Source: Somniosus microcephalus (Eukaryota). From it: a stretch of 64,000 bases of DNA. The stretch is from contig CM126226.1 in assembly GCA_052327205.1 (NCBI GenBank), positions 48,422,001 to 48,486,000 on the forward strand, written 5' to 3'. The notes beneath the pieces are model-generated. The model did no database searches. It had not been told where the DNA came from and saw only the letters and a list, made by a program, of their open reading frames with translations. The translations under genes were made by a program, and so were the position numbers. Of this stretch, positions 1-64,000 are shown piece by piece. The stretch's first letter is position 1; the number at the start of each line of letters is the position of its first letter.

Positions 1-74
1 ATACTCAGCAGGTCAAGCAGCATCTGTGAACAGAGAAAAAGAGTTAACGTTTCAGGTCGATGACCTTTCGTCAC
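1..74 (-). mobile_element. Penelope-like element terminal repeat fragment with partial minimal hammerhead core
   Basis: Minus strand reads TGACGA-AAGGTC-ATC-GACCT-GAAACGTTAACTC...CTGCTGAGTAT; same family as the copies at 35708 and 54221; cut by the window edge and the adjacent CR1. Confidence 0.75.
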
Positions 75-77
75 TTA

Positions 78-636
78 TTACTTGGAGTACTGCATACAAT
101 TCTGGTCACCATATTATAAAAAGGATATAGAGGCACTGGAGAGGGTGCAGAGAAGATTTACAAGGATGATACCAGAAATGCGAGGATATACATATCAGGA
201 AAGGATGAACAGGCTGGGTCTCTTCTCTTGAAAAAAGGCTGAGGGGTGACCTAATAGAGGTCTTTAAAATTATGAAAGGTTTTGATAGAGTGGATACAGA
301 GAGAATGTTTCCAATTGTGGGGAGGCGCATAACTAGAGGCCATCAATATAAGATAGTCACCAAGAAATCCAATAGGGAATTCAGAAGAAACTTCTTTACC
401 CAGAGAGTGGTGAGAATGTGGAACTCGCTACCACAGGGAGTGGTTGAAGCGAATAGTATAGATGCATTTAAGGGGAGGCTAGACAAATATATGAGGGAGA
501 AGGGAATAGAGGGTTATGCTGATAGATTTAGATGAGGAAAGACGGGAGGAGGCGCGAGTGGAGCATAAACACCGGCATGGACTGGTTGGGCCGAATGGCC
601 TGTTTCTGTGCCGTATATCCTATGAAATCCTATGTA
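78..636 (+). mobile_element. CR1-clade LINE, 5'-truncated 3' end (RT C-terminus + 3'UTR)
   Basis: LEYCIQFWSP... and ORF 272-535 'RRNFFTQRVVRMWNSLP' are typical CR1 ORF2 C-terminal motifs; ends in ggccgaatggcctgtttctgtg + (ATCCTATG)n-like tail. Confidence 0.93.
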
Positions 637-2056
637 AAAAGTAGTTAAGCCATGCGAAGCAGAAAGCAGCAGGTAGGGGTGCGACGAATGGCCTTGGCAA
701 GATTCATCTGTGGAGGACGGGGGGCGGGGGGGGAAAGAGAAGAAAAGAGCAGAGGGAAACAGTCACTGTCCAGCAATCCCTGCAGTATGCATTTGTGAGT
801 ATTGGGAAGAATACTGGGTGACCTCCCACCTTTACTTTATATATTAAATACAATCAGTACTCAGAGCTCGGGGTGCTTAGCTCACAGGATGGGACAGAGA
901 AGGGGTGTAAAATATAGAGTATTAGTTACTCCAATCATATTTCGGAAAACAGAGTAAAAATGTAACCTCTGATTTTAGACACAGTACAAAGCAGAACATC
1001 CACACATAGCGAGTATAAATACATGATGCAAATCTGAAGATTTAGATATTTCAATAGATGAATCCTGCACGAAACATATGTAATGTATTACTGCTGATCT
1101 ACAAAACTATCTTGGGCTATCTTCACTTAAATGTAGGGATACAGGAGAGAGATTGCCACAATTCAGATAGCATTAGCTTCAGGACAGACAAGATACTCTT
1201 ATCTCAGGGACTTAAAAGTATAAAACAAGGTTTCAAAAGCACCTTGGACAGACTACTGATGGAAAATCAGAGCAGGCAAAGACATACGCTAATGCAAGTA
1301 GAAGGTGTTCTTGTGAGTCTGGAGGTCAGTCACACAATAAGAGAGGGCAGAGAATCTACCTCTCCTATTTTACTGGACTTCTAAATGAGGAATGCACCCC
1401 ATATCAAGACACTTTTTTTTAAACATAAAAAATGAACGAGCCAGTTAAAAAGAATTAAGTTTAACATCTTTGATTCTTGCCCCATAGAAATATAGAACAT
1501 AGAAACCGCCCCCGTCTCTCTGCTTATATGTTCATGACACTTGAGGAAAATTTCTTGGAGTGCACCAACATAAAGAAAATTCTTTAACATATACATAGCG
1601 GAAGAACCTTGCAGGAATTTTACTTGAATTGATTAACTCATCTCCCCAATATTGCACTTTTTGGTGCAGCCCCACCAGCATGTCTGCAGTAATTTGAGTA
1701 AAGAGCACGCAGTCCGACTGCTTACTCGCACCATTACTGTGGGGGCTGCAGTAGACTGCATTTTTCCTCATCACCTACATATGCAGCCAACAGGTACCAC
1801 CTCTCAACTCCAGTGGTTCCACTCAGACCTTCATCCACTGACGTTCCTGGCTTCGGTATTGCCTCTTTTCCAAATCTCTTCCACTGCCAATGTTGGCTCC
1901 CTGAAGCAGTTTCCCTTTTGCGCCAAGAATTTCTACCTTGAACAACTGTTAACTTTCTATAAAGTCTGCTGAATTTTGTTCCAATATCTTGGATAGCTCT
2001 AACGTTGCTCTTGCTCTCCTGGACAGGATACAAGAAAAAAAGAGTCACCCGACACA

Positions 2057-2096
2057 GGCAATCCCCTCATCGCCAGCAATCCCCTCATCGCCAGCA
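2057..2096 (+). repeat. 18-bp tandem duplication (GCAATCCCCTCATCGCCA x2)
   Basis: Direct reading of the sequence. Confidence 0.9.
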
Positions 2097-2194
2097 TCCA
2101 ATCTCCTTCTCAATCGTTGCTTTTACACTGGATTAAGTCAGCGCTGCCACCCGACACTCATGCAAAAGGCAGCAGCCCAAAGAAAAGTTTTGAT

Positions 2195-2290
2195 CTGATC
2201 AAGGATCAACACACAAAATGGTAACTTGTCTGTTCTCTCCACAGATACTAATCAACCTGCTGAGCGTTTCTAGCATTTTCTGTTTTTGTC
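2195..2290 (+). mobile_element. Degenerate Penelope-like terminal repeat
   Basis: ctctccacagatact...acctgctgagcgtttctagcattttctgtttt resembles the arms at 54352-54425. Confidence 0.55.
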
Positions 2291-2644
2291 CCAAAGAAAA
2301 CTTGGCAGATTAACCAAGGCTCGCAACCAAGACGACCAATTTACATCAAGCCTTCCCGGCAACTAGCCTTAGCAAGTTTATTTTGAGGCTGTCACTAGCT
2401 GCGCAAGGCAACCTGTAAGGAGCCATCAGCACAGGCACCGATCTTGTGCCAGTGTAAAAACAGCTTTTCTCAGCTCTATTTTGTCAATATTGCTATGCTC
2501 ATTATTCGTCTGAACTTTTTTTTTCCTATGCTCGAAATATATTAAACATGCTCTCCCTCCTCCCTGTATCTTCAGAGCGTTGCAGTTGAGGTTTATTTCT
2601 GCTCTAACTCATTCAATTCCAGGTCCTGAAAATTGTGGCACTCC

Positions 2645-3201
2645 GAACATAGAAACATAGAAGATAGGAGCAGGAGTCGGCCATTCGGCCCCTCGAGCCT
2701 GCTCCGCCATTCAATGCGATCATGGTTGATCATCCAAACTCAGTACCCGGTCCCTGCCTTCTCCCCATACCCCTTGATCCCTTTAGCCTTAAGAAATATA
2801 TCCAACTCCTTCTTGAATATATTTAATGTATTGGCCTCAACTGCCTTCTGTGGTAGAGAATTCCACAGGTTCACCACTCTCTGGGTGAAGAAATTCCTCC
2901 TCATTTCTGTCCTAAATGGCTTACCCCTTATCCTTAGACTGTGACCCCTGGTTCTGGACTCCCCCGCCATCGGGAACATCCTTCCTGCATCTAGTCTGTC
3001 CAGTCCCGTCAGAATTTTATAAGTTTCAATGAGATCCCCTCTCATTCTTCTAAACTCCAGCGAGTACAAGCCCAATCGACCCAATCTCTCCTCATACGTC
3101 ATTCCTGCCATCCCAGGTATCAGCCTGGTGAATCTTCGCTGAACTCCTTCCATGGCAAGAACATCCTTCCTCAGATAAGGCGACCAAAACTGCACACAAT
3201 A
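2645..3201 (-). mobile_element. CR1-clade LINE 3' fragment (young subfamily)
   Basis: ORF 2740-3216 'YCVQFWSPYLRKDVLAMEGVQRRFTRLIPGM...FFTQRVVNLWNSLP'; (TTCTATGT)n tail; near-identical to 38306-38850. Confidence 0.95.
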
Positions 3202-4219
3202 ACCTTTGACAGACACTTAAAAATACCAAGTTTGCCAACAAATTATTCTATTTACCTCATCTTCTAACCTAATCTTGTCAGTCTTGGTTATATCCAGCGG
3301 GGGTGGACCATTAATCCAGATTTCTCAAAAAAAAGATTGTCCAGTTATCTGCTCCCTAGACAGTTGCCATTGGTACTTAAACAAGCCGAAATAATAATGC
3401 AGCGTATACTCCGACTCACTGTGATCAATACCCAGGAGATCCGCTGACTGTTGAAAACAGAAATAGTCAGAAAAAAATAATAGAGGTGCTCAAATTAATT
3501 CTAAATTACTTGTGAATGTTTTACTATTAAAAGAGGCTCTTGACAAAAAGGCTCATTAAAACACTCACTGGAAGCGAAATCACAGCACTATAATTTCTCA
3601 CCTTGATGATTACAAACCTCTCAAAAAGAAACAAATTAGTGGAAATTCCTTACTCTGAACCAAAAATCTGCAGTCCTATAAAAAAAAGGCAGCAAATAAA
3701 AAGACAAAAGACTAATTTTTATCCGATTCAAAAATTCTACTGCAGATAAACCTGCATACACAGATTTCCGCTCACCGTGCTTGGGTATAAAAAGCACGGA
3801 ACCAAGCAATAGAAATGCATCTATTTATAGGAGCAATTCACCCTAATTGGCATGTTTAGCAGTGAAATCGCTAATATCACAATTCTACCAGTAATCCACC
3901 AAATAAAAACAGAATTAAATTATATGCAGAGCAGCACTCCTGCAGGCCCTCCTGGGCTTTTGAATGTGGGCAGATTGAGCTGTTGTTGCATATTCCTGAT
4001 TATCTGCCATTTGATTTCAATATCCCAGAATTTCTTAGGCAAGTGATATACCAATTGGAGTAATGGACTCGGGGTTGTTTCTGTTGCTTATGTTAATTGT
4101 GAAAGAGGTAGGCTGGGAGCCCATTGGACCAAGTATTTCACACAAATTCATAATTTAAAACCAGGCCCTTTGAAGGAGGCAGGGTAAATTATGCAACACA
4201 GATAAACGAGAAAAAAACC

Positions 4220-4435
4220 CGCAAATTCTGAAAATCCTGTAACAGAACAGTAAGCATTGCTAAAACACTGCTGGTCATTCAGCAGTTGAAAAGCAGAGGA
4301 CGGTCACGAAATGCATCGATCATTCGTCAAAACTGCTTCCTGTTTTGAAGAAGGGTCTGCACCCAAAAACATCTATCTTTTCAGATGCTGATGGACCGGA
4401 AGTGTGTTTGTAGCATTTTCTGATTTTATTTCAGG
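4220..4435. mobile_element. Old, diverged head-to-head Penelope-like terminal repeats
   Basis: Degenerate left arm plus ttgaagaagggtctgcacccaaaa...cagatgctgatggacc...gcattttctgattttatttcag; same layout as 54221-54425 but much decayed. Confidence 0.45.
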
Positions 4436-4828
4436 AGTAAGTTATGCTTTGATATCAGAAAAAAAAGAGATGTTTTAAAAAATGCCTCCTTTTAAAGGTT
4501 AATTTTCAGTACAATTCTAGTGGCAATATAAATGCAGCCTAAATCCAGAGTCAGGTTGGGCCTTAAGTCTGCGTTTACACCACACAAGAGTTAGTGCAAG
4601 TGGAAAACACTCTTCACAGATGCTAAACTTGTAGCGTAAATGCACCCTTAGAAGTACTACTATAAATTTACAGTAACAGCTCCATCAATTTACCTTAGTA
4701 CAAAACAGGAGTGTCCACTCACTCTTTGACGACTGCAATTAAATTTCTACATTTTCCTTCATGTTTTCTGAAAAGAGAAAGCACCTTGCATCAAACAAGT
4801 TGCTTGATCAAATTGTTGCTAGCAGGTA

Positions 4829-5150
4829 CAGGAAACTTTGTGCTATCCGGCACCGACGGGACCGAGCTGTTGCCGTCCCATCAAAACTGCCGGATAAACC
4901 AGCGCTAATGTTGAAACATACGGAGATTTTGAGCTCCGTATCTGGCTTGCTTAGCAACAGCTTCTAAACAGTCGGCCGTACCTTGCAAGTGTCTCTATAG
5001 CTTAGCAACAGCTTCAGCGAGGCCTTGCAGAGCCTGACTGGTAAAAAAAAAGCAACGAAAAGAAAAAAAAACTAACGAAACGGCTCCTGATTTTTGACGG
5101 TGGCTCGAGCATTCCGGACAGTTAACCTCCGGATAAACCAAAGTTTCCTG
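4829..5150 (+). mobile_element. Non-autonomous Tc1/mariner-superfamily (Tigger-like) MITE, copy 1
   Basis: TIRs CAGGAAACTTTG...CAAAGTTTCCTG flanked by TA at both ends; inverted paralogue at 57675-58017. Confidence 0.88.
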
Positions 5151-7029
5151 TAGTATTTTCCAATAGTGAACTTGTCAGGCAAATCAATTATATTGGCTCA
5201 GAGCATTCAGAAGTTAAGCTTTAAGTAATCCATTGAATGCTGCTGTACCATATACCACACAGTATGTAGTAAATAAAAAGCTTGAGCAAGAGACAAATTT
5301 TGCACACAGAAAAAGAATGAATCAAAAGAAGAAATACATTAACCAGAGGGATATTTAGTGAGGTTGGGATGTTGAAAATTAATTTTCCATGCAGTATCAG
5401 AAACTAATGTAATGTCTCTTCTCAATTCCATGAACAAGCAAAAAGTGAGGGGCCTAATTATTACACTTGTTGAGTGTCTTGAAATCAGGCCCAGTGGAAA
5501 AACAAACCATTTTCCAGTTTATAAATGGGGTATAAATCACGGAAACAAGAGGTGGTACAGGAGTCTGACTCAAGAGTGGATGGAAGATTGCACACATCAA
5601 ACTGTCCACGCTGATCTTCGAAATTACCCACACCACAAATTCATTTGTCCTCTTAAGTACAAGTTTTGAGCAGGAAAACCTGCTGCAACATGCAAAATCT
5701 AAATATCTAAAAAAAGTAACAAAACGCAGTTGTAACAACAGAACAAACCTGAATGGCAAAAACTGGACCATTCTAGCAGGAGAAAAAAACTTCCACACTA
5801 AACACAAGACTGTGTACATGACACCAAATAGCTGACCTGGATAGCATGCCACCAGGGATGTAACACAATCAGGGGAATCAAATGACTTTGAACAGTGAGC
5901 AAAGCACCTCATTGTGGGATAACCTCAAAGTGAAAAAAATCATAATTGGATTTGTGAATTTGTGAAATAAACTACCAGCAAACACAATGAATATTTAATC
6001 TTTTATAAATCATTTAAGGGGGATTGAGGAGTCTCTACTAGGATTGGATGGAAGATGATAACACACACCAAACGGTGTACAGTCCATGCTGATTAAAAGT
6101 CTAATTTGCTGACAGAAAATAAATTGCTTCTATCTTAGGAATCGCCACACCACAAATTCATCTTCCCACTCCTTGTACGAGGTTTAAGCAGAAAAATTTA
6201 CCAAAAAAAAGAGCTTTATAAAAGCTTTAAAAAAATCTTAAGTGATCGGGCAATGCTGCCATAAGTGCCAATAGAATGTATGCACTGGAACTGAAGGAAT
6301 GGGAGAGGGGGGGGTGGTGGGACCACATGTTAACAGAGGATACACACCAGGGATCTGTTAGATACGACATTAGTGATCCAATGGGAAGACCAGAACAAAT
6401 AACAAACACCCAAAGTCAACAACAGGCTGTGATACTGGGTCCGTCTGTTGGATAAACATGTCCTCAATGGGTATGAACAGATTTATTGTTTTCCAACTCA
6501 GAATAGGTCAGAAAATTGGAATAAAAAAGTGGCCGACACCAAGACGATGGAATTTCTTCTCAAAAGAAGAAAAAATATGAATGCTGCAGCCGTTATCGGG
6601 GTATGTCTCCAAAGATTGTTTTAATTGGCTCAGTGAAGTCTCAGTTCATCAGTGGTAATTTATTACTTTGAACATTAATTTAACTCAATGACTTTTGAAG
6701 CACAACTGATGGGAAGACGGACAAGATTTCATAAATGAGCACATTGTGCTGTGCCAAAATATGAAATAAAACAGTTCTAAGAAAAACATTCTTTCATGAG
6801 ATCTCCACAATGTAACCCACAAAACAAAGAGGAATAGCATGTGGAAGATTCCATATCTAGAGCTATTTTGCTTTTAAAGGAGACTCCCCTACGCATACAC
6901 AGGATTGCTCCACCATTGGTGGGGAAATGTATTCCTTTCTGCTACCAACCATGGTCTAGTGTATAACCTTTTTAAAAAAATTGTATTTCTGATATGAAAG
7001 CGCGTGGCAAAACCTGCAAAACTACAAGA

Positions 7030-7900
7030 CCTTGCATTTATCAAACGCCTTTAATGGAGTAAACTGCTCAAGGTGCTCCACTTTGGAGAGAACAGAGCTG
7101 CAGTGAGTGAGTTAGAAAAGAGGAGTGAAAGCACAGTTGAAAACATAGGTTTTGAGGAGACTGTTAAGGCAGGGAGAGAAGCAGCAAGGCAAAGAAGTTT
7201 AGGAGAGTAGCGTTTCATGGAGTAGACTAAGACAGCTGACAGTTCTGCTAATAATGGGGAAAGTGGGAGGGGTGTACAGGAGGCAAGAGTCAGAGGACCG
7301 AAGAATATGTTGCAGAAGTAGCGTGCAGCAAGGCAGTGAAGGCATTTGAAAAGTGAGGACAGGGATTTTGAATTCAATGTGCTGGAGGTCAGGGAAACAA
7401 TCGAGGTTAGGGAAGACTAGAATGATAGGCAAGCAGGACTTGGTGTGGGACAGGATGCACAAAGTTTTAGACAAGTTGGAGTTTGTGTAGGGTAAAGCAC
7501 AGGGGGCCACTGAGGAAAGCATCTGAGAAGGCAAATCCTGAGGCAACATAGCATGGATAAGTTGGTAGTAGCGGTGAGGGATAGAGTGCAATGTTGTGGA
7601 GGTGGAAGTGGTCTTGGTAATGGGTAAAACATGGAGTTTAAAACTTATCTTCCAGTCAAACAGGACTTCTGAAGCACAACTGATGGGAAGACAGACTAGG
7701 AGTTCATTAATGAGCACCAACTGGTATACCCTAAGCAAGCAGCAAGAAGGGGTGGAATCTAGGGGCAAAGTTACAGGGTTCTTGAGCAGTAGCTGAGCAA
7801 GATGAATTCAATTATCTCAATCATCTGATCTACAATTTGATGTCAAATAGGCAAGTCTGATAAAAAATAGAGTTGGTTGTGGAGTTGAATATGGTGGTAG
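7030..7900 (-). mobile_element. Degraded L2-clade LINE 3' region
   Basis: Reverse complement aligns with the + strand L2 at 43641-44275 (accaagaccacttccacctcc..., attgaattcaaaatccctgtcctc); ITKTTSTST-type remnants in ORF 7199-7768. Confidence 0.75.
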
Positions 7901-8059
7901 AAAGGTAAAGCTGTGCGTCATCAACATATATATTAAAGCGGACTCCAAGCCTGAGACTAAGTGACAGCTGGAAGGATATTCAAGGCTCGAACAGATTTTT
8001 AGGGTCCACAACTCAAACACAGTGATCACTGATTAGAATGTAATTAACGAGGAAGTTTA

Positions 8060-8484
8060 ACCATCTCCCTTTGACATTCAATGGCATTACCATCATCAAA
8101 TCCCCACCATCAACATCCTGGGGTTCACCATTGACCAGAAACTTAACTGGACCAGCCACATAAATGCTGTGGCTACAACAGCAGTTCAGAGGCTGGGTAT
8201 TCTGCAGCAAGTGACTCACTTCCTGACTCCCCAAAGCCTTTCCACCATCTACCAGGCACAAGTCAGAAATGTGATTGGAATACTCTCAACTTGCCTGGAT
8301 GAGTACAACTCCAACAACAGTCAAGAAGCTCAACACCGTCCCGGACAAAGCAGCCCACTTGATTGACACCCCCATCCTGGAACTCCCTAACAGCACTGTG
8401 GGAGTACCTTCACCACACAGACTACAGCGGTTCAAGGCAGTGGCTCACCACCACCTTCTCAAGGGCAATTAGCGATAGGCAATA
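8060..8484 (+). mobile_element. CR1-group LINE 3' fragment (second family)
   Basis: INILGFTIDQKLNWTSHINAVATTAVQRLGIL...TIYQAQVR...EYS RT C-terminus; 3' tail cagcggttcaaggcagtggctcaccaccaccttctcaagggcaattag. Confidence 0.8.
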
Positions 8485-8485
8485 G

Positions 8486-8945
8486 AGGGAACGGTAGCAT
8501 AGTGGTAATGTTACTGGGCTAGTAATCCAGAGGCCTGGACTAATGATCCAGAGATGTGAGTTTAAATCCCACCACAAATTTAAATTCAGTTAATTAAATA
8601 AATCTGGAATTTTAAAAAAGCTCGCATCAGTAATGGTGACCATGAAACTACCAGATTGTCGTAAAAACCCATCTGGTTCACTAATGTCCTTTAGGGAAGG
8701 AAATCTGCCGTCCTTACCTGGTCTGGCCGATATGTGACTCCAGACCCAAGGAATGTGGTTGGTTCTTAACTGCCCTCTGAAATGGCCAAGCAAGCCACTC
8801 AGTTGTAACAAACCGCTATGAAACACAATAATACTGACTGCAGCGGTTCACCACCACCTGCTCAAGGGCAATTAGGGATGGATAATAAATGCTGGCCCTG
8901 CCAGCGACGCCCACATCCCATAAAAAACAAATAAAAATAAAATAA
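8486..8945 (+). mobile_element. tRNA-derived SINE sharing its 3' tail with the adjacent CR1-group LINE
   Basis: Head ggtagcatagtggtaatg...gagtttaaatccc (A/B-box-like); tail caccaccacctgctcaagggcaattagggatgg..ataaatgctggcc..cacatccca + A-rich end. Confidence 0.8.
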
Positions 8946-9457
8946 ATGTTGGCCAGCCCATATCCTGAGAATGGAAAAAAAAAATTAAAGGCTCTTTCGT
9001 CACTACATTGTAATGCATCCCATCTGTCAAATATTCTTAATGTAATTAATTTTCTTCTCTTCTGGAATGCATTTATCAAATTCTCTCTACCTCTCCCATT
9101 TTTACCCTTCGGTTTCAGCCTCCATCTACCATTGAGGGGGCAGGAAGACAATAGCCAAACACTGTCAAAGCATGGAAGTATTGTAAGTCAACTGTCAGGA
9201 GACGCAAGCAGAGCCCAGAGATAAAGCTTTGATTAAACTCCTGTCCCTCCCCCTGGAGGCAGCACAAAGCATTTCCTGGATCCCACAATGACAACTGAAA
9301 CTAGAATATAAGCCAGTGCAATCAAACTTGTCTCTGATCATTCCATACCACTGTACATTGGTGCACCAACACAACATTGTGTCATTTTCAGAGGTAGATC
9401 ATATGAACAAGTGAAAAGGAGAAAAAACCATCAAGCCCATCCCATCCAGACACAGTG

Positions 9458-9800
9458 AAAGAAAGACTTGCATTTATATAGCGCCTTTCACGACCTCAGG
9501 ATGACCCAAAATGCTTTACAGCCAATGAGATACTTTTGAAGTGTAGTCACTGCTGTAATGTAGGAAATGCAGCATCCAATTTGCACACAACAATGTGATA
9601 ATGACCAAATAATCCATTTAAGTGATGTTGGTCGAGAGGTAAATATTGGCCAGGGCACCGGGGGGGGGGAATTTCCCTAACCTCCTTCGAAATAGTGCCA
9701 CAAGATCTTTTACATCCACCCGAGAGGGCAGATGGGGACTTAGTTTAACATCTCATCTGAAAGACAGTGTAGCACTCTCTCAGTACTACACTGAAATGCA
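9458..9800 (-). mobile_element. Deu-domain SINE (SacSINE1-like) with L2-derived tail
   Basis: gaaagaaagacttgcatttatatagcgcctttcacgacctcagga (reverse L2-type tail) ... tttaacatctcatctgaaagac; homologous to 22783-23190. Confidence 0.82.
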
Positions 9801-11249
9801 AGCATGTACGCCAATGATTCACCACTTAACCATGCAAATTCCTGAGAGGGGCAACAAGCCAGGGGGAAAAAATTGCCTTGTTGCCTTGCAAGAAGTTTGC
9901 CTCTATATAGGACATGATGATGCAGCCATTTTGATGGTATAATGCTAGGAATGCAGCCTAATTCACGTGTACCTGGCATCTTCACACACTTAGTTAACCC
10001 AGGTTTCACTATTACAGTGGCTCTGTAGCAATTTCATGGACAACAGTAAACGGCTGTAGACCAGCAGGCTTGTCAGTCTACCAAAACACTGGAAAAGATC
10101 ACTAAAATTTCTCTTAATGTGAAAATCTGTTTTTTAATCTTAATGGAGTAAAGGACACTTCATGTGCAAAAGCTCCAGACTATGTACATTTCAAAGAGGT
10201 TTATAATCTAGTTATAAATTATGCAGCTATATTACTGTATATAAAGAACAGAAATGGCAGAGAAGCTTTTCATCTCAGTTTTAATGAATCCCATTAAAAA
10301 GTTCAATAAAGCTTGAAATTTCAGGATTTCTATTCATTCAATTACTAATCCCATCAAAAGAACATGTTTCAGATGCAACTTGTCCGCTAATTAGCAACAA
10401 TGAACTAATCGAAACATCTATAATGGAAATTATCATGACTAGTCAACATTAACTGTCAGAATCGTCACAGAAATTATTTTTACTTAAAACATCCACACTA
10501 CCCGTCTCTTATCCTCTCCCCAAATATTATAAAGCATTTCATAAATCCAGAACTGATCAGAAAAGGCTCATATAGAGTACACCAAAATGTCAGCTCACTG
10601 TAAATTCACTGGCCTAAAACCACAAATCTCATTTAATAGACCCGATTAAGAACCAAAACAGCAATTTAAAATGCTGACATGTAAAATGCCTATATTCTCC
10701 TTTATTGAAGTGACTTGAAAGAAAACATAAAATGAATTCTACAGTAAACAGACTCTGAATTGCCAATCACTACCCAGGGAAAAAAAGCCTTTGATTTAAA
10801 AGAACATAATACTATAAAGCACCTTCAATAGGTAAACATCAGATGTAATCCAGAACTAACAGTGTAACTATGAAAGTAAGTTGCCTGTATTCCACAAAAT
10901 ATTCAACTGAAAATAATCCCAAGCTGAAATCGCCATCGACTAACTTGTCATTTCAGGTAATGAGAGGCCATGAGTGAATAGATATCATTTGAAGAGATAT
11001 GAAGCAAATGCAAACAATTTAACAAAGGCAGAAGGAGCAGGCAGCGTAGGTTTAAAAATTTAAGATAGGCAAACAGATGTATTTCTGTTGATAACACGGA
11101 AATAATGACATTCCATATTGTCATCAAAATAACTAACACATTTGCTGCTACTAACAGCTAATTAAAAGAAAATTGAACGAGTTAAAAACCGGCTGTTCCT
11201 ATGTCAGTTGAATACTGCTGCCAACCACAAGATACCATTAAAATTTGGG

Positions 11250-11542
11250 CTGTATCCCCCAATGGCTCAACAAGTAAATCCAATGAATAGCAGCCATGTA
11301 GGCCCATCCGGGTCCAATCCCTAGGTCTGTTCTAGGGGAGGGGGTTAGCCACTGGTTCCACGACTGAACACTATCCAGCAGCCCCTGCTAGAAATGCGAG
11401 TGCATCAGATGAGGATAGGATCAGGTTCAACTCCACTAAGCTCACAAATAATGGCCAGTGTGAGCTACCAGAAGGCACCCAAGTACATCCGGAACCATAT
11501 CACTAAGGAATCAGGGGTGAAGAGGAAGAAAGAAAAATTAGG
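11250..11542 (+). mobile_element. Old tRNA-head SINE (unnamed family A)
   Basis: caatggctca...gggtccaatcc...ctatccagcagcccctgctagaaa...gaggataggatcagg...aatggcca, purine-rich tail; homologous to copies at 14.0, 28.7, 29.2 and 56.6 kb. Confidence 0.6.
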
Positions 11543-12539
11543 TTTGTCACAAATCTGAGTGTTCCACACATTAAAAAAAAGGTTTGTGTTGTTGAAGCAG
11601 AAATGCCTGGGGATGCACAATCAGTTCCGGGAGAAGAAATAGACCCAGTAATGAAGCTTTGCACTGTGCACATAAACATGGAAATGACAGCGTAATGAGC
11701 AAATGTAGATTTGACACACTAAAGCTGTTTTACAGCTCTGGGTAACAAAACTGTATGCAGCAACACAGAACAGCTCTGGTTCAGCCACAACAGGTTATGT
11801 ATTTTGGTCATAACACAAGAGACGGTCCTTCTTTGAATTCAAAAAGATGTACAGGTATCTTGCCTAATTCACATATATTCGAGCAGACCCCTAATGCTCT
11901 TTATGTTTGCTGGACCACTGCAGTGACATTCATGACATATATACTGATCACCACAAACCTGCACAAAAGTCTAATGGAAAGAGATGCTGCCATTAAAAGG
12001 GGGAACTAAACATCATTAGTGAAGTAATCCTTAAGCTATATCACTTATTTAATGACTCCAATTTTGCTCCTGTGGTTTATGATATTGTTAGATACTACCT
12101 TGTGCTCAGTCCCATGTGTCAAAGTACTGCAAATATCTGTCAAACTCACAAATTTAAATTTAGTTCATTTTATACATAATGTCCAGAAAAAAATCTACAC
12201 TTGAGAATTTAGCACTAGATTACAAAATAGCCACCTAAATACTTTCAATATTTTGATAATTTCAGTACTATTTCAGCAGAATGAAGTATCATCTTACCTT
12301 AACTGTTGCTATTATTGTATGCTTTGATCATTAAATATTTACACACATGCAACCCCTATTCTGCCGACGTGATCAATGTTTTCAAACAAACAAATACAAA
12401 ACTATACAGTGGATAATATGAAGTAGTCACATTTACCAACAGAAATTAGCATGAAAATACAGGCGGGAGAAATAGCATGATGATTACAGTAACTAAATGA
12501 AAATAGTAAAGGTACATATACAGTAGTATGTTTTGTGGC

Positions 12540-13335
12540 AACTGGATTTCAATCTAGGCAAATGTGAAGTCATCCACTTTGGACCTAAAAAGTACTTTTC
12601 TAAATGGTGAAAAGCTAGAAACAGTGGAGGTCCAAAGAGACTTGGGGATCCAGGTACATAGATCATTTAAATGGCATGAACAGGTACAGAGAATAATTTT
12701 TTTTTTTTTTTTTTTTATAAAAAGGCTAATGGAATGCTGGCCTTTATATCTAGAGGACTAGAATACAAGGGAGTAGAAGTTATACAAAACTCTGGTTAGA
12801 TCACACCAGGAGTACTGTAAACAATTCTGGGCACCACACCTTACTAACTTGGAGGGAGTGCAGCGTAGGTTTACCAGAATGATACCTGGACTCCAAGGGT
12901 TAAATTACGAGGTGAGATTATACAAACTAGGGTTGTTTCCCTGGAATTTAAACGGTTAAGGGGTGACTTGATCGAAGTCTCCAGGATATTAAGGGGAACA
13001 GGTAGGGTAGATAGAGAGAAACTATTTCTACTGGTTGGGGAGTCTAGGACTAGGGGGCAGAGTCTAAAAATTAGAGCCCGACCTTTCAGGAGTGAAATTA
13101 GGAAACACTTCTACACACAAAGGGTGGTAGAAGTTTGGAACTCTCTTCCACAAACGGCAATTGATGCTAGATCAATTGTTAATTGTAAATCTGAGATTTA
13201 TAGATTTTTGTTAACCAAAGGTATTAAGGGATATGGGGCACAGGCGGGTATATGGAGTTAGGTTGCAGATCAGCCATGATCTCTGAATGGCGGAACAGGC
13301 TCGAGGGGCTAAATGGCCTACTCATGTTCCTATGT
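12540..13335 (+). mobile_element. CR1-clade LINE 3' fragment
   Basis: ORF 12968-13261 'RKHFYTQRVVEVWNSLP'; QRDLGIQV motif; tail gaatggcggaacaggctcgaggggctaaatggcctactc. Confidence 0.92.
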
Positions 13336-13984
13336 TTTACTAGTTTCACTACAAAAAAATTGACTGCAAGAATCTGTATGCATCAGATCTAAGAATAGGG
13401 ATTCCTGACACTTTGATTTCATTAGGATGCAATTGGCTCATATCCTCCCTGAGTTCTCAAAATACCCACACACAAAGCAAAACCAGCATGTTAGCCATGT
13501 CTGTATAGCTACCTTTTCTAGTGCACCTGAACTTTCAGAAAGCACAGATTAATTTTAAAACTAATTGATTGAATAGGAGTCAAATATGTTTATAACATTC
13601 GCCCTCCTTCACCCTTTATATGATGCCAGTCTATTATTAATCTAGATTTTAAGCTATACTGTAATTATAATGATTTGTGGTTCCTGCAAGGTAAAACATT
13701 ACCAACTGGCAGCATAACAAAAGCCATTGTGTAGAACGTGTATATACTGTACTAGAACTCTGCTCAAAAATAAGAATCCAACAAAAACCTCTGCCACTTT
13801 CAGCTTTAAATATTTAACCAACTCTTAGCTAATATGTACGCTAGAGCACATGCATGTAATTGCAAAATTATGTCATTAATAAAGGAAAATCAAATTTTGA
13901 AACTCCTACATAGTTCTAGGCATACAAGAGCAAAATGTTACTGTGTTATTCACTACTGTTAAAGTTGAATTGATTAATCCCTGG

Positions 13985-14335
13985 TTATTGGCTGCACCCT
14001 TGATGATTTAGCAAGTTCATCCAGTTGGTAGCCGAGTCCTACAGACTAGAAAGGTCCCAGGTTCAAAACCTGATCGTTGCCAAGTTAATGAATTTAAGCG
14101 GTGCAGAATCAACCAGGTCTTTGTTCACTCCAGCCATCTTTGCTGAAAGTGCACATATGTGGACAATGGGAGAGGAAAGGATCAGGCTCGGCTGCGATAT
14201 TCCCCCGTGGATGAATAGCCTGCTAACATTCACCGTTAAGGCTAATATATGGATAATGGCCACTTCGGCGAGGTACTGAAGGGTGAGGAGTGTCCATAGA
14301 ACCATACTCCAGCATTCGGACAATAATCACCTGAT
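13985..14335 (+). mobile_element. Old tRNA-head SINE (family A)
   Basis: aggtcccaggttcaa...tgctgaaagtgc...ggatcaggctcggctgcgat...aatagcctgc...aatggccacttcggcgaggtac shared with other copies. Confidence 0.6.
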
Positions 14336-14603
14336 ATGCAAACATGACACCAATGGAGTCTATTGTTTGAGGTTTGAATTACACAAGATACAATTTGAAT
14401 CAAATATTCCTTAAATGAAAACTCCAGACTCCAAATAACTTTCATCTAATAATCAAAACAGTATCGACCACTTCGTACTAATTTATGTTTATTTCAGCTA
14501 TACAATAAAAAACAACTTTCTAAGTAGCTATTTTCCACTTACCTGAAAGCAGCCATTAAATGCTTTGGAAGAGAGAAAGGTGGTGTAGTCTTTTGCCACA
14601 CGT

Positions 14604-14835
14604 AATCATAGAATCCTACAGGAGGCCGCCATTTGGCCTGTCGTGCCTGTGCCAGCTCTTTGAAAGAGCCATCGAATTAGTCCCACACCCCAGCTCTTTC
14701 CACATAACCCTGCAAATCAGTCCTCTTCAAGTACATGTCCAATTGTCCTTTGAAAGTTGCTATGGAATCCGATTCTGCCACACTTTCGGGCAGTGTGTTC
14801 CAGATCTTAACCATCTGTGTGAAGAAATTTCTCTT
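14604..14835 (-). mobile_element. Short CR1 3' end
   Basis: atcatagaatc tail, ggccgccatttggcc, ttccagatcttaaccatctgtgtgaagaaattt (reverse FFTQRVV/IWN motif). Confidence 0.7.
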
Positions 14836-15429
14836 CAAACTGTGATATACAGTTTGTTACTGGCTGAATGATATGGACATCCAAGTGTTCCGCATTTTAA
14901 TGTGAGCTTTTCCTTTCAGGCAATACAAGATCATCCGCAATGCATACAATCCACTTTCGAATCAGTTGCAAAATCGCAGTTTGACAAAACTGCCCAATAT
15001 TTGAAAAAAAGCATTTGTATGTTGACTGCAGAGATTTTCCAATCCATTTTAGCCAGCAGTAGAAAACCAGTATCTCAGGAGAAATCATCAAGAAGTAATC
15101 AAGGACCATCGGTAAATCAAAAACATGTACTTTGAAATTTGTGGGGTTTTCTATGTAGATGAAATAACTAGTGGTAAGTAGATATTGAAGGAGCATCCTC
15201 TGTATTACATAGATGTTTGGGCCTTTCTTCCAAAATAACTATTTATTTAAGTTCCAAGACAGAAATTTAACAGTTCAATTCAACAACTATAGTAACTCAC
15301 ACACTCTCATTATGTGCTTTAACGTGGACTTTGGAGTCAAGATTATAGATCAATACTGAAGCCACAGCAAATGGCAACATCTCAAAATGCTTAGCAGCTC
15401 CCTGTTGGGTGTTTCATATCTTTCATACA

Positions 15430-16225
15430 GTTTTGGACCTCAATAGGAAGAACAAAGAGAGGCAATATAAACTAAAGGGTACAATTCTACAGGGGGTGCA
15501 TGAACAGAGAGATCTGGGGGTACGTGTGCACAAATTGTTGAAGGTGGCAGGGCTGGTTGAGAAAGCGGTTAAAGCAGCATACGGGATCCTGGGCTTCATA
15601 AATAGAGGCATAGAGTACAAAAGTAAGGCAGTTATGATGAACCTTTATAAAACACTGGTTCGGCCTCAACTGGAGTATTGTGTCCAATTCTGGGCACTGC
15701 ACTTTAGGAAGGATGTGAAAGCCTTAGAGAGGGTGCAGAAAAGATTTACGAGAATGGTTCCAGGGATGAGAGACTTCAGTTACGTGGATAGACTGGAGAA
15801 GCTGGGGTTGTTCTCCTTAGAGCAGAGAAGGTTGAGAGTAGATTTGATAAAAGTGTTCAAAATCATGAGGGGTCTGGACAGAGTAGATGGAGAGAAACTG
15901 TTCCCATTGGTGGAAGGGTCGAGAACCAGAGGACACAGATTTAAGGTGATTGGCAGAAGAACCAAAGGCAATAGGAGGAGAACATTTTTTTAAATTCAGC
16001 GAGTGGTTAGGATCTGGAATGCAATGTCTGAAAGGGTGGTGGAGGCAGATTCAATCGTGGCTTTCAAAAAGGGAATTGGGTAAGTACTTGAAGGAAAAAA
16101 AATTGCAGGGCTGCAGGGAAAGGACGGAGGAGTGGGACTAGCTGAAGTGCTCTTGCAGAGAGGCGGCACGGGCTCGACGGGCCGAATGGCCTCCTTCTGT
16201 GCTGTAACCATTCTATGATTCTATG
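15430..16225 (+). mobile_element. CR1-clade LINE 3' fragment
   Basis: ORF 15409-15993 'QRDLGV..KAYGILGFI..LYKTLVRPQLEYCVQFW..LERVQKRFTRMVPG'; (ATTCTATG)n tail. Confidence 0.95.
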
Positions 16226-19200
16226 GATAGTCATTGAAATTAGTATTTAAAGTGGCGCAATGTGATTGTGGAAAGCTGAAGTTTACTGCAAGAAAGAGTT
16301 CATCAATTCCAGTTTAATACCCTTTAAGGGTAAACTAGGTGCAGAAAAAAAGACCATGAAATATGAATCAACGTTTGAGCATGCACTTCTCATTTGCTGA
16401 ATGTTATTAAATGAATGTTATTTTCCTTCTTTAAACTAAATTTACTACTCTCTGCTGTCAGGTGTAAAAAATAATCGATTACCTAAAACTAACCAGCATC
16501 ATTTTAGTGTGCAAAGCAAGTCAATTTCATGGTGTTAAACTTCAGCTATGACAAAATGCACAATTCCAGTAAAAAGTTAAGAGTTACAGTTTTTCCTGTG
16601 AAAATTAAAATCTGATGGCAATGTTCTTAAAAAAACAAAATATTTAAAATGTACAAAATTAATAAGGTTTTACTGTACACAAAGTTTGGAATAAACAGCT
16701 TCAAATTTCTGGGAATACTCAGTAAGTATTCTACAATGAGGTTACAGCGACCATGAGTGATGCTTGAATAAGAAACGCTCAGGCATTTCATTTAAATATT
16801 ATAATGTTCATAATATACCACTGTCTAAATCTTTCCGAGAACATAATCAAAATTGTTATGGGCATCACATGCGCAGTGACAAGAAATATTGCTATATTTT
16901 AAATATGTAATTCTTAGGTTGAAATTTAATTTGAAAGTTTAGTTTTCAAAATGGATGCCAGTTATTCAATCACATGATCATCTCCCTATATCCTTATCAT
17001 ATAATCTTGGAACAAGGTGCTTTCTAATTTTCTTTTTAATCCCAGAAACCAATAGTCATTCCTCAATGCTGTATACACATTTTAAATGTCTTTAGAATGC
17101 AAAATACCAGTGTAATACCAGAACCTGATGTCTATAAGAGGCAAACAATGTCATCACCGCAGACTGATGACAATTCTTTTCAAATGTTATACTTCACATA
17201 AAATCAAAAATGGATAAACATTCATCTTTATTTGTGGTAGATGACTATAATAGTTCTCCAAGGTTTAAATTGGACTAGGGTAGCATCCTTTAGGGAATAT
17301 AATTTCCCTATTTTTTCTTATAAATGCCTTCATAAAATGACACACACTTTGCTTGGAATAGGTTTAAAAGGTCAGCATTTGTTTTTTTTTTAAAAAGCTC
17401 AGAAGTTACAGCCAACTTATTTCAGAGGTTTTTACTTATATTCTGTCGCACTGAAAAAATAAACATTAACAGATTCCTCTAGGCTTTGCTAATGTAAATT
17501 TTACAACCTTCACTTCCTCTCCTATCGTTCTATATGAAGGTAGACTGCTTGTCCACTTGCCAGACTAACAGATTTGATAAATACCATTTCTCTAAACCAA
17601 GTATTGTATGTAGAAAATGTTTCAACTGGCTTTCAAATAGTTCTACGAGTGACAGTGAGTTCTAAGTTTGAAGGCAGAATAAAAATACAGTTTATTCTTT
17701 TGCCATTCATGCCTTCAAATGCCACCTCTTCAGTGAATTTTACCTTGCTGCAGTTTAAATGTCATAACTGAAGCAACACAAAGAATTCACATTAACAATG
17801 TCATGACAAGAGATCTAAACCAATATGGAAAAAATTACTGTTAAAATAAAATCAAAAGTGTTTTATCTAACGCGCCACAATGTTTTCTTTTGTAAGTGTA
17901 CTCAAATCAGTGCATTATATTTTAAATGATTCAATGCCAGGGGTAGAATCTTAAAACAGAGCACAATTCGTCTAAGGTTGCACAAGAATATTCCTCATTC
18001 TGGACTAAGTCATTAATGCGGTTATGCTATTTTATAATTGTATACAAAGTAGTAAAAAAAACTAAATGTGCACTTTCAAAGCAGATCCACTTGGGTTCAA
18101 AGGCTCAGTTTGATATTATTTGAAATGACCAAAAGAGAATGTTTGAACCCTCGTCATTCGCATTATAGGCTTTACCAGAACTACAAGCAGTGTACAAGTG
18201 TGCACAGTGAAGCTAGTGACACCATGACACTAATGCTTCACTGATCTCATTTGGCACTACAAATCATGAAAGTTTACCAAAAAAAATAGGTCTGTGCTGC
18301 TGATATACACATCACTCACAACGGTGTCCGGTGGTCAACACGATGAAGCTTCAACTGGGTGTATTTAACAAATTGTTCTGGGAATTTAGGCTGCTTTGAA
18401 AACTGCGAAAAATACAGAAACACACCTTAACTGTTTCCCAGGCAGGTGCTCATGGCTCAGTTAAATATTATTTTGATACCTGGATTCATTCCCCAGGTAA
18501 GTAAAATCATCAGCGCTTTGATACATTTTCTGCCAGAGTTACTTCAGGCTTGTTTGACTTGGGTCACTTTAGACTTGTTGACTCATGAATGCGATCTCCT
18601 TAGATCAGTGACATTTTGGGCAATTGTGTTTTTAAAAAAAGGTCTAGCCTTTAAATGGCAGAAAACATCTGCTTGGCTCAGTTTCACTGAATCAACTCAA
18701 TTTAAATAGGTCCTGGCCCGTACTATCCTAACATCTATTCTCTAAAGCTTTAAAATGCTGTTCACATGGAAGTTAAACAAAGAACTTTGAAGTAATTTAT
18801 AAGCTTGTAATAACAGAAGTTTAGCATTTATTCATTTGAAGAACAATTAATGAAGTGATCTTTTAACTGCCACTGCAAAATGGATGATTCATCTCATTTG
18901 TCGTTCACTGACACAATAGCTGGCATTACCATGACCCCCAATTCAGGAGGTGTGCTTACAGTCAAAACTGTGGATGCTGTAAAAGCCAACAAATTACTTC
19001 TTCGAAAACTTCATCAGAAATGGCAGTGTCTGCCATTTGCCAAAAGTATCCCTTCCGTGAAATTCTTATTTGTGGAGCTAAAGGTGGCCTTAAGGCGCAA
19101 CATTTTAAAGCTGCAGTATTGTATTGCTACTAACAGCTCCCAAAGAGAATTGTGATGTAAATCAAGATTAACACTGAATAATCAGTGTCAAAAATAGCTT

Positions 19201-22200
19201 CATTTAGATCATTCTTTTTCAAAAAGTGTTTTCTGTTGCTTCCTTTGCTTAATGTTGCAAAAAGTGGAATAGCAGAAATACAAGGAACGTTTCTTAGTTT
19301 ATGTATTTTTCTAAATATGTCCAAAGTATTGGTTATACTTTAGTGCTCTTGATTAAAAAGAAATGCAGCATTTACAAAAGAGATAATACAAGTAATTTTA
19401 AAAGTCGGTTGATTGAAACGCTCTCTCCCCCTAAACATACACAACAAATCAGAGTATTGTACATAAATTTACATTTCTTTCCACACTTGTATTTGCAGCA
19501 AAGTACTATAAAATAAAAATAAAAGCTACAGCTAATGTTATATGGAAGAATTGGTCCCAGGTCTTGTATGTTGTTATAAGCGTACTGCACGTCAGTACTA
19601 TAAACCCATTTTAGTCAAATTTACACAAATTCTTTCTGATCCTTGTTTCCTGTGAACTATAGCACAGCTGATGTAAACATACCATAGTCCAACAAATCAA
19701 AACAGAAAGGGAAGAAAATATAAATACAGCAAGATGTTTTACAGTGTGCTCAACCAATACAGACTAAACTCGTTTTACAGCAGTAATTAGGAGCTTGCTG
19801 TTGTCGTCTTATTGTGGTATTTTACTCTTGTCACTGGGGAATGAGGAAACAAAGATAACAGAGGAAATTGTGCACTGTATGTTCAGATCCTGCTTGCTGT
19901 AATCTCAGGCACACTTAAAAGAGTTGAAGCTTAGAAATGTGAAACAAAACTCATGCAAACATGCTAATGCATAAACCCACTAAAACAAACAGACCAAGTC
20001 GTTAAAATTTGTCACTGAAGACCACTCGCTGATGCATCACTTTCAACAGCCATAGAAAACACTAATGTAATCCTAGCCAATTCTATCATGCAGTCAGATC
20101 GAGTGACATTCCTAGAGCTGCCTGCCAAGCACCGATTGCCAAAGTACAATAATCACTCAAGTACTCTAGGTTTCGGAAGCTTTTCTATCAACAGTTCCAG
20201 AGTAGTGGTTTTTTTGAGAGTGTATACAAAACAGTCTTTTTCTTCTTTTTAATTTTCTCTTTGTGTATAATTAATACTGCTGGGTGGCTGACTAGGCACG
20301 CTGTGCTCTGTAGTGATCGGAGACACATGTGCAACACAGTAGCATGGAGATGACAATGAGACAAAGGCAATAAAGCTTTTTGATTCCTCCACAAAACAAA
20401 CCTTCTACATAAACAGGTCAAGCAGGTCCTATTTTCATGGCCAGTGTTTGCTAGATCTAAGGTATTGTGTAAACACATGATAAAAAGCTAATCACATACT
20501 TTGTACAGTTACCAGACAAAAACATAAAAGACATTCCACCTCCAGACACTCCCACACAAGTTCTGCCACATTAGAAAAATAGTGATAAAACAGCTAACTG
20601 AAAGGAAAAGGTTTTTGTTCCAGCTTTCATTTTTTTCATGCCAGCCCTTCCTCTCAGCCTAGTCTGTACAATCTGTTAATCTTCAAAATTCCTTGAGGTG
20701 ACAGCAACAACTTTACCGCAATTCTAGCAGCTGTTCAGCTGACCCCAGTGGACCTTCTCCGTGGCCTGGGCCTAATCCAACAACCAGGCTAAACAATGTC
20801 AGCGCTGCTGTATCCGTTAACAGCCACAGCCCATGGAGAGAAGGCACTTGCTAACAAAGAGGCCTGCTGCTTTGCTTCTCAGTCAAGCTTGGCCAGGACA
20901 GAGCTGCCAAGTTAAAAAGAGCACACCGTTGTACATGTACAGCAAAGGAAATCAGAGCTGAATGGTTACCGGAGTCAGTGCAGATTGTGGTTTCTTTCAC
21001 ACTCTACGCTCAGCTGTGCTGCAGACACTCCACATGCCTGACGTAGTCTTCTTTATCCAGACACCAGTGAAGGAGAACAAACCTCCAACAACAAGCACCA
21101 GGAAAAACCAGGACTGGAGTCAAACACGCAAAGGAGCTGGACTGTGATTGATGACTGTTCTTAATGGCATGGTCAGCCAGAAAATGCATCAGCAAGCAAG
21201 ATATTAGAGACAGTATCCCTGGAGTCATCTGCATCTCAGATCCATAGCTATTGTGTGGAATATTAATGCACTGCTCAGATGAACATACGCAGATCAAAAA
21301 AGGATCGGGAGGAAAAAAAACTGTTTGTCAAGTGTCTTTTGACAATTCAAAGCAGCAGACCTAGGCTACGTTTCTGTACTGTTAAGACTGAAAAAGGACA
21401 CGTTTAAATGGCAGCTTATTAAAACATAATGTCTCCAAAATTCATGTGTTATGACGATAAATGAAATGAAAGACGCACAAAATAATTCTTTCATCAGGAT
21501 AGCTCATCAACAGTTATGCCCCCCTCACACCCTGAAAACATGACAGATCAATAAAAATTGAACACCACGTAGCTTTAGCCTGCTGCGCTGCAAGACACAC
21601 TGTACATTAGCCTCTCAATAAGAGATGCCTCATGGGAAAAACACTGCTTGAAAATAAGCTCCATAACCAAGTGGCTTTGTAAGTGTTCCACACCTGTCAT
21701 CGATGAAATCAATCCCAAACTCTCACAACCACAGCAGCAGGCATGCCATTTTCAAACCTGAATTAATCAAAGACAATTTTTCTAATCAACTATGGATGTA
21801 CATGGGGAATAAGAAAACTGCAATGAATACTATTACTCCTAACAACAAAGCATTCATTAATTCTTGAGTACTATGATTGAAGCTCACTAGAGGGGAACAT
21901 GAAATATTCCAAAGTAGTTTGTGCTGGGTTTTTAAATAACCTTACACCAGGTCAATAAACAGAACCACTTGACTAAATTAGCATTAATATACTTTGTTTC
22001 TAACCACTTAGTTTCCCATTGTTTGAACCATTATATTTTAAAAGCAGGACTTGAGAAGATATTCTTCAGCCAGACACGGCAACAGCCATATTGAGCTGTG
22101 CCACTGTGTTTTAGTAAATTCGGCACTACAACAGCCATCAAAATCAATTTTAACTAAATATGTATTAACCCTTTACTGTAAATAAGTGATAAAAATCATT

Positions 22201-22782
22201 AACCATTGAGTTTAATTGATTCTGCATTCCAAAGGTCTGAATTCAAGTCACTTCTCACCAGCAAGACATATAACAACAAGCTACTGAAGGATAAGGACCT
22301 TTTACACCAGTGAAGGTGATTTTAAAATCTCACCTACTGCAGTAGATAGGCCTGTATGATGTTGCAATGTATTCTCATGGGAAATGGAGTATTTTTTAAC
22401 ATGCAAGATTACCACATGTTCCAATTAACAAATGCCACAACTCCAGATAAATGGCCACCATACCTGATCTAACCCCAGCATTTCACTAGGCCCAACTAGT
22501 CTCAATCACCCCAGTGCATAAGATTTGTTTCAAGCAGGACATGTTTTTTCAATTATTTAATGCTCAGCAGACTGAATATCAACAATTTACTGGCATGCTC
22601 GATGTTTATGGGGGTTAGAAGAGTAAGCATTTTCTATTGTTTTACATTGAATTACAAATTCTAAAATCCTGAACCAAGTGTAGCAATCCTTCAGCAAATT
22701 AGTTAAGCATTTATCTGTACTCCACTATACTAAATTCATTTGTGCAAGACTACCAAAATTCATCCACATAGGTGAGTTATCC

Positions 22783-23190
22783 GCCTTGGCTTAGTGGTAG
22801 CACTCGCACCTTAGAGTCAGTAGGTCGTGGGTTCAAGCCTCAGTCCGGAGACTTGAGCACAAAAACCCAGGCTGACACTCCCAACGCAGCACTGAGGGAA
22901 CGCTGCACTGTCGGAGGAGCCGTCTTTCGGATGAGACGTCAAACCGAGACCCGTCTTCCCTCTCAGGTGGATGTAAAAGATCCCGTGGCATTACTTGAAG
23001 TAGACCAGTTCTCCTGGTGTCCTGGACCATAGTCATCTTTCAACCAACATCACTAAAAAAGATTATCTGGTTATGGATCTCATTGCAGTTATGGGGCCTT
23101 GGCTGCTGCGTCTCCCTACATTGCAAAGCGCTTTAAAGACATCCCGAGGTTGTGACAGGCGCTATCTAAATGCAAGTCCTTTCTTTTCCT
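22783..23190 (+). mobile_element. Full-length Deu-domain SINE (SacSINE1-like)
   Basis: tRNA head (tggcttagtgg A-box; ggttcaagcc B-box), Deu-like core gccgtctttcggatgagacgtcaaaccgag..ctctcaggtggatgtaaaagatccc, L2-type tail aaagcgcttt..aggcgctatctaaatgcaagt. Confidence 0.88.
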
Positions 23191-25682
23191 TTATAACAGG
23201 CAGTGTATTACAAAGTCATTTCAGGCTTTGCTAAAAGCACAATACAATTTTCTATTAAAGAGCTGTAGTGTAGTGGTTCTGAGCTAGTTATTTAATATGC
23301 ATTCTACAGTATCTACACGTATCTGTGGCTACAGTGCAAGTACAAACACTGCTTTCAGTGACAAAGAATCCAGCTCCGGGTTTCACTACAGCTTCCATTT
23401 ATCACACAACCCTGTCATGTTGAGCACCATTAACAGATAATGAAAGGAGACAACGGGTGCAGTTACAAGCAAAGCACTCTGCATTCTACAGGCCTAAGCA
23501 TGTAGCCAGGGGAGCTGACAGCCTCAGCTGAATATCCTAGAACACTTAACAGTCTCTGTAACTGAAACAATAAAACTTTACTTCTCCTGAATCAAAACAC
23601 CTTTTGTTTGAACTGTTTTGCAGTAACAGCGGGCATTGTGCGATGGGATGGCCCCAGAGAATGAGAGATAAGCAAGAGTCCTAGAGCTAGTTTAGTCACT
23701 GATTAAATCAGACAGTTAGGTTCTATTTTAACTCTCAGTCTAAAACTCGCTGAAGTCTGCTGGAATATATAAAAAAAAACACTGAGGTTCAAGGGAATCA
23801 ATGAGCTTTGAAAGAACACAGGAAGACTGATGGCTCACTCAGTGGAGCATTGTAGGTAAATGAGAAGTGGGGACCACATGGATGACTGAGCTACATGGCT
23901 CAGGAGCCTGGCTAGACATTGAAGAAATGGCCCCTGAAGTCCTCAGATATCTTGTAACTTCATTTGATAAATTCAGCAAGGGTATGCGTCCAAGTTTTAA
24001 GAAAGCAACTTCGAGACGAGGTAAACATGCACCAACCACCAGCTGTATCCCAAACAGCATGAAAGCCAACGCAGTCACTCAAGATTCCAGTTAATAAGAT
24101 AATGTTTACAAATTACAGAAGATTAACAAACCTTCCCATTGTTTCCATGATTGGTTTTCATGCTCCTGAGCAACTCTGATTCAATGGCATTTTACAAAAA
24201 GCAATACTCCCTTCTGTCAACCTACACCTGCAGGATTTTGAGTATTAAATTGAAACATACAGTCTTTCATATATTTAAGCCTTCCACAATTTTACATTTT
24301 TAATCTCATGAAAACATACCAAATATCTACAGAACTCAATTAGCATCCTACAAAGCCTGCAATACACTACATGAATGTGGAAACAATTAAAAGTATTGTT
24401 ATACTAATGTGATTTTTGATAGTCTTGATCAACAGCATAGGTAAGCTGCCAAAATGCAACAATGCCTCAGTTACATCGTTTCAAGGAAAGAACAGCTTAA
24501 GTTTCAAGGAAACTGAGACACAGCGAATCTACCAGTCTCATAGCTTGACCCCTTTTTTTTTTAAAGCAAATCTGGTTCTTGTTTGTTTTATGTACAATCA
24601 CAACTTTAAAAAAAAGTTAAATCGATTAAAACATTGAGTTATTCAATAAAAAGTATAGTTCATGGCTTTAGAATCACTAAATGAACACTGACCAGCAAAG
24701 CCAAAGGAAGTGTGCCTGCCAAACGTTTCCTTTAGGCTTTCTATCAATTCAAGCCGATTTCCCCCCTCCCTCAAAAAAGGCTTCGAATTTCCAGCGATAC
24801 AAAGCGCTACATTTGATGGACAATATGCAATTAAAACATTATACAAATCGGACCTTCTGTTGGACTCAGGACAGTGATAGTTATTATCTACCATCGGGAC
24901 TTCAGAAAATTAGCGTACGCATGCCATAAAAAAATAAATCCAAATGAAAAATCATTTGCCAATGTAGTTCAATTGCAGTACATCTAAAAGCACTTTTATA
25001 CAGCAGGAGTGCAGCCACCAGTAGACACTCGAGCCTTCCTCTCCATGCTTCCTGCACTCCACAGTATAAATTCCCCCGTGCTCATGGAACCAACAGTATC
25101 ACAGACCCACAAAAATGTGTCTACAATGTGCCATTAGATTTCATGAAAGTAAATTTGTGGGTCCAGTCTCCCAGATATCAACAGACTCAGCAACTGAGTA
25201 TCTGCATTCCATAGTGAAACCCAGGATTACCAACAGAAGGACATTTCAAAGGTTGGTTACATTAGCACCAATTTCAAAAGCAGAAATTAAGAACAAAATA
25301 AATTTACTAATCCGAGTTATAAACACTACTGTAGTCCATCGAAAGAAACTTGCATTTATATTGCCCCATTCACAATGCTCCGCAGCCAGTGAGTTACTTT
25401 TGAACTATAGTCACTTATATACAAACGCAGTCCCAGAAACAGCAATGTTCTGTAAACTGATACGTCAGGGCAGTATTGAGGAAGTGCTGCACTGTCCGAG
25501 GTGCCATTTTTTAGTTGCGATGTTAAACCGAGACCCCATCGGAGATAAATGACCAGATAATCTGTTCTGGTGCTATTAGTTGAGGGATAAATGATGGCAA
25601 GGACACCAGCAACATTTCCCTGCTCTTCTCCAAATGCTGCCATTGAATAATTTCTCAATGTGGGAAAACGTGACAACGTCAC

Positions 25683-26190
25683 ATTTATTGCCTATCCCTA
25701 GTTGCCCTGAGGTGGTGGTAGTGGGCCTTCTTGAAGTGCTGCAATCCTTGTAGTAATGGACTCGCACAAGGTGGGAAATTCCAGGACATTGACCTGGCGA
25801 CAATTTAGGAGCAGTGACTGTGTGTGACTTGGAGGGAAACTTGGGCTTGATGATGTTCCAACGACATTGCTGCTCTTGTGTTTCTTACTGGTAGAGGTCA
25901 CTGGCGAGGGAGGTGCTGTTGAATTATACTCAAGTTGCCTCAGTGCATCCTGTACATAGTCCGCGCTGCAACTGCAATGCTCTAGTGGTGGAGCAAGTAA
26001 ACACTGAATCCAGTGTCTGGAGTGCCAATCAAGGCAACTACTCTGCCTTGCATAAGACTGAGCCTCCGTTGTTGCAGCCATACACCCATCCAGGCACATG
26101 GTGAGTATTCCACCATCGTCCTGGCTTGAGCCTTGTAGATAATGGTGAGGCTTTAAGGAGTCAGGAGATGAATGAGCCACTCGTCGCAGA
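25683..26190 (-). mobile_element. CR1-group LINE 3' fragment (same family as 8060-8484)
   Basis: catttattgcctatccctagttgccctgaggtggtgg...ccatccaggcacatggtgagtattccacca..ctggcttgagccttgtagat is the reverse of the 8060-8484 sequence. Confidence 0.75.
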
Positions 26191-26311
26191 GTACTGGTGT
26201 TGACAAGTTAACCTTTTGGTCAGTGATGACCCCCCTGAACAGACGGATGGGGTCTCTGTTTAACATCTCAACCAAAAAATGGCACATCCGACAGTGCAGC
26301 ACTCCCTCAAT

Positions 26312-27003
26312 CCAGGATTCAGCCTTCGATCGCCTGAGGAAGAGAGTGTTTGAAGACCAGGACCTCAAACCCGGCACTAAGCTCATGGTCTACAGAGCAG
26401 CAGTGATACCCGCCCTGCTGTATGCCTCAGAGACATGGACCATGTACAGCAGGCACCTCAAAGCATTGGAGAGGTACCACCAACGCTGCCTCCGCAAAAT
26501 CCTGCAAATCCATTGGCAGGATAGGCGCACCAACGTCAGTGTTCTTGCTCAGGCCAACATCCCCAGCATCGAAGCTTTGACCACGCTCAATCAGCTCCGA
26601 TGGACGGGTCACATTGTCCGCATACCCGATACGAGACTCCCAAAATAAGCGCTCTACTCGGAGCTCCGGCACGGCAAGAGAGCCCCAGGTTGGCAGAGGA
26701 AACACTTCAAGGACACCCTCAAAGCCTCCTTGAAAAAGTGTAACATCCCCACCGACACCTGGGAATCCCTGGCCCAAGACCGCACAAAGTGGAGGAGAAG
26801 CATCCGGGAAGGCGTCGAACACCTCGAGTCTCTTTGCCGGGAGCAAGCGGGAGCGCACGTCAACCCAAGCACCCCACCCACCCGCCCCTTCAACCACCGT
26901 CTGCCCCACCTGTGACAGAGACTGTAGGTCCGGCACTGGACTCATCAGTCACCTGTGGAAGCAAGTCATCCTTGGTTCCGAGGGACTGCCTAAGAAGACG
27001 ACG
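26312..27003 (+). mobile_element. RTE-clade LINE, 5'-truncated, with 11-bp TSD
   Basis: 'TKLMVYRAAVIPALLYASETWT..LERYHQRCLRKIL.I.WQDR.TN..VL..LRWTGHIVR' RTE ORF end; tail taagaagacgacg; TSD ACTCCCTCAAT at 26301-26311 and 27004-27014. Confidence 0.93.
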
Positions 27004-28459
27004 ACTCCCTCAATACTGTTCTGAAGTATCAGTTTACATTTCATGCTCAAGTCTCTGGAGTGGGGCTTGAATCCATGAACTCTGCCTCGGAGGCAAGAGA
27101 GCTACTGGTGAGTTAAGGCTGACATTTAAAGTAGATATAGTCGCCATGGAGCTAGCTGGTACTACCACATATATTCATCAGGCTGTATAGTTTAACAATG
27201 CAACATCATATTTCACCAAAGCCAGTATCATGGGCTGATGGGCAACCAAGAATGATAACATGCAATATGCAATTTTGCACAGAACAGGACAGTTAAAAAA
27301 ATTCATGCAATGTTAAGCCAACTCCACTCACTTAAAACAATGGATATAGTGTACTGCACAGGTAGGTTATGACATGTGCAATAATGTTAGGCCTGACACA
27401 GATTATTAGTCAGGGCAGCTATGTAGCAGTCCACATTACATTAAAGAAAGTACTATGCACTTTATAAAACACTGTTTATGTACTGCATGTTTCAGTGGAT
27501 ACTTACTACTTCAACAGAACAGAGTTGAATGACTTAGTTATAAATCTGGAGGAAACAGTGTCGATGTGAGGCTCGGTTCATGACAACAGCTACACTCGTT
27601 TAGCCTTGGATTCCAACATGCTACAATAAAGGATTGAAACAACTTGGCTTAAGTGTTCTGCCCTTTAGCATTTATGTTCTCTGTGCACTGCTGGGGGGGA
27701 AAGCTCTCCATATTTTAGAGAGATAGAAATTATACTCTACAGGCTGAATGCAGATTAATATATTTTTAAAAAATAAAACAATGCTACAGCACTCCCTAAT
27801 ATAAAACTAAATGCAACCTTTAGCGCCTATTGGAGGCATAGAAAGGCTGTCTCCAATCTCGGAAACAACTAAACTAATGTAGATTACATCCTTTTGGGAT
27901 TTATAATGAAGCAGCAACAAATTTTGTTTTCTGTGTATTATAATTTGCTATGTGAAAAACATAAGACACTGATTTAATCCAAGATCGTATTTACAGAATT
28001 AAAAGAAAATCAATAAGGTATGTTTAATAACAAAATCTGCTGATAAAAATATCCAGTTACTTCTATTACACTGCCTCATTACCTATCAATTAAACACAGC
28101 TAAAATGAAACCCTCGCACACTCCCATCTGAGAACACAATCTAAATTCAAGTCTTCACCTAAGAAAACACTGAACAGAAGAATAATGCTGGTGTCAAGTA
28201 AAAAGGGTAAAGTAATTACCATTATCAAAAACCACATTCGTGATTCAACTTACAAGTAGAAAAACAAGAGCAATACATGATGGATTTTTTTAAAAATTAA
28301 AAGATAAAAAAATATGCGCAAGGAGAATGTTTACATAGAAAAATTACTGAAGACAATCTATTTATGCAATTGCAAGAAAAACAATCACAATGTGTGTTCA
28401 TTTTTTAAGACTTCAGTAAGAAGTAACCTAAAATTAGATACATTTCATGTGGACAACCA

Positions 28460-28699
28460 CCTTAATCAGGGTTATGAATCTTTGGAATGCTCTACCCCAA
28501 AGGGCTGTGAATGCTGAATTGTTGAGCATATTCAAGGCCAAGATAGATAGATTTTTGGACTCTAGGGGTATCGAGGGATATGGGGAGAAGGCAGGAAAGT
28601 GGAGTTGAGGTCGATGATCAGCGATGATCTTATTGAATGGCGGAGCAGGCTCGAGGGGCCGTATGGCCGACTCCTGCTCCTAATTCTTATGTTCTTACG
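28460..28699 (+). mobile_element. Short CR1 3' end
   Basis: gaatctttggaatgctctaccccaaagggctgtg...gaatggcggagcaggctcgaggggccgtatggccgactcctgctcc + (TTCTTATG)n. Confidence 0.85.
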
Positions 28700-28724
28700 T
28701 TCTTAATCCCAGCACTTCAAAAAA

Positions 28725-29620
28725 AAAGAGATGGCTTCCTAAAGCATGCAGACCAGGAAACTCAGGTTCAATTCTCTGGCCATAACAGAGTTAGCTGGCT
28801 TTACCCAGCAGCATTGGAGGCATGCCACCTTATTTGTCCTCTGTGACCCAGACTAAGGAAGGCGATGGTGGCGTTAAGTGAGCAACACCCAGGACTCCTG
28901 CTAATGATCACAATCCACTGAATCCTGCTACAAAGACCGCATGTGGCTCTCAAGTGAGGACAGCACTGGGGTTTGGCTGTGATGCTTCCCATAGATGAGC
29001 AGCCTGTTGGCATACTCGGTCTCTGGCCTCAACATGATGAATGGCTGCTTGGACAAGGAACCAGAGCTGCTGGCTCTTGTGGAACTACACCTCAGTAGAA
29101 ATCGCCATCTTCACGAAAGGAAGGGAAAAGGGGGAGAAGATTAGAAATAATGAGAAGAGAGAAAATGCAAACATAAAACCCATCTTCAGAGGTCCCTCAA
29201 TGGTTCAGCTAACTAGTTATGGTTATAAGTAATTGAGCCACACAGATCAGACAGGTCTCCGATTCCAACCCCATTCTGTGCTACAGGTACAATTGTGGTC
29301 GTCAGCCAAGGTGTCAGTAGGATTGCTGTAAATTTGACTCAACAGTCAGGGGGAAACCAGATAGGGTTCCCGTTCCTGATCACTAGCCAGTGACCCCCCC
29401 TGCTGAAAGTGCATGTTTGCTTGTAAGAGTGTCAGGTGGGCTTTGCTGTGGTCATCCAGTGGCAGGCTAGCCTGCCAAAAAATGCAACACTAAAAAATGA
29501 AGAGCAGCCACTAGGGGTGGCATACCAGAGAATGACTGCCATCTATGGAATGTTATCTCAGGAAGGAGCTTCAGGGTAGATGGAAGGGTAAAAAAAATTG
29601 GTAGAAAAAAGGAAAAAGTT
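28725..29620 (+). mobile_element. Two adjacent old SINEs (family A): ~28725-29170 and ~29190-29620
   Basis: Both show caggttcaattc/gattccaacc head, tgatcac.atccag/ctgaa.cctgct core, ggctgtgatg, agcctg, aatggctg/gcagccac and purine-rich tail. Confidence 0.6.
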
Positions 29621-31194
29621 ACTGTTAAATTATTATTTTTAACTGGTCATTTATGACGGGTGTTTAGTGTTGATTGGAACTGTTACACAAGGATCTGGAC
29701 AAAACACCTGCCCACTGTAGCTTCTAAAACACAATATCAACAAGTTAATGCTGAAGAGTTTTACACATGTTCACTGCACTGATCAGGTTTTGAAAATGCT
29801 GATTCAAATCTGAACTTAAATCAATTTTACACACAATTTTTTGATAGAATGTAAATGAAACTGACGTATTTTACTCAAAACTATATCGAAGAATAACTGT
29901 TACTAGAAAGGCTACATTAGATTGTGTACGTGTACATTATAGGTTTTGCTTCTAGAGCTTAAAATACATTAAAAATAAAAATGTTTCAACTGCCTCCAAT
30001 TTTCTTAGTTTTCAACTGAATCGTCTGAATACTGCTAGCAGGATTATAAACACAAAATAAATGGTTATTAAATCTGAAAAGTTGACAGTGAGTTCAGCTG
30101 TAATATGCAGTAATTTTGCAGATATTGTAGTTATGTTTGCAGGGACAGCTGTTCTCTTTTTACTTAATCGAATTACAGGCATGATCAGCAGGAGCTTATT
30201 GTAAATAACTGTCTCAAACAGGTGAAATGTAACAAGAAACACACGTATAAAAACGAGTAATTTATTGTTTCTCTGAAGGCTCTTTACACATCTCAATTGT
30301 AACTGCGAGAGCAAATAAATCTTATTGCGGAACAGCGGGGGGTATAAAAACCTGAGATCATGCTCTCAGAACTATTTATTGTACATTTAAAAACAATTAG
30401 CGCAGAGAAAAAAAGTGAACGCTTCCATTGCCCATCATTAATGCTTTAAGTCGATGCGAAAGATCATATTTCACAATATCATTAAACTTACCTGTAGAAT
30501 TGTGTTTCATGCTTTTGAATCTCATCCCGTTTGCCTGGAGGCCTCCATCTCAGAAAATCATGGGGCTATAAGTTTGCAGCTGAATCACGTTAGAGCGGCT
30601 TTTGGTGGGCTTTCTGGCCCATTTTTAAAATCCTTTTAACAGTAGGCTATCACGTACGTGCGATCACTGATCCACACGCACACCACTGTGGCATGTTTTC
30701 TTTTGGGGTATTTCAAGTTTCTTATTTTCAGCTTTCAGACATGTTTTTGTTTCCTTTTGTTTTCTCTGTAGACATGGCAGGAAACAGTCATCCAAACACC
30801 TAATCGGGCATGAGCAACCTTTGACGCCAAAGTTCTAAACCTATTTCATTGAGGGCCAATTTCCTCTTTACTATTTTATCGTTCCTGGGAGAATTCTCTT
30901 AAGGTATGTTGCACAGTTTTACTCTGGTTTTCTATGTCTTTTATATGAAACATACTTTAGGGTTAAGGCACGGAAGTCTCTTACAAACTTGTTTCCAAAT
31001 TCTCTCAGTTGGGATGTGCACCTCTCTCCGGTTTCCACACCACCACCTTCCCCCCACCCCTTCCTTCCAACAGCAGACTCACTCACCGGCAGTAATGTTC
31101 AGGGGATCTGCTAGTACAACAGAAAAGGGTTGATCAAAACAACCAGTTAACACATTACTAGAGGTTTTATTCTTTTGATTTACTGGTTTACTAT

Positions 31195-31345
31195 CAGGTG
31201 ATTAATTGGACTCTTGGGGAATCGAGGGATATGGGGATCGGGCGGGAAAGTGGAGTTGAGGTCTAAGATCAGCCGTGATCTTATTGAATGGCGGAGCAGG
31301 CTGGAGGGGTGTATGGCCGACTCCTGCTCCTAATTCTTATGTTCC
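31195..31345 (+). mobile_element. CR1 3'UTR fragment
   Basis: gggatatggggatcgggcgggaaagtggagttgagg..gaatggcggagcagg..ctcctgctcctaattcttatgttc. Confidence 0.85.
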
Positions 31346-32297
31346 AACACTTGCAAAATACTATAATATCATTGTGATTCTTATCAAGATAGTTTAAAAA
31401 AAATAGGAACCAGTATTTCAGGCTCAGGGATTTACCATTTATTATTCTTTTCAATAAAGTATTTCACAGAATCAAAAGCTATAGTACGAAGATGTCCATT
31501 AGTAAAACTGATGTAATGCACAACTTGGTACAATGCACCTCCCACATATGTTTTTTCAACAGATTAGTTTCAGCCTCATGAAAATTCTTACTGCCTCACA
31601 AAAATAGTTTTCCATTATCCCCAGCATCAAAAGAAACAAGAACTAAATACTGTGAACAGAGGTCAATTCCACAATACTCAGATGAGTACAGAACTGGAAT
31701 CCTCAGGGGCTTCCAGAGATACTGTTATCGTAAATGCACACGCCAACATTTAATAGAATTCTTTCAGTCAACTTACTAATAATGTATAGATAATAGGATT
31801 TTATAAAGATTTCTCAATCCCTATTTAAAAATATAATTTGATGGAACTACTCACAACCATCCACAAACAATAGGTTACATATTATCTGAAGTAGTCAGCA
31901 GACATTTATTAGCTGTTTTTCATGTCATCATAGCTTCAGGTCACAAGTTACTCAGTATATTGGTCAGTATATTTAAATATTAATACCCGACTTTTATAAG
32001 TCTAATTTTGTTTTCGTAAAATTATTTTAAGAGACTATTGAAAATAAATTTGCAGAGATATAAGGGCTGGAAAGCAAATATAAGCATGAAATGGTGGAAA
32101 TACCAAGCAAGTCATGCAGCATCAGCTAGAGAAGGCAGGTTAACATTTCTCAAACATCAAGGTATCCTTCAACTTCTGAAGCCAGTTATACTACAGACCA
32201 ATGCTTATCGAGTGCAACCAGCAGATTCTGTTCATACTGCTAGCTCCCGAGTTACTCGCTGCCTACTGCCTTTCAAATGCTAGTTAACTTTTACCAA

Positions 32298-32412
32298 CGG
32301 TTCAAGGAGGCGGCTCACCACCACCTTCTCGAGGGCAATTAGGGATGGGCAATAAATGCTGGCCTTGCCAGTGAAACCCACATCCCATGAATGAATGAAT
32401 GGATTAAAAAAA
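32298..32412 (+). mobile_element. 3' tail of CR1-group LINE or its partner SINE
   Basis: cggttcaaggaggcggctcaccaccaccttctcgagggcaattagggatgggcaataaatgctggcc...(AATG)n. Confidence 0.8.
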
Positions 32413-34240
32413 TGTTGGGAGAGAGTCAAAGGCACGCTGGGCTCTCTGTAGTCCCACGCCGCTCGTCACGGTGCAGAAAGGGAGCTGGTTGATCTGACCC
32501 AATCAAGCCATACGACTGGTTTTATATTGAGGCACAACTTTGCATCGGATACAAAACTGGCAGTACAACTGGTCAAATCAATTTAATCCTTGCTCTGTGA
32601 CAAGTTAGCTGATACTAACGGGGCAGAAAAAGGGATAAGGCACAAAGGTAGTGCAAATTTTAACATTCGATTTAAGAAAAAAAAATAACCCGAGTTATCA
32701 GATGCTGACTTATCTACTGTGCATTTCCAATATTTTGTCTTTTAAAAGCAAATGATGATGATTTTGGAAAAGATTCCCAGCTCTTCACTCCAGGTTCCTC
32801 TAACCAATTGCAGACCGGGCCTCCTAATTAAAACTGAAATGCTACATTTCAATTCAACACGGAGTCTTTTTCCAGATGTCTTAAAGTGCTGTTAATGTCA
32901 TAATGCATTTATTTTTCCAAGATTTCTACTTTCCAGCAAACCTCCTCCCTTATGGTTCAATATATGAACCAAGTCAGATCCACAAGAACATCCGCTCCCT
33001 TAAAAAACAGAACAGAAACTTTCCACTTCTCTCAAGCCTTCCTTGCGATAACCTTGTTTTAATTAGAAAGAGCCTGTGAAATGTTTTCCACATGCACAGC
33101 TTTCCTATGTAGAATGTCTCCTTGGGCAGTGGCAACAGTTTTATGGTTAATGTTTTAATCTGGCAATGTAAAGGAAGGTTATTAATATTAGTTTCTGTTA
33201 TTCATCCCTTTTAAAACTGAATAGCTCTAAAATTTTAATGAAGTTCATGACATATTGTCCTCAATAATTTGCTCTATATATAAAGGCGACAATAACACTT
33301 GTATGAAGATATGCCCTATTCAGGCTTACAGTTTTCAGCTTCATTCATTTACTGTAGTGCTGACTATTGTAAGTTTTTTTAATGCATGCATGCATCAGAA
33401 ATTTCTCAGAATTTCCCCCCTCTTCTTCCCCCAGACATTTAGTAATATAACCCACTTCAGCTGCAACAGTGGCACGCTCTGAGCCTGGGAATACGCCAAA
33501 CCCATCATCAATGCCACTTCAATTCTGTCACTGTGATTTCAGCAAAACGCAATGGCAGGTATGTGAAAGTTTTGAACTGCAAAAAAACACTTAACAGGAA
33601 AATTCTAGTTTCTGTCCTTCCAAACTTGGGTCATGCCTGGAAAGAGCATTTTGATCTGCGTAACACTAGGATAAAATACAAGTGTTAACAGGCTTTCCAC
33701 TAGTGATTGTAATGGTGGGAGCAATTTGAGGTGATGAATTAACAGTACTACAGAAGAAACAAATTGTACAATAAAAACATATCGCTCGATTCCTACTTCC
33801 TTTCCCCCCCCCCCACCTTTGTGAAGATAAACCTTGTAAAAACACTGCACTGCATGAACGATCAAGCCTTTGCTTACAACGAAGGAAAACCATGACACTT
33901 CTGCCCTCTTCCCCAATAGGCTACATGTCCTGCCAAAGCAAAACACTCAACACACATCTCGCGACTTGAGTGAGAACTGATGAAACTCAATCAGCTGCAG
34001 GAATAAGCAAGGTAGCCATGGGAATTAAACCTCAGGACATCTGGTTGGATGGCAGATACAGTGCTCTCTCAGTTACCAGGCAACTCTCAATGAAACATAA
34101 AATGAAATATTAGTCAATGTACTCAATTAAATGTTTATTTTACAACCATTACACCCTCGCCTTCTGGAGGTCTCTTCCTAAACTTCTCCACCTTGCTGCC
34201 GCTTTCCTGAATTTCAGAAGTCTCCTAAACACTTAACTCT

Positions 34241-34343
34241 AACAATAGCAAAATACTGCGGGTGCTGGAAATCTGAAATAACAACAGAAAATGCTAGAAA
34301 CACTCAGCAGGCCAGGCAGCATCCCGTGGAGAGAGAAACAGAG
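34241..34343 (-). mobile_element. Penelope-like terminal repeat fragment
   Basis: caatagcaaaatactgcgggtgctggaaatctgaaataacaacagaaaatgct..ctcagcaggccaggcagcatc, nearly identical to 54221-54315. Confidence 0.8.
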
Positions 34344-34881
34344 AGAAGCTCTTTAATGTAGTTTTGATGCGCCTCTCCCGCTAATGCTGTCACTTTCTGC
34401 TCAGCGTTCATCTCTCCCTCTGTAAAGTACATTCCTTTAGTTGAGAAGTGCTAGATCAGTGTAAATTGTACTTTTGAACAAGCTTATCACCATCTAAAAT
34501 CAATCCAATTTCACTTGGCCCAAAAGAAACTCAATACTGGGGATCTTCCTTAGGTGACAGCAACAGATATAAACCTTAAAAACATGCATTAAGTTTAAGC
34601 AAGTTTCTAAGGCCCCATGAAAGAGAGACGTTAACAGATTTCAAACCGAATCCAAACATTAAGAGCTGGAGTTCTCGCTTTACACAAAGGTTGAAATAAT
34701 GATAAATTTCTCTCAATTTATCATCAAAAAAAAGACAGAGCAGTTGGAAAACAGTGGATAAATTTAAAACAGTCCCTGTACAGAATTACTGTCATCTTTA
34801 GAACTAGGATGATGCCCTTTAACTCTGACAAGCTTGCAACAGTTTATGGCAAAAATGGCATTGCTAAAAAGGACTTGAGTT

Positions 34882-34900
34882 TCGCTGCCCTCTAGTGGCA
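34882..34900 (-). promoter_or_regulatory. Candidate CTCF binding site
   Basis: Minus strand TGCCACTAGAGGGCAGCGA matches the CTCF core consensus CCASYAGRKGGCRS at all 14 positions, in unique sequence. Confidence 0.6.
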
Positions 34901-35707
34901 ACAACCATTTATTTCACTGTGAAGCTAAAGCACTCAAACAGCAGAACACTTAATCGCAAGCAAAGACATTTACTACTTTTAGGATAATAGCAGGCATCCA
35001 GTTATATATTTAGTCTAAAAGCATAGTGCCAAATTCAATAAAAAAATGTCCTCAAAGCACATCATCCAGCAACGATAGGAAACTTCAAAGGCTTTCAGTT
35101 TTCCCAGCAAGACACAAATGAAGAACTCATCCCCAGGCTGCTGCCAGTAAATCTTAGTCATGCATAATCTTGCTTATCCAGTTGCTGCTTCATATACTTA
35201 CGTAGTCATTATGTAGTCTAAACAAAATTTTAACGAGGGATTTTGCCACTACAGAATAACTCACCATGAAACGCAAAGCTATAGTGCATCCTCCCTGTAG
35301 ATTGGCTGAAGCTTTATGATCTTCTGCAAGAAATGTGGCTGCATTGACACTATAATTACTGTATACAGAGGTCTCAATTTATGCGGCGGTTTGAAGAAGA
35401 AAACATTGTTTTTGATTACTGAAGGCAGGAAGACTTAAAGATTACTACATTTTTGTTAATCGTTTCTAAATTAAGTCTCTTTGGGTGGGGAGAGGAAGCC
35501 ATAAGCAGCTCCTCAAAATATACATTAAAAAACAGGCAGTCGGTGCATGAAGTGGAAACTTAAATCCTGTATCAAACCTAGTAACATTAAACCTTCCCCT
35601 GTTGAATGATTGTGGACTAGCAAGTTGCAAACACTTTAAAGGATTAATGGGATTATGATGTGGATTTTTTTTTAATTTAGTGATCCAAGTGGGGTCTCAA
35701 TGTTTAG

Positions 35708-36161
35708 GAATAACAACAGAAAACGCTGGAAAAACTCAGCAGGCCAGGCAACATCCGTGGAGAGAGAAATAGAGTCAACGTTTCGGGTCGAAACCCTTCT
35801 ACAGAACTGAGAGAAAAGGCAGGAAATGAAACAAAAGGCAGTTTGGGGGCTGGGAAATGGGGGAGGGGATGAAAGAAGAGACATTAAGAGATATTCAAGG
35901 TGAGACGAGATGGTAATAGGACAGGTAAAGAAACAGACAATGGCTCTAGATGAAGTGTGAAATGCGCTGGCAGAGTGAGAGACAGCTGCCATGTGGGAGA
36001 GAGAAAAAGGAAAAGGCACAAACCAAAAGTGTGGATAAAAAATATAAAAATATAATAGGGGCCGAGGTTATGATCTGAAGTTGTTGAACTCGACATTGAG
36101 TCCGGAAGGCTGTAAAGTGCCTAATCGGAAGATGAGGTGCTGTTCCTCGAGTTTTGCTATC
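35708..36161 (-). mobile_element. 5'-truncated Penelope-like retroelement (GIY-YIG C-terminus + terminal repeat), 14-bp TSD
   Basis: Minus strand encodes KLEEQHLIFRLGTLQPSGLNVEFNNFRS* (PLE endonuclease C-terminus); TSD GTCTCAATGTTTAG at 35694-35707 and 36162-36175; hammerhead-like CTGTAGA-AGGGT-TTCG-ACCC-GAAACGTT. Confidence 0.88.
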
Positions 36162-36371
36162 GTCTCAATGTTTAGAAGTGGTTCTTACATATTGAATATT
36201 TTGGTAAAACAGGACGACCTCAATTTCCTCCAGTTCCTTCAGAGTGACTTAAAATAAAATCCCTCCAACTCAGACCAGAGATCTAAGCTATTGTTGGTGT
36301 CAAAACTTCATTGTGTTTTACATAACGTAGCTCCTCGGGGAAGACAGTCAGCCAGAACTACTGCAGGGCAT

Positions 36372-36510
36372 TTTTTTAATTATTTGTGAGTGGATTATGC
36401 TGCCAAGGCTCCATTTACTGGTCATCCCTAGTTGCCCGGAGATGTTGCCGATGGGCCTTCTTGAACCACTGTGCTGATGGTGGTCCCACAATGGTGTTAG
36501 GTAGGGAATC
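36372..36510 (-). mobile_element. 3' tail of CR1-group LINE
   Basis: catccctagttgccc..gggccttcttgaaccactg..tcccacaatggtgttagg is the reverse of the 8385-8484 tail. Confidence 0.65.
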
Positions 36511-38305
36511 ACCAACATAGGGTTTAACTACTCGCTCGTAACTGAGAACAGAAATATTTTACTTGATGTATATGCTTCTTAAAAATGTTAGTAAATGCGC
36601 TAGTGGTTTGTTAATTTGATTTTTGCAGCATATTTATTTAGACTTCATAAACTCGGGAGTGCAGATCCATTTTCTAGTTGTACTCTAATCCACTACCCAT
36701 TCTTCATTAAGCAGCAGGTCTCAAACTATCATTTCGTGCCAAATTGTTGCACACATGGTCCAAAGAATATAAAATGTAATTTCTTTAATCATGCTTACTG
36801 CTCAGTATTAATTCCTAACCGGATTGTACCTTGTTCTCATGGGCTCAGCACTATTGTGACCTCTACTACAGACTTTGACGAGAGAAATAAAAGAAGCCTT
36901 TGCAGTACAGTTCATCTAAATTAACAGTACAGATAAACTACATGCAGGTGTTGAGTAAATTAAACATACTCCAGATAACGGGATCATTTGTTTAAATAGC
37001 ATTTTCTTCATTTGAAGTTAAGATATCTTGACTGCTAGAGTTGGTTTGAGGGTTGGCAGGGGGAGGAGGGGAATAATAATTTGAACCAAATGTCTTCCTT
37101 AATAACACCCATACATGCAAAGAGTAATCACAAGAGCAAAACTATCTTTCACAAGGTGTGCCCTTCCATCATGGCCCCATCGCATGCAAAGTCTTGAAGG
37201 AGAAGAGAAACTGGTCATTAATCCTTTAAAGAAAAGAAAGCAACAAATTCTCACTAGTACCTCTACTGAGTACTTGGGTTCGAAATAACAAGGTTATCTC
37301 AAATCCTCTTGGCAATTGGAGGGTTTTAAGCCTCAATTGGGCAATTTAGGAACATGAGCGAAGCAAAACAGTGCAAACATTTTTCCACTTAACTTTTAAA
37401 GCAGCCAGCAGTTCTTAATTAAAACTGCGCCATTGTCATTCCAATATTTTAGTTTGCTCGAATTGCCAGCGACCAACTGGGGATCAATCATATTATTTAT
37501 GTACCAGCACAATATATGCATATTGTGCAATAGATTTGGTCAAAAATACAAGTGCCCTTAATTTTTTTAAACATTTATGATCTTTTAGCATCAGTCCTCT
37601 AAGTTAATGATTGTTCTCTGGTTTCAAACAGTAAATCTAAGCATCCATGATAAAAATTACAACCAAGATTGATGAGAATCTTGAATTTTACTGTGATTTC
37701 AAGGAACCGGTAACAATTAGAGTTGATGTTTCAAACAACTTGGAAAACTTAGTATCTTGGGGGCCAAAACAAACCTAAGTTGAAGCCCAACTGTTAAAAG
37801 TATGGCGGTCAATTTGCAATTTGAAAAGAAAACTCACACACTTGTTGGCTTGCCACACCAAGCAAGACAAGCACCCTCCTTTTTATCTGCGCATTCCTTA
37901 GATTGAGCTGCAGCAAACTATATGATTCTATAAATATAGAATAATGGACAGCTGCGGGTGCGATTGCTGGCCAGTAATCTAATCGAGTGGTTCAGGTGAC
38001 GTCATACACTAGGAGGGCAAAGCTCAGTAAGTTTACAACCCCTTCTATAAATAGAGATTAGATTCTGGTTTGGTATCTTATTTGATATACAGTTTCAGTT
38101 TTTAGTGGGGGCTTCGTTCTGTTTCTCTGGCGATTTCTGTGCTGGCAGCTGCTGATGGTTTGGACATCGCTGCTCAGCATATTCCAATCTGACATAACTT
38201 CTATATGGCCTGGCTGGCCAGTCACATACTGATTAGATATATACAGTACCTAACACTACCATAGAAGCAATATTACTGGACCTGTGATGACGAAAGACAT
38301 GATTA

Positions 38306-39047
38306 AACATAGAAACATAGAAAGATAGGAGCAGGAGTAGGCCATTCGGCCCCTCGAGCCTGCTCCGCCATTTAATGAGATCGTGGCTGATCATCCAAAT
38401 TCAGTACCCTGTCCCTGCTTTCTCCCCATATCCCTTTAGCCTTAAGAAATATAGCCAACTCCTTCTTGAATATATTTAATGAATTGGCCTCAACTGTCTT
38501 CTGTGGTAGAGAATTCCACAGGTTCACCACTCTCTGGGTGAAGAAATTCCTCCTCATCTCTGTCCTAAATGGCTTACCCCTTATCCTTAGACTGTGACCC
38601 CTGTTTCTGGACTCCCCTGCCATCGGGAACATCCTTCCTGCATCTAGTCTGTCTAGTCCTGTTAGAATTTTAGAAGTTTCAATGAGATCCCCTCTCATTC
38701 TTCTAAACTCTAGCGAATATAAGCCTAATCGACACAATCTCTCCTCATACGTCATTCCTGCCATCCCAGGTATCAGTCTGGTGAATCTTTGCTGCACTCT
38801 CTCCATGGCAAGAACATCCTTCCTCAGATAAGGCGACCAAAACTGCACACAATACTCAAGGTGCGGTCTCACCAAGGCCCTGTACAACTGCAGCAAGACA
38901 TCCTTGCTCCTGTACTCGAATCCTCTCGCTACGAAGGCCAACATTACCATTTGCCTTCTTAACCGCCTGCTGCACCTGCATGCTTACCTTCAGCGACTGG
39001 TGCACAAGGACACCCAGGTCTCGTTGCACTTCCCCTTTTCCCAATCT
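38306..39047 (-). mobile_element. CR1-clade LINE 3' fragment (young)
   Basis: ORFs 38372-38950 and 38856-39044: 'QRDLGVLVHQSLK..LYRALVRPHLEYCVQFWSPYLRKD..FFTQRVVNLWNSLP'. Confidence 0.95.
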
Positions 39048-40434
39048 AACTGTGGACTTTTGCTTTATAGAATAATTTCAACACAGTAATGTGAAACCTA
39101 GAGCACCAACTTTTTGTGCCTTGTATAACTTTAAAATAATCCTCATCCCCCACTTAAAAAACCTTGTATATTAACACAACCTGCCGAATCAGACTCCAAG
39201 CCCTCCCAAAAATGATCACGTTCTAATTAAGCCTTTCTGAAACTTGAAAAAAAACCTCAAAGTGACGTGGTTTGGGGGTGGGGGGGGTGGGAAGAGGAAC
39301 AGTTTATTGTTTTTCAAAGAATCATTGAATGCAAGATTAAATTTAGGATAAACAAAGGGGGCGCATTAGTCAGGCATCAATCATTTTTCACTACAGATAT
39401 AAAGCAAGTAATTTTATACTGTTTAAACTGAGCATTTTAGGTAATGAACATAGGCTTTTCAGATACTCCAAGAAAGCATATTCAGCAGAAACAACAGTGG
39501 AGGATGTCAAACACAGATATATGAAATTCTAAAAGTAATGATTTATAGTGTTGTCAATCATGTTAATCTTTTTCCTTTTTTGAAAGAAATGAAAGCTAGT
39601 GGAGTGTGTGCTAGGAAGATCTACCATATAAATCTCTTGACAGCTTAAGATATTTACTCTGTTGCTAACCTTCTCGCCCTGATTGCATGCATTTGATAAA
39701 GATCAGCATCTTCCCAGAAACAACAGTACCGCCATACAACCCCACACTTTTTGAAGTGTCAGGCATCCTCAAGTGGACAGACATTTTTTGTAGATGCTGT
39801 GAACTCGGGGATAGTTTACTCTGACAGTTCAGGCTATGTAAAAAATCAAATTTTTTAAAAACTAAAATAACCCCTCTTGTACTGGACTTCCACTCTCATC
39901 GGCTCACCTCTGCAAATTCAGGAACTTGTGCTACTTCCAATTTTTGACAGATAGGCCATAACAGAGCTTCACATGGATATTGGCAGTTCCACAATCGTAG
40001 CTGCCGTATATACATAGCCTTCAAACAGCAGTTCAGCTGAGAAAGAAAATTCTTTATGAAAGCACAACAAACTCAAAAGAAAAGCTAAAAAAAAAATGTT
40101 GCGATGTGGAGACACACATCAAGACACGACTGCCTGGAAACAACAGATAACCAAAACTGGAGCCAGATAAAGCATTAGCATTCCAGTGGGAAACAACTGT
40201 AAAATACTGCAACTATAAACAGAGGTGAGCTTTCAAACTGATTTTTACTCCGAATTAAAAATAATTAAAACTAGAGTTTCCATAGAAAACTTTAACCTTG
40301 TGCAAAATTAACCTCGAGTTCTCTCTCAATGTAAATGGGGGTCATGATGAGCCACTGTACTGATGCATATGTACTGCAATTCAGACTTCTGGATGAAATA
40401 AATTTCTTTCAATCCCCATCTCTCGAAAATAACA

Positions 40435-40830
40435 GAAAGGACGCGACTGTTGCCAATGAAATAAAGTCGTTGCGCAGGCGCAGTTATAGTGGTTTTGTGT
40501 TTGTTCTCGCCGGACTTCCCACAGATTAGTGAGAGAAAGGCGAGGAGTGGAAATTTCAGGAATTGTGAGGTCTGTAATGTGACTTGAAGGCAATATTAGG
40601 ATGTTGTCAGATTGCGAGAGTTTTATTGTAATCTCGCGGAGTGTGTTTATCGCTATCAGGTCCTCTGTCGGTTGTGGTTTGCAGACGCGGCTGGTGAACA
40701 GAATGCAGGCGCAGGATGTTGGGATTTAATCGGCTGGTTAAGGATCATTGAGAGTAGAGACAGTGCGGAGAGATAGTGAGAGGAGAGAAGATAGTGCTTC
40801 TGCAGTCGTTGGCAGAAATCACTCCGTAAC
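40435..40830. promoter_or_regulatory. Small CpG-enriched patch with housekeeping-promoter-type motifs
   Basis: NRF1-type TGCGCAGGCGCA at 40471-40482; TTGCGAGA and TCTCGCGGA (BANP-like, imperfect) at ~40612-40640; CpG clearly above the flanks. Confidence 0.35.
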
Positions 40831-41818
40831 AAAAATGCAATTCTTACCTTGGAGCCCAGATAGAAGAAACACAAATCATAATTATTGGCTTGTTAATTGG
40901 CTTTCCTACAACAGTGACAAAAATACTTCATTGGATGTAAAGCGCTTTGGGACGTCCAGAGGTCATATAAAAGCAATTTTTGTTTTAACTTGATGCCATG
41001 ATCACACAATGGTGAAGCAAGCCTCTTTTAATTCTAGGTTTTGAATGGTTAATTCCTCTGTATGGTCGATCGTGCCCACAGTTACTTTGAACATTCAGAA
41101 AAGAAAGCAGACAAGCAACACTGCAAACTCTTTTAGATCAAATGTCACCGCAGCTATCTAGATCAGTTAAAGATATGTCAGCCAAGTAGTCAAGGAATGT
41201 CCAAACCACAGTATTTTTTTCCCAGCCACTGAATCAACAGAGAACAAAACTCTTACTGTACATTGCATCAAACAAGTGAACTAATGTCAACAAAAGTCAG
41301 TATCACAATACAGCAGTTAGGTATCACTTAAAGCTGGCCTTCAGTAAATTCCAACAGTCAAAAGATTTTATGGAACCAGTACGAAGCGCACTGGATTTTC
41401 TACAAATATCCATTAAACTGGATATCCAAAAATTGCAGATAATTCTACTATTTTACACATCTAACAGATGCGGCCTCTGTGACACTATATATCGATTGGC
41501 AATTAAAGGTACCATTATCTATATATTTTTTTAAAACTACTTTCCATGGTGGAAACCTGGAGAAACAAAAGTAAATTGATAGTCGGTGGGATAAACTGCA
41601 GACGTGCAAATGTCCCTTCATTTTTCTGTTGCTTGTACATGTACTTGCAGCCAACCAATTCAGAAGCAAAGAAGCCTCTGTAGTTTTACCTTGACGACCC
41701 ATTATTCCATGTGTGATGCTGGCCGTATTTTTAAAAAAAGACTGGTTTTCTATGATCCAGAACCATTTTTACATGCAGCAGGGGATCATTTCATTTTGCT
41801 TTTGAAGAAAATCTTTAC

Positions 41819-41982
41819 CTGCCCCATTGTAGTACAGTCACATCTGGAAATTGGCCACGGGAGACAAGTGGAGCAGGCTTTGCTGGCAGAGCGATCTGGA
41901 GCTGCACCTTTGTCAACCAGATTGTCATCTGATCCAGTCAGTTCTACTTCCTGCAAAGTTGCAGTGGCAATTTCTGCCTCAC
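41819..41982 (-). CDS. Putative internal exon (164 nt) of an unidentified minus-strand gene
   Basis: Acceptor aaacttacacttgttttAG, donor CAG|GTAAAG; open frame (phase 1 to phase 0) EAEIATATLQEVELTGSDDNLVDKGAAPDRSASKACSTCLPWPISRCDCTTMGQ; higher GC than flanks; could instead be a 5'UTR exon ending in ATG GGG CAG. Confidence 0.45.
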
Positions 41983-42844
41983 CTAAAACAAGTGTAAGTT
42001 TGAGCTTTTCTCACTCCAGGGCTAGTATCAAGTGGTTATCGGTACAAGTAGATCTCTATCGCCATAGCTTCCAACCCAGACTGGTTTAGAGATTTGTTAT
42101 GTTGTAAGGGCTCTCAATTTCATCCCAATTTTGTAGAACCTGATATCTGTGAAGTGCATTGAACTTTTCGCACCTACTGTCAGGGTGCTGTCAGTTCAAG
42201 ACACCAGCATCCTTTTAACTGCAGTACAAGGTTTTTCAATATGTGAACTGTTTCCTTTAACTGTCAAGCAGCTAAAAGAACAGATTCCACCCAACACACA
42301 TTACACCGAGGGTGAACGTCAACACAATGGGCATCAATGAAAAAGGTTTTAGCATTTTCAATTTCCAGTCACTTAACTGGAGCTGAACAACTCGGAACTT
42401 GCAGCTCATAATGACCAGGTTCCACAATTATTCAAATATGGCAAAAATGTTCTTTATACTGTATTATTTTATGGTAACATAGCAAAAGAGTCCCATCAAA
42501 GCACCTTTGTTCCAACGTTTTCAATTTTTCGTTTTGGATCAAAGACTGAGGTTGAGCAGAAATTATTCTTTAATTATTAGCATTACAAACCCTGGCTCCC
42601 TAAGGGTGCTGACATACAAGGTTAAATTTATGACAGCAACGTCTGCAAAAATCACTTTTATTCAACAAAACCATTAGAATCATGCAAGTCCTAACAAATA
42701 CTGCAAAGAAAAAAGACCAACTGGCTCACGTAATTGACAAAAACCTTCCTCAAACAAGATTTTAATTTCAAGGCAAAAATTGGGAGGGGGATGAGAGTTT
42801 GAGTTATAAAACATACCATAAATTCTCTTTAGTGTCACAGATGG

Positions 42845-43000
42845 CAAGCTGACTACGGCCAGATAGGTTCCAGGTTCAATTCCCAATCGGTCTTGCATAA
42901 CAATAGGGGCAATAACATTGGCCTCAGCACACCAGGTCAGGGAGGGGAGATGTGGGCAGGGTTCTCTATCCTGATTGTTACCAAGTGTGTGTGCATGTGC
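42845..43000 (+). mobile_element. Old SINE fragment (family A)
   Basis: aggttccaggttcaattccc..attggcctcagcacacc..agggaggggaga..cagggttc..tcctgattg. Confidence 0.55.
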
Positions 43001-43109
43001 ATTTAAAAACGTGGTAGCACAAAAGGTGCTAGCATATAACACGTGTCACGGATTTGGGTTTTTTTTAGCGTCTGCAGTTAATCTACCCTCTCCATCACCA
43101 AGACCACCT

Positions 43110-43640
43110 GGAGCTGCTCGACCTTGGGAGGCGATGGCTTTCACTGTGCAGGAGGCGAGGGCCGAGGACACGGTGCACATTGCTCGAATGATCAAGGTGT
43201 ATACTGGGGGTAAATAGGGGCACAGCAAAAGACGGCGATGGTGAAGAGGAGGCCGCATTGGAGCATTCACATCCCGACGATGTGTTCGGCGAGTCGGGCA
43301 GAGGAGCGCAGCGCAACGAGCAGCAGCAGCAGACTCGCGACACGCTGCAGCACGTCGGCCGGCAGCTCCATTTCGGGTAACTCGCAGTCCGGATGGGAGG
43401 AGGGGAGCCGGACATGGTGGGAGAAGCAGGCCACCACACGCGGAGCCGGCAACAGTGAGGAGGCCGCGGTGACGAGGAGGACGGAGCGGCTGAGGGACAT
43501 CGTGCTCCCACTGCCACGGGAAGCCATTGTATTGACTCTGAACGCGGCGCTGTATGTCTAGCTGACGCGTCCCTACGGGGAACAAGCATTCCATTGTACT
43601 TGTTACATATGGCAAATAAATCTAATCTGAATCTGAATCT
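43110..43640 (+). mobile_element. Chimeric retroposed insert: SAT-like exon 1 + GC-rich body + LINE-type (Rex/Babar-like) 3' tail
   Basis: Splits a contiguous L2 sequence; CpG-rich; ends ccattgtacttgttacatatggcaaATAAA + tctaatctgaatctgaatct microsatellite tail; no TSD. Confidence 0.75.
43134..43196 (+). pseudogene. SAT2: Isolated first coding exon of a diamine/thialysine N-acetyltransferase (SAT1/SAT2 family, GNAT)
   Basis: MAFTVQEARAEDTVHIARMIK resembles SAT2 [22 protein letters not shown] and SAT1 [22 protein letters not shown] (recalled); good Kozak gcgATGG; similarity stops at the known exon-1 boundary (..IK|GT). SAT2 vs SAT1 assignment is tentative. Confidence 0.62.
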
Positions 43641-44279
43641 TCCACCTCCATAGCACTGCCCGTCTCCACCCTGCTTCAGCTCATTTGCTGCTGAAACCCT
43701 CAGCCGTGCCTCTGTTAAATCTAGACTCAACTATTTCAAGGCTCACCGAGCCGGCCTCCAACTTTTCATCCTCCGTAAACTTGAGCTCATCCAAAACTCT
43801 GCTGCCCGTGTCCTAACTCGCACCGAGCCCCATTCAACCATCACCCTGTGCTTGCTGACATTGACTCCCAGACCGGCAATGTCTCAATTTAAAATTTCTC
43901 ATCCATGTTTTCAAATCCCTCCATGGTATCGCCCCTCCCTATCTTTGTAACGTCCTCCAGCCCTACAACCCTCCCAAGATCTCTGTGCTCCTCCAATTCT
44001 GGCCACTTGCGCATCCCTGATTCATCACTTCACCTTGACAGCTGTGCCTTCAGATGCCGAGGCCCGAAGCTCTGAAATTCTCTCCCTAAATCTCTCCGCC
44101 TCTCTTTCCTCCTTTAAGACGCTCCTTAAAACCTCTCTCTTTCACCAAGCTTTTAGTGACCTGTCCGAACATCTCTATGTGGCTCGGTGTCAAATTTTGT
44201 TTGATTACGCCCGTGAAGCGACTTGCGACGTTTTAATACGTTAAAGGCGCTATATAAATATACATTGTAGTTGTTGCTC

Positions 44280-44480
44280 TTGAGATCTATGATCGGATAC
44301 TAAAATTCGAACCAACAGATGGCAGTCCGACAAAGCTGGATAACGGAGGAGAGTGTCGGAAGAGGACAGTGTTGCTAACCATGTCAGAGGGTATCATTTG
44401 TGACTTTGATTAGGGCCATTTCAGTACTGTGGCAGTCGCAGTGGGAAAAATTGAATGTTGAGATTCAAAATCAGGAACTG
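44280..44480 (-). mobile_element. Degraded L2 fragment
   Basis: ggagagtgtcggaagaggacag..catttgtgactttgattagggccatttcagtactgtggcag (reverse HSTE.ALIKVTND RT motif). Confidence 0.6.
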
Positions 44481-45015
44481 CATGGGTTCATGACCAGGGC
44501 ATGGGAGCCTGGGGGAAGGTTTGTCTTGACAGGCATGGGGAAGTGGGTGAAGCAGCAGAGCAGACTTAGTGACAAAGAAGTCTATGAGCTCCTCACACTT
44601 GTTACGAGGTGAGGATAGAGAGGGCAGGGAAACGGGTTTATGAGATGTTTGGTGGTGGTAAAACGCCAGGATTTATCTTTACTCTTCAAGATGATCCTGA
44701 AGTAGTGGGTAGTTTTAGCAGAGGAAAGAGAGGCCCAAAAATGTTTGAGGTGGTCCGGCCAGACCTGGCTGCTAGATGGCTAAACCAGTTGTGCACCAGA
44801 TGTGCTCAAGTCTGCTCCTCTTGGACTTGAGGAATCAGAGATGGGGGTCATATGGGGGAACGACCAGGGTGAGAGAGCGTAAAGGTTTTGCTGGTGAGAG
44901 ATCCCCCCCCCACAGAGGTGAATGCAGGAAGGTTGAAAAGGGGTGGGGGGGGGGGTGCGTGGTGAGGGATACAAGGAAGTGGTCGGAAATGGCCTCATCG
45001 GTAAATCGAGGCCAC

Positions 45016-45043
45016 GGGGGGGGGGGGGGGGGGGGGGGGGGGG
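45016..45043 (+). repeat. Poly(G) tract (28 nt)
   Basis: Direct reading. Confidence 0.9.
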
Positions 45044-45364
45044 TGGACAGGCCGCGTAAGATGGCAACATTGAGGAGGCTGGGATGAATACAGGTAGGAG
45101 AGTTTATATGGAGGGAGAAGTTTAGAGAGGACAGGAAAACACTGAATTCAGAGGAGAGGACAAGGAGAGCAGAGACAGAGCTTGAAATCACTGAGGATAA
45201 CGAGCCTCTCAGTAAGAAGGCGCAGGAAGGAAAGGAGGGAGGATATCCCGGAGAGAAATCCCATCCCAGCATTTGCTCTACATTACCAAACATTTAATTT
45301 GCCAGTAGCTTGCGATTTTTAAGTATGCATTAAATCATTCCAAATTTCAGTTGGTACCCAGTTT

Positions 45365-45470
45365 GCAACTGTGCCTTATAGAGCATGAAAATTCTTGGTT
45401 CAATCACTGGTTTGTGTTGTTAACTGATCTCTGCCAGGAAAGGCAAAATTGGACTCAGCACCCCTGAGCT

Positions 45471-45542
<72 letters not shown>

Positions 45543-45655
45543 AAAAAAATCAGCCAGGCTTCCCACTCCGGATCGCTATCGAGTTATTCCTTCCGGAACT
45601 GCATTTCTGTAGATACTAGCTGAGGGCAAGGTTAGGCTTGGGTGTGATGTCTGCC
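45365..45655 (+). mobile_element. Old SINE (family A) containing an expanded (GA)n
   Basis: ggttcaatc..aattggactcagcacccctgagctaggga[GA]n aaaatcagccagg..ccggatcgctatc..ggttaggcttgggtgtgatg. Confidence 0.6.
45474..45539 (+). repeat. (GA)n microsatellite, ~33 units
   Basis: Direct reading. Confidence 0.95.
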
Positions 45656-45740
45656 ACAATCTCTTTTTTCCCTCTTTCAATGTCACAAACAACACACGGT
45701 GCTTCAATTAATCTAACAATAAAGGCATAGCTAGTATAGA

Positions 45741-45768
45741 GACACACACACACACACACACACACACA
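45741..45768 (+). repeat. (AC)n microsatellite
   Basis: Direct reading. Confidence 0.93.
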
Positions 45769-47920
45769 TCTGCAACTGGGAAGAAAAAGGACATAAACCG
45801 CTGCAAGCTCAAAATGTATTGATAGCTGAAGAATCCTCAAGGCATTAGATGGCATTATTCAGCTCACGCAAGCTCGCAGATCAGTATTAATGCAGCAACC
45901 AGTATCCATCAAAGCCAATTACCCAAGGGAGTTACTACTGCTAGGACTGCGCTATATGTACACCTTCTGTAACCGTCAAAGACTGCACTCGAGAGATCTT
46001 TGGGCATCTGTCACAGCCAATTACTCAAATGTTTTCTTAATGCCAGGATCAAGCTGATCAGTGTACAGAAATCTTTTTATGAAGACATGGCAAAATGTAT
46101 TGAGCAAATGTTGGCTCAAGTAATGGTTTATTATAACTATATATTCTTCCCCTGCCCCTACACTTTTCATTATATTTAAGTACATAGCTGAAGTAAATGC
46201 TTAGAATTCAGTGTCGTACCTTGGGTTTTATTGTGAAAATGCACTTAATATATTCCAAGTTCTCAAAGATGTTTTGCTGTTAGAGACATCCATGCCAACC
46301 CTGACTAAAATGGGAATCTCAGTTATTACCAGATATCCCAAATGTACAATAGAATCTTGATTATTAAATACACACCTGCCAATTAGCATTATGTATTTCT
46401 ATAAAGTACAGATAAAAATAACCATTTAGAAATCTTTGAATTGTTTAAATTAACAAATGGGGTGCGACGAGTGTAAATGAAAAGAAATACACATTCTATG
46501 CAAGTGATCAGACTTTCAAAATGGTCTCTGTAGGTTTATTCTGTCAAGATTTTAAAAATAAGTTATGCTTTGATTCAAAATTAGCTGCAAAAGAATGATC
46601 ACCAGCTTGGACACTGGAATTATATGCTAGGATCAGGTGGGTGTTTATCTGGAGGAAATATATTTAACTACTTATTTATGCAACTGTTATCGGACGTTTT
46701 CAAGGGCAAATCGCAAAACAGACTGGACCATGTAATGAGAAGTTATTTAAGTGATAAATGTAGGACTCTCATGCTGTACTAGACAGTGAACAGCCCTTGT
46801 AAAGTGAACGAACACTAGCATTTTAATGGCAACAAGGTTTTTTTGGCATGTACATAAGACTCCTACATTTATCATACCACGATTAAAAAAAAGTATTTAT
46901 AATACAGAAATAAAAATCAATAAGGCTATTTGTGTACCATGATTTCTAGAACCAAAATAAGTCATTCATATTTAAATGAAGCCTAAATGTGTTAATAGGA
47001 CAGCCACTTAATCAGTAACATACTAAATATGATGATTTCCCTTTGCAATGACTACCTTATGAGATATGCTTATTATAAAATTGCTGTTATAAAACAATTG
47101 CCACATCTATGTATTTCATATAGAACAATAATGTATATTACTAGCTGGAGGTATTCACCTCTATGCAATAAATAATGTATTAACTTTGTTGTAAGTATAT
47201 CACAATCATAAATCCTTCCACAAGCCTGTTCACCAACTATATCAATTGTCCTGACCAATATTCACTGTGACACCTGTACCAGCAAACACAAAATAACATA
47301 CAGGAGAGAAGTATGTGCAGGAATAGTATGTGTGTGTTTATATGACAATCAAAAACCATTCCAGTCTTAATCTCACTCTCTGAACCTTTCAGTGAGACCA
47401 GTGCACTGTAATGACTCTATTTATAGTTGAACAATTGGAAGGCATAAATTGTTTCAGAAAACTTACAACAAAGATTATAGAAAGATTTTTAGATTCAACT
47501 TTCAAACAGCTAGAATGACTTGTGTGTACACGATGGAAATTGCCACAGAGAATGATTAGAATTATATTCTTCCATGAACACAAATTTTTTTTTAAAAATC
47601 AATCTTTCAAAAGAGTGGAATGTTAAAACAAAACTTGATTCCTTAAAATACTATTTTATCCATTCACCTAACGGTTATAATCACGGTTTAAAATTTCTCC
47701 CACACCAAAGAGCAGAATATTATTCCTTAAATACCCTGGGACAACAAAAAAAACACGAAAAATATTCACTTCCGGCTGGGCAAAATAAACATTATCCTTT
47801 TAATAAGGACCAGCAACAATGAAGGGCTGAAAGGTGAAAAATTTGCACATAAAATTTTAATGCTTAAACAAACAACCAGCTATATTCCTCACAGCTATTA
47901 TAATTTATCATATATGCAAC

Positions 47921-48303
47921 TGTAGCGGTTCGTGTAGATTGCCACTAAATAAGAGAGTTTGACTTCGACGAACTATTAACAAGTTGTTTATTTACAGGAA
48001 CAGACTAATTACATCAGGTAAGATGGCAGGTAAGATGGCTGACTGTAGGAGCACCGTGGTATAGGTCTTGTCCCAGCGGGGACTCCACGAGGACTAACTA
48101 GAAGTTTCCCAGCTCAACTGCCAGCAGGTTCCGAGCTCAACTGCCAGCAGGTTCCAAGCTCAACTGTTGGAAGGTTCCGAGCTCTGATGTCATGAATCAG
48201 AGTACAGGAGAGAAGCCTGAGTATAGTAACAGACACATACAGTAAGGTAAGTTAAAGGGAATTATGTATCTCAGTGTAAGGGACAACCGGTGGTACCGCC
48301 ACA
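47921..48303 (-). mobile_element. Solo LTR (383 bp), Gypsy/ERV-type
   Basis: Termini TGTAGCGGT...ACCGCCACA (8/9 inverted match, TG..CA); 4-bp TSD CAAC at 47917-47920 and 48304-48307; AATAAA on the minus strand near 47987; internal 22-bp tandem repeats. Confidence 0.8.
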
Positions 48304-49494
48304 CAACCATATTGTGTATTCATTGAGATAATATCCTTTCTTTATATTCAAATACTATTGGGGGGTATGTGTAAGGGCAGAAAGTGTGGAAAGGGAAAAA
48401 ATCTTTAAAATAAATCTTCGATGTGGTCACCTGTACCCACGATAAATTGATTTCTATCACTGTAACAGATGTTTCTCTTATTTTAGCAGCAAGAAAAATA
48501 TTGATACTATTTTACTAATAAACACTCAATATTGATTTCTGTTTAAAGAAGTGTTATGAAATGCAATCCTCCTCAACTAAAAATGCAAGCATTACTTAAG
48601 CTGCAGATCGATATAAATGATTCATGGTTTTGATATCACTCTGATGCAATCTTCTCCCCGAGGAATTTCCATGTAATTTCTTCATCATGGGACTCGAGCT
48701 GCTGTATTATTACAAAAAACTGCTTCTCAAGAACACAATCAGTGTACTGTATGTAGTTTAATATCAAACTGCATTAGTAATGCGATTAAATCACAGTAGT
48801 GCCTTTATTTCCATTTTAAAAATATCAAATCACATAATATTCTTCAGAGAAGCTCTCAGAATGGGCTCCAGTGCAACATCCATTGTTGAACAAGGTTTGT
48901 TGATTTCATCATTCACCTTGCGCCCAAGCCAAATTGAGAAACGACAATTATTCATGGGAAACAAGCTTAATAGGCGATCTCTTCAAAATACATGCACCAT
49001 TAAGAACACAGCAAGGCAGCACTGTGACCATAAAGCAACGGGGTGAACAATGCTGTTCATGTCTATTCAACCAGAAATTTGAGCATGAGCTGTCTGCACT
49101 GGACAAAAGACTTCTGATATGTGTCAACAGAAAGTAGATCATTCACATAACCAGATGCGGAAAGGTCAAATTTATAACTTTGAAAATGTATTTCCTACAC
49201 ACAAAAAAGCTCAAATCAAATGAACACAGGTCAAAAACACAAATTTGTAGGCGTGCCCAGATAAACCACAAACCACCGAAATAAGCTGAAAAATTCACCT
49301 TGCTGTTAAAGCCAAGATACAGTATATTGTTGGGACAGAGCGAAAAAGGCTTTACTCAGTATCTCACCAATAGTATGCCTGTCTAGTTGGCGCTCAAAGC
49401 TGCCACTAGGTGTCTAAATTATGTTTTTTAAATGTTTTATGCGGCAACGTTTATTCACCTCGACAAACAGAAAAATGAATAATACTAGTCAATT

Positions 49495-50235
49495 TCACGT
49501 GGCATTGCACACAGAGTCAAGACCAAGTGTCATCTTCAAGGTGCAGTGGAACTGGAGTCTGGGGTAATTGGACCAGGGAACTTCAATGTAATTCAGTCCC
49601 CATTTATGTCCTTACTTTTATATAATTATTTGTAGTTAAATAGCAACATTTATGGCAATTTAGGAAGCATGAGAAACAGAGTTGGTTGGAGAATAAGAAT
49701 TTCTATGCAGAACAAGAGGCAAAACGGAAGTGCTGCAGCACCACCACTGGCAGGAGGATATAATTCAGCATGATATTTACATAGGCAGTTTCCATTACAA
49801 ATGTGGACAAAGGAATTTATAATTGAAAAACGAACAGGAAGTGTATACAGTCTTTCGAATTTTAATATATTATTAGACAATCTCCCATGACGTTGCACAG
49901 GGAGTCAAGACCAAGTGAGATTAGAGGGCAGAGGACATACCAGAGTGCAAAGATTTGGATCAGGAAGCAAAGATAATTCAGTCCCCATTTTAAAATCATA
50001 CATTTTGTCCTTATTTTTGCAGTTCTATTATAAATTCAAATGTCCTCATTTCCAATGGAAACTACCTATGTAAAAATGTCACGCTGTAATTACACGCTCC
50101 CACCACTGGTGGTGCTGCAACACATCCATGATAAGTTTACATAGCCAGTTTCTATTATAAATGTGGACATAGGGATTTCTGATGGAAAACCTTGACATGA
50201 AGTGTGTGCAGACACAAGTTTTTTAATATAATGCA
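49495..50235. repeat. Diverged tandem duplication (~390-bp unit) containing a fold-back element
   Basis: ttgcaca..gagtcaagaccaagtg and taattcagtccccattt occur at ~49506/49589 and ~49893/49973; 50020-50128 is an inverted copy of 49726-49832. Confidence 0.75.
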
Positions 50236-50927
50236 GATAAATTGGCAAACAAATACGCCCCTATCATCTTAATAGAGCACTTTCACTTCTTGAGGCTCAC
50301 ATGGTGGAATGAACATCCAGGATTTTGACCCTTTTCATTTTCCACATTACCTTGGGGATCACGGAGACCTTTGTTACTTAGTTGATTGGTTTCTCTCTCT
50401 CCCTCTCCCTCCAATTCTTGCTCAAGTTCTAGATAAAAATAATGTTTCTATAATAGTACTCATTTATGAAAGGTCCTTATTTCAAGTGGACAAAGTTCTA
50501 TGACCAACATCAAATGTAATCTGGTTAATTTATGTCCATGGAGATATTGCTCCATTGTGTTATACAGATTAAACATGAGATATAGTTCTTTAAACTTCAA
50601 CATTTATGACAAGATTTGGATTTTTAAAACAGTCTTTTAAAAAAAAGTTGGGAGAGGCAGGGGGAATTAGGGAGAGAATTTCAGAGTGTGGGTCCTAGGT
50701 GGCTGAAAGCAGGGCCTCCAATGGTGGGGTGAAAGGGGGGGGGGGGCGGTTGTACAAAAAGCCAGAGATGGAAGAACAGAGAGTTGGGGGGGGGAAGAGA
50801 GGATTTGTAAGGCTAGAGGGGTTTACAGAGATAGGGATGGGCAAAGCAATGAAGGGATCTAAACACAAGAATGAGAATTTTAAATTGCAAACATTAGGGG
50901 ATGGGGAGCCGATGTAGGTTAGCAACA

Positions 50928-51018
50928 AAATTAGTGGAAAATTAATGTAAAAATTAACATTTCATTGTGCAGTACACACGTCTGCTGCATATATGACAAA
51001 TAAAATTGAATTGAATTA
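50928..51018 (+). mobile_element. Short LINE 3' tail (Rex/Babar-like)
   Basis: ttcattgt...catatatgacaaATAAA + (ATTGA)n, same architecture as the tail at 43585-43640. Confidence 0.55.
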
Positions 51019-51019
51019 A

Positions 51020-51298
51020 ACCCCGACCCAAGACCGCACAAAGTGGAGGAGAAGCATCCGGGAAGGAGCCGGACACCTCGAGTCTCTTCGCCAGGAGCAA
51101 GCGGAAGCCAAGCACAGGCAGCGCAAGGAGCGCACGTCAACCCAAGCACCCCACCCACCCGCCCCTTCAACCACCGTCTGCCCCACCTGTGACAGAGACT
51201 GTAGGTCCCGCATTGGACTCATCAGTCACCTGAGAACTCATTTTTAATGTGGAAGCAAGTCATCCTCGGTTCCCAGGGACTGCCTGCTGCCGAAGAAG
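51020..51298 (+). mobile_element. RTE-clade LINE 3' end
   Basis: cccaagaccgcacaaagtggaggagaagcatccgggaagg..ctgccccacctgtgacagagactgtagg..gggactgcct, closely matching 26772-26990; (GAA)n tail. Confidence 0.9.
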
Positions 51299-52371
51299 GA
51301 TCTTGGTGTGGGATATGACACGGGCAGTCGAATTTTCGCTGAGCTGTGTTTACAGAGTATGGAGGATGGGAGACCAGCCAGGAGAGCAGTGGAATAGCCC
51401 AGTCCGGAGGTGACAAAGAAATAGATGAAAGTTTCAGTGGCACATGGGCTGAGGCAGGGGTGGAGGCCGGCGACATTACAGAGATAGAAGGGGGCTATCT
51501 TTGCTATGGAGAGGATATGGGGTTGGAAGGTCAGCTAGAGGTCAAATAGGATGCCAACTTGCGAATGTCCGGTTCAAACTGAACGTGTCTGGGAAGGAGG
51601 AATCACAGCAAGGGGACGGAATCGGTGGCAAGGGTATGGAATTTATGGCAGGGCCGAAGACGGTGGCTTTGGGCTTCCCAGTGTTTAACAGGAGGAAACT
51701 GCAGCTCAGCCAAGAGTGGATGTCAGCTAAGCAGTCTGATAACACCGAGGAAATGGAGCGGGCAAGAGAGGTGGTGGAGAGGTAGAAGTAGCATAAACAT
51801 GAAAACGGCCCCATGTCTTCGGATGATGGAGCCAAAAGGCAGCATGTAGATGAGGAAGAGGAGGGGCCATAGATAAGAGCCTTGGGGGATTACAGAGGAA
51901 TGGTGCGGGGACGGAAAGAGAAGCCATTGCTGGAATTGCTCCAGCTACTATTGGATAGCTGAGTGGAACCAAGCGACGGCAGTTTTACCATTGTACTGAT
52001 AAATATAATAAAAAACATTTTAGAATCTTTTAAACAAAAATTGCCATCCCACTGGAAGGACAGAAAACTCAGTGGTTTCTAAAGAAAGTGGATAGAGCCT
52101 TTGAATAAAGTCTCCATGTTGAAAAAGAACAGACTAGGCTTATCTAATAATATATGGTAACACCACGCATTTCACTCTAGGATGGTCCGCAATAAAATTA
52201 TAGAAAGCTTCGGATGGACCATGCTTGCAGATTTTTGGGGAACCGGAGATCTGATAATTGCTTACATAATGGACACTGTGCTTCAAAGTAATTCAGTTTC
52301 AGACAACATCTGGGTACTCTGCATTATTGCTTTAAGAATTAAATCCAGTTTATCCAATGTCTTAAACTAAA

Positions 52372-52535
52372 ACACTCCAATGACTCAATTAGTTAATACA
52401 CTGCCCAATACAGAACTGAGCGATACAGACCACAAGGTCCTAGATTCGATTCCCTCCTCTATCCCAAATTAACTTCAGTTGGGGAGGTAATAGGACCGCT
52501 AAAATTGGCACCAGCATCCTGGAGCTAGGGGGATG
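52372..52535 (+). mobile_element. Old SINE 5' fragment (family A)
   Basis: ccaatgactcaattagttaa..ctgagc.atacagacc..aggtcctagattcgattcc..aattggcaccagcatcctggagctaggg. Confidence 0.55.
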
Positions 52536-53349
52536 ACAAGTAATGTAGTGGAAATTGTAGAAGTACACTGTACATCATGTATGGGTTTTATTTTCTAAGA
52601 GGGTGTGAAGTCTCGGGCTACTCCCTCTGAAAAATTTGATTTTTGTCACTTTGTTTGGTCCATTTTCCAGCACTTTGGAGAAGATTTTATTTAAATTACA
52701 TAATCCATCTATTTCAAACTCCATTAAAATATAGGGCAAAGAAATGCCATACAAGTATGTTGTGTTCAGCTGCTAATATTTTCAAAAGTAATTTCTAGAC
52801 TTTGGTCTTCAAATTAATAACCAATAATCTAACAATATATTGTATAAAAATAATAACTGTTCATCACAGTAATTGCCACAGAGCCATTGAATCTTCAGAC
52901 AATGGCTGCCTATATCACCTTGACCTTGTGCGAGTTGCTGTCAGACAGGACCCAATATGAAATAGAAGGGAAGAGGTTGCCCATTTGGGTTCACAAATTG
53001 AGACTTGCTGTGCTTGAGATGAGGAGTGCTGTTCTGTTGTCATTTCTTTTCATCCTTCATTGTATCTGAATTATTCTGCATTTTCACGGACATAACGTTG
53101 TTCAAAATTGTGGTTTGTACACATTAAAATGAACAATGCAACGTAGTTTAGTTTGAAAAATATCTTTAAAAGAACCAGCTTGCTTTCCAAGGAGAGCCGA
53201 TCTAAATTATTAATCAGATGACAGTTTCGAGCAATAGGGGATGATAAATCAATTACTGGATCACAAACTATTCATAATTATCCATTGAATAGTGGAATTT
53301 AAATTTATTTTCAGCCCAGATCAATACTTCTGTTTTTTTTTTTTAAAAA

Positions 53350-53373
53350 GGGGGGGGGGGGGGGGGGGGGGGG
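53350..53373 (+). repeat. Poly(G) tract (24 nt)
   Basis: Direct reading. Confidence 0.9.
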
Positions 53374-54220
53374 AGGGTAATGTTATGAAAATATGGAATA
53401 TAATAACAATGTCCCTGAGGATACATGAGGTTTGTGTAAGTACCTGGACAATATGTTGATGAATGCTAAGCATTAAATAGCATATTTAAGCCCTATTGAT
53501 ACATTAGCCTCTAAAAATGAAAAATGAGTATGCTCTACTATACACTGCACTACAGTCCTGGGATGCTCACTTAGGCAAGATGCCAATGCCAGCAAGAGAA
53601 AAATCAATGTAGAGGGTAAACTTGGTGAGGGAAAAAAAAGTGAAGCGGAAGCCATATTCTACTGTATAGGAAGGGAGGTATTTCCATAAGCCTTGTAGGC
53701 AAGGCTGTTGTCCACCTTTATTTGGTGCAGGTGATCAGGTCTGAAACTGCAAAACCCAATAGCCAACTTGTTTCTTGTGCTGTCCCATTTCAGGTATTTT
53801 TTCCATTTAATCCATAAAATTTCTATCAAATCATTTAATAATTGGTTTCACCAATTAATATTGAGCGCTGAAGTAATAAAGATCCTGAATTATGCCTTCA
53901 CAACCCATAATTTGTAGACATTAAAGCTTTAAGCCTAATGGCAAGACTTAAATCTTTTGTTACCACGGTATATCAAGGTTTCATTAAGGATATTTATATT
54001 CTGTGGTAATACAGCATTTGCACACAAGCAGAAAGCGAGCGAGAGTGTGTTTTCGGAGCATGCGGTGTTATAGTAAATGTCAGCAAGCAAGAAAACTATT
54101 CAAGAGAAAACAGCTCATTTGAAAGTAAATTTGACTGAAATTTTGTGACGACACATTTTTGTCTAAAGTTTGTTAGTTGGAAAGGAAAACAACTCTGTGT
54201 CCAAGAAGAAACCCGGAGTA

Positions 54221-54425
54221 CAATAGCAAAATACTGCAGATGCTGGAAATCTGAAATAACAACAGAAAATGCTGGAAATACTCAGCAGGCCAGGCAACAT
54301 CCGTGGAGAGAAAAAGAGTTAACGTTTCAGGTCTGGGACCCTTCATCAGAAACGTTAACTCTGTTTCTCTCTCCACGGATGCTGCCTGGCCTGCTGAGTA
54401 TTTCCAGCATTTTCTGTTGTTATTT
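54221..54425. mobile_element. Palindromic Penelope-derived mini-element with 15-bp TSD
   Basis: ~75-bp near-perfect inverted arms (54254-54328 vs 54349-54425); TSD AAGAAACCC(G/T)GAGTA at 54206-54220 and 54426-54440. Confidence 0.88.
54318..54352 (-). ncRNA. Minimal type-I hammerhead ribozyme motif (Penelope-associated)
   Basis: Minus strand CTGATGA-AGGGTC-CCA-GACCT-GAAAC-GTT: conserved CUGANGA and GAAA boxes, stem II, palindromic ACGU in place of stem III. Confidence 0.62.
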
Positions 54426-55372
54426 AAGAAACCCTGAGTAATGATTTAGTGAGAATGTATCAAATTACAAGTTACAGAGAGTAAAATAAATTGCACGGGA
54501 GAATGAGAAGTGGAGGGGAGAAAAACTGAGACAGGAGTTTATTTGGGCACAGGATGTCAGATTATGTATTCCAAAAATTCACTGCCCCACCATTTTCTAA
54601 ATTTACCACTACAGGTATTTAGTTTCCCTATATACCATACAACCGAAGGTTTTAAATATTTCTACACTGTAGGATATACTTTCAATGTACACTGTTTAAT
54701 TTACTTGATTATTTATACAGAAATTGAAATACATCTCTGTAGTTTAATTTCTATTATCTTATCAACTGTGCATGTCAAGTTGACATTTGCAACATATTCC
54801 CCAAGAGATTATCATTTGAAAAAATATTTTTCCTGATTCACGCTGCAACTAAGTATGCATTCTTATCCATTTACCTTCTGTTTCTCCTTGCAGAGCCTTT
54901 CCTTATTTCCCAGAAAAATAAAACTTCTTTATCTACAGTTTTTAGAGAAGAAATTCTCTGGAAATTATTACGAGAACAGATGAAGCAAATTCAAAAAATA
55001 TTTAAGGACAATAACATACAGGACTGATGTCCAGGGGAGGAAGAGGAGCAGCAAGAATAAACGATATGCCAATTTCAAAGAGGAGTTGTATTACATGTAA
55101 AATATTTGGAAGAAAAGCAAATTAGAACTTCGCTTGAGGGGAGAAATTTCCAATTTTCTCAGTGAAAAAGCAGCTTTCTGGAGCCATCAATGTAAAGCGT
55201 TTTGGGACATCCTGAGGACATGATAAAACACAAGTTCTTTCCGACTTACTAGAGACCAGCAATGTTGGATTTCTCAACCAAAAGACACATACAAAGCTTG
55301 GCTGAGTGTCATGATCCTCCCCAGTTTTGGATGCTAACACCCACTAAATGCAATGATAGAAAGATCTTAATA

Positions 55373-55715
55373 CATGTCCACAACCCCTTATCCGCAATTC
55401 CGAAATTCGAAAAGCTCTGAAAACCGAAAGTTTTTTCGTGGAGCGTCACTCGTGTGCACGACATGACCCGAGTGGCGCCACACATGACCCGACGTGGCCA
55501 ATGCTTGACCCACGCAGGTGTGAGGCGTCAGTTGTGTCTCAGCGCTACTACCAGTCACACGTGCGTCTGCTGCTCTGATATTTTTTGTTATTTTGTGATT
55601 GAGTTTAATTTCACTGTAAAAATGTCAAAAAGAGCTACCGTTCTGAAATCCGAAAAATTCCGAATTCCGAAACACATCTGGTCCCAAGGGTTTTGGATAA
55701 GGGGTTGTGGACCTG
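55373..55715. mobile_element. Tigger-like MITE (resembles the Tigger4/MER46 type)
   Basis: TIRs CA(T/G)GTCCACAACCCCTTATCC...GGATAAGGGGTTGTGGACCTG with TA at both ends; subterminal ttccgaa repeats and tctggtcccaag. Confidence 0.88.
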
Positions 55716-56635
55716 TACAGACATCATTTAAGCTAGTATTTTCTGGCCAAGACACATGGGATGCTAGGTGTTCAATAACATGTCTCTTCAGTGGCAAAAA
55801 TGGGAATGTCTCTTCCAGGTAGGAAGAAATTCTGTTATTACATACATGTGTTTGAGGGAAGAGGGCTTCATCACTTTGAAAGCATACCCTTTCCCGCTTA
55901 CACTAGAGTACTGTGATCCATAAATTTCTGAGTGTATCCCACAGCAAAGGACATCCTCAGCAATAGAGAGACTAGGGAGACTGGAGCTCCAGCCACACAA
56001 GAGATTGACAGCTATGATGAAATTTCTTTATTCTATTCACATAGTTGGGAAGGAAGGATTCTGTTAACACTGCTGCAGGAGACAAATGTTCCTTCCTACT
56101 GGTTGAATTATAAGAGACTCTGCCGTCAGAAGTTCAAATACACCTTGCCAGAGTGTAGAATAAAGCCATTTCCCATGACAATTTATGGTTTATTGCACAT
56201 AGGTTCTAATGGAGCTTACATGACCTTCTGCAGTACTAGTTTAAGGTTCCAAATGCGAATCAGAGTTTTAATAAGTGTTTATTTCCCAAAGGCTCTTTCT
56301 TGAATTTGATATGCCTCCTGGAAGTGAACACTGATCACAGCAGCTGAGCTGGGCTTCAAGCACTGATCCAGAAAGTGCTCCAGACAACACAAAATGTGGT
56401 TCCATCGTCAGGTACTGGATCCAAGTCTTGTTCTTTGTTTCACAGGATGATTGTTTTTCCATTTAGTTGCACCATTTTTTATTTTTTTTATTTTTTTTTG
56501 AGTTGGCAGCTTCCAAGAAACCACAAAAGAAAACTAGACCCCAGAGAGGCCAATTCCAGGGATGTCAGTCTGTACCAATTAAATTACAGCGTACTCCACG
56601 AGTCATAAATGTTTATTTCTAGATGTGGCATTTGC

Positions 56636-57065
56636 AGAGCTCCTTGATGGCTCTGTGGGTAAATGCACAGTGCAGCATAATGTGCTCCAAAGCCACACAG
56701 CCAAGGAACACCCCAGGTTCAATCTGTGGTTTGGGAGCTGATCGTGTCGTCAAGACAAAATGTGCGTAGATGCTACAAATCAGCTGCAGCATTTCAGACT
56801 GGAGAAGGGGCGCAAACAAGGGTTTCCACTCCCATTGGTTATCAAATAATCTTGTAGGAAATGTAAGTGATGGAATGTCATGTAAAGACACAGTCAGGCT
56901 CAACTGTGACAGTTCCCAAAATTAAATCGTCCACTGACACTCACTGTACAGGTCACTTAAACTAAGTACCATCAGCTTCAATGAAACTAAACTCCACTAT
57001 GAATGGCTCATCACCTCCAGGGTATGAGTGGGTAAGGGAAGAAAACATGAGGAAAATAAAATGAA
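56636..57065 (+). mobile_element. Old SINE (family A), near full length
   Basis: gatggctctgtgggtaaatgcac..agccacacag..cccaggttcaatc..gtcaggctcaactgtga..actgacactcactgt..purine-rich tail. Confidence 0.6.
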
Positions 57066-57674
57066 TAGGGTATAAATATACACAATCATTCTCCATAGAA
57101 CACCTCCACTTTTATGTATTGATATTCAAAGCAACCCTCCATTCTTATGTACAGCCTTGAACTTTTGATTGCCTCTGACCCAAGTCTTATAGCAAATTCC
57201 TTTCCAAATCTCAGTTGGGTTCAGCTCTCATCATTGGACCACTGTATACACAAACCAGCAAATTCTAAAAAATCTTGGTAGCACAGCGACGCAATGGCTT
57301 GATTGTCCAATGTTCTGTATTTACCATGGACAGAACATGGATTCATGCTCACAAATCTCCACCAAGCAAAATCCCAATCTCAGCTAAGTCACAAAAGGAC
57401 ACTTTCAAGTGGAGGTCAGAAGATTCCACACAAGGAAGCCATTTATTTCTCAATGATGAATGAGTCACCAGGGATGGCCCTTGCATACCTCCTCAAATCA
57501 AGACCGTCACTGCAAAGGCCTGGGAACAGATTGCCTAACCACCTTCTCAGCAGGGAATGGTGCTTGGTGTGAGGTCAAGAACAAGAGAGGGAGAAAAATC
57601 ATTACTGAAAAGCATGGGGTGGGGGCAGGGAATGGGAATACAGCATTAATAGGCTGCAAAAACTACAGGATGTA

Positions 57675-58017
57675 CAGGAAACTTTGGTTTATCCGGAGGT
57701 TGTATGTCCGGAAACCTCAATCTAACGGCAGAAATCAGCAGCCGTTTTGGTTAGGTTTTTTTTCTTCTCCTAGCATTTTTTTTTTGTTTTTAACAGTCAG
57801 GCTCCGGAAAGCGTCTCTGTAGCTTAGCAACAGCTTCAGAGACGCTTCCAAGGTACGGGCCGAGTGTTTACAAGCTGTTGCTAAGCAACAGTGTTTGTTG
57901 TCAGATACGGAGATGAAAACCTCCGTATCCTTCAACATTAGCGCTGGTCTATCCGGAAGTTTTGATAGATCGGCAGCAGCTCGGTCCCGTCCGTGCCGGA
58001 TATCGCGAAGTTTCCTG
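57675..58017 (-). mobile_element. Tigger-like MITE, copy 2 (inverted relative to 4829-5150)
   Basis: TA-CAGGAAACTT...AAGTTTCCTG-TA; reverse complement aligns end to end with copy 1. Confidence 0.88.
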
Positions 58018-58502
58018 TACTGCAGTTAGAAATGTACTATTGCTTATCAACATATAGAGGGACACATGACAATGTGGAAAGGGACACATCAACATAAGAG
58101 AGGGAATAACTTGGAATTTCAGCCACAACCTTCTCCAGAATGTGGCTGCCATGCTCTCATTACGTTGTTGATTACAAAGAATTAATTTACAAAAGTATCC
58201 TGTTGCTATGTACATTCTTCAAATCTTAGATTCTGTTTCACAAGTTCAGCAACCGGTGCTAAACACAGTATAGAAAAGCAAAACCCAACTGAGATTTGAA
58301 GACTTTGCCTATCAGATTTAAGTACCATGGAATGAATTTCTGCTCAGAGGCAATCAAAAGTTCAAGGCTGTGTATACAAATGCAGAGGATGTGTGAATAC
58401 AAGTGCACAGAAGTGCAGCAAAATATTCAAATAAACTGTAGCTCATTTTCACTCAACCAGCTTCCAGCAAGGATGGCAATACTGACTGCTCTTTACTGGT
58501 TT

Positions 58503-58851
58503 CACAGAATCACAGAAACCCCACAGTGCAGATAGAGGCCATTTTGGCCCATCGAGCCTGCACCGACACATATCCCACCCGATCCCCGTAACCCCTACAC
58601 CAACACATATCCCACCCTATTCCCGTAACCCCACGTATTTAATCCCCCTAACACTAAGGGTCAATTTTATCATAGCCAATCAACCTAACCCGCACATCTT
58701 TGGACTGTGGGAGGAAACCGGAGCACCCGGAGGAAACCCACGCAAACACGGGGAGAATGTGCAAACTCCACACAGATAGTCACCCGAGGCCGGATTCGAA
58801 CCCGGGTCCCTGGCGCTGTGAGGCAACAGTGCTAACCACTATGCCACCGTG
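58503..58851 (-). mobile_element. HE1-type V-SINE (elasmobranch) with CR1/HER1-derived tail
   Basis: Minus strand: cacggtggcatagtggttagcactgttgcctcacagcgccagggacccgggttcgaatcc head; V-domain tgtgtggagtttgcacattctccccgtgtttgcgtgggtttcctccgggtgctccggtttcctccc; tail gatgggccaaaatggcctc. Confidence 0.92.
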
Positions 58852-59149
58852 GTCAAAATGTACATATTAATTGTATCATCCTTCTACCATTATTGCACAC
58901 AAAAAATGTACTTATTGTACAGAAAAAGTAGCACGAAAATAAAACTATTATTCAGTCCATTTATATACAATGCAGAGGTATGCAAATTAGAGTTGTGCAC
59001 AAACAATTCCATCTCAAACATGGAACTTGTCAGAAACCTATAAACATTAACTCAATCCCTTCACGTTCTCAAATAGTTAGAAGGAATTTACCCATTCTAA
59101 GAATCATCGATAAACATTTACCCATTCTAAGAAACATGGATAAGCACAG

Positions 59150-59372
59150 TACAGGGTGGGGTGAGGAGTCAACAAGGGTTTGCACTCCTTATTCAGTTGA
59201 GCATTGCTAGTATCGGGCTAGGCTCGGATCCCTCCGCAGTCAAATAGCCTGCCGAAACTCGCTGCCTTGCTCACACATGAATGGTCATTTGGGCAAGTCC
59301 TGCCAATACTAATGGAACCATATTGCAGCATGAGCCAGCACCTTTGGAAAGAAGGGGGAAACACAAATTTAA
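59150..59372 (+). mobile_element. Old SINE 3' fragment (family A)
   Basis: aagggtttgcactcct..ggctaggctcgg..gtcaaatagcctgcc..ctcacacatgaatggtcatttgggcaag..tggaaccata. Confidence 0.55.
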
Positions 59373-59528
59373 AAAAGGTGCAAACATTTTTAAAATCACA
59401 TGATCCCAATCTCAAAATATGATGTGACTTACACCATACCTTTCACCTGCAGTTTTAACTGTGATATTCTAACATACAAACAGTGCTGTTCAGCAAAGCA
59501 GAAGTGCTCAAGACACACTCCCCCTCAC

Positions 59529-60060
59529 AACAACAACAACAACTTGTATTTACATAGTGTCTTTAACATAGTAAAACGTCCCAAGGCGCTGCACAGGAGT
59601 ATTTTAAGACAAAAAATTTGACACCAATCCTCATAAGGATAAATTAGGGCAGGTGACCAAAAGCTTGGTCAAAGAGGTAGGTTTTAAGGAGCGTCTTAAA
59701 GGAGGAAAGAGAAGTAGCAAGGCGGACAGGTTTAGGGAGTTAATTCCAGAGCTTAGGGCCAAGGCAACAGAAGGCACGGCCACCAAAGTTTGAACGATTA
59801 TAATCAGGGATCCTCAAGAGGGCAGAATTAGAGGAGCGCAGATGTCTCGGGGGGGGGGGGGGGGGGTTGTGGGGCTGGAGAAGATTACAGAGATAGGAAG
59901 GGGCGAGGGGCCATGGAGGGATTTGAAAACAAGGATGAGAATTTTGAAATCAAGGCGCTGCTTAACCAGGAGCCAATGTAGGTCAGCGAGCACAGGGGGT
60001 AATGGGCGAACAGGACTTGGTGCGAGTTAGGACACGGGCAGCCGAGTTTTGGATGTCCTG
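59529..60060 (-). mobile_element. L2-clade LINE 3' end
   Basis: (CAA)n cttgtatttacatagtgtctttaacatagtaaaacgtcccaaggcgct..gaggtaggttttaaggagcgtcttaaaggagg; reverse of 43800-44275. Confidence 0.88.
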
Positions 60061-60737
60061 AAGTTTACATTTACACAAGTCAGCAAAAGTCAGAAAATCA
60101 TGCTCTCGCACCGAGCGCCCACCCAAATGTCAATATGCTTGTATATTACATACAGGAAGAAATTATACAAAACAATAAAGAGGTCTTCATGCACCCATTC
60201 TGTCCAAAGTCCGTGGAATATTAGCAATCTGATTCTGCCTGCAAGATCTTCCAAGATTATAAAAACAGACCTGTAGCTGCTTCTACAGGCATATTTTCTC
60301 TTAATTGTTCAAGTCATTGAGTCAACTCTCATTTCTCGATGTTTACTCTCCATCAGTTATCATTCTACTGTCATGTTATTCAATAAGTACGCTTGCAAAG
60401 AAACTGAAACATCAATGGTCCATCAAGTGTTTTGGAAGGACTTTGAAAATCTCTCCTCCATTTCATCTGCAATGTTTATTTGAAATGACAAACTCAGTCA
60501 TCAATATAGTCCCATAGAGAGTTCATTTTCTCCACTTTTACACAGCATAGAAAAATATTCTTCATAAAAGATCCACCATCTCTATGAAAAACTATTTGAC
60601 ATTGTGCTCTTTTTCCCCCCCGCAAACATACAAAAGGTTTACCAAGCACTTTTAAATGAACACAATGCCCCTTTAAAAGCATTTTTATAGGGAGGATTCT
60701 GATTTCTTCTGCATTTCACTATTCAACTCCATACAAA

Positions 60738-61330
60738 CCTTCCCCAATAGCTGAGTGGAAAAATACATTGAATTGTGCAGCATTGAGCCATAAAGACTAA
60801 GCAAAGATCAAACTTCAATCCCAGGTGTGTACTGAATTAGCCAATTTCAGGCAAGTTAGCAGTGGGGGGTGCCTTAGTACTCCCACAAAACAAAAGAACA
60901 TAAGAAATAGGAGCAGGAGTCGGCCATTTGGCCCCTCGAGCCTGTTCCGCCATTCAATAAGATCATGGCTGATCTTCTACTTCATCTCCACTTTCCTGCA
61001 CTATCCCCATATCACTTGAATCCAGTAATATTCAAAAATCTATCGATCTCGGTCTTGAATATACTCAACGACTGAACCGCCACAGCCCTCTGGGGTAGAG
61101 AATTCCAAAGAAGCCATAACTCTTTACTCCTGATCACAATCCAGTGGTCTCTGCTGGAACTCTGCCTGTGAATGATAGGGTGAGGACAGAATTGGGCTTG
61201 GCTAGTCAAACAACCAAGGCTCACATACCACGAGCAACTTCTTGAGTGAGTTACCAGAGGGGACCTGATAAAGATATCCCACAAAGCCAACTTAAGTAGA
61301 GCCAAAGTAAAGGGAGAAGAACTGGAGGAA
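60738..61330 (+). mobile_element. Old SINE (family A) interrupted by a CR1 fragment
   Basis: Head at 60738-60885, resumes at ~61125 (ctcctgatcacaatccagtg..ctgctggaa..ggtgaggacaga). Confidence 0.55.
60895..61107 (-). mobile_element. Short CR1 3' end
   Basis: agaacataagaaataggagcaggagtcggccatttggcccctcgagcctg..ctctggggtagagaattccaaag. Confidence 0.87.
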
Positions 61331-61604
61331 AGGCAGTTATGCAGTGTAATATGAGAGGTCTACCAGAGGATCGCACTTTATTCTTGTAGCTTATGTCATC
61401 ATCTAAACCCCTTGATTGCATTACTGCTTTGTCTCCACTGCCAGCCATTCAGCTTCCTCTATGTAATTTTTAAATTTTACATTAGAAGGTCCAGTGCAAT
61501 AAATCTTCGAATTCACCTTCACTCATATACTCAACTATTCCCAAATGCTAGTCACCACCTACATGCATGTACACGTCACACATAATGCAGTTATCAGTGT
61601 CAAC

Positions 61605-62040
61605 TTGGCTCAGTGAAAGCACTCTCACTTCTGATTCAAGCACTATTGCAGGACTTCAGCACATTTCCAGGCAAACATTTCAATGTAGTACTGAGGGGAG
61701 TGCTGCATTGTCACAAATGCTACCTTTCAAATTAAATGCGAAACCAAAGCCTCATCTACCGATTCTGGTGGATATAAACAATCCAATGGCACTATCTGAA
61801 GCACAGTGGAGTTCTCCCACTGTCTGTGCCAACATTATTCCCTCAACCAACATCTCCAAAACAGAATAACTGATCATTTATCTTATTACAGTACTGCTTG
61901 TGGAACCTGCTTTGTACAAATTGGCTACCACAGGTTTGTCTAAGTAACAATAGTGACTACACTGCCAAAGTCATTCATTAGCTGTGAAGCACACTGGGAC
62001 ACCCGGAGACCATGAAAGGTGCTATACAAATAAAAGTCCT
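61605..62040 (+). mobile_element. Older Deu-domain SINE
   Basis: cttggctcagtg..gtactgaggggagtgctgcattgtc..ggtggatataaa..ccctcaaccaacatc..tgaaaggtgctata. Confidence 0.75.
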
Positions 62041-62777
62041 TTTTTTTTTAGTAGGATTTAAGTAAAGATTGTGAAATTTCCACACAGCCACAATGTAGAC
62101 GGGATTTTCTCATTTGGATTTCTGTAAAGTGCAATGATAGGCATGCGAACTTTCCATGCCATGCTCATTTGAAATTTGAAAATGCCCAGCAATACAACTA
62201 GATTAGAGATCTTGTGCTGCAGTACTTGGGTTATGTCTGGAAATAATATCCTGAGCTAAGATGAAGTACTGACAATTACAGGCCCATCACTGATGGTGCT
62301 AGTCGTACTAACTTGGAGTATCTCACAAGAAGCATATTGGGACATTAAATATATTAGTATTTTTGTACATTATGACAGCACCAATATATGGATAGTAACT
62401 GATTCCTACACTATGTAGAACATAAAAATTGGTTAATATATTTAAAAGATTTTAGCAAATGATTAGAGGGTTGAATAACATCAAACTAAGACAGCAAAGA
62501 GAAAGCAGTTTATTGTATCATTTGAACCCTCTACAGTGTGTTACAGCCTTGAACCACTTAGCATTCAGACTACTTATATAATCTTACATTTCCCATCCAA
62601 ACACCCACTTCTGAGCTTTCCTTTTGGGAGTTCTAATCTTCAGATATCATTGCCAACTACAATTACACCAGTGGAGTTCAATTTCTGACAGAAGGAGTAG
62701 TGGGTTATAAAATAAAGTGTGTCCTACTTTTGTAATAAAGTGGAATGTAAAAATTTCTTCAGTGCAGCAACTAGAAG

Positions 62778-63176
62778 GAAGACGACTTGTATTTATATAG
62801 CGCCTTTCACGACCACTGGACGTCTCAAAGCACTTTACAGCCAATGAAGTACTTTTGAAGTGGAGTCACTGTTGTAATGTGGGAAACGCGGCAGCTAATT
62901 CCCACAAACAGCAATGTGCTATTGACCAGATAATCTGTTGTTTTTTATGTTGGTTGAGGGATAAATATTGGCCAGGACACCGGGGAGAACTCCCTGCTCT
63001 TCTTCAAAATAGCGCCATGGGATCTTTTACGTCCACCTGAGAGAGCAGACGAGGCCTCGGTTTAACATCTCATCCGAAAGCCTAGCTTTGTGCTCAAGTC
63101 CCTGGAGTGGGACTTGAACCCACAACCTTCTGATTCAGAGGCGAGGGTGCTACCAACTGAGCCACAGCTGACACCA
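62778..63176 (-). mobile_element. Deu-domain SINE (SacSINE1-like)
   Basis: gacttgtatttatatagcgcctttcacgacc..gggatcttttacgtccacctgagagagcagacgaggcctcggtttaacatctcatccgaaag..ggagtgggacttgaaccc..ctgagccac. Confidence 0.88.
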
Positions 63177-64000
63177 AGGAGTGCAAAGGCAGCAGGTAGA
63201 ACTCACCCTGCATCCATGCCACTGAGCATTACAGCACTAATGATCAGCTCAACTGCACTCCTCCCTCTTATAAAAGTATTTTTCTCTTCTTCCCTCCCCT
63301 ATGACGCACACAATTACCAGAGAAAAAGGGACCTACTTCCTGGCCTCTTACCAACGCTCAGTAACCAGTTCACGTCAAGCTGCGTTAAGGAGCAATTGCA
63401 CAAGTCAGCGTAGGCAAGACAACTTCCTTTTGATTACAGCAGAGAGTATCAATAAAAATGAGCATCATACAAACTTTACAAAATGTCAAAAATAAAAAAT
63501 CAATATTCAAACTGATTTTTCACAACATTCTACAAATGATTTCAACTACTCAGTTGAAGAAAAATCTACAAGTGAACTGCTTATATGTGGATTGTTTCAA
63601 CTATTCAGCTTTGATAGCAGCCACATCACATGAATGCACAGAACGCATTAAAGTCACTAGTGGTGCCAGCTCCTACACAAGTTCCACACAGACAGCAAAA
63701 CCAACAAGAATACATTTGCCAAATTTGCTACGGCCAACAGCTGAGATGATGCCTTTTTTTTTTAAACTGAGGATTCCTGATTGCCGTTAGTCTTCAGAGC
63801 TTGGTGAAGTGTTTGGGAAAGTGGTTGAGTCAGGTTCAATGCGTGCAGCTTTATTTTGATGTCAGTCGAATTCCTCAACTTCCAGATATCATGAGCAGAG
63901 TGGTGCTCATGTCATGATGCCTTTGTGTACGTGCACTGACAAAGAGTCAAAGTCAGTCGCACATGTGCAAATTACCGGGATTAAGATTGCAGAAGGTCTA

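Follow-up and report, generated by a model that had tools for sequence, protein, structure and literature searches.

The insert at positions 43108-43639 of the window, the 64,000-nucleotide stretch of the Somniosus microcephalus genome analysed here, consists of three parts: the 5' end of a host SAT gene (called SAT2 below, by elimination), a short piece of intron 1 of the same gene attached by splicing, and the 3' part of a non-coding retroposon of about 690 bp. No source of this chimera is present in the assembled parent locus, and the same architecture recurs in four further lineages of the element. We favour, with some confidence, a model in which sense insertions of the element trapped host transcripts that were later retrotransposed, the SAT2 source allele having since been lost.

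Results

Structure of the insert and its target site

The 532-bp insert lies within a repeat that we take to be L2 (Table 1). It contains 43 CpG, with an observed/expected ratio of 0.94 versus 0.39 for the whole window. A CpG-rich insert that splits an L2 copy and carries a leader, an ATG, AATAAA and (AATCTG)n had already been described from sequence alone, and all of these features were recovered.

Table 1 Features of the insert, its flanks and the other headed lineages
Feature	Position	Strand	Basis or remark
L2-type repeat, left piece; last 2 nt (CT) common with the head	43087..43109	+	14 related loci
SAT2 5' leader (24-26 nt)	43108..43133	+	genome match; start site inferred
SAT2 exon 1 coding part, 21 codons, ATG at 43134, MAFTVQEARAEDTVHIARMIK	43134..43196	+	parent C41:3042032-3041970
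Spacer, 39 nt identical to SAT2 intron 1 from C41:3025573	43197..43235	+	directly after cryptic AG
Join to element; CGG exactly common, 5/6 nt alike; no splice site	43230..43235	+	sequence comparison
3' part (from about nt 285) of ~690-bp non-coding retroposon	43233..43620	+	family alignment
TCT(AATCTG)n tail; without poly(A), without target-site duplication	43621..43639	+	sequence
L2-type repeat, right piece	43640..44280	+	far end read from window sequence only
ITPKC-like exon 1 copies	L160 G000:C2:162217250-162218850; L170 G000:C32:7580060-7583445		parent exon C34:28329579-28329952
63-nt first exon of multi-copy gene family	L254 C6:8776526-8779548; L279 C23:9190069-9193151		140 candidates
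First exon (51 nt) from a different multi-copy family; 860 candidates	L151 C1:197750400-197752000		14-nt spacer, full element
28-nt exon spliced to ~132 nt of zinc-finger coding exon	L197 C2:56161115-56162815		copies seen: 1

The left flank was drawn to 43109 because 11 of 14 related L2 loci keep the upstream sequence, reading like ACCAAGACCGCCTAC/TTCCACC; the remaining three carry other sequence. A search with 43640-43900 gave 5131 candidates, the best others at 83%. As judged from L2 family copies, CT is common to insert and flank at both ends, about 1 nt is missing and nothing is duplicated. The L2 continues straight after the insert tail, with no SAT remnant in between. An L1-type retrocopy does not fit this structure, which has a tandem tail, 2-nt microhomologies and a loss of about 1 nt, with neither poly(A) nor a target-site duplication.

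Elsewhere in the window, at 7597-7618 (minus strand), lies an old L2-type copy in which the two flanks had been read as contiguous, as at an empty site; this copy has a 4-nt gap of its own that mimics one. An Rfam scan of the whole window found nothing.

The head is the 5' end of a SAT gene

When window 43105-43240 was searched against the 6.4-Gb genome (G000), three matches were returned, including the window itself. The other two belong to a single gene on C41: exon 1 of a SAT gene (C41:3041968-3042058, 97% over 91 nt, E = 3e-34) and intron 1 of the same gene (C41:3025535-3025575, 41 nt, 100%, E = 2e-11). The identification of the head as a SAT exon 1 with its leader is thereby confirmed. 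The SAT head is single-copy genome-wide, which disposes of the suggested SAT-headed non-autonomous family. Head and parent differ at 43144, at 43150 and, within the leader, at 43121. The parent has a TTTAAA box, and the head begins 31 nt after its first T, near the expected transcription start, suggesting a full-length copy.

The parent gene is intact: its six exons (63/52/81/102/41/210 nt) have GT-AG borders and form an open frame for a product of 182 aa with no internal stop. Its exon 6 matches both SAT1 and SAT2 structures with E about 1e-8 (38.6 bits for SAT1 versus 37.8 for SAT2); neither exon 1 alone nor exon 4 alone gave a PDB match. A single search using the last exon recovered three SAT genes. 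The two besides the parent, L089 (C1:340766674) and L090 (C10:67824839), are SAT1-like, scoring 63 versus 34 and 69 versus 39 bits for SAT1 versus SAT2. Since exon 6 of the parent fits SAT1 and SAT2 equally and the other two genes are SAT1-like, these sequence comparisons point to SAT2 as the parent by elimination.

A cryptic splice precedes the join to the element

The spacer that follows exon 1 begins at a cryptic acceptor in intron 1, which lies 16,396 nt from the intron start and 309 nt short of exon 2; the acceptor AG is preceded by a CTAAT branch motif and a pyrimidine tract. The sequence AAG|GTGTAT, which the sequence-only reading had taken as the junction of SAT and element, is indeed a splice, one inside the SAT gene; the element itself is joined 39 nt beyond it, at 43230-43235. 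Intron read-through, the other route then proposed, is contradicted by a junction that skips 16,396 nt. The spacer contains an in-frame TAG at 43215-43217, and the SAT2 copy is probably inert, with its frame ending after 27 codons.

The branch motif and pyrimidine tract of the cryptic acceptor form the 3' end of a very common repeat (matches in 85 of 294 loci), presumably CR1. Such a repeat tail brings both elements of an acceptor, and many of these tails may therefore be latent splice acceptors. The tail at the SAT2 site (L033) occupies C41:3025573 and upstream positions. Recursive splicing (AG|GT) was considered for this site and dropped, since it is just 309 nt from exon 2.

RNA reads across the junction, suggested earlier as a check, were absent from the 24% of run X7 that was read: eight sense reads on exon 1 share one start and end at 43197, and none enters the spacer. 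This is the stop that canonical splicing to exon 2 predicts, which weakly suggests that the cryptic form goes unobserved when the element is absent. Run X8 gave no reads here.

The body belongs to a young high-copy retroposon family

The body of the insert had been called an unrelated sequence ending in a LINE tail. It is instead the 3' 60% of a member of a separate, non-coding family of about 690 bp, which starts with (GTC)AAGATGGCGG, has an internal duplication and ends with AATAAATCT(AATCTG)n. Its 38-nt tail occurs 560 times exactly and 2,028 times within 3 mismatches, corresponding to about 2,000 copies. Of the copies sampled (n = 111), 41 span the full length and 70 have a truncated 5' end; the truncation points do not cluster near the joins (3-9 copies per 50-nt bin).

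Two deletions, of 9 and 3 nt, are private to the window copy, which also carries six substitutions; the 9-nt deletion is unique in the genome. AATAAA is retained at 43615-43620. Divergence of this copy from the family majority is 1.55%, where 28 unselected copies average 1.66%, in line with the recent retrotransposition that had been supposed. Divergence of the element part (6/392) is not distinguishable from that of the head (3/127; p = 0.46). The family is young.

We searched for a classical SINE head and for a partner LINE. No tRNA was found in four of four loci, and one full copy compared with Rfam up to E = 1 had no match; either search could overlook a decayed head. A hairpin in the tail is no better than in shuffled sequences (z = 0.63). 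None of 30 LINE loci bearing PF09004 gives a significant DNA match to the element, and there is no longer partner element among the 51 tail-bearing loci checked. The PF09004-bearing LINEs in this genome, which we take to belong to the Rex1/Babar clade, end in CATT..TTGTAC..CAATAAA plus a short tandem tail. This build is similar to that of the element tail, but the tail unit differs, so the Rex1/Babar parentage suggested by sequence amounts to a resemblance at the level of motifs. One such LINE family (L091-L120) is abundant and young, with 13,752 candidates and (ATTTG)n or (ATT)n tails.

Four further lineages carry spliced host exons

We screened 158 distinct copies of the element by their flanks rather than by CpG content; in 66 of them, termed informative, both flanks lie in one known repeat. 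Extra sequence of at least 50 nt was present in 10 of the 66, comprising four heads (L160, L197, L254 and L151), three nested repeats, one copy that is ordinary by eye and two others (L184 and L240). Identifiable heads are thus carried by 4 of 66 informative copies, and all four start with a spliced upstream exon; this rate is rough, because best hits, copies from C1-C2 and members of one subfamily were sampled together. The sequence added on the 5' side of the element measures 85 nt in L184 (C1:450196413-450198113) and about 24 nt in L186 (C2:1910788-1912488).

In addition to SAT2, the 158 copies yielded four headed lineages: one with an ITPKC-like head (2 copies), and three whose heads derive from multi-copy genes and that are represented by 2, 1 and 1 observed copies. 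Each of the five heads identified is a spliced upstream exon in sense orientation. In the four further lineages, the upstream exon is followed by a splice, a spacer of 0-132 nt and then the element, and four of the five heads join the element within 39 nt of the splice.

The ITPKC-like join is exact, running from the donor of exon 1 to an AG within the element (nt 302/303), which lacks a pyrimidine tract. The parent intron is about 58 kb long, and the two copies retain a fused frame of 141 (L160) and 145 codons (L170). The ITPKC 5' region also has an inverted copy of 78 nt (94%; L171, C34:28322566-28322643), placed 7 kb upstream of the gene. In L254 and L279 the exon ends at a donor and is followed first by a 19-nt spacer that contains an ATG and then by a near-full element, which in L279 lacks the tail. 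The parent family of the L151 head has zinc fingers 6 kb downstream in the single locus examined, and in L197 the element is joined about 132 nt into a real coding exon; the heads of both are probably 5' parts of multi-copy zinc-finger genes. The origin of the 14- and 19-nt spacers was not found in three 9-kb stretches plus 1.5-kb flanks of parent loci.

The pairs L160/L170 and L254/L279 occupy different sites, and each pair shares its junction and three uncommon variants, measured against a background that includes some duplicate loci. This sharing implies that a genomic master existed for each pair.

Discussion

A model of exon trapping followed by 5' transduction

We propose that a 5'-truncated element would have landed in sense orientation in SAT2 intron 1, 36-39 nt behind the latent acceptor. 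Its AATAAA would have turned the region of the acceptor into a terminal exon, with the result that a transcript from the SAT2 promoter would be spliced from exon 1 to the latent acceptor, run into the element and end in its tail. Recognition of this tail by a partner LINE would then have led to insertion of a copy of the entire RNA into the L2 on C25. The allele that served as source, in which SAT2 would be truncated, would since have disappeared from the assembly. The three parts, the splice, the lack of a source and the repeated architecture are observed; the source allele, the part played by the poly(A) signal and the involvement of a partner LINE are inferred.

Several observations count for this model. 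The spacer is the parent's own intron behind an acceptor-like AG, the head starts near the expected transcription start, the same layout is found in four more lineages, the paired copies imply genomic masters, the ITPKC join is exactly donor-to-AG, and the RNA reads on exon 1 agree, if weakly. The 5' transduction proposed from sequence alone therefore stays the best model: a spliced host first exon stands in sense orientation upstream of the element within one insertion.

Against it stands that none of the lineages yielded a source element. The SAT2 locus (C41:2.98-3.06 Mb, 80 kb) contains no family copy and its intron 1 is gap-free with no N, contrary to the earlier expectation that body and tail would map there. 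No assembled family copy was found in 160 kb of the ITPKC locus, where intron 1 has two 500-N gaps, and none of 66 exact matches to the subfamily motif falls in the ITPKC region. Since no source was found, trapping has to rely on source loss, assembly gaps and unsearched clusters; a source inside the donor gene may have sat on an allele that was lost or left unassembled. Divergence of the element part does not exceed that of the head or the family mean, so any source was short-lived. Also at odds with trapping are the L197 join inside a coding exon, the ITPKC AG with no pyrimidine tract and the two untraced spacers.

The CGG microhomology at the SAT2 join fits template switching equally well. 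The chief alternative, possible but less probable, is that the parts were joined in trans. After copying about 405 nt of element RNA, reverse transcriptase would switch at CGG to a SAT2 RNA of a rare, cryptically spliced form and run to its 5' end; prior ligation of the two RNAs would have the same effect. The element-free parent locus, the 5/6 nt alike at the join and the equal divergence of head and body are all compatible with such a switch, and 5' truncation in 70 of 111 sampled copies indicates that stalling is common. Among human L1 mRNA chimeras, 15 of 17 have no intronic source (bioRxiv 2025.02.02.635956). The paired copies, too, could be parent and daughter of a chimera formed in trans. 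However, joining in trans requires a rare isoform together with a switch within 39 nt of its acceptor, and it leaves unexplained why five of five heads are upstream exons and four of five joins lie within 39 nt of a splice. A version that starts from a decay fragment cut close to the premature stop gains no support: 0 of 17 positions around the join fit all four defined places of the SMG6 motif, as given in PMC4288159.

Two separate events (a processed SAT2 fragment and a later element insertion that removed its remainder) or an assembly chimera are improbable. The head-element join is spanned by none of the 8 contig records examined per run (X1 and X3), and one X3 contig reads exon 1, spacer and then parent intron, a stretch also covered by an X1 contig. 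Against these readings, the L2 resumes right after the tail, both parts are of the same age, and the flank-head junction (42890-43180) is spanned by contigs of X1 and X3 with 0 and 1 differences. The odd X3 contig would be the expected graph collapse over the shared 41 nt, and the head search found no third genomic copy of the form exon 1-spacer-parent intron. No empty-site piece occurred among 8 records each from X1 and X3, although contigs cannot show absence and the sample behind X1 may be the one that was assembled.

We give almost no weight to trans-splicing between SAT2 exon 1 and element RNA. This route has been proposed for human L1 chimeras joined at a splice donor before a long intron (bioRxiv 2025.02.02.635956), and it would suit the ITPKC lineage (donor-to-AG join, ~58-kb intron). 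For SAT2 it is refuted: no splice site marks the join to the element, and the parent reads on AAGAG rather than GT.

Relation to known exon-capturing elements

Exon capture by non-autonomous retroposons has been described mainly for primate SVA and L1. The mechanism is thus known, and we found no report of capture in sharks or by Rex/Babar-type elements, nor for an element of this kind, in a literature search whose coverage of subscription papers and repeat databases is thin. The element family itself may already be catalogued.

The closest parallels are human SVA_F1, with MAST2 exon 1, and chimpanzee pt_SVA_D6, with STK40 exon 1 (84 and 94 copies; PMC6139936 and PMC12593883). In these, as in the shark, a non-autonomous GC-rich retroposon gained a GC-rich first exon by splicing, and the source may be polymorphic or extinct. 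The pt_SVA_D6 join has a short untraced spacer, as do some lineages here. In contrast to their copy numbers, the shark lineages number 1-2 copies seen, and the SAT2 case differs in that the acceptor lies in the host intron upstream of the element. The element is unrelated to SVA. It ends in (AATCTG)n and has neither poly(A) nor a target duplication, so it is not L1-type.

The human mRNA/L1 5' chimeras (n = 17, including MAP3K13, FHIT and RAP1GDS1; bioRxiv 10.1101/2025.02.02.635956) are similar in having sense first exons, a long downstream intron, a source that is usually absent and one two-copy lineage. There, however, the L1 is mostly near full length and coding, whereas the carrier here is short, non-coding and truncated in two of five lineages; the shark rate of 4 in 66 informative copies also sets it apart. 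Bipartite non-autonomous LINE derivatives are listed in PMC5786205 only for RTE, Ingi, Vingi and R2. The shark element resembles them in being short and non-coding, with no small-RNA head found, a fixed 5' end and a LINE-like tail, but neither of its ends was matched to an autonomous element.

Whether the element is an SVA-like exon-trapping retroposon driven by a non-L1 LINE seems to us evenly balanced. On that view, a few percent of its roughly 2,000 copies would carry spliced host first exons, some would propagate, and copies like that of SAT2 would be fossils of lost gene-trap alleles. Propagation as a subfamily is not seen for the single-copy SAT head and is weakly indicated by the two lineages with two copies.

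Five independent captures in one young family, in a non-mammal and by an apparently different LINE group, would show exon capture to be a general route; if so, short elements could gain host promoters, and SINE-like heads could arise in this way. Many dated events in one genome would allow a direct test of cis against trans models. One full-length sense copy (L215, C2:189717387-189719087) lies about 40 nt behind a GTGAGT motif that follows CpG-rich sequence, and by this context it is possibly an extant insertion in a first intron.
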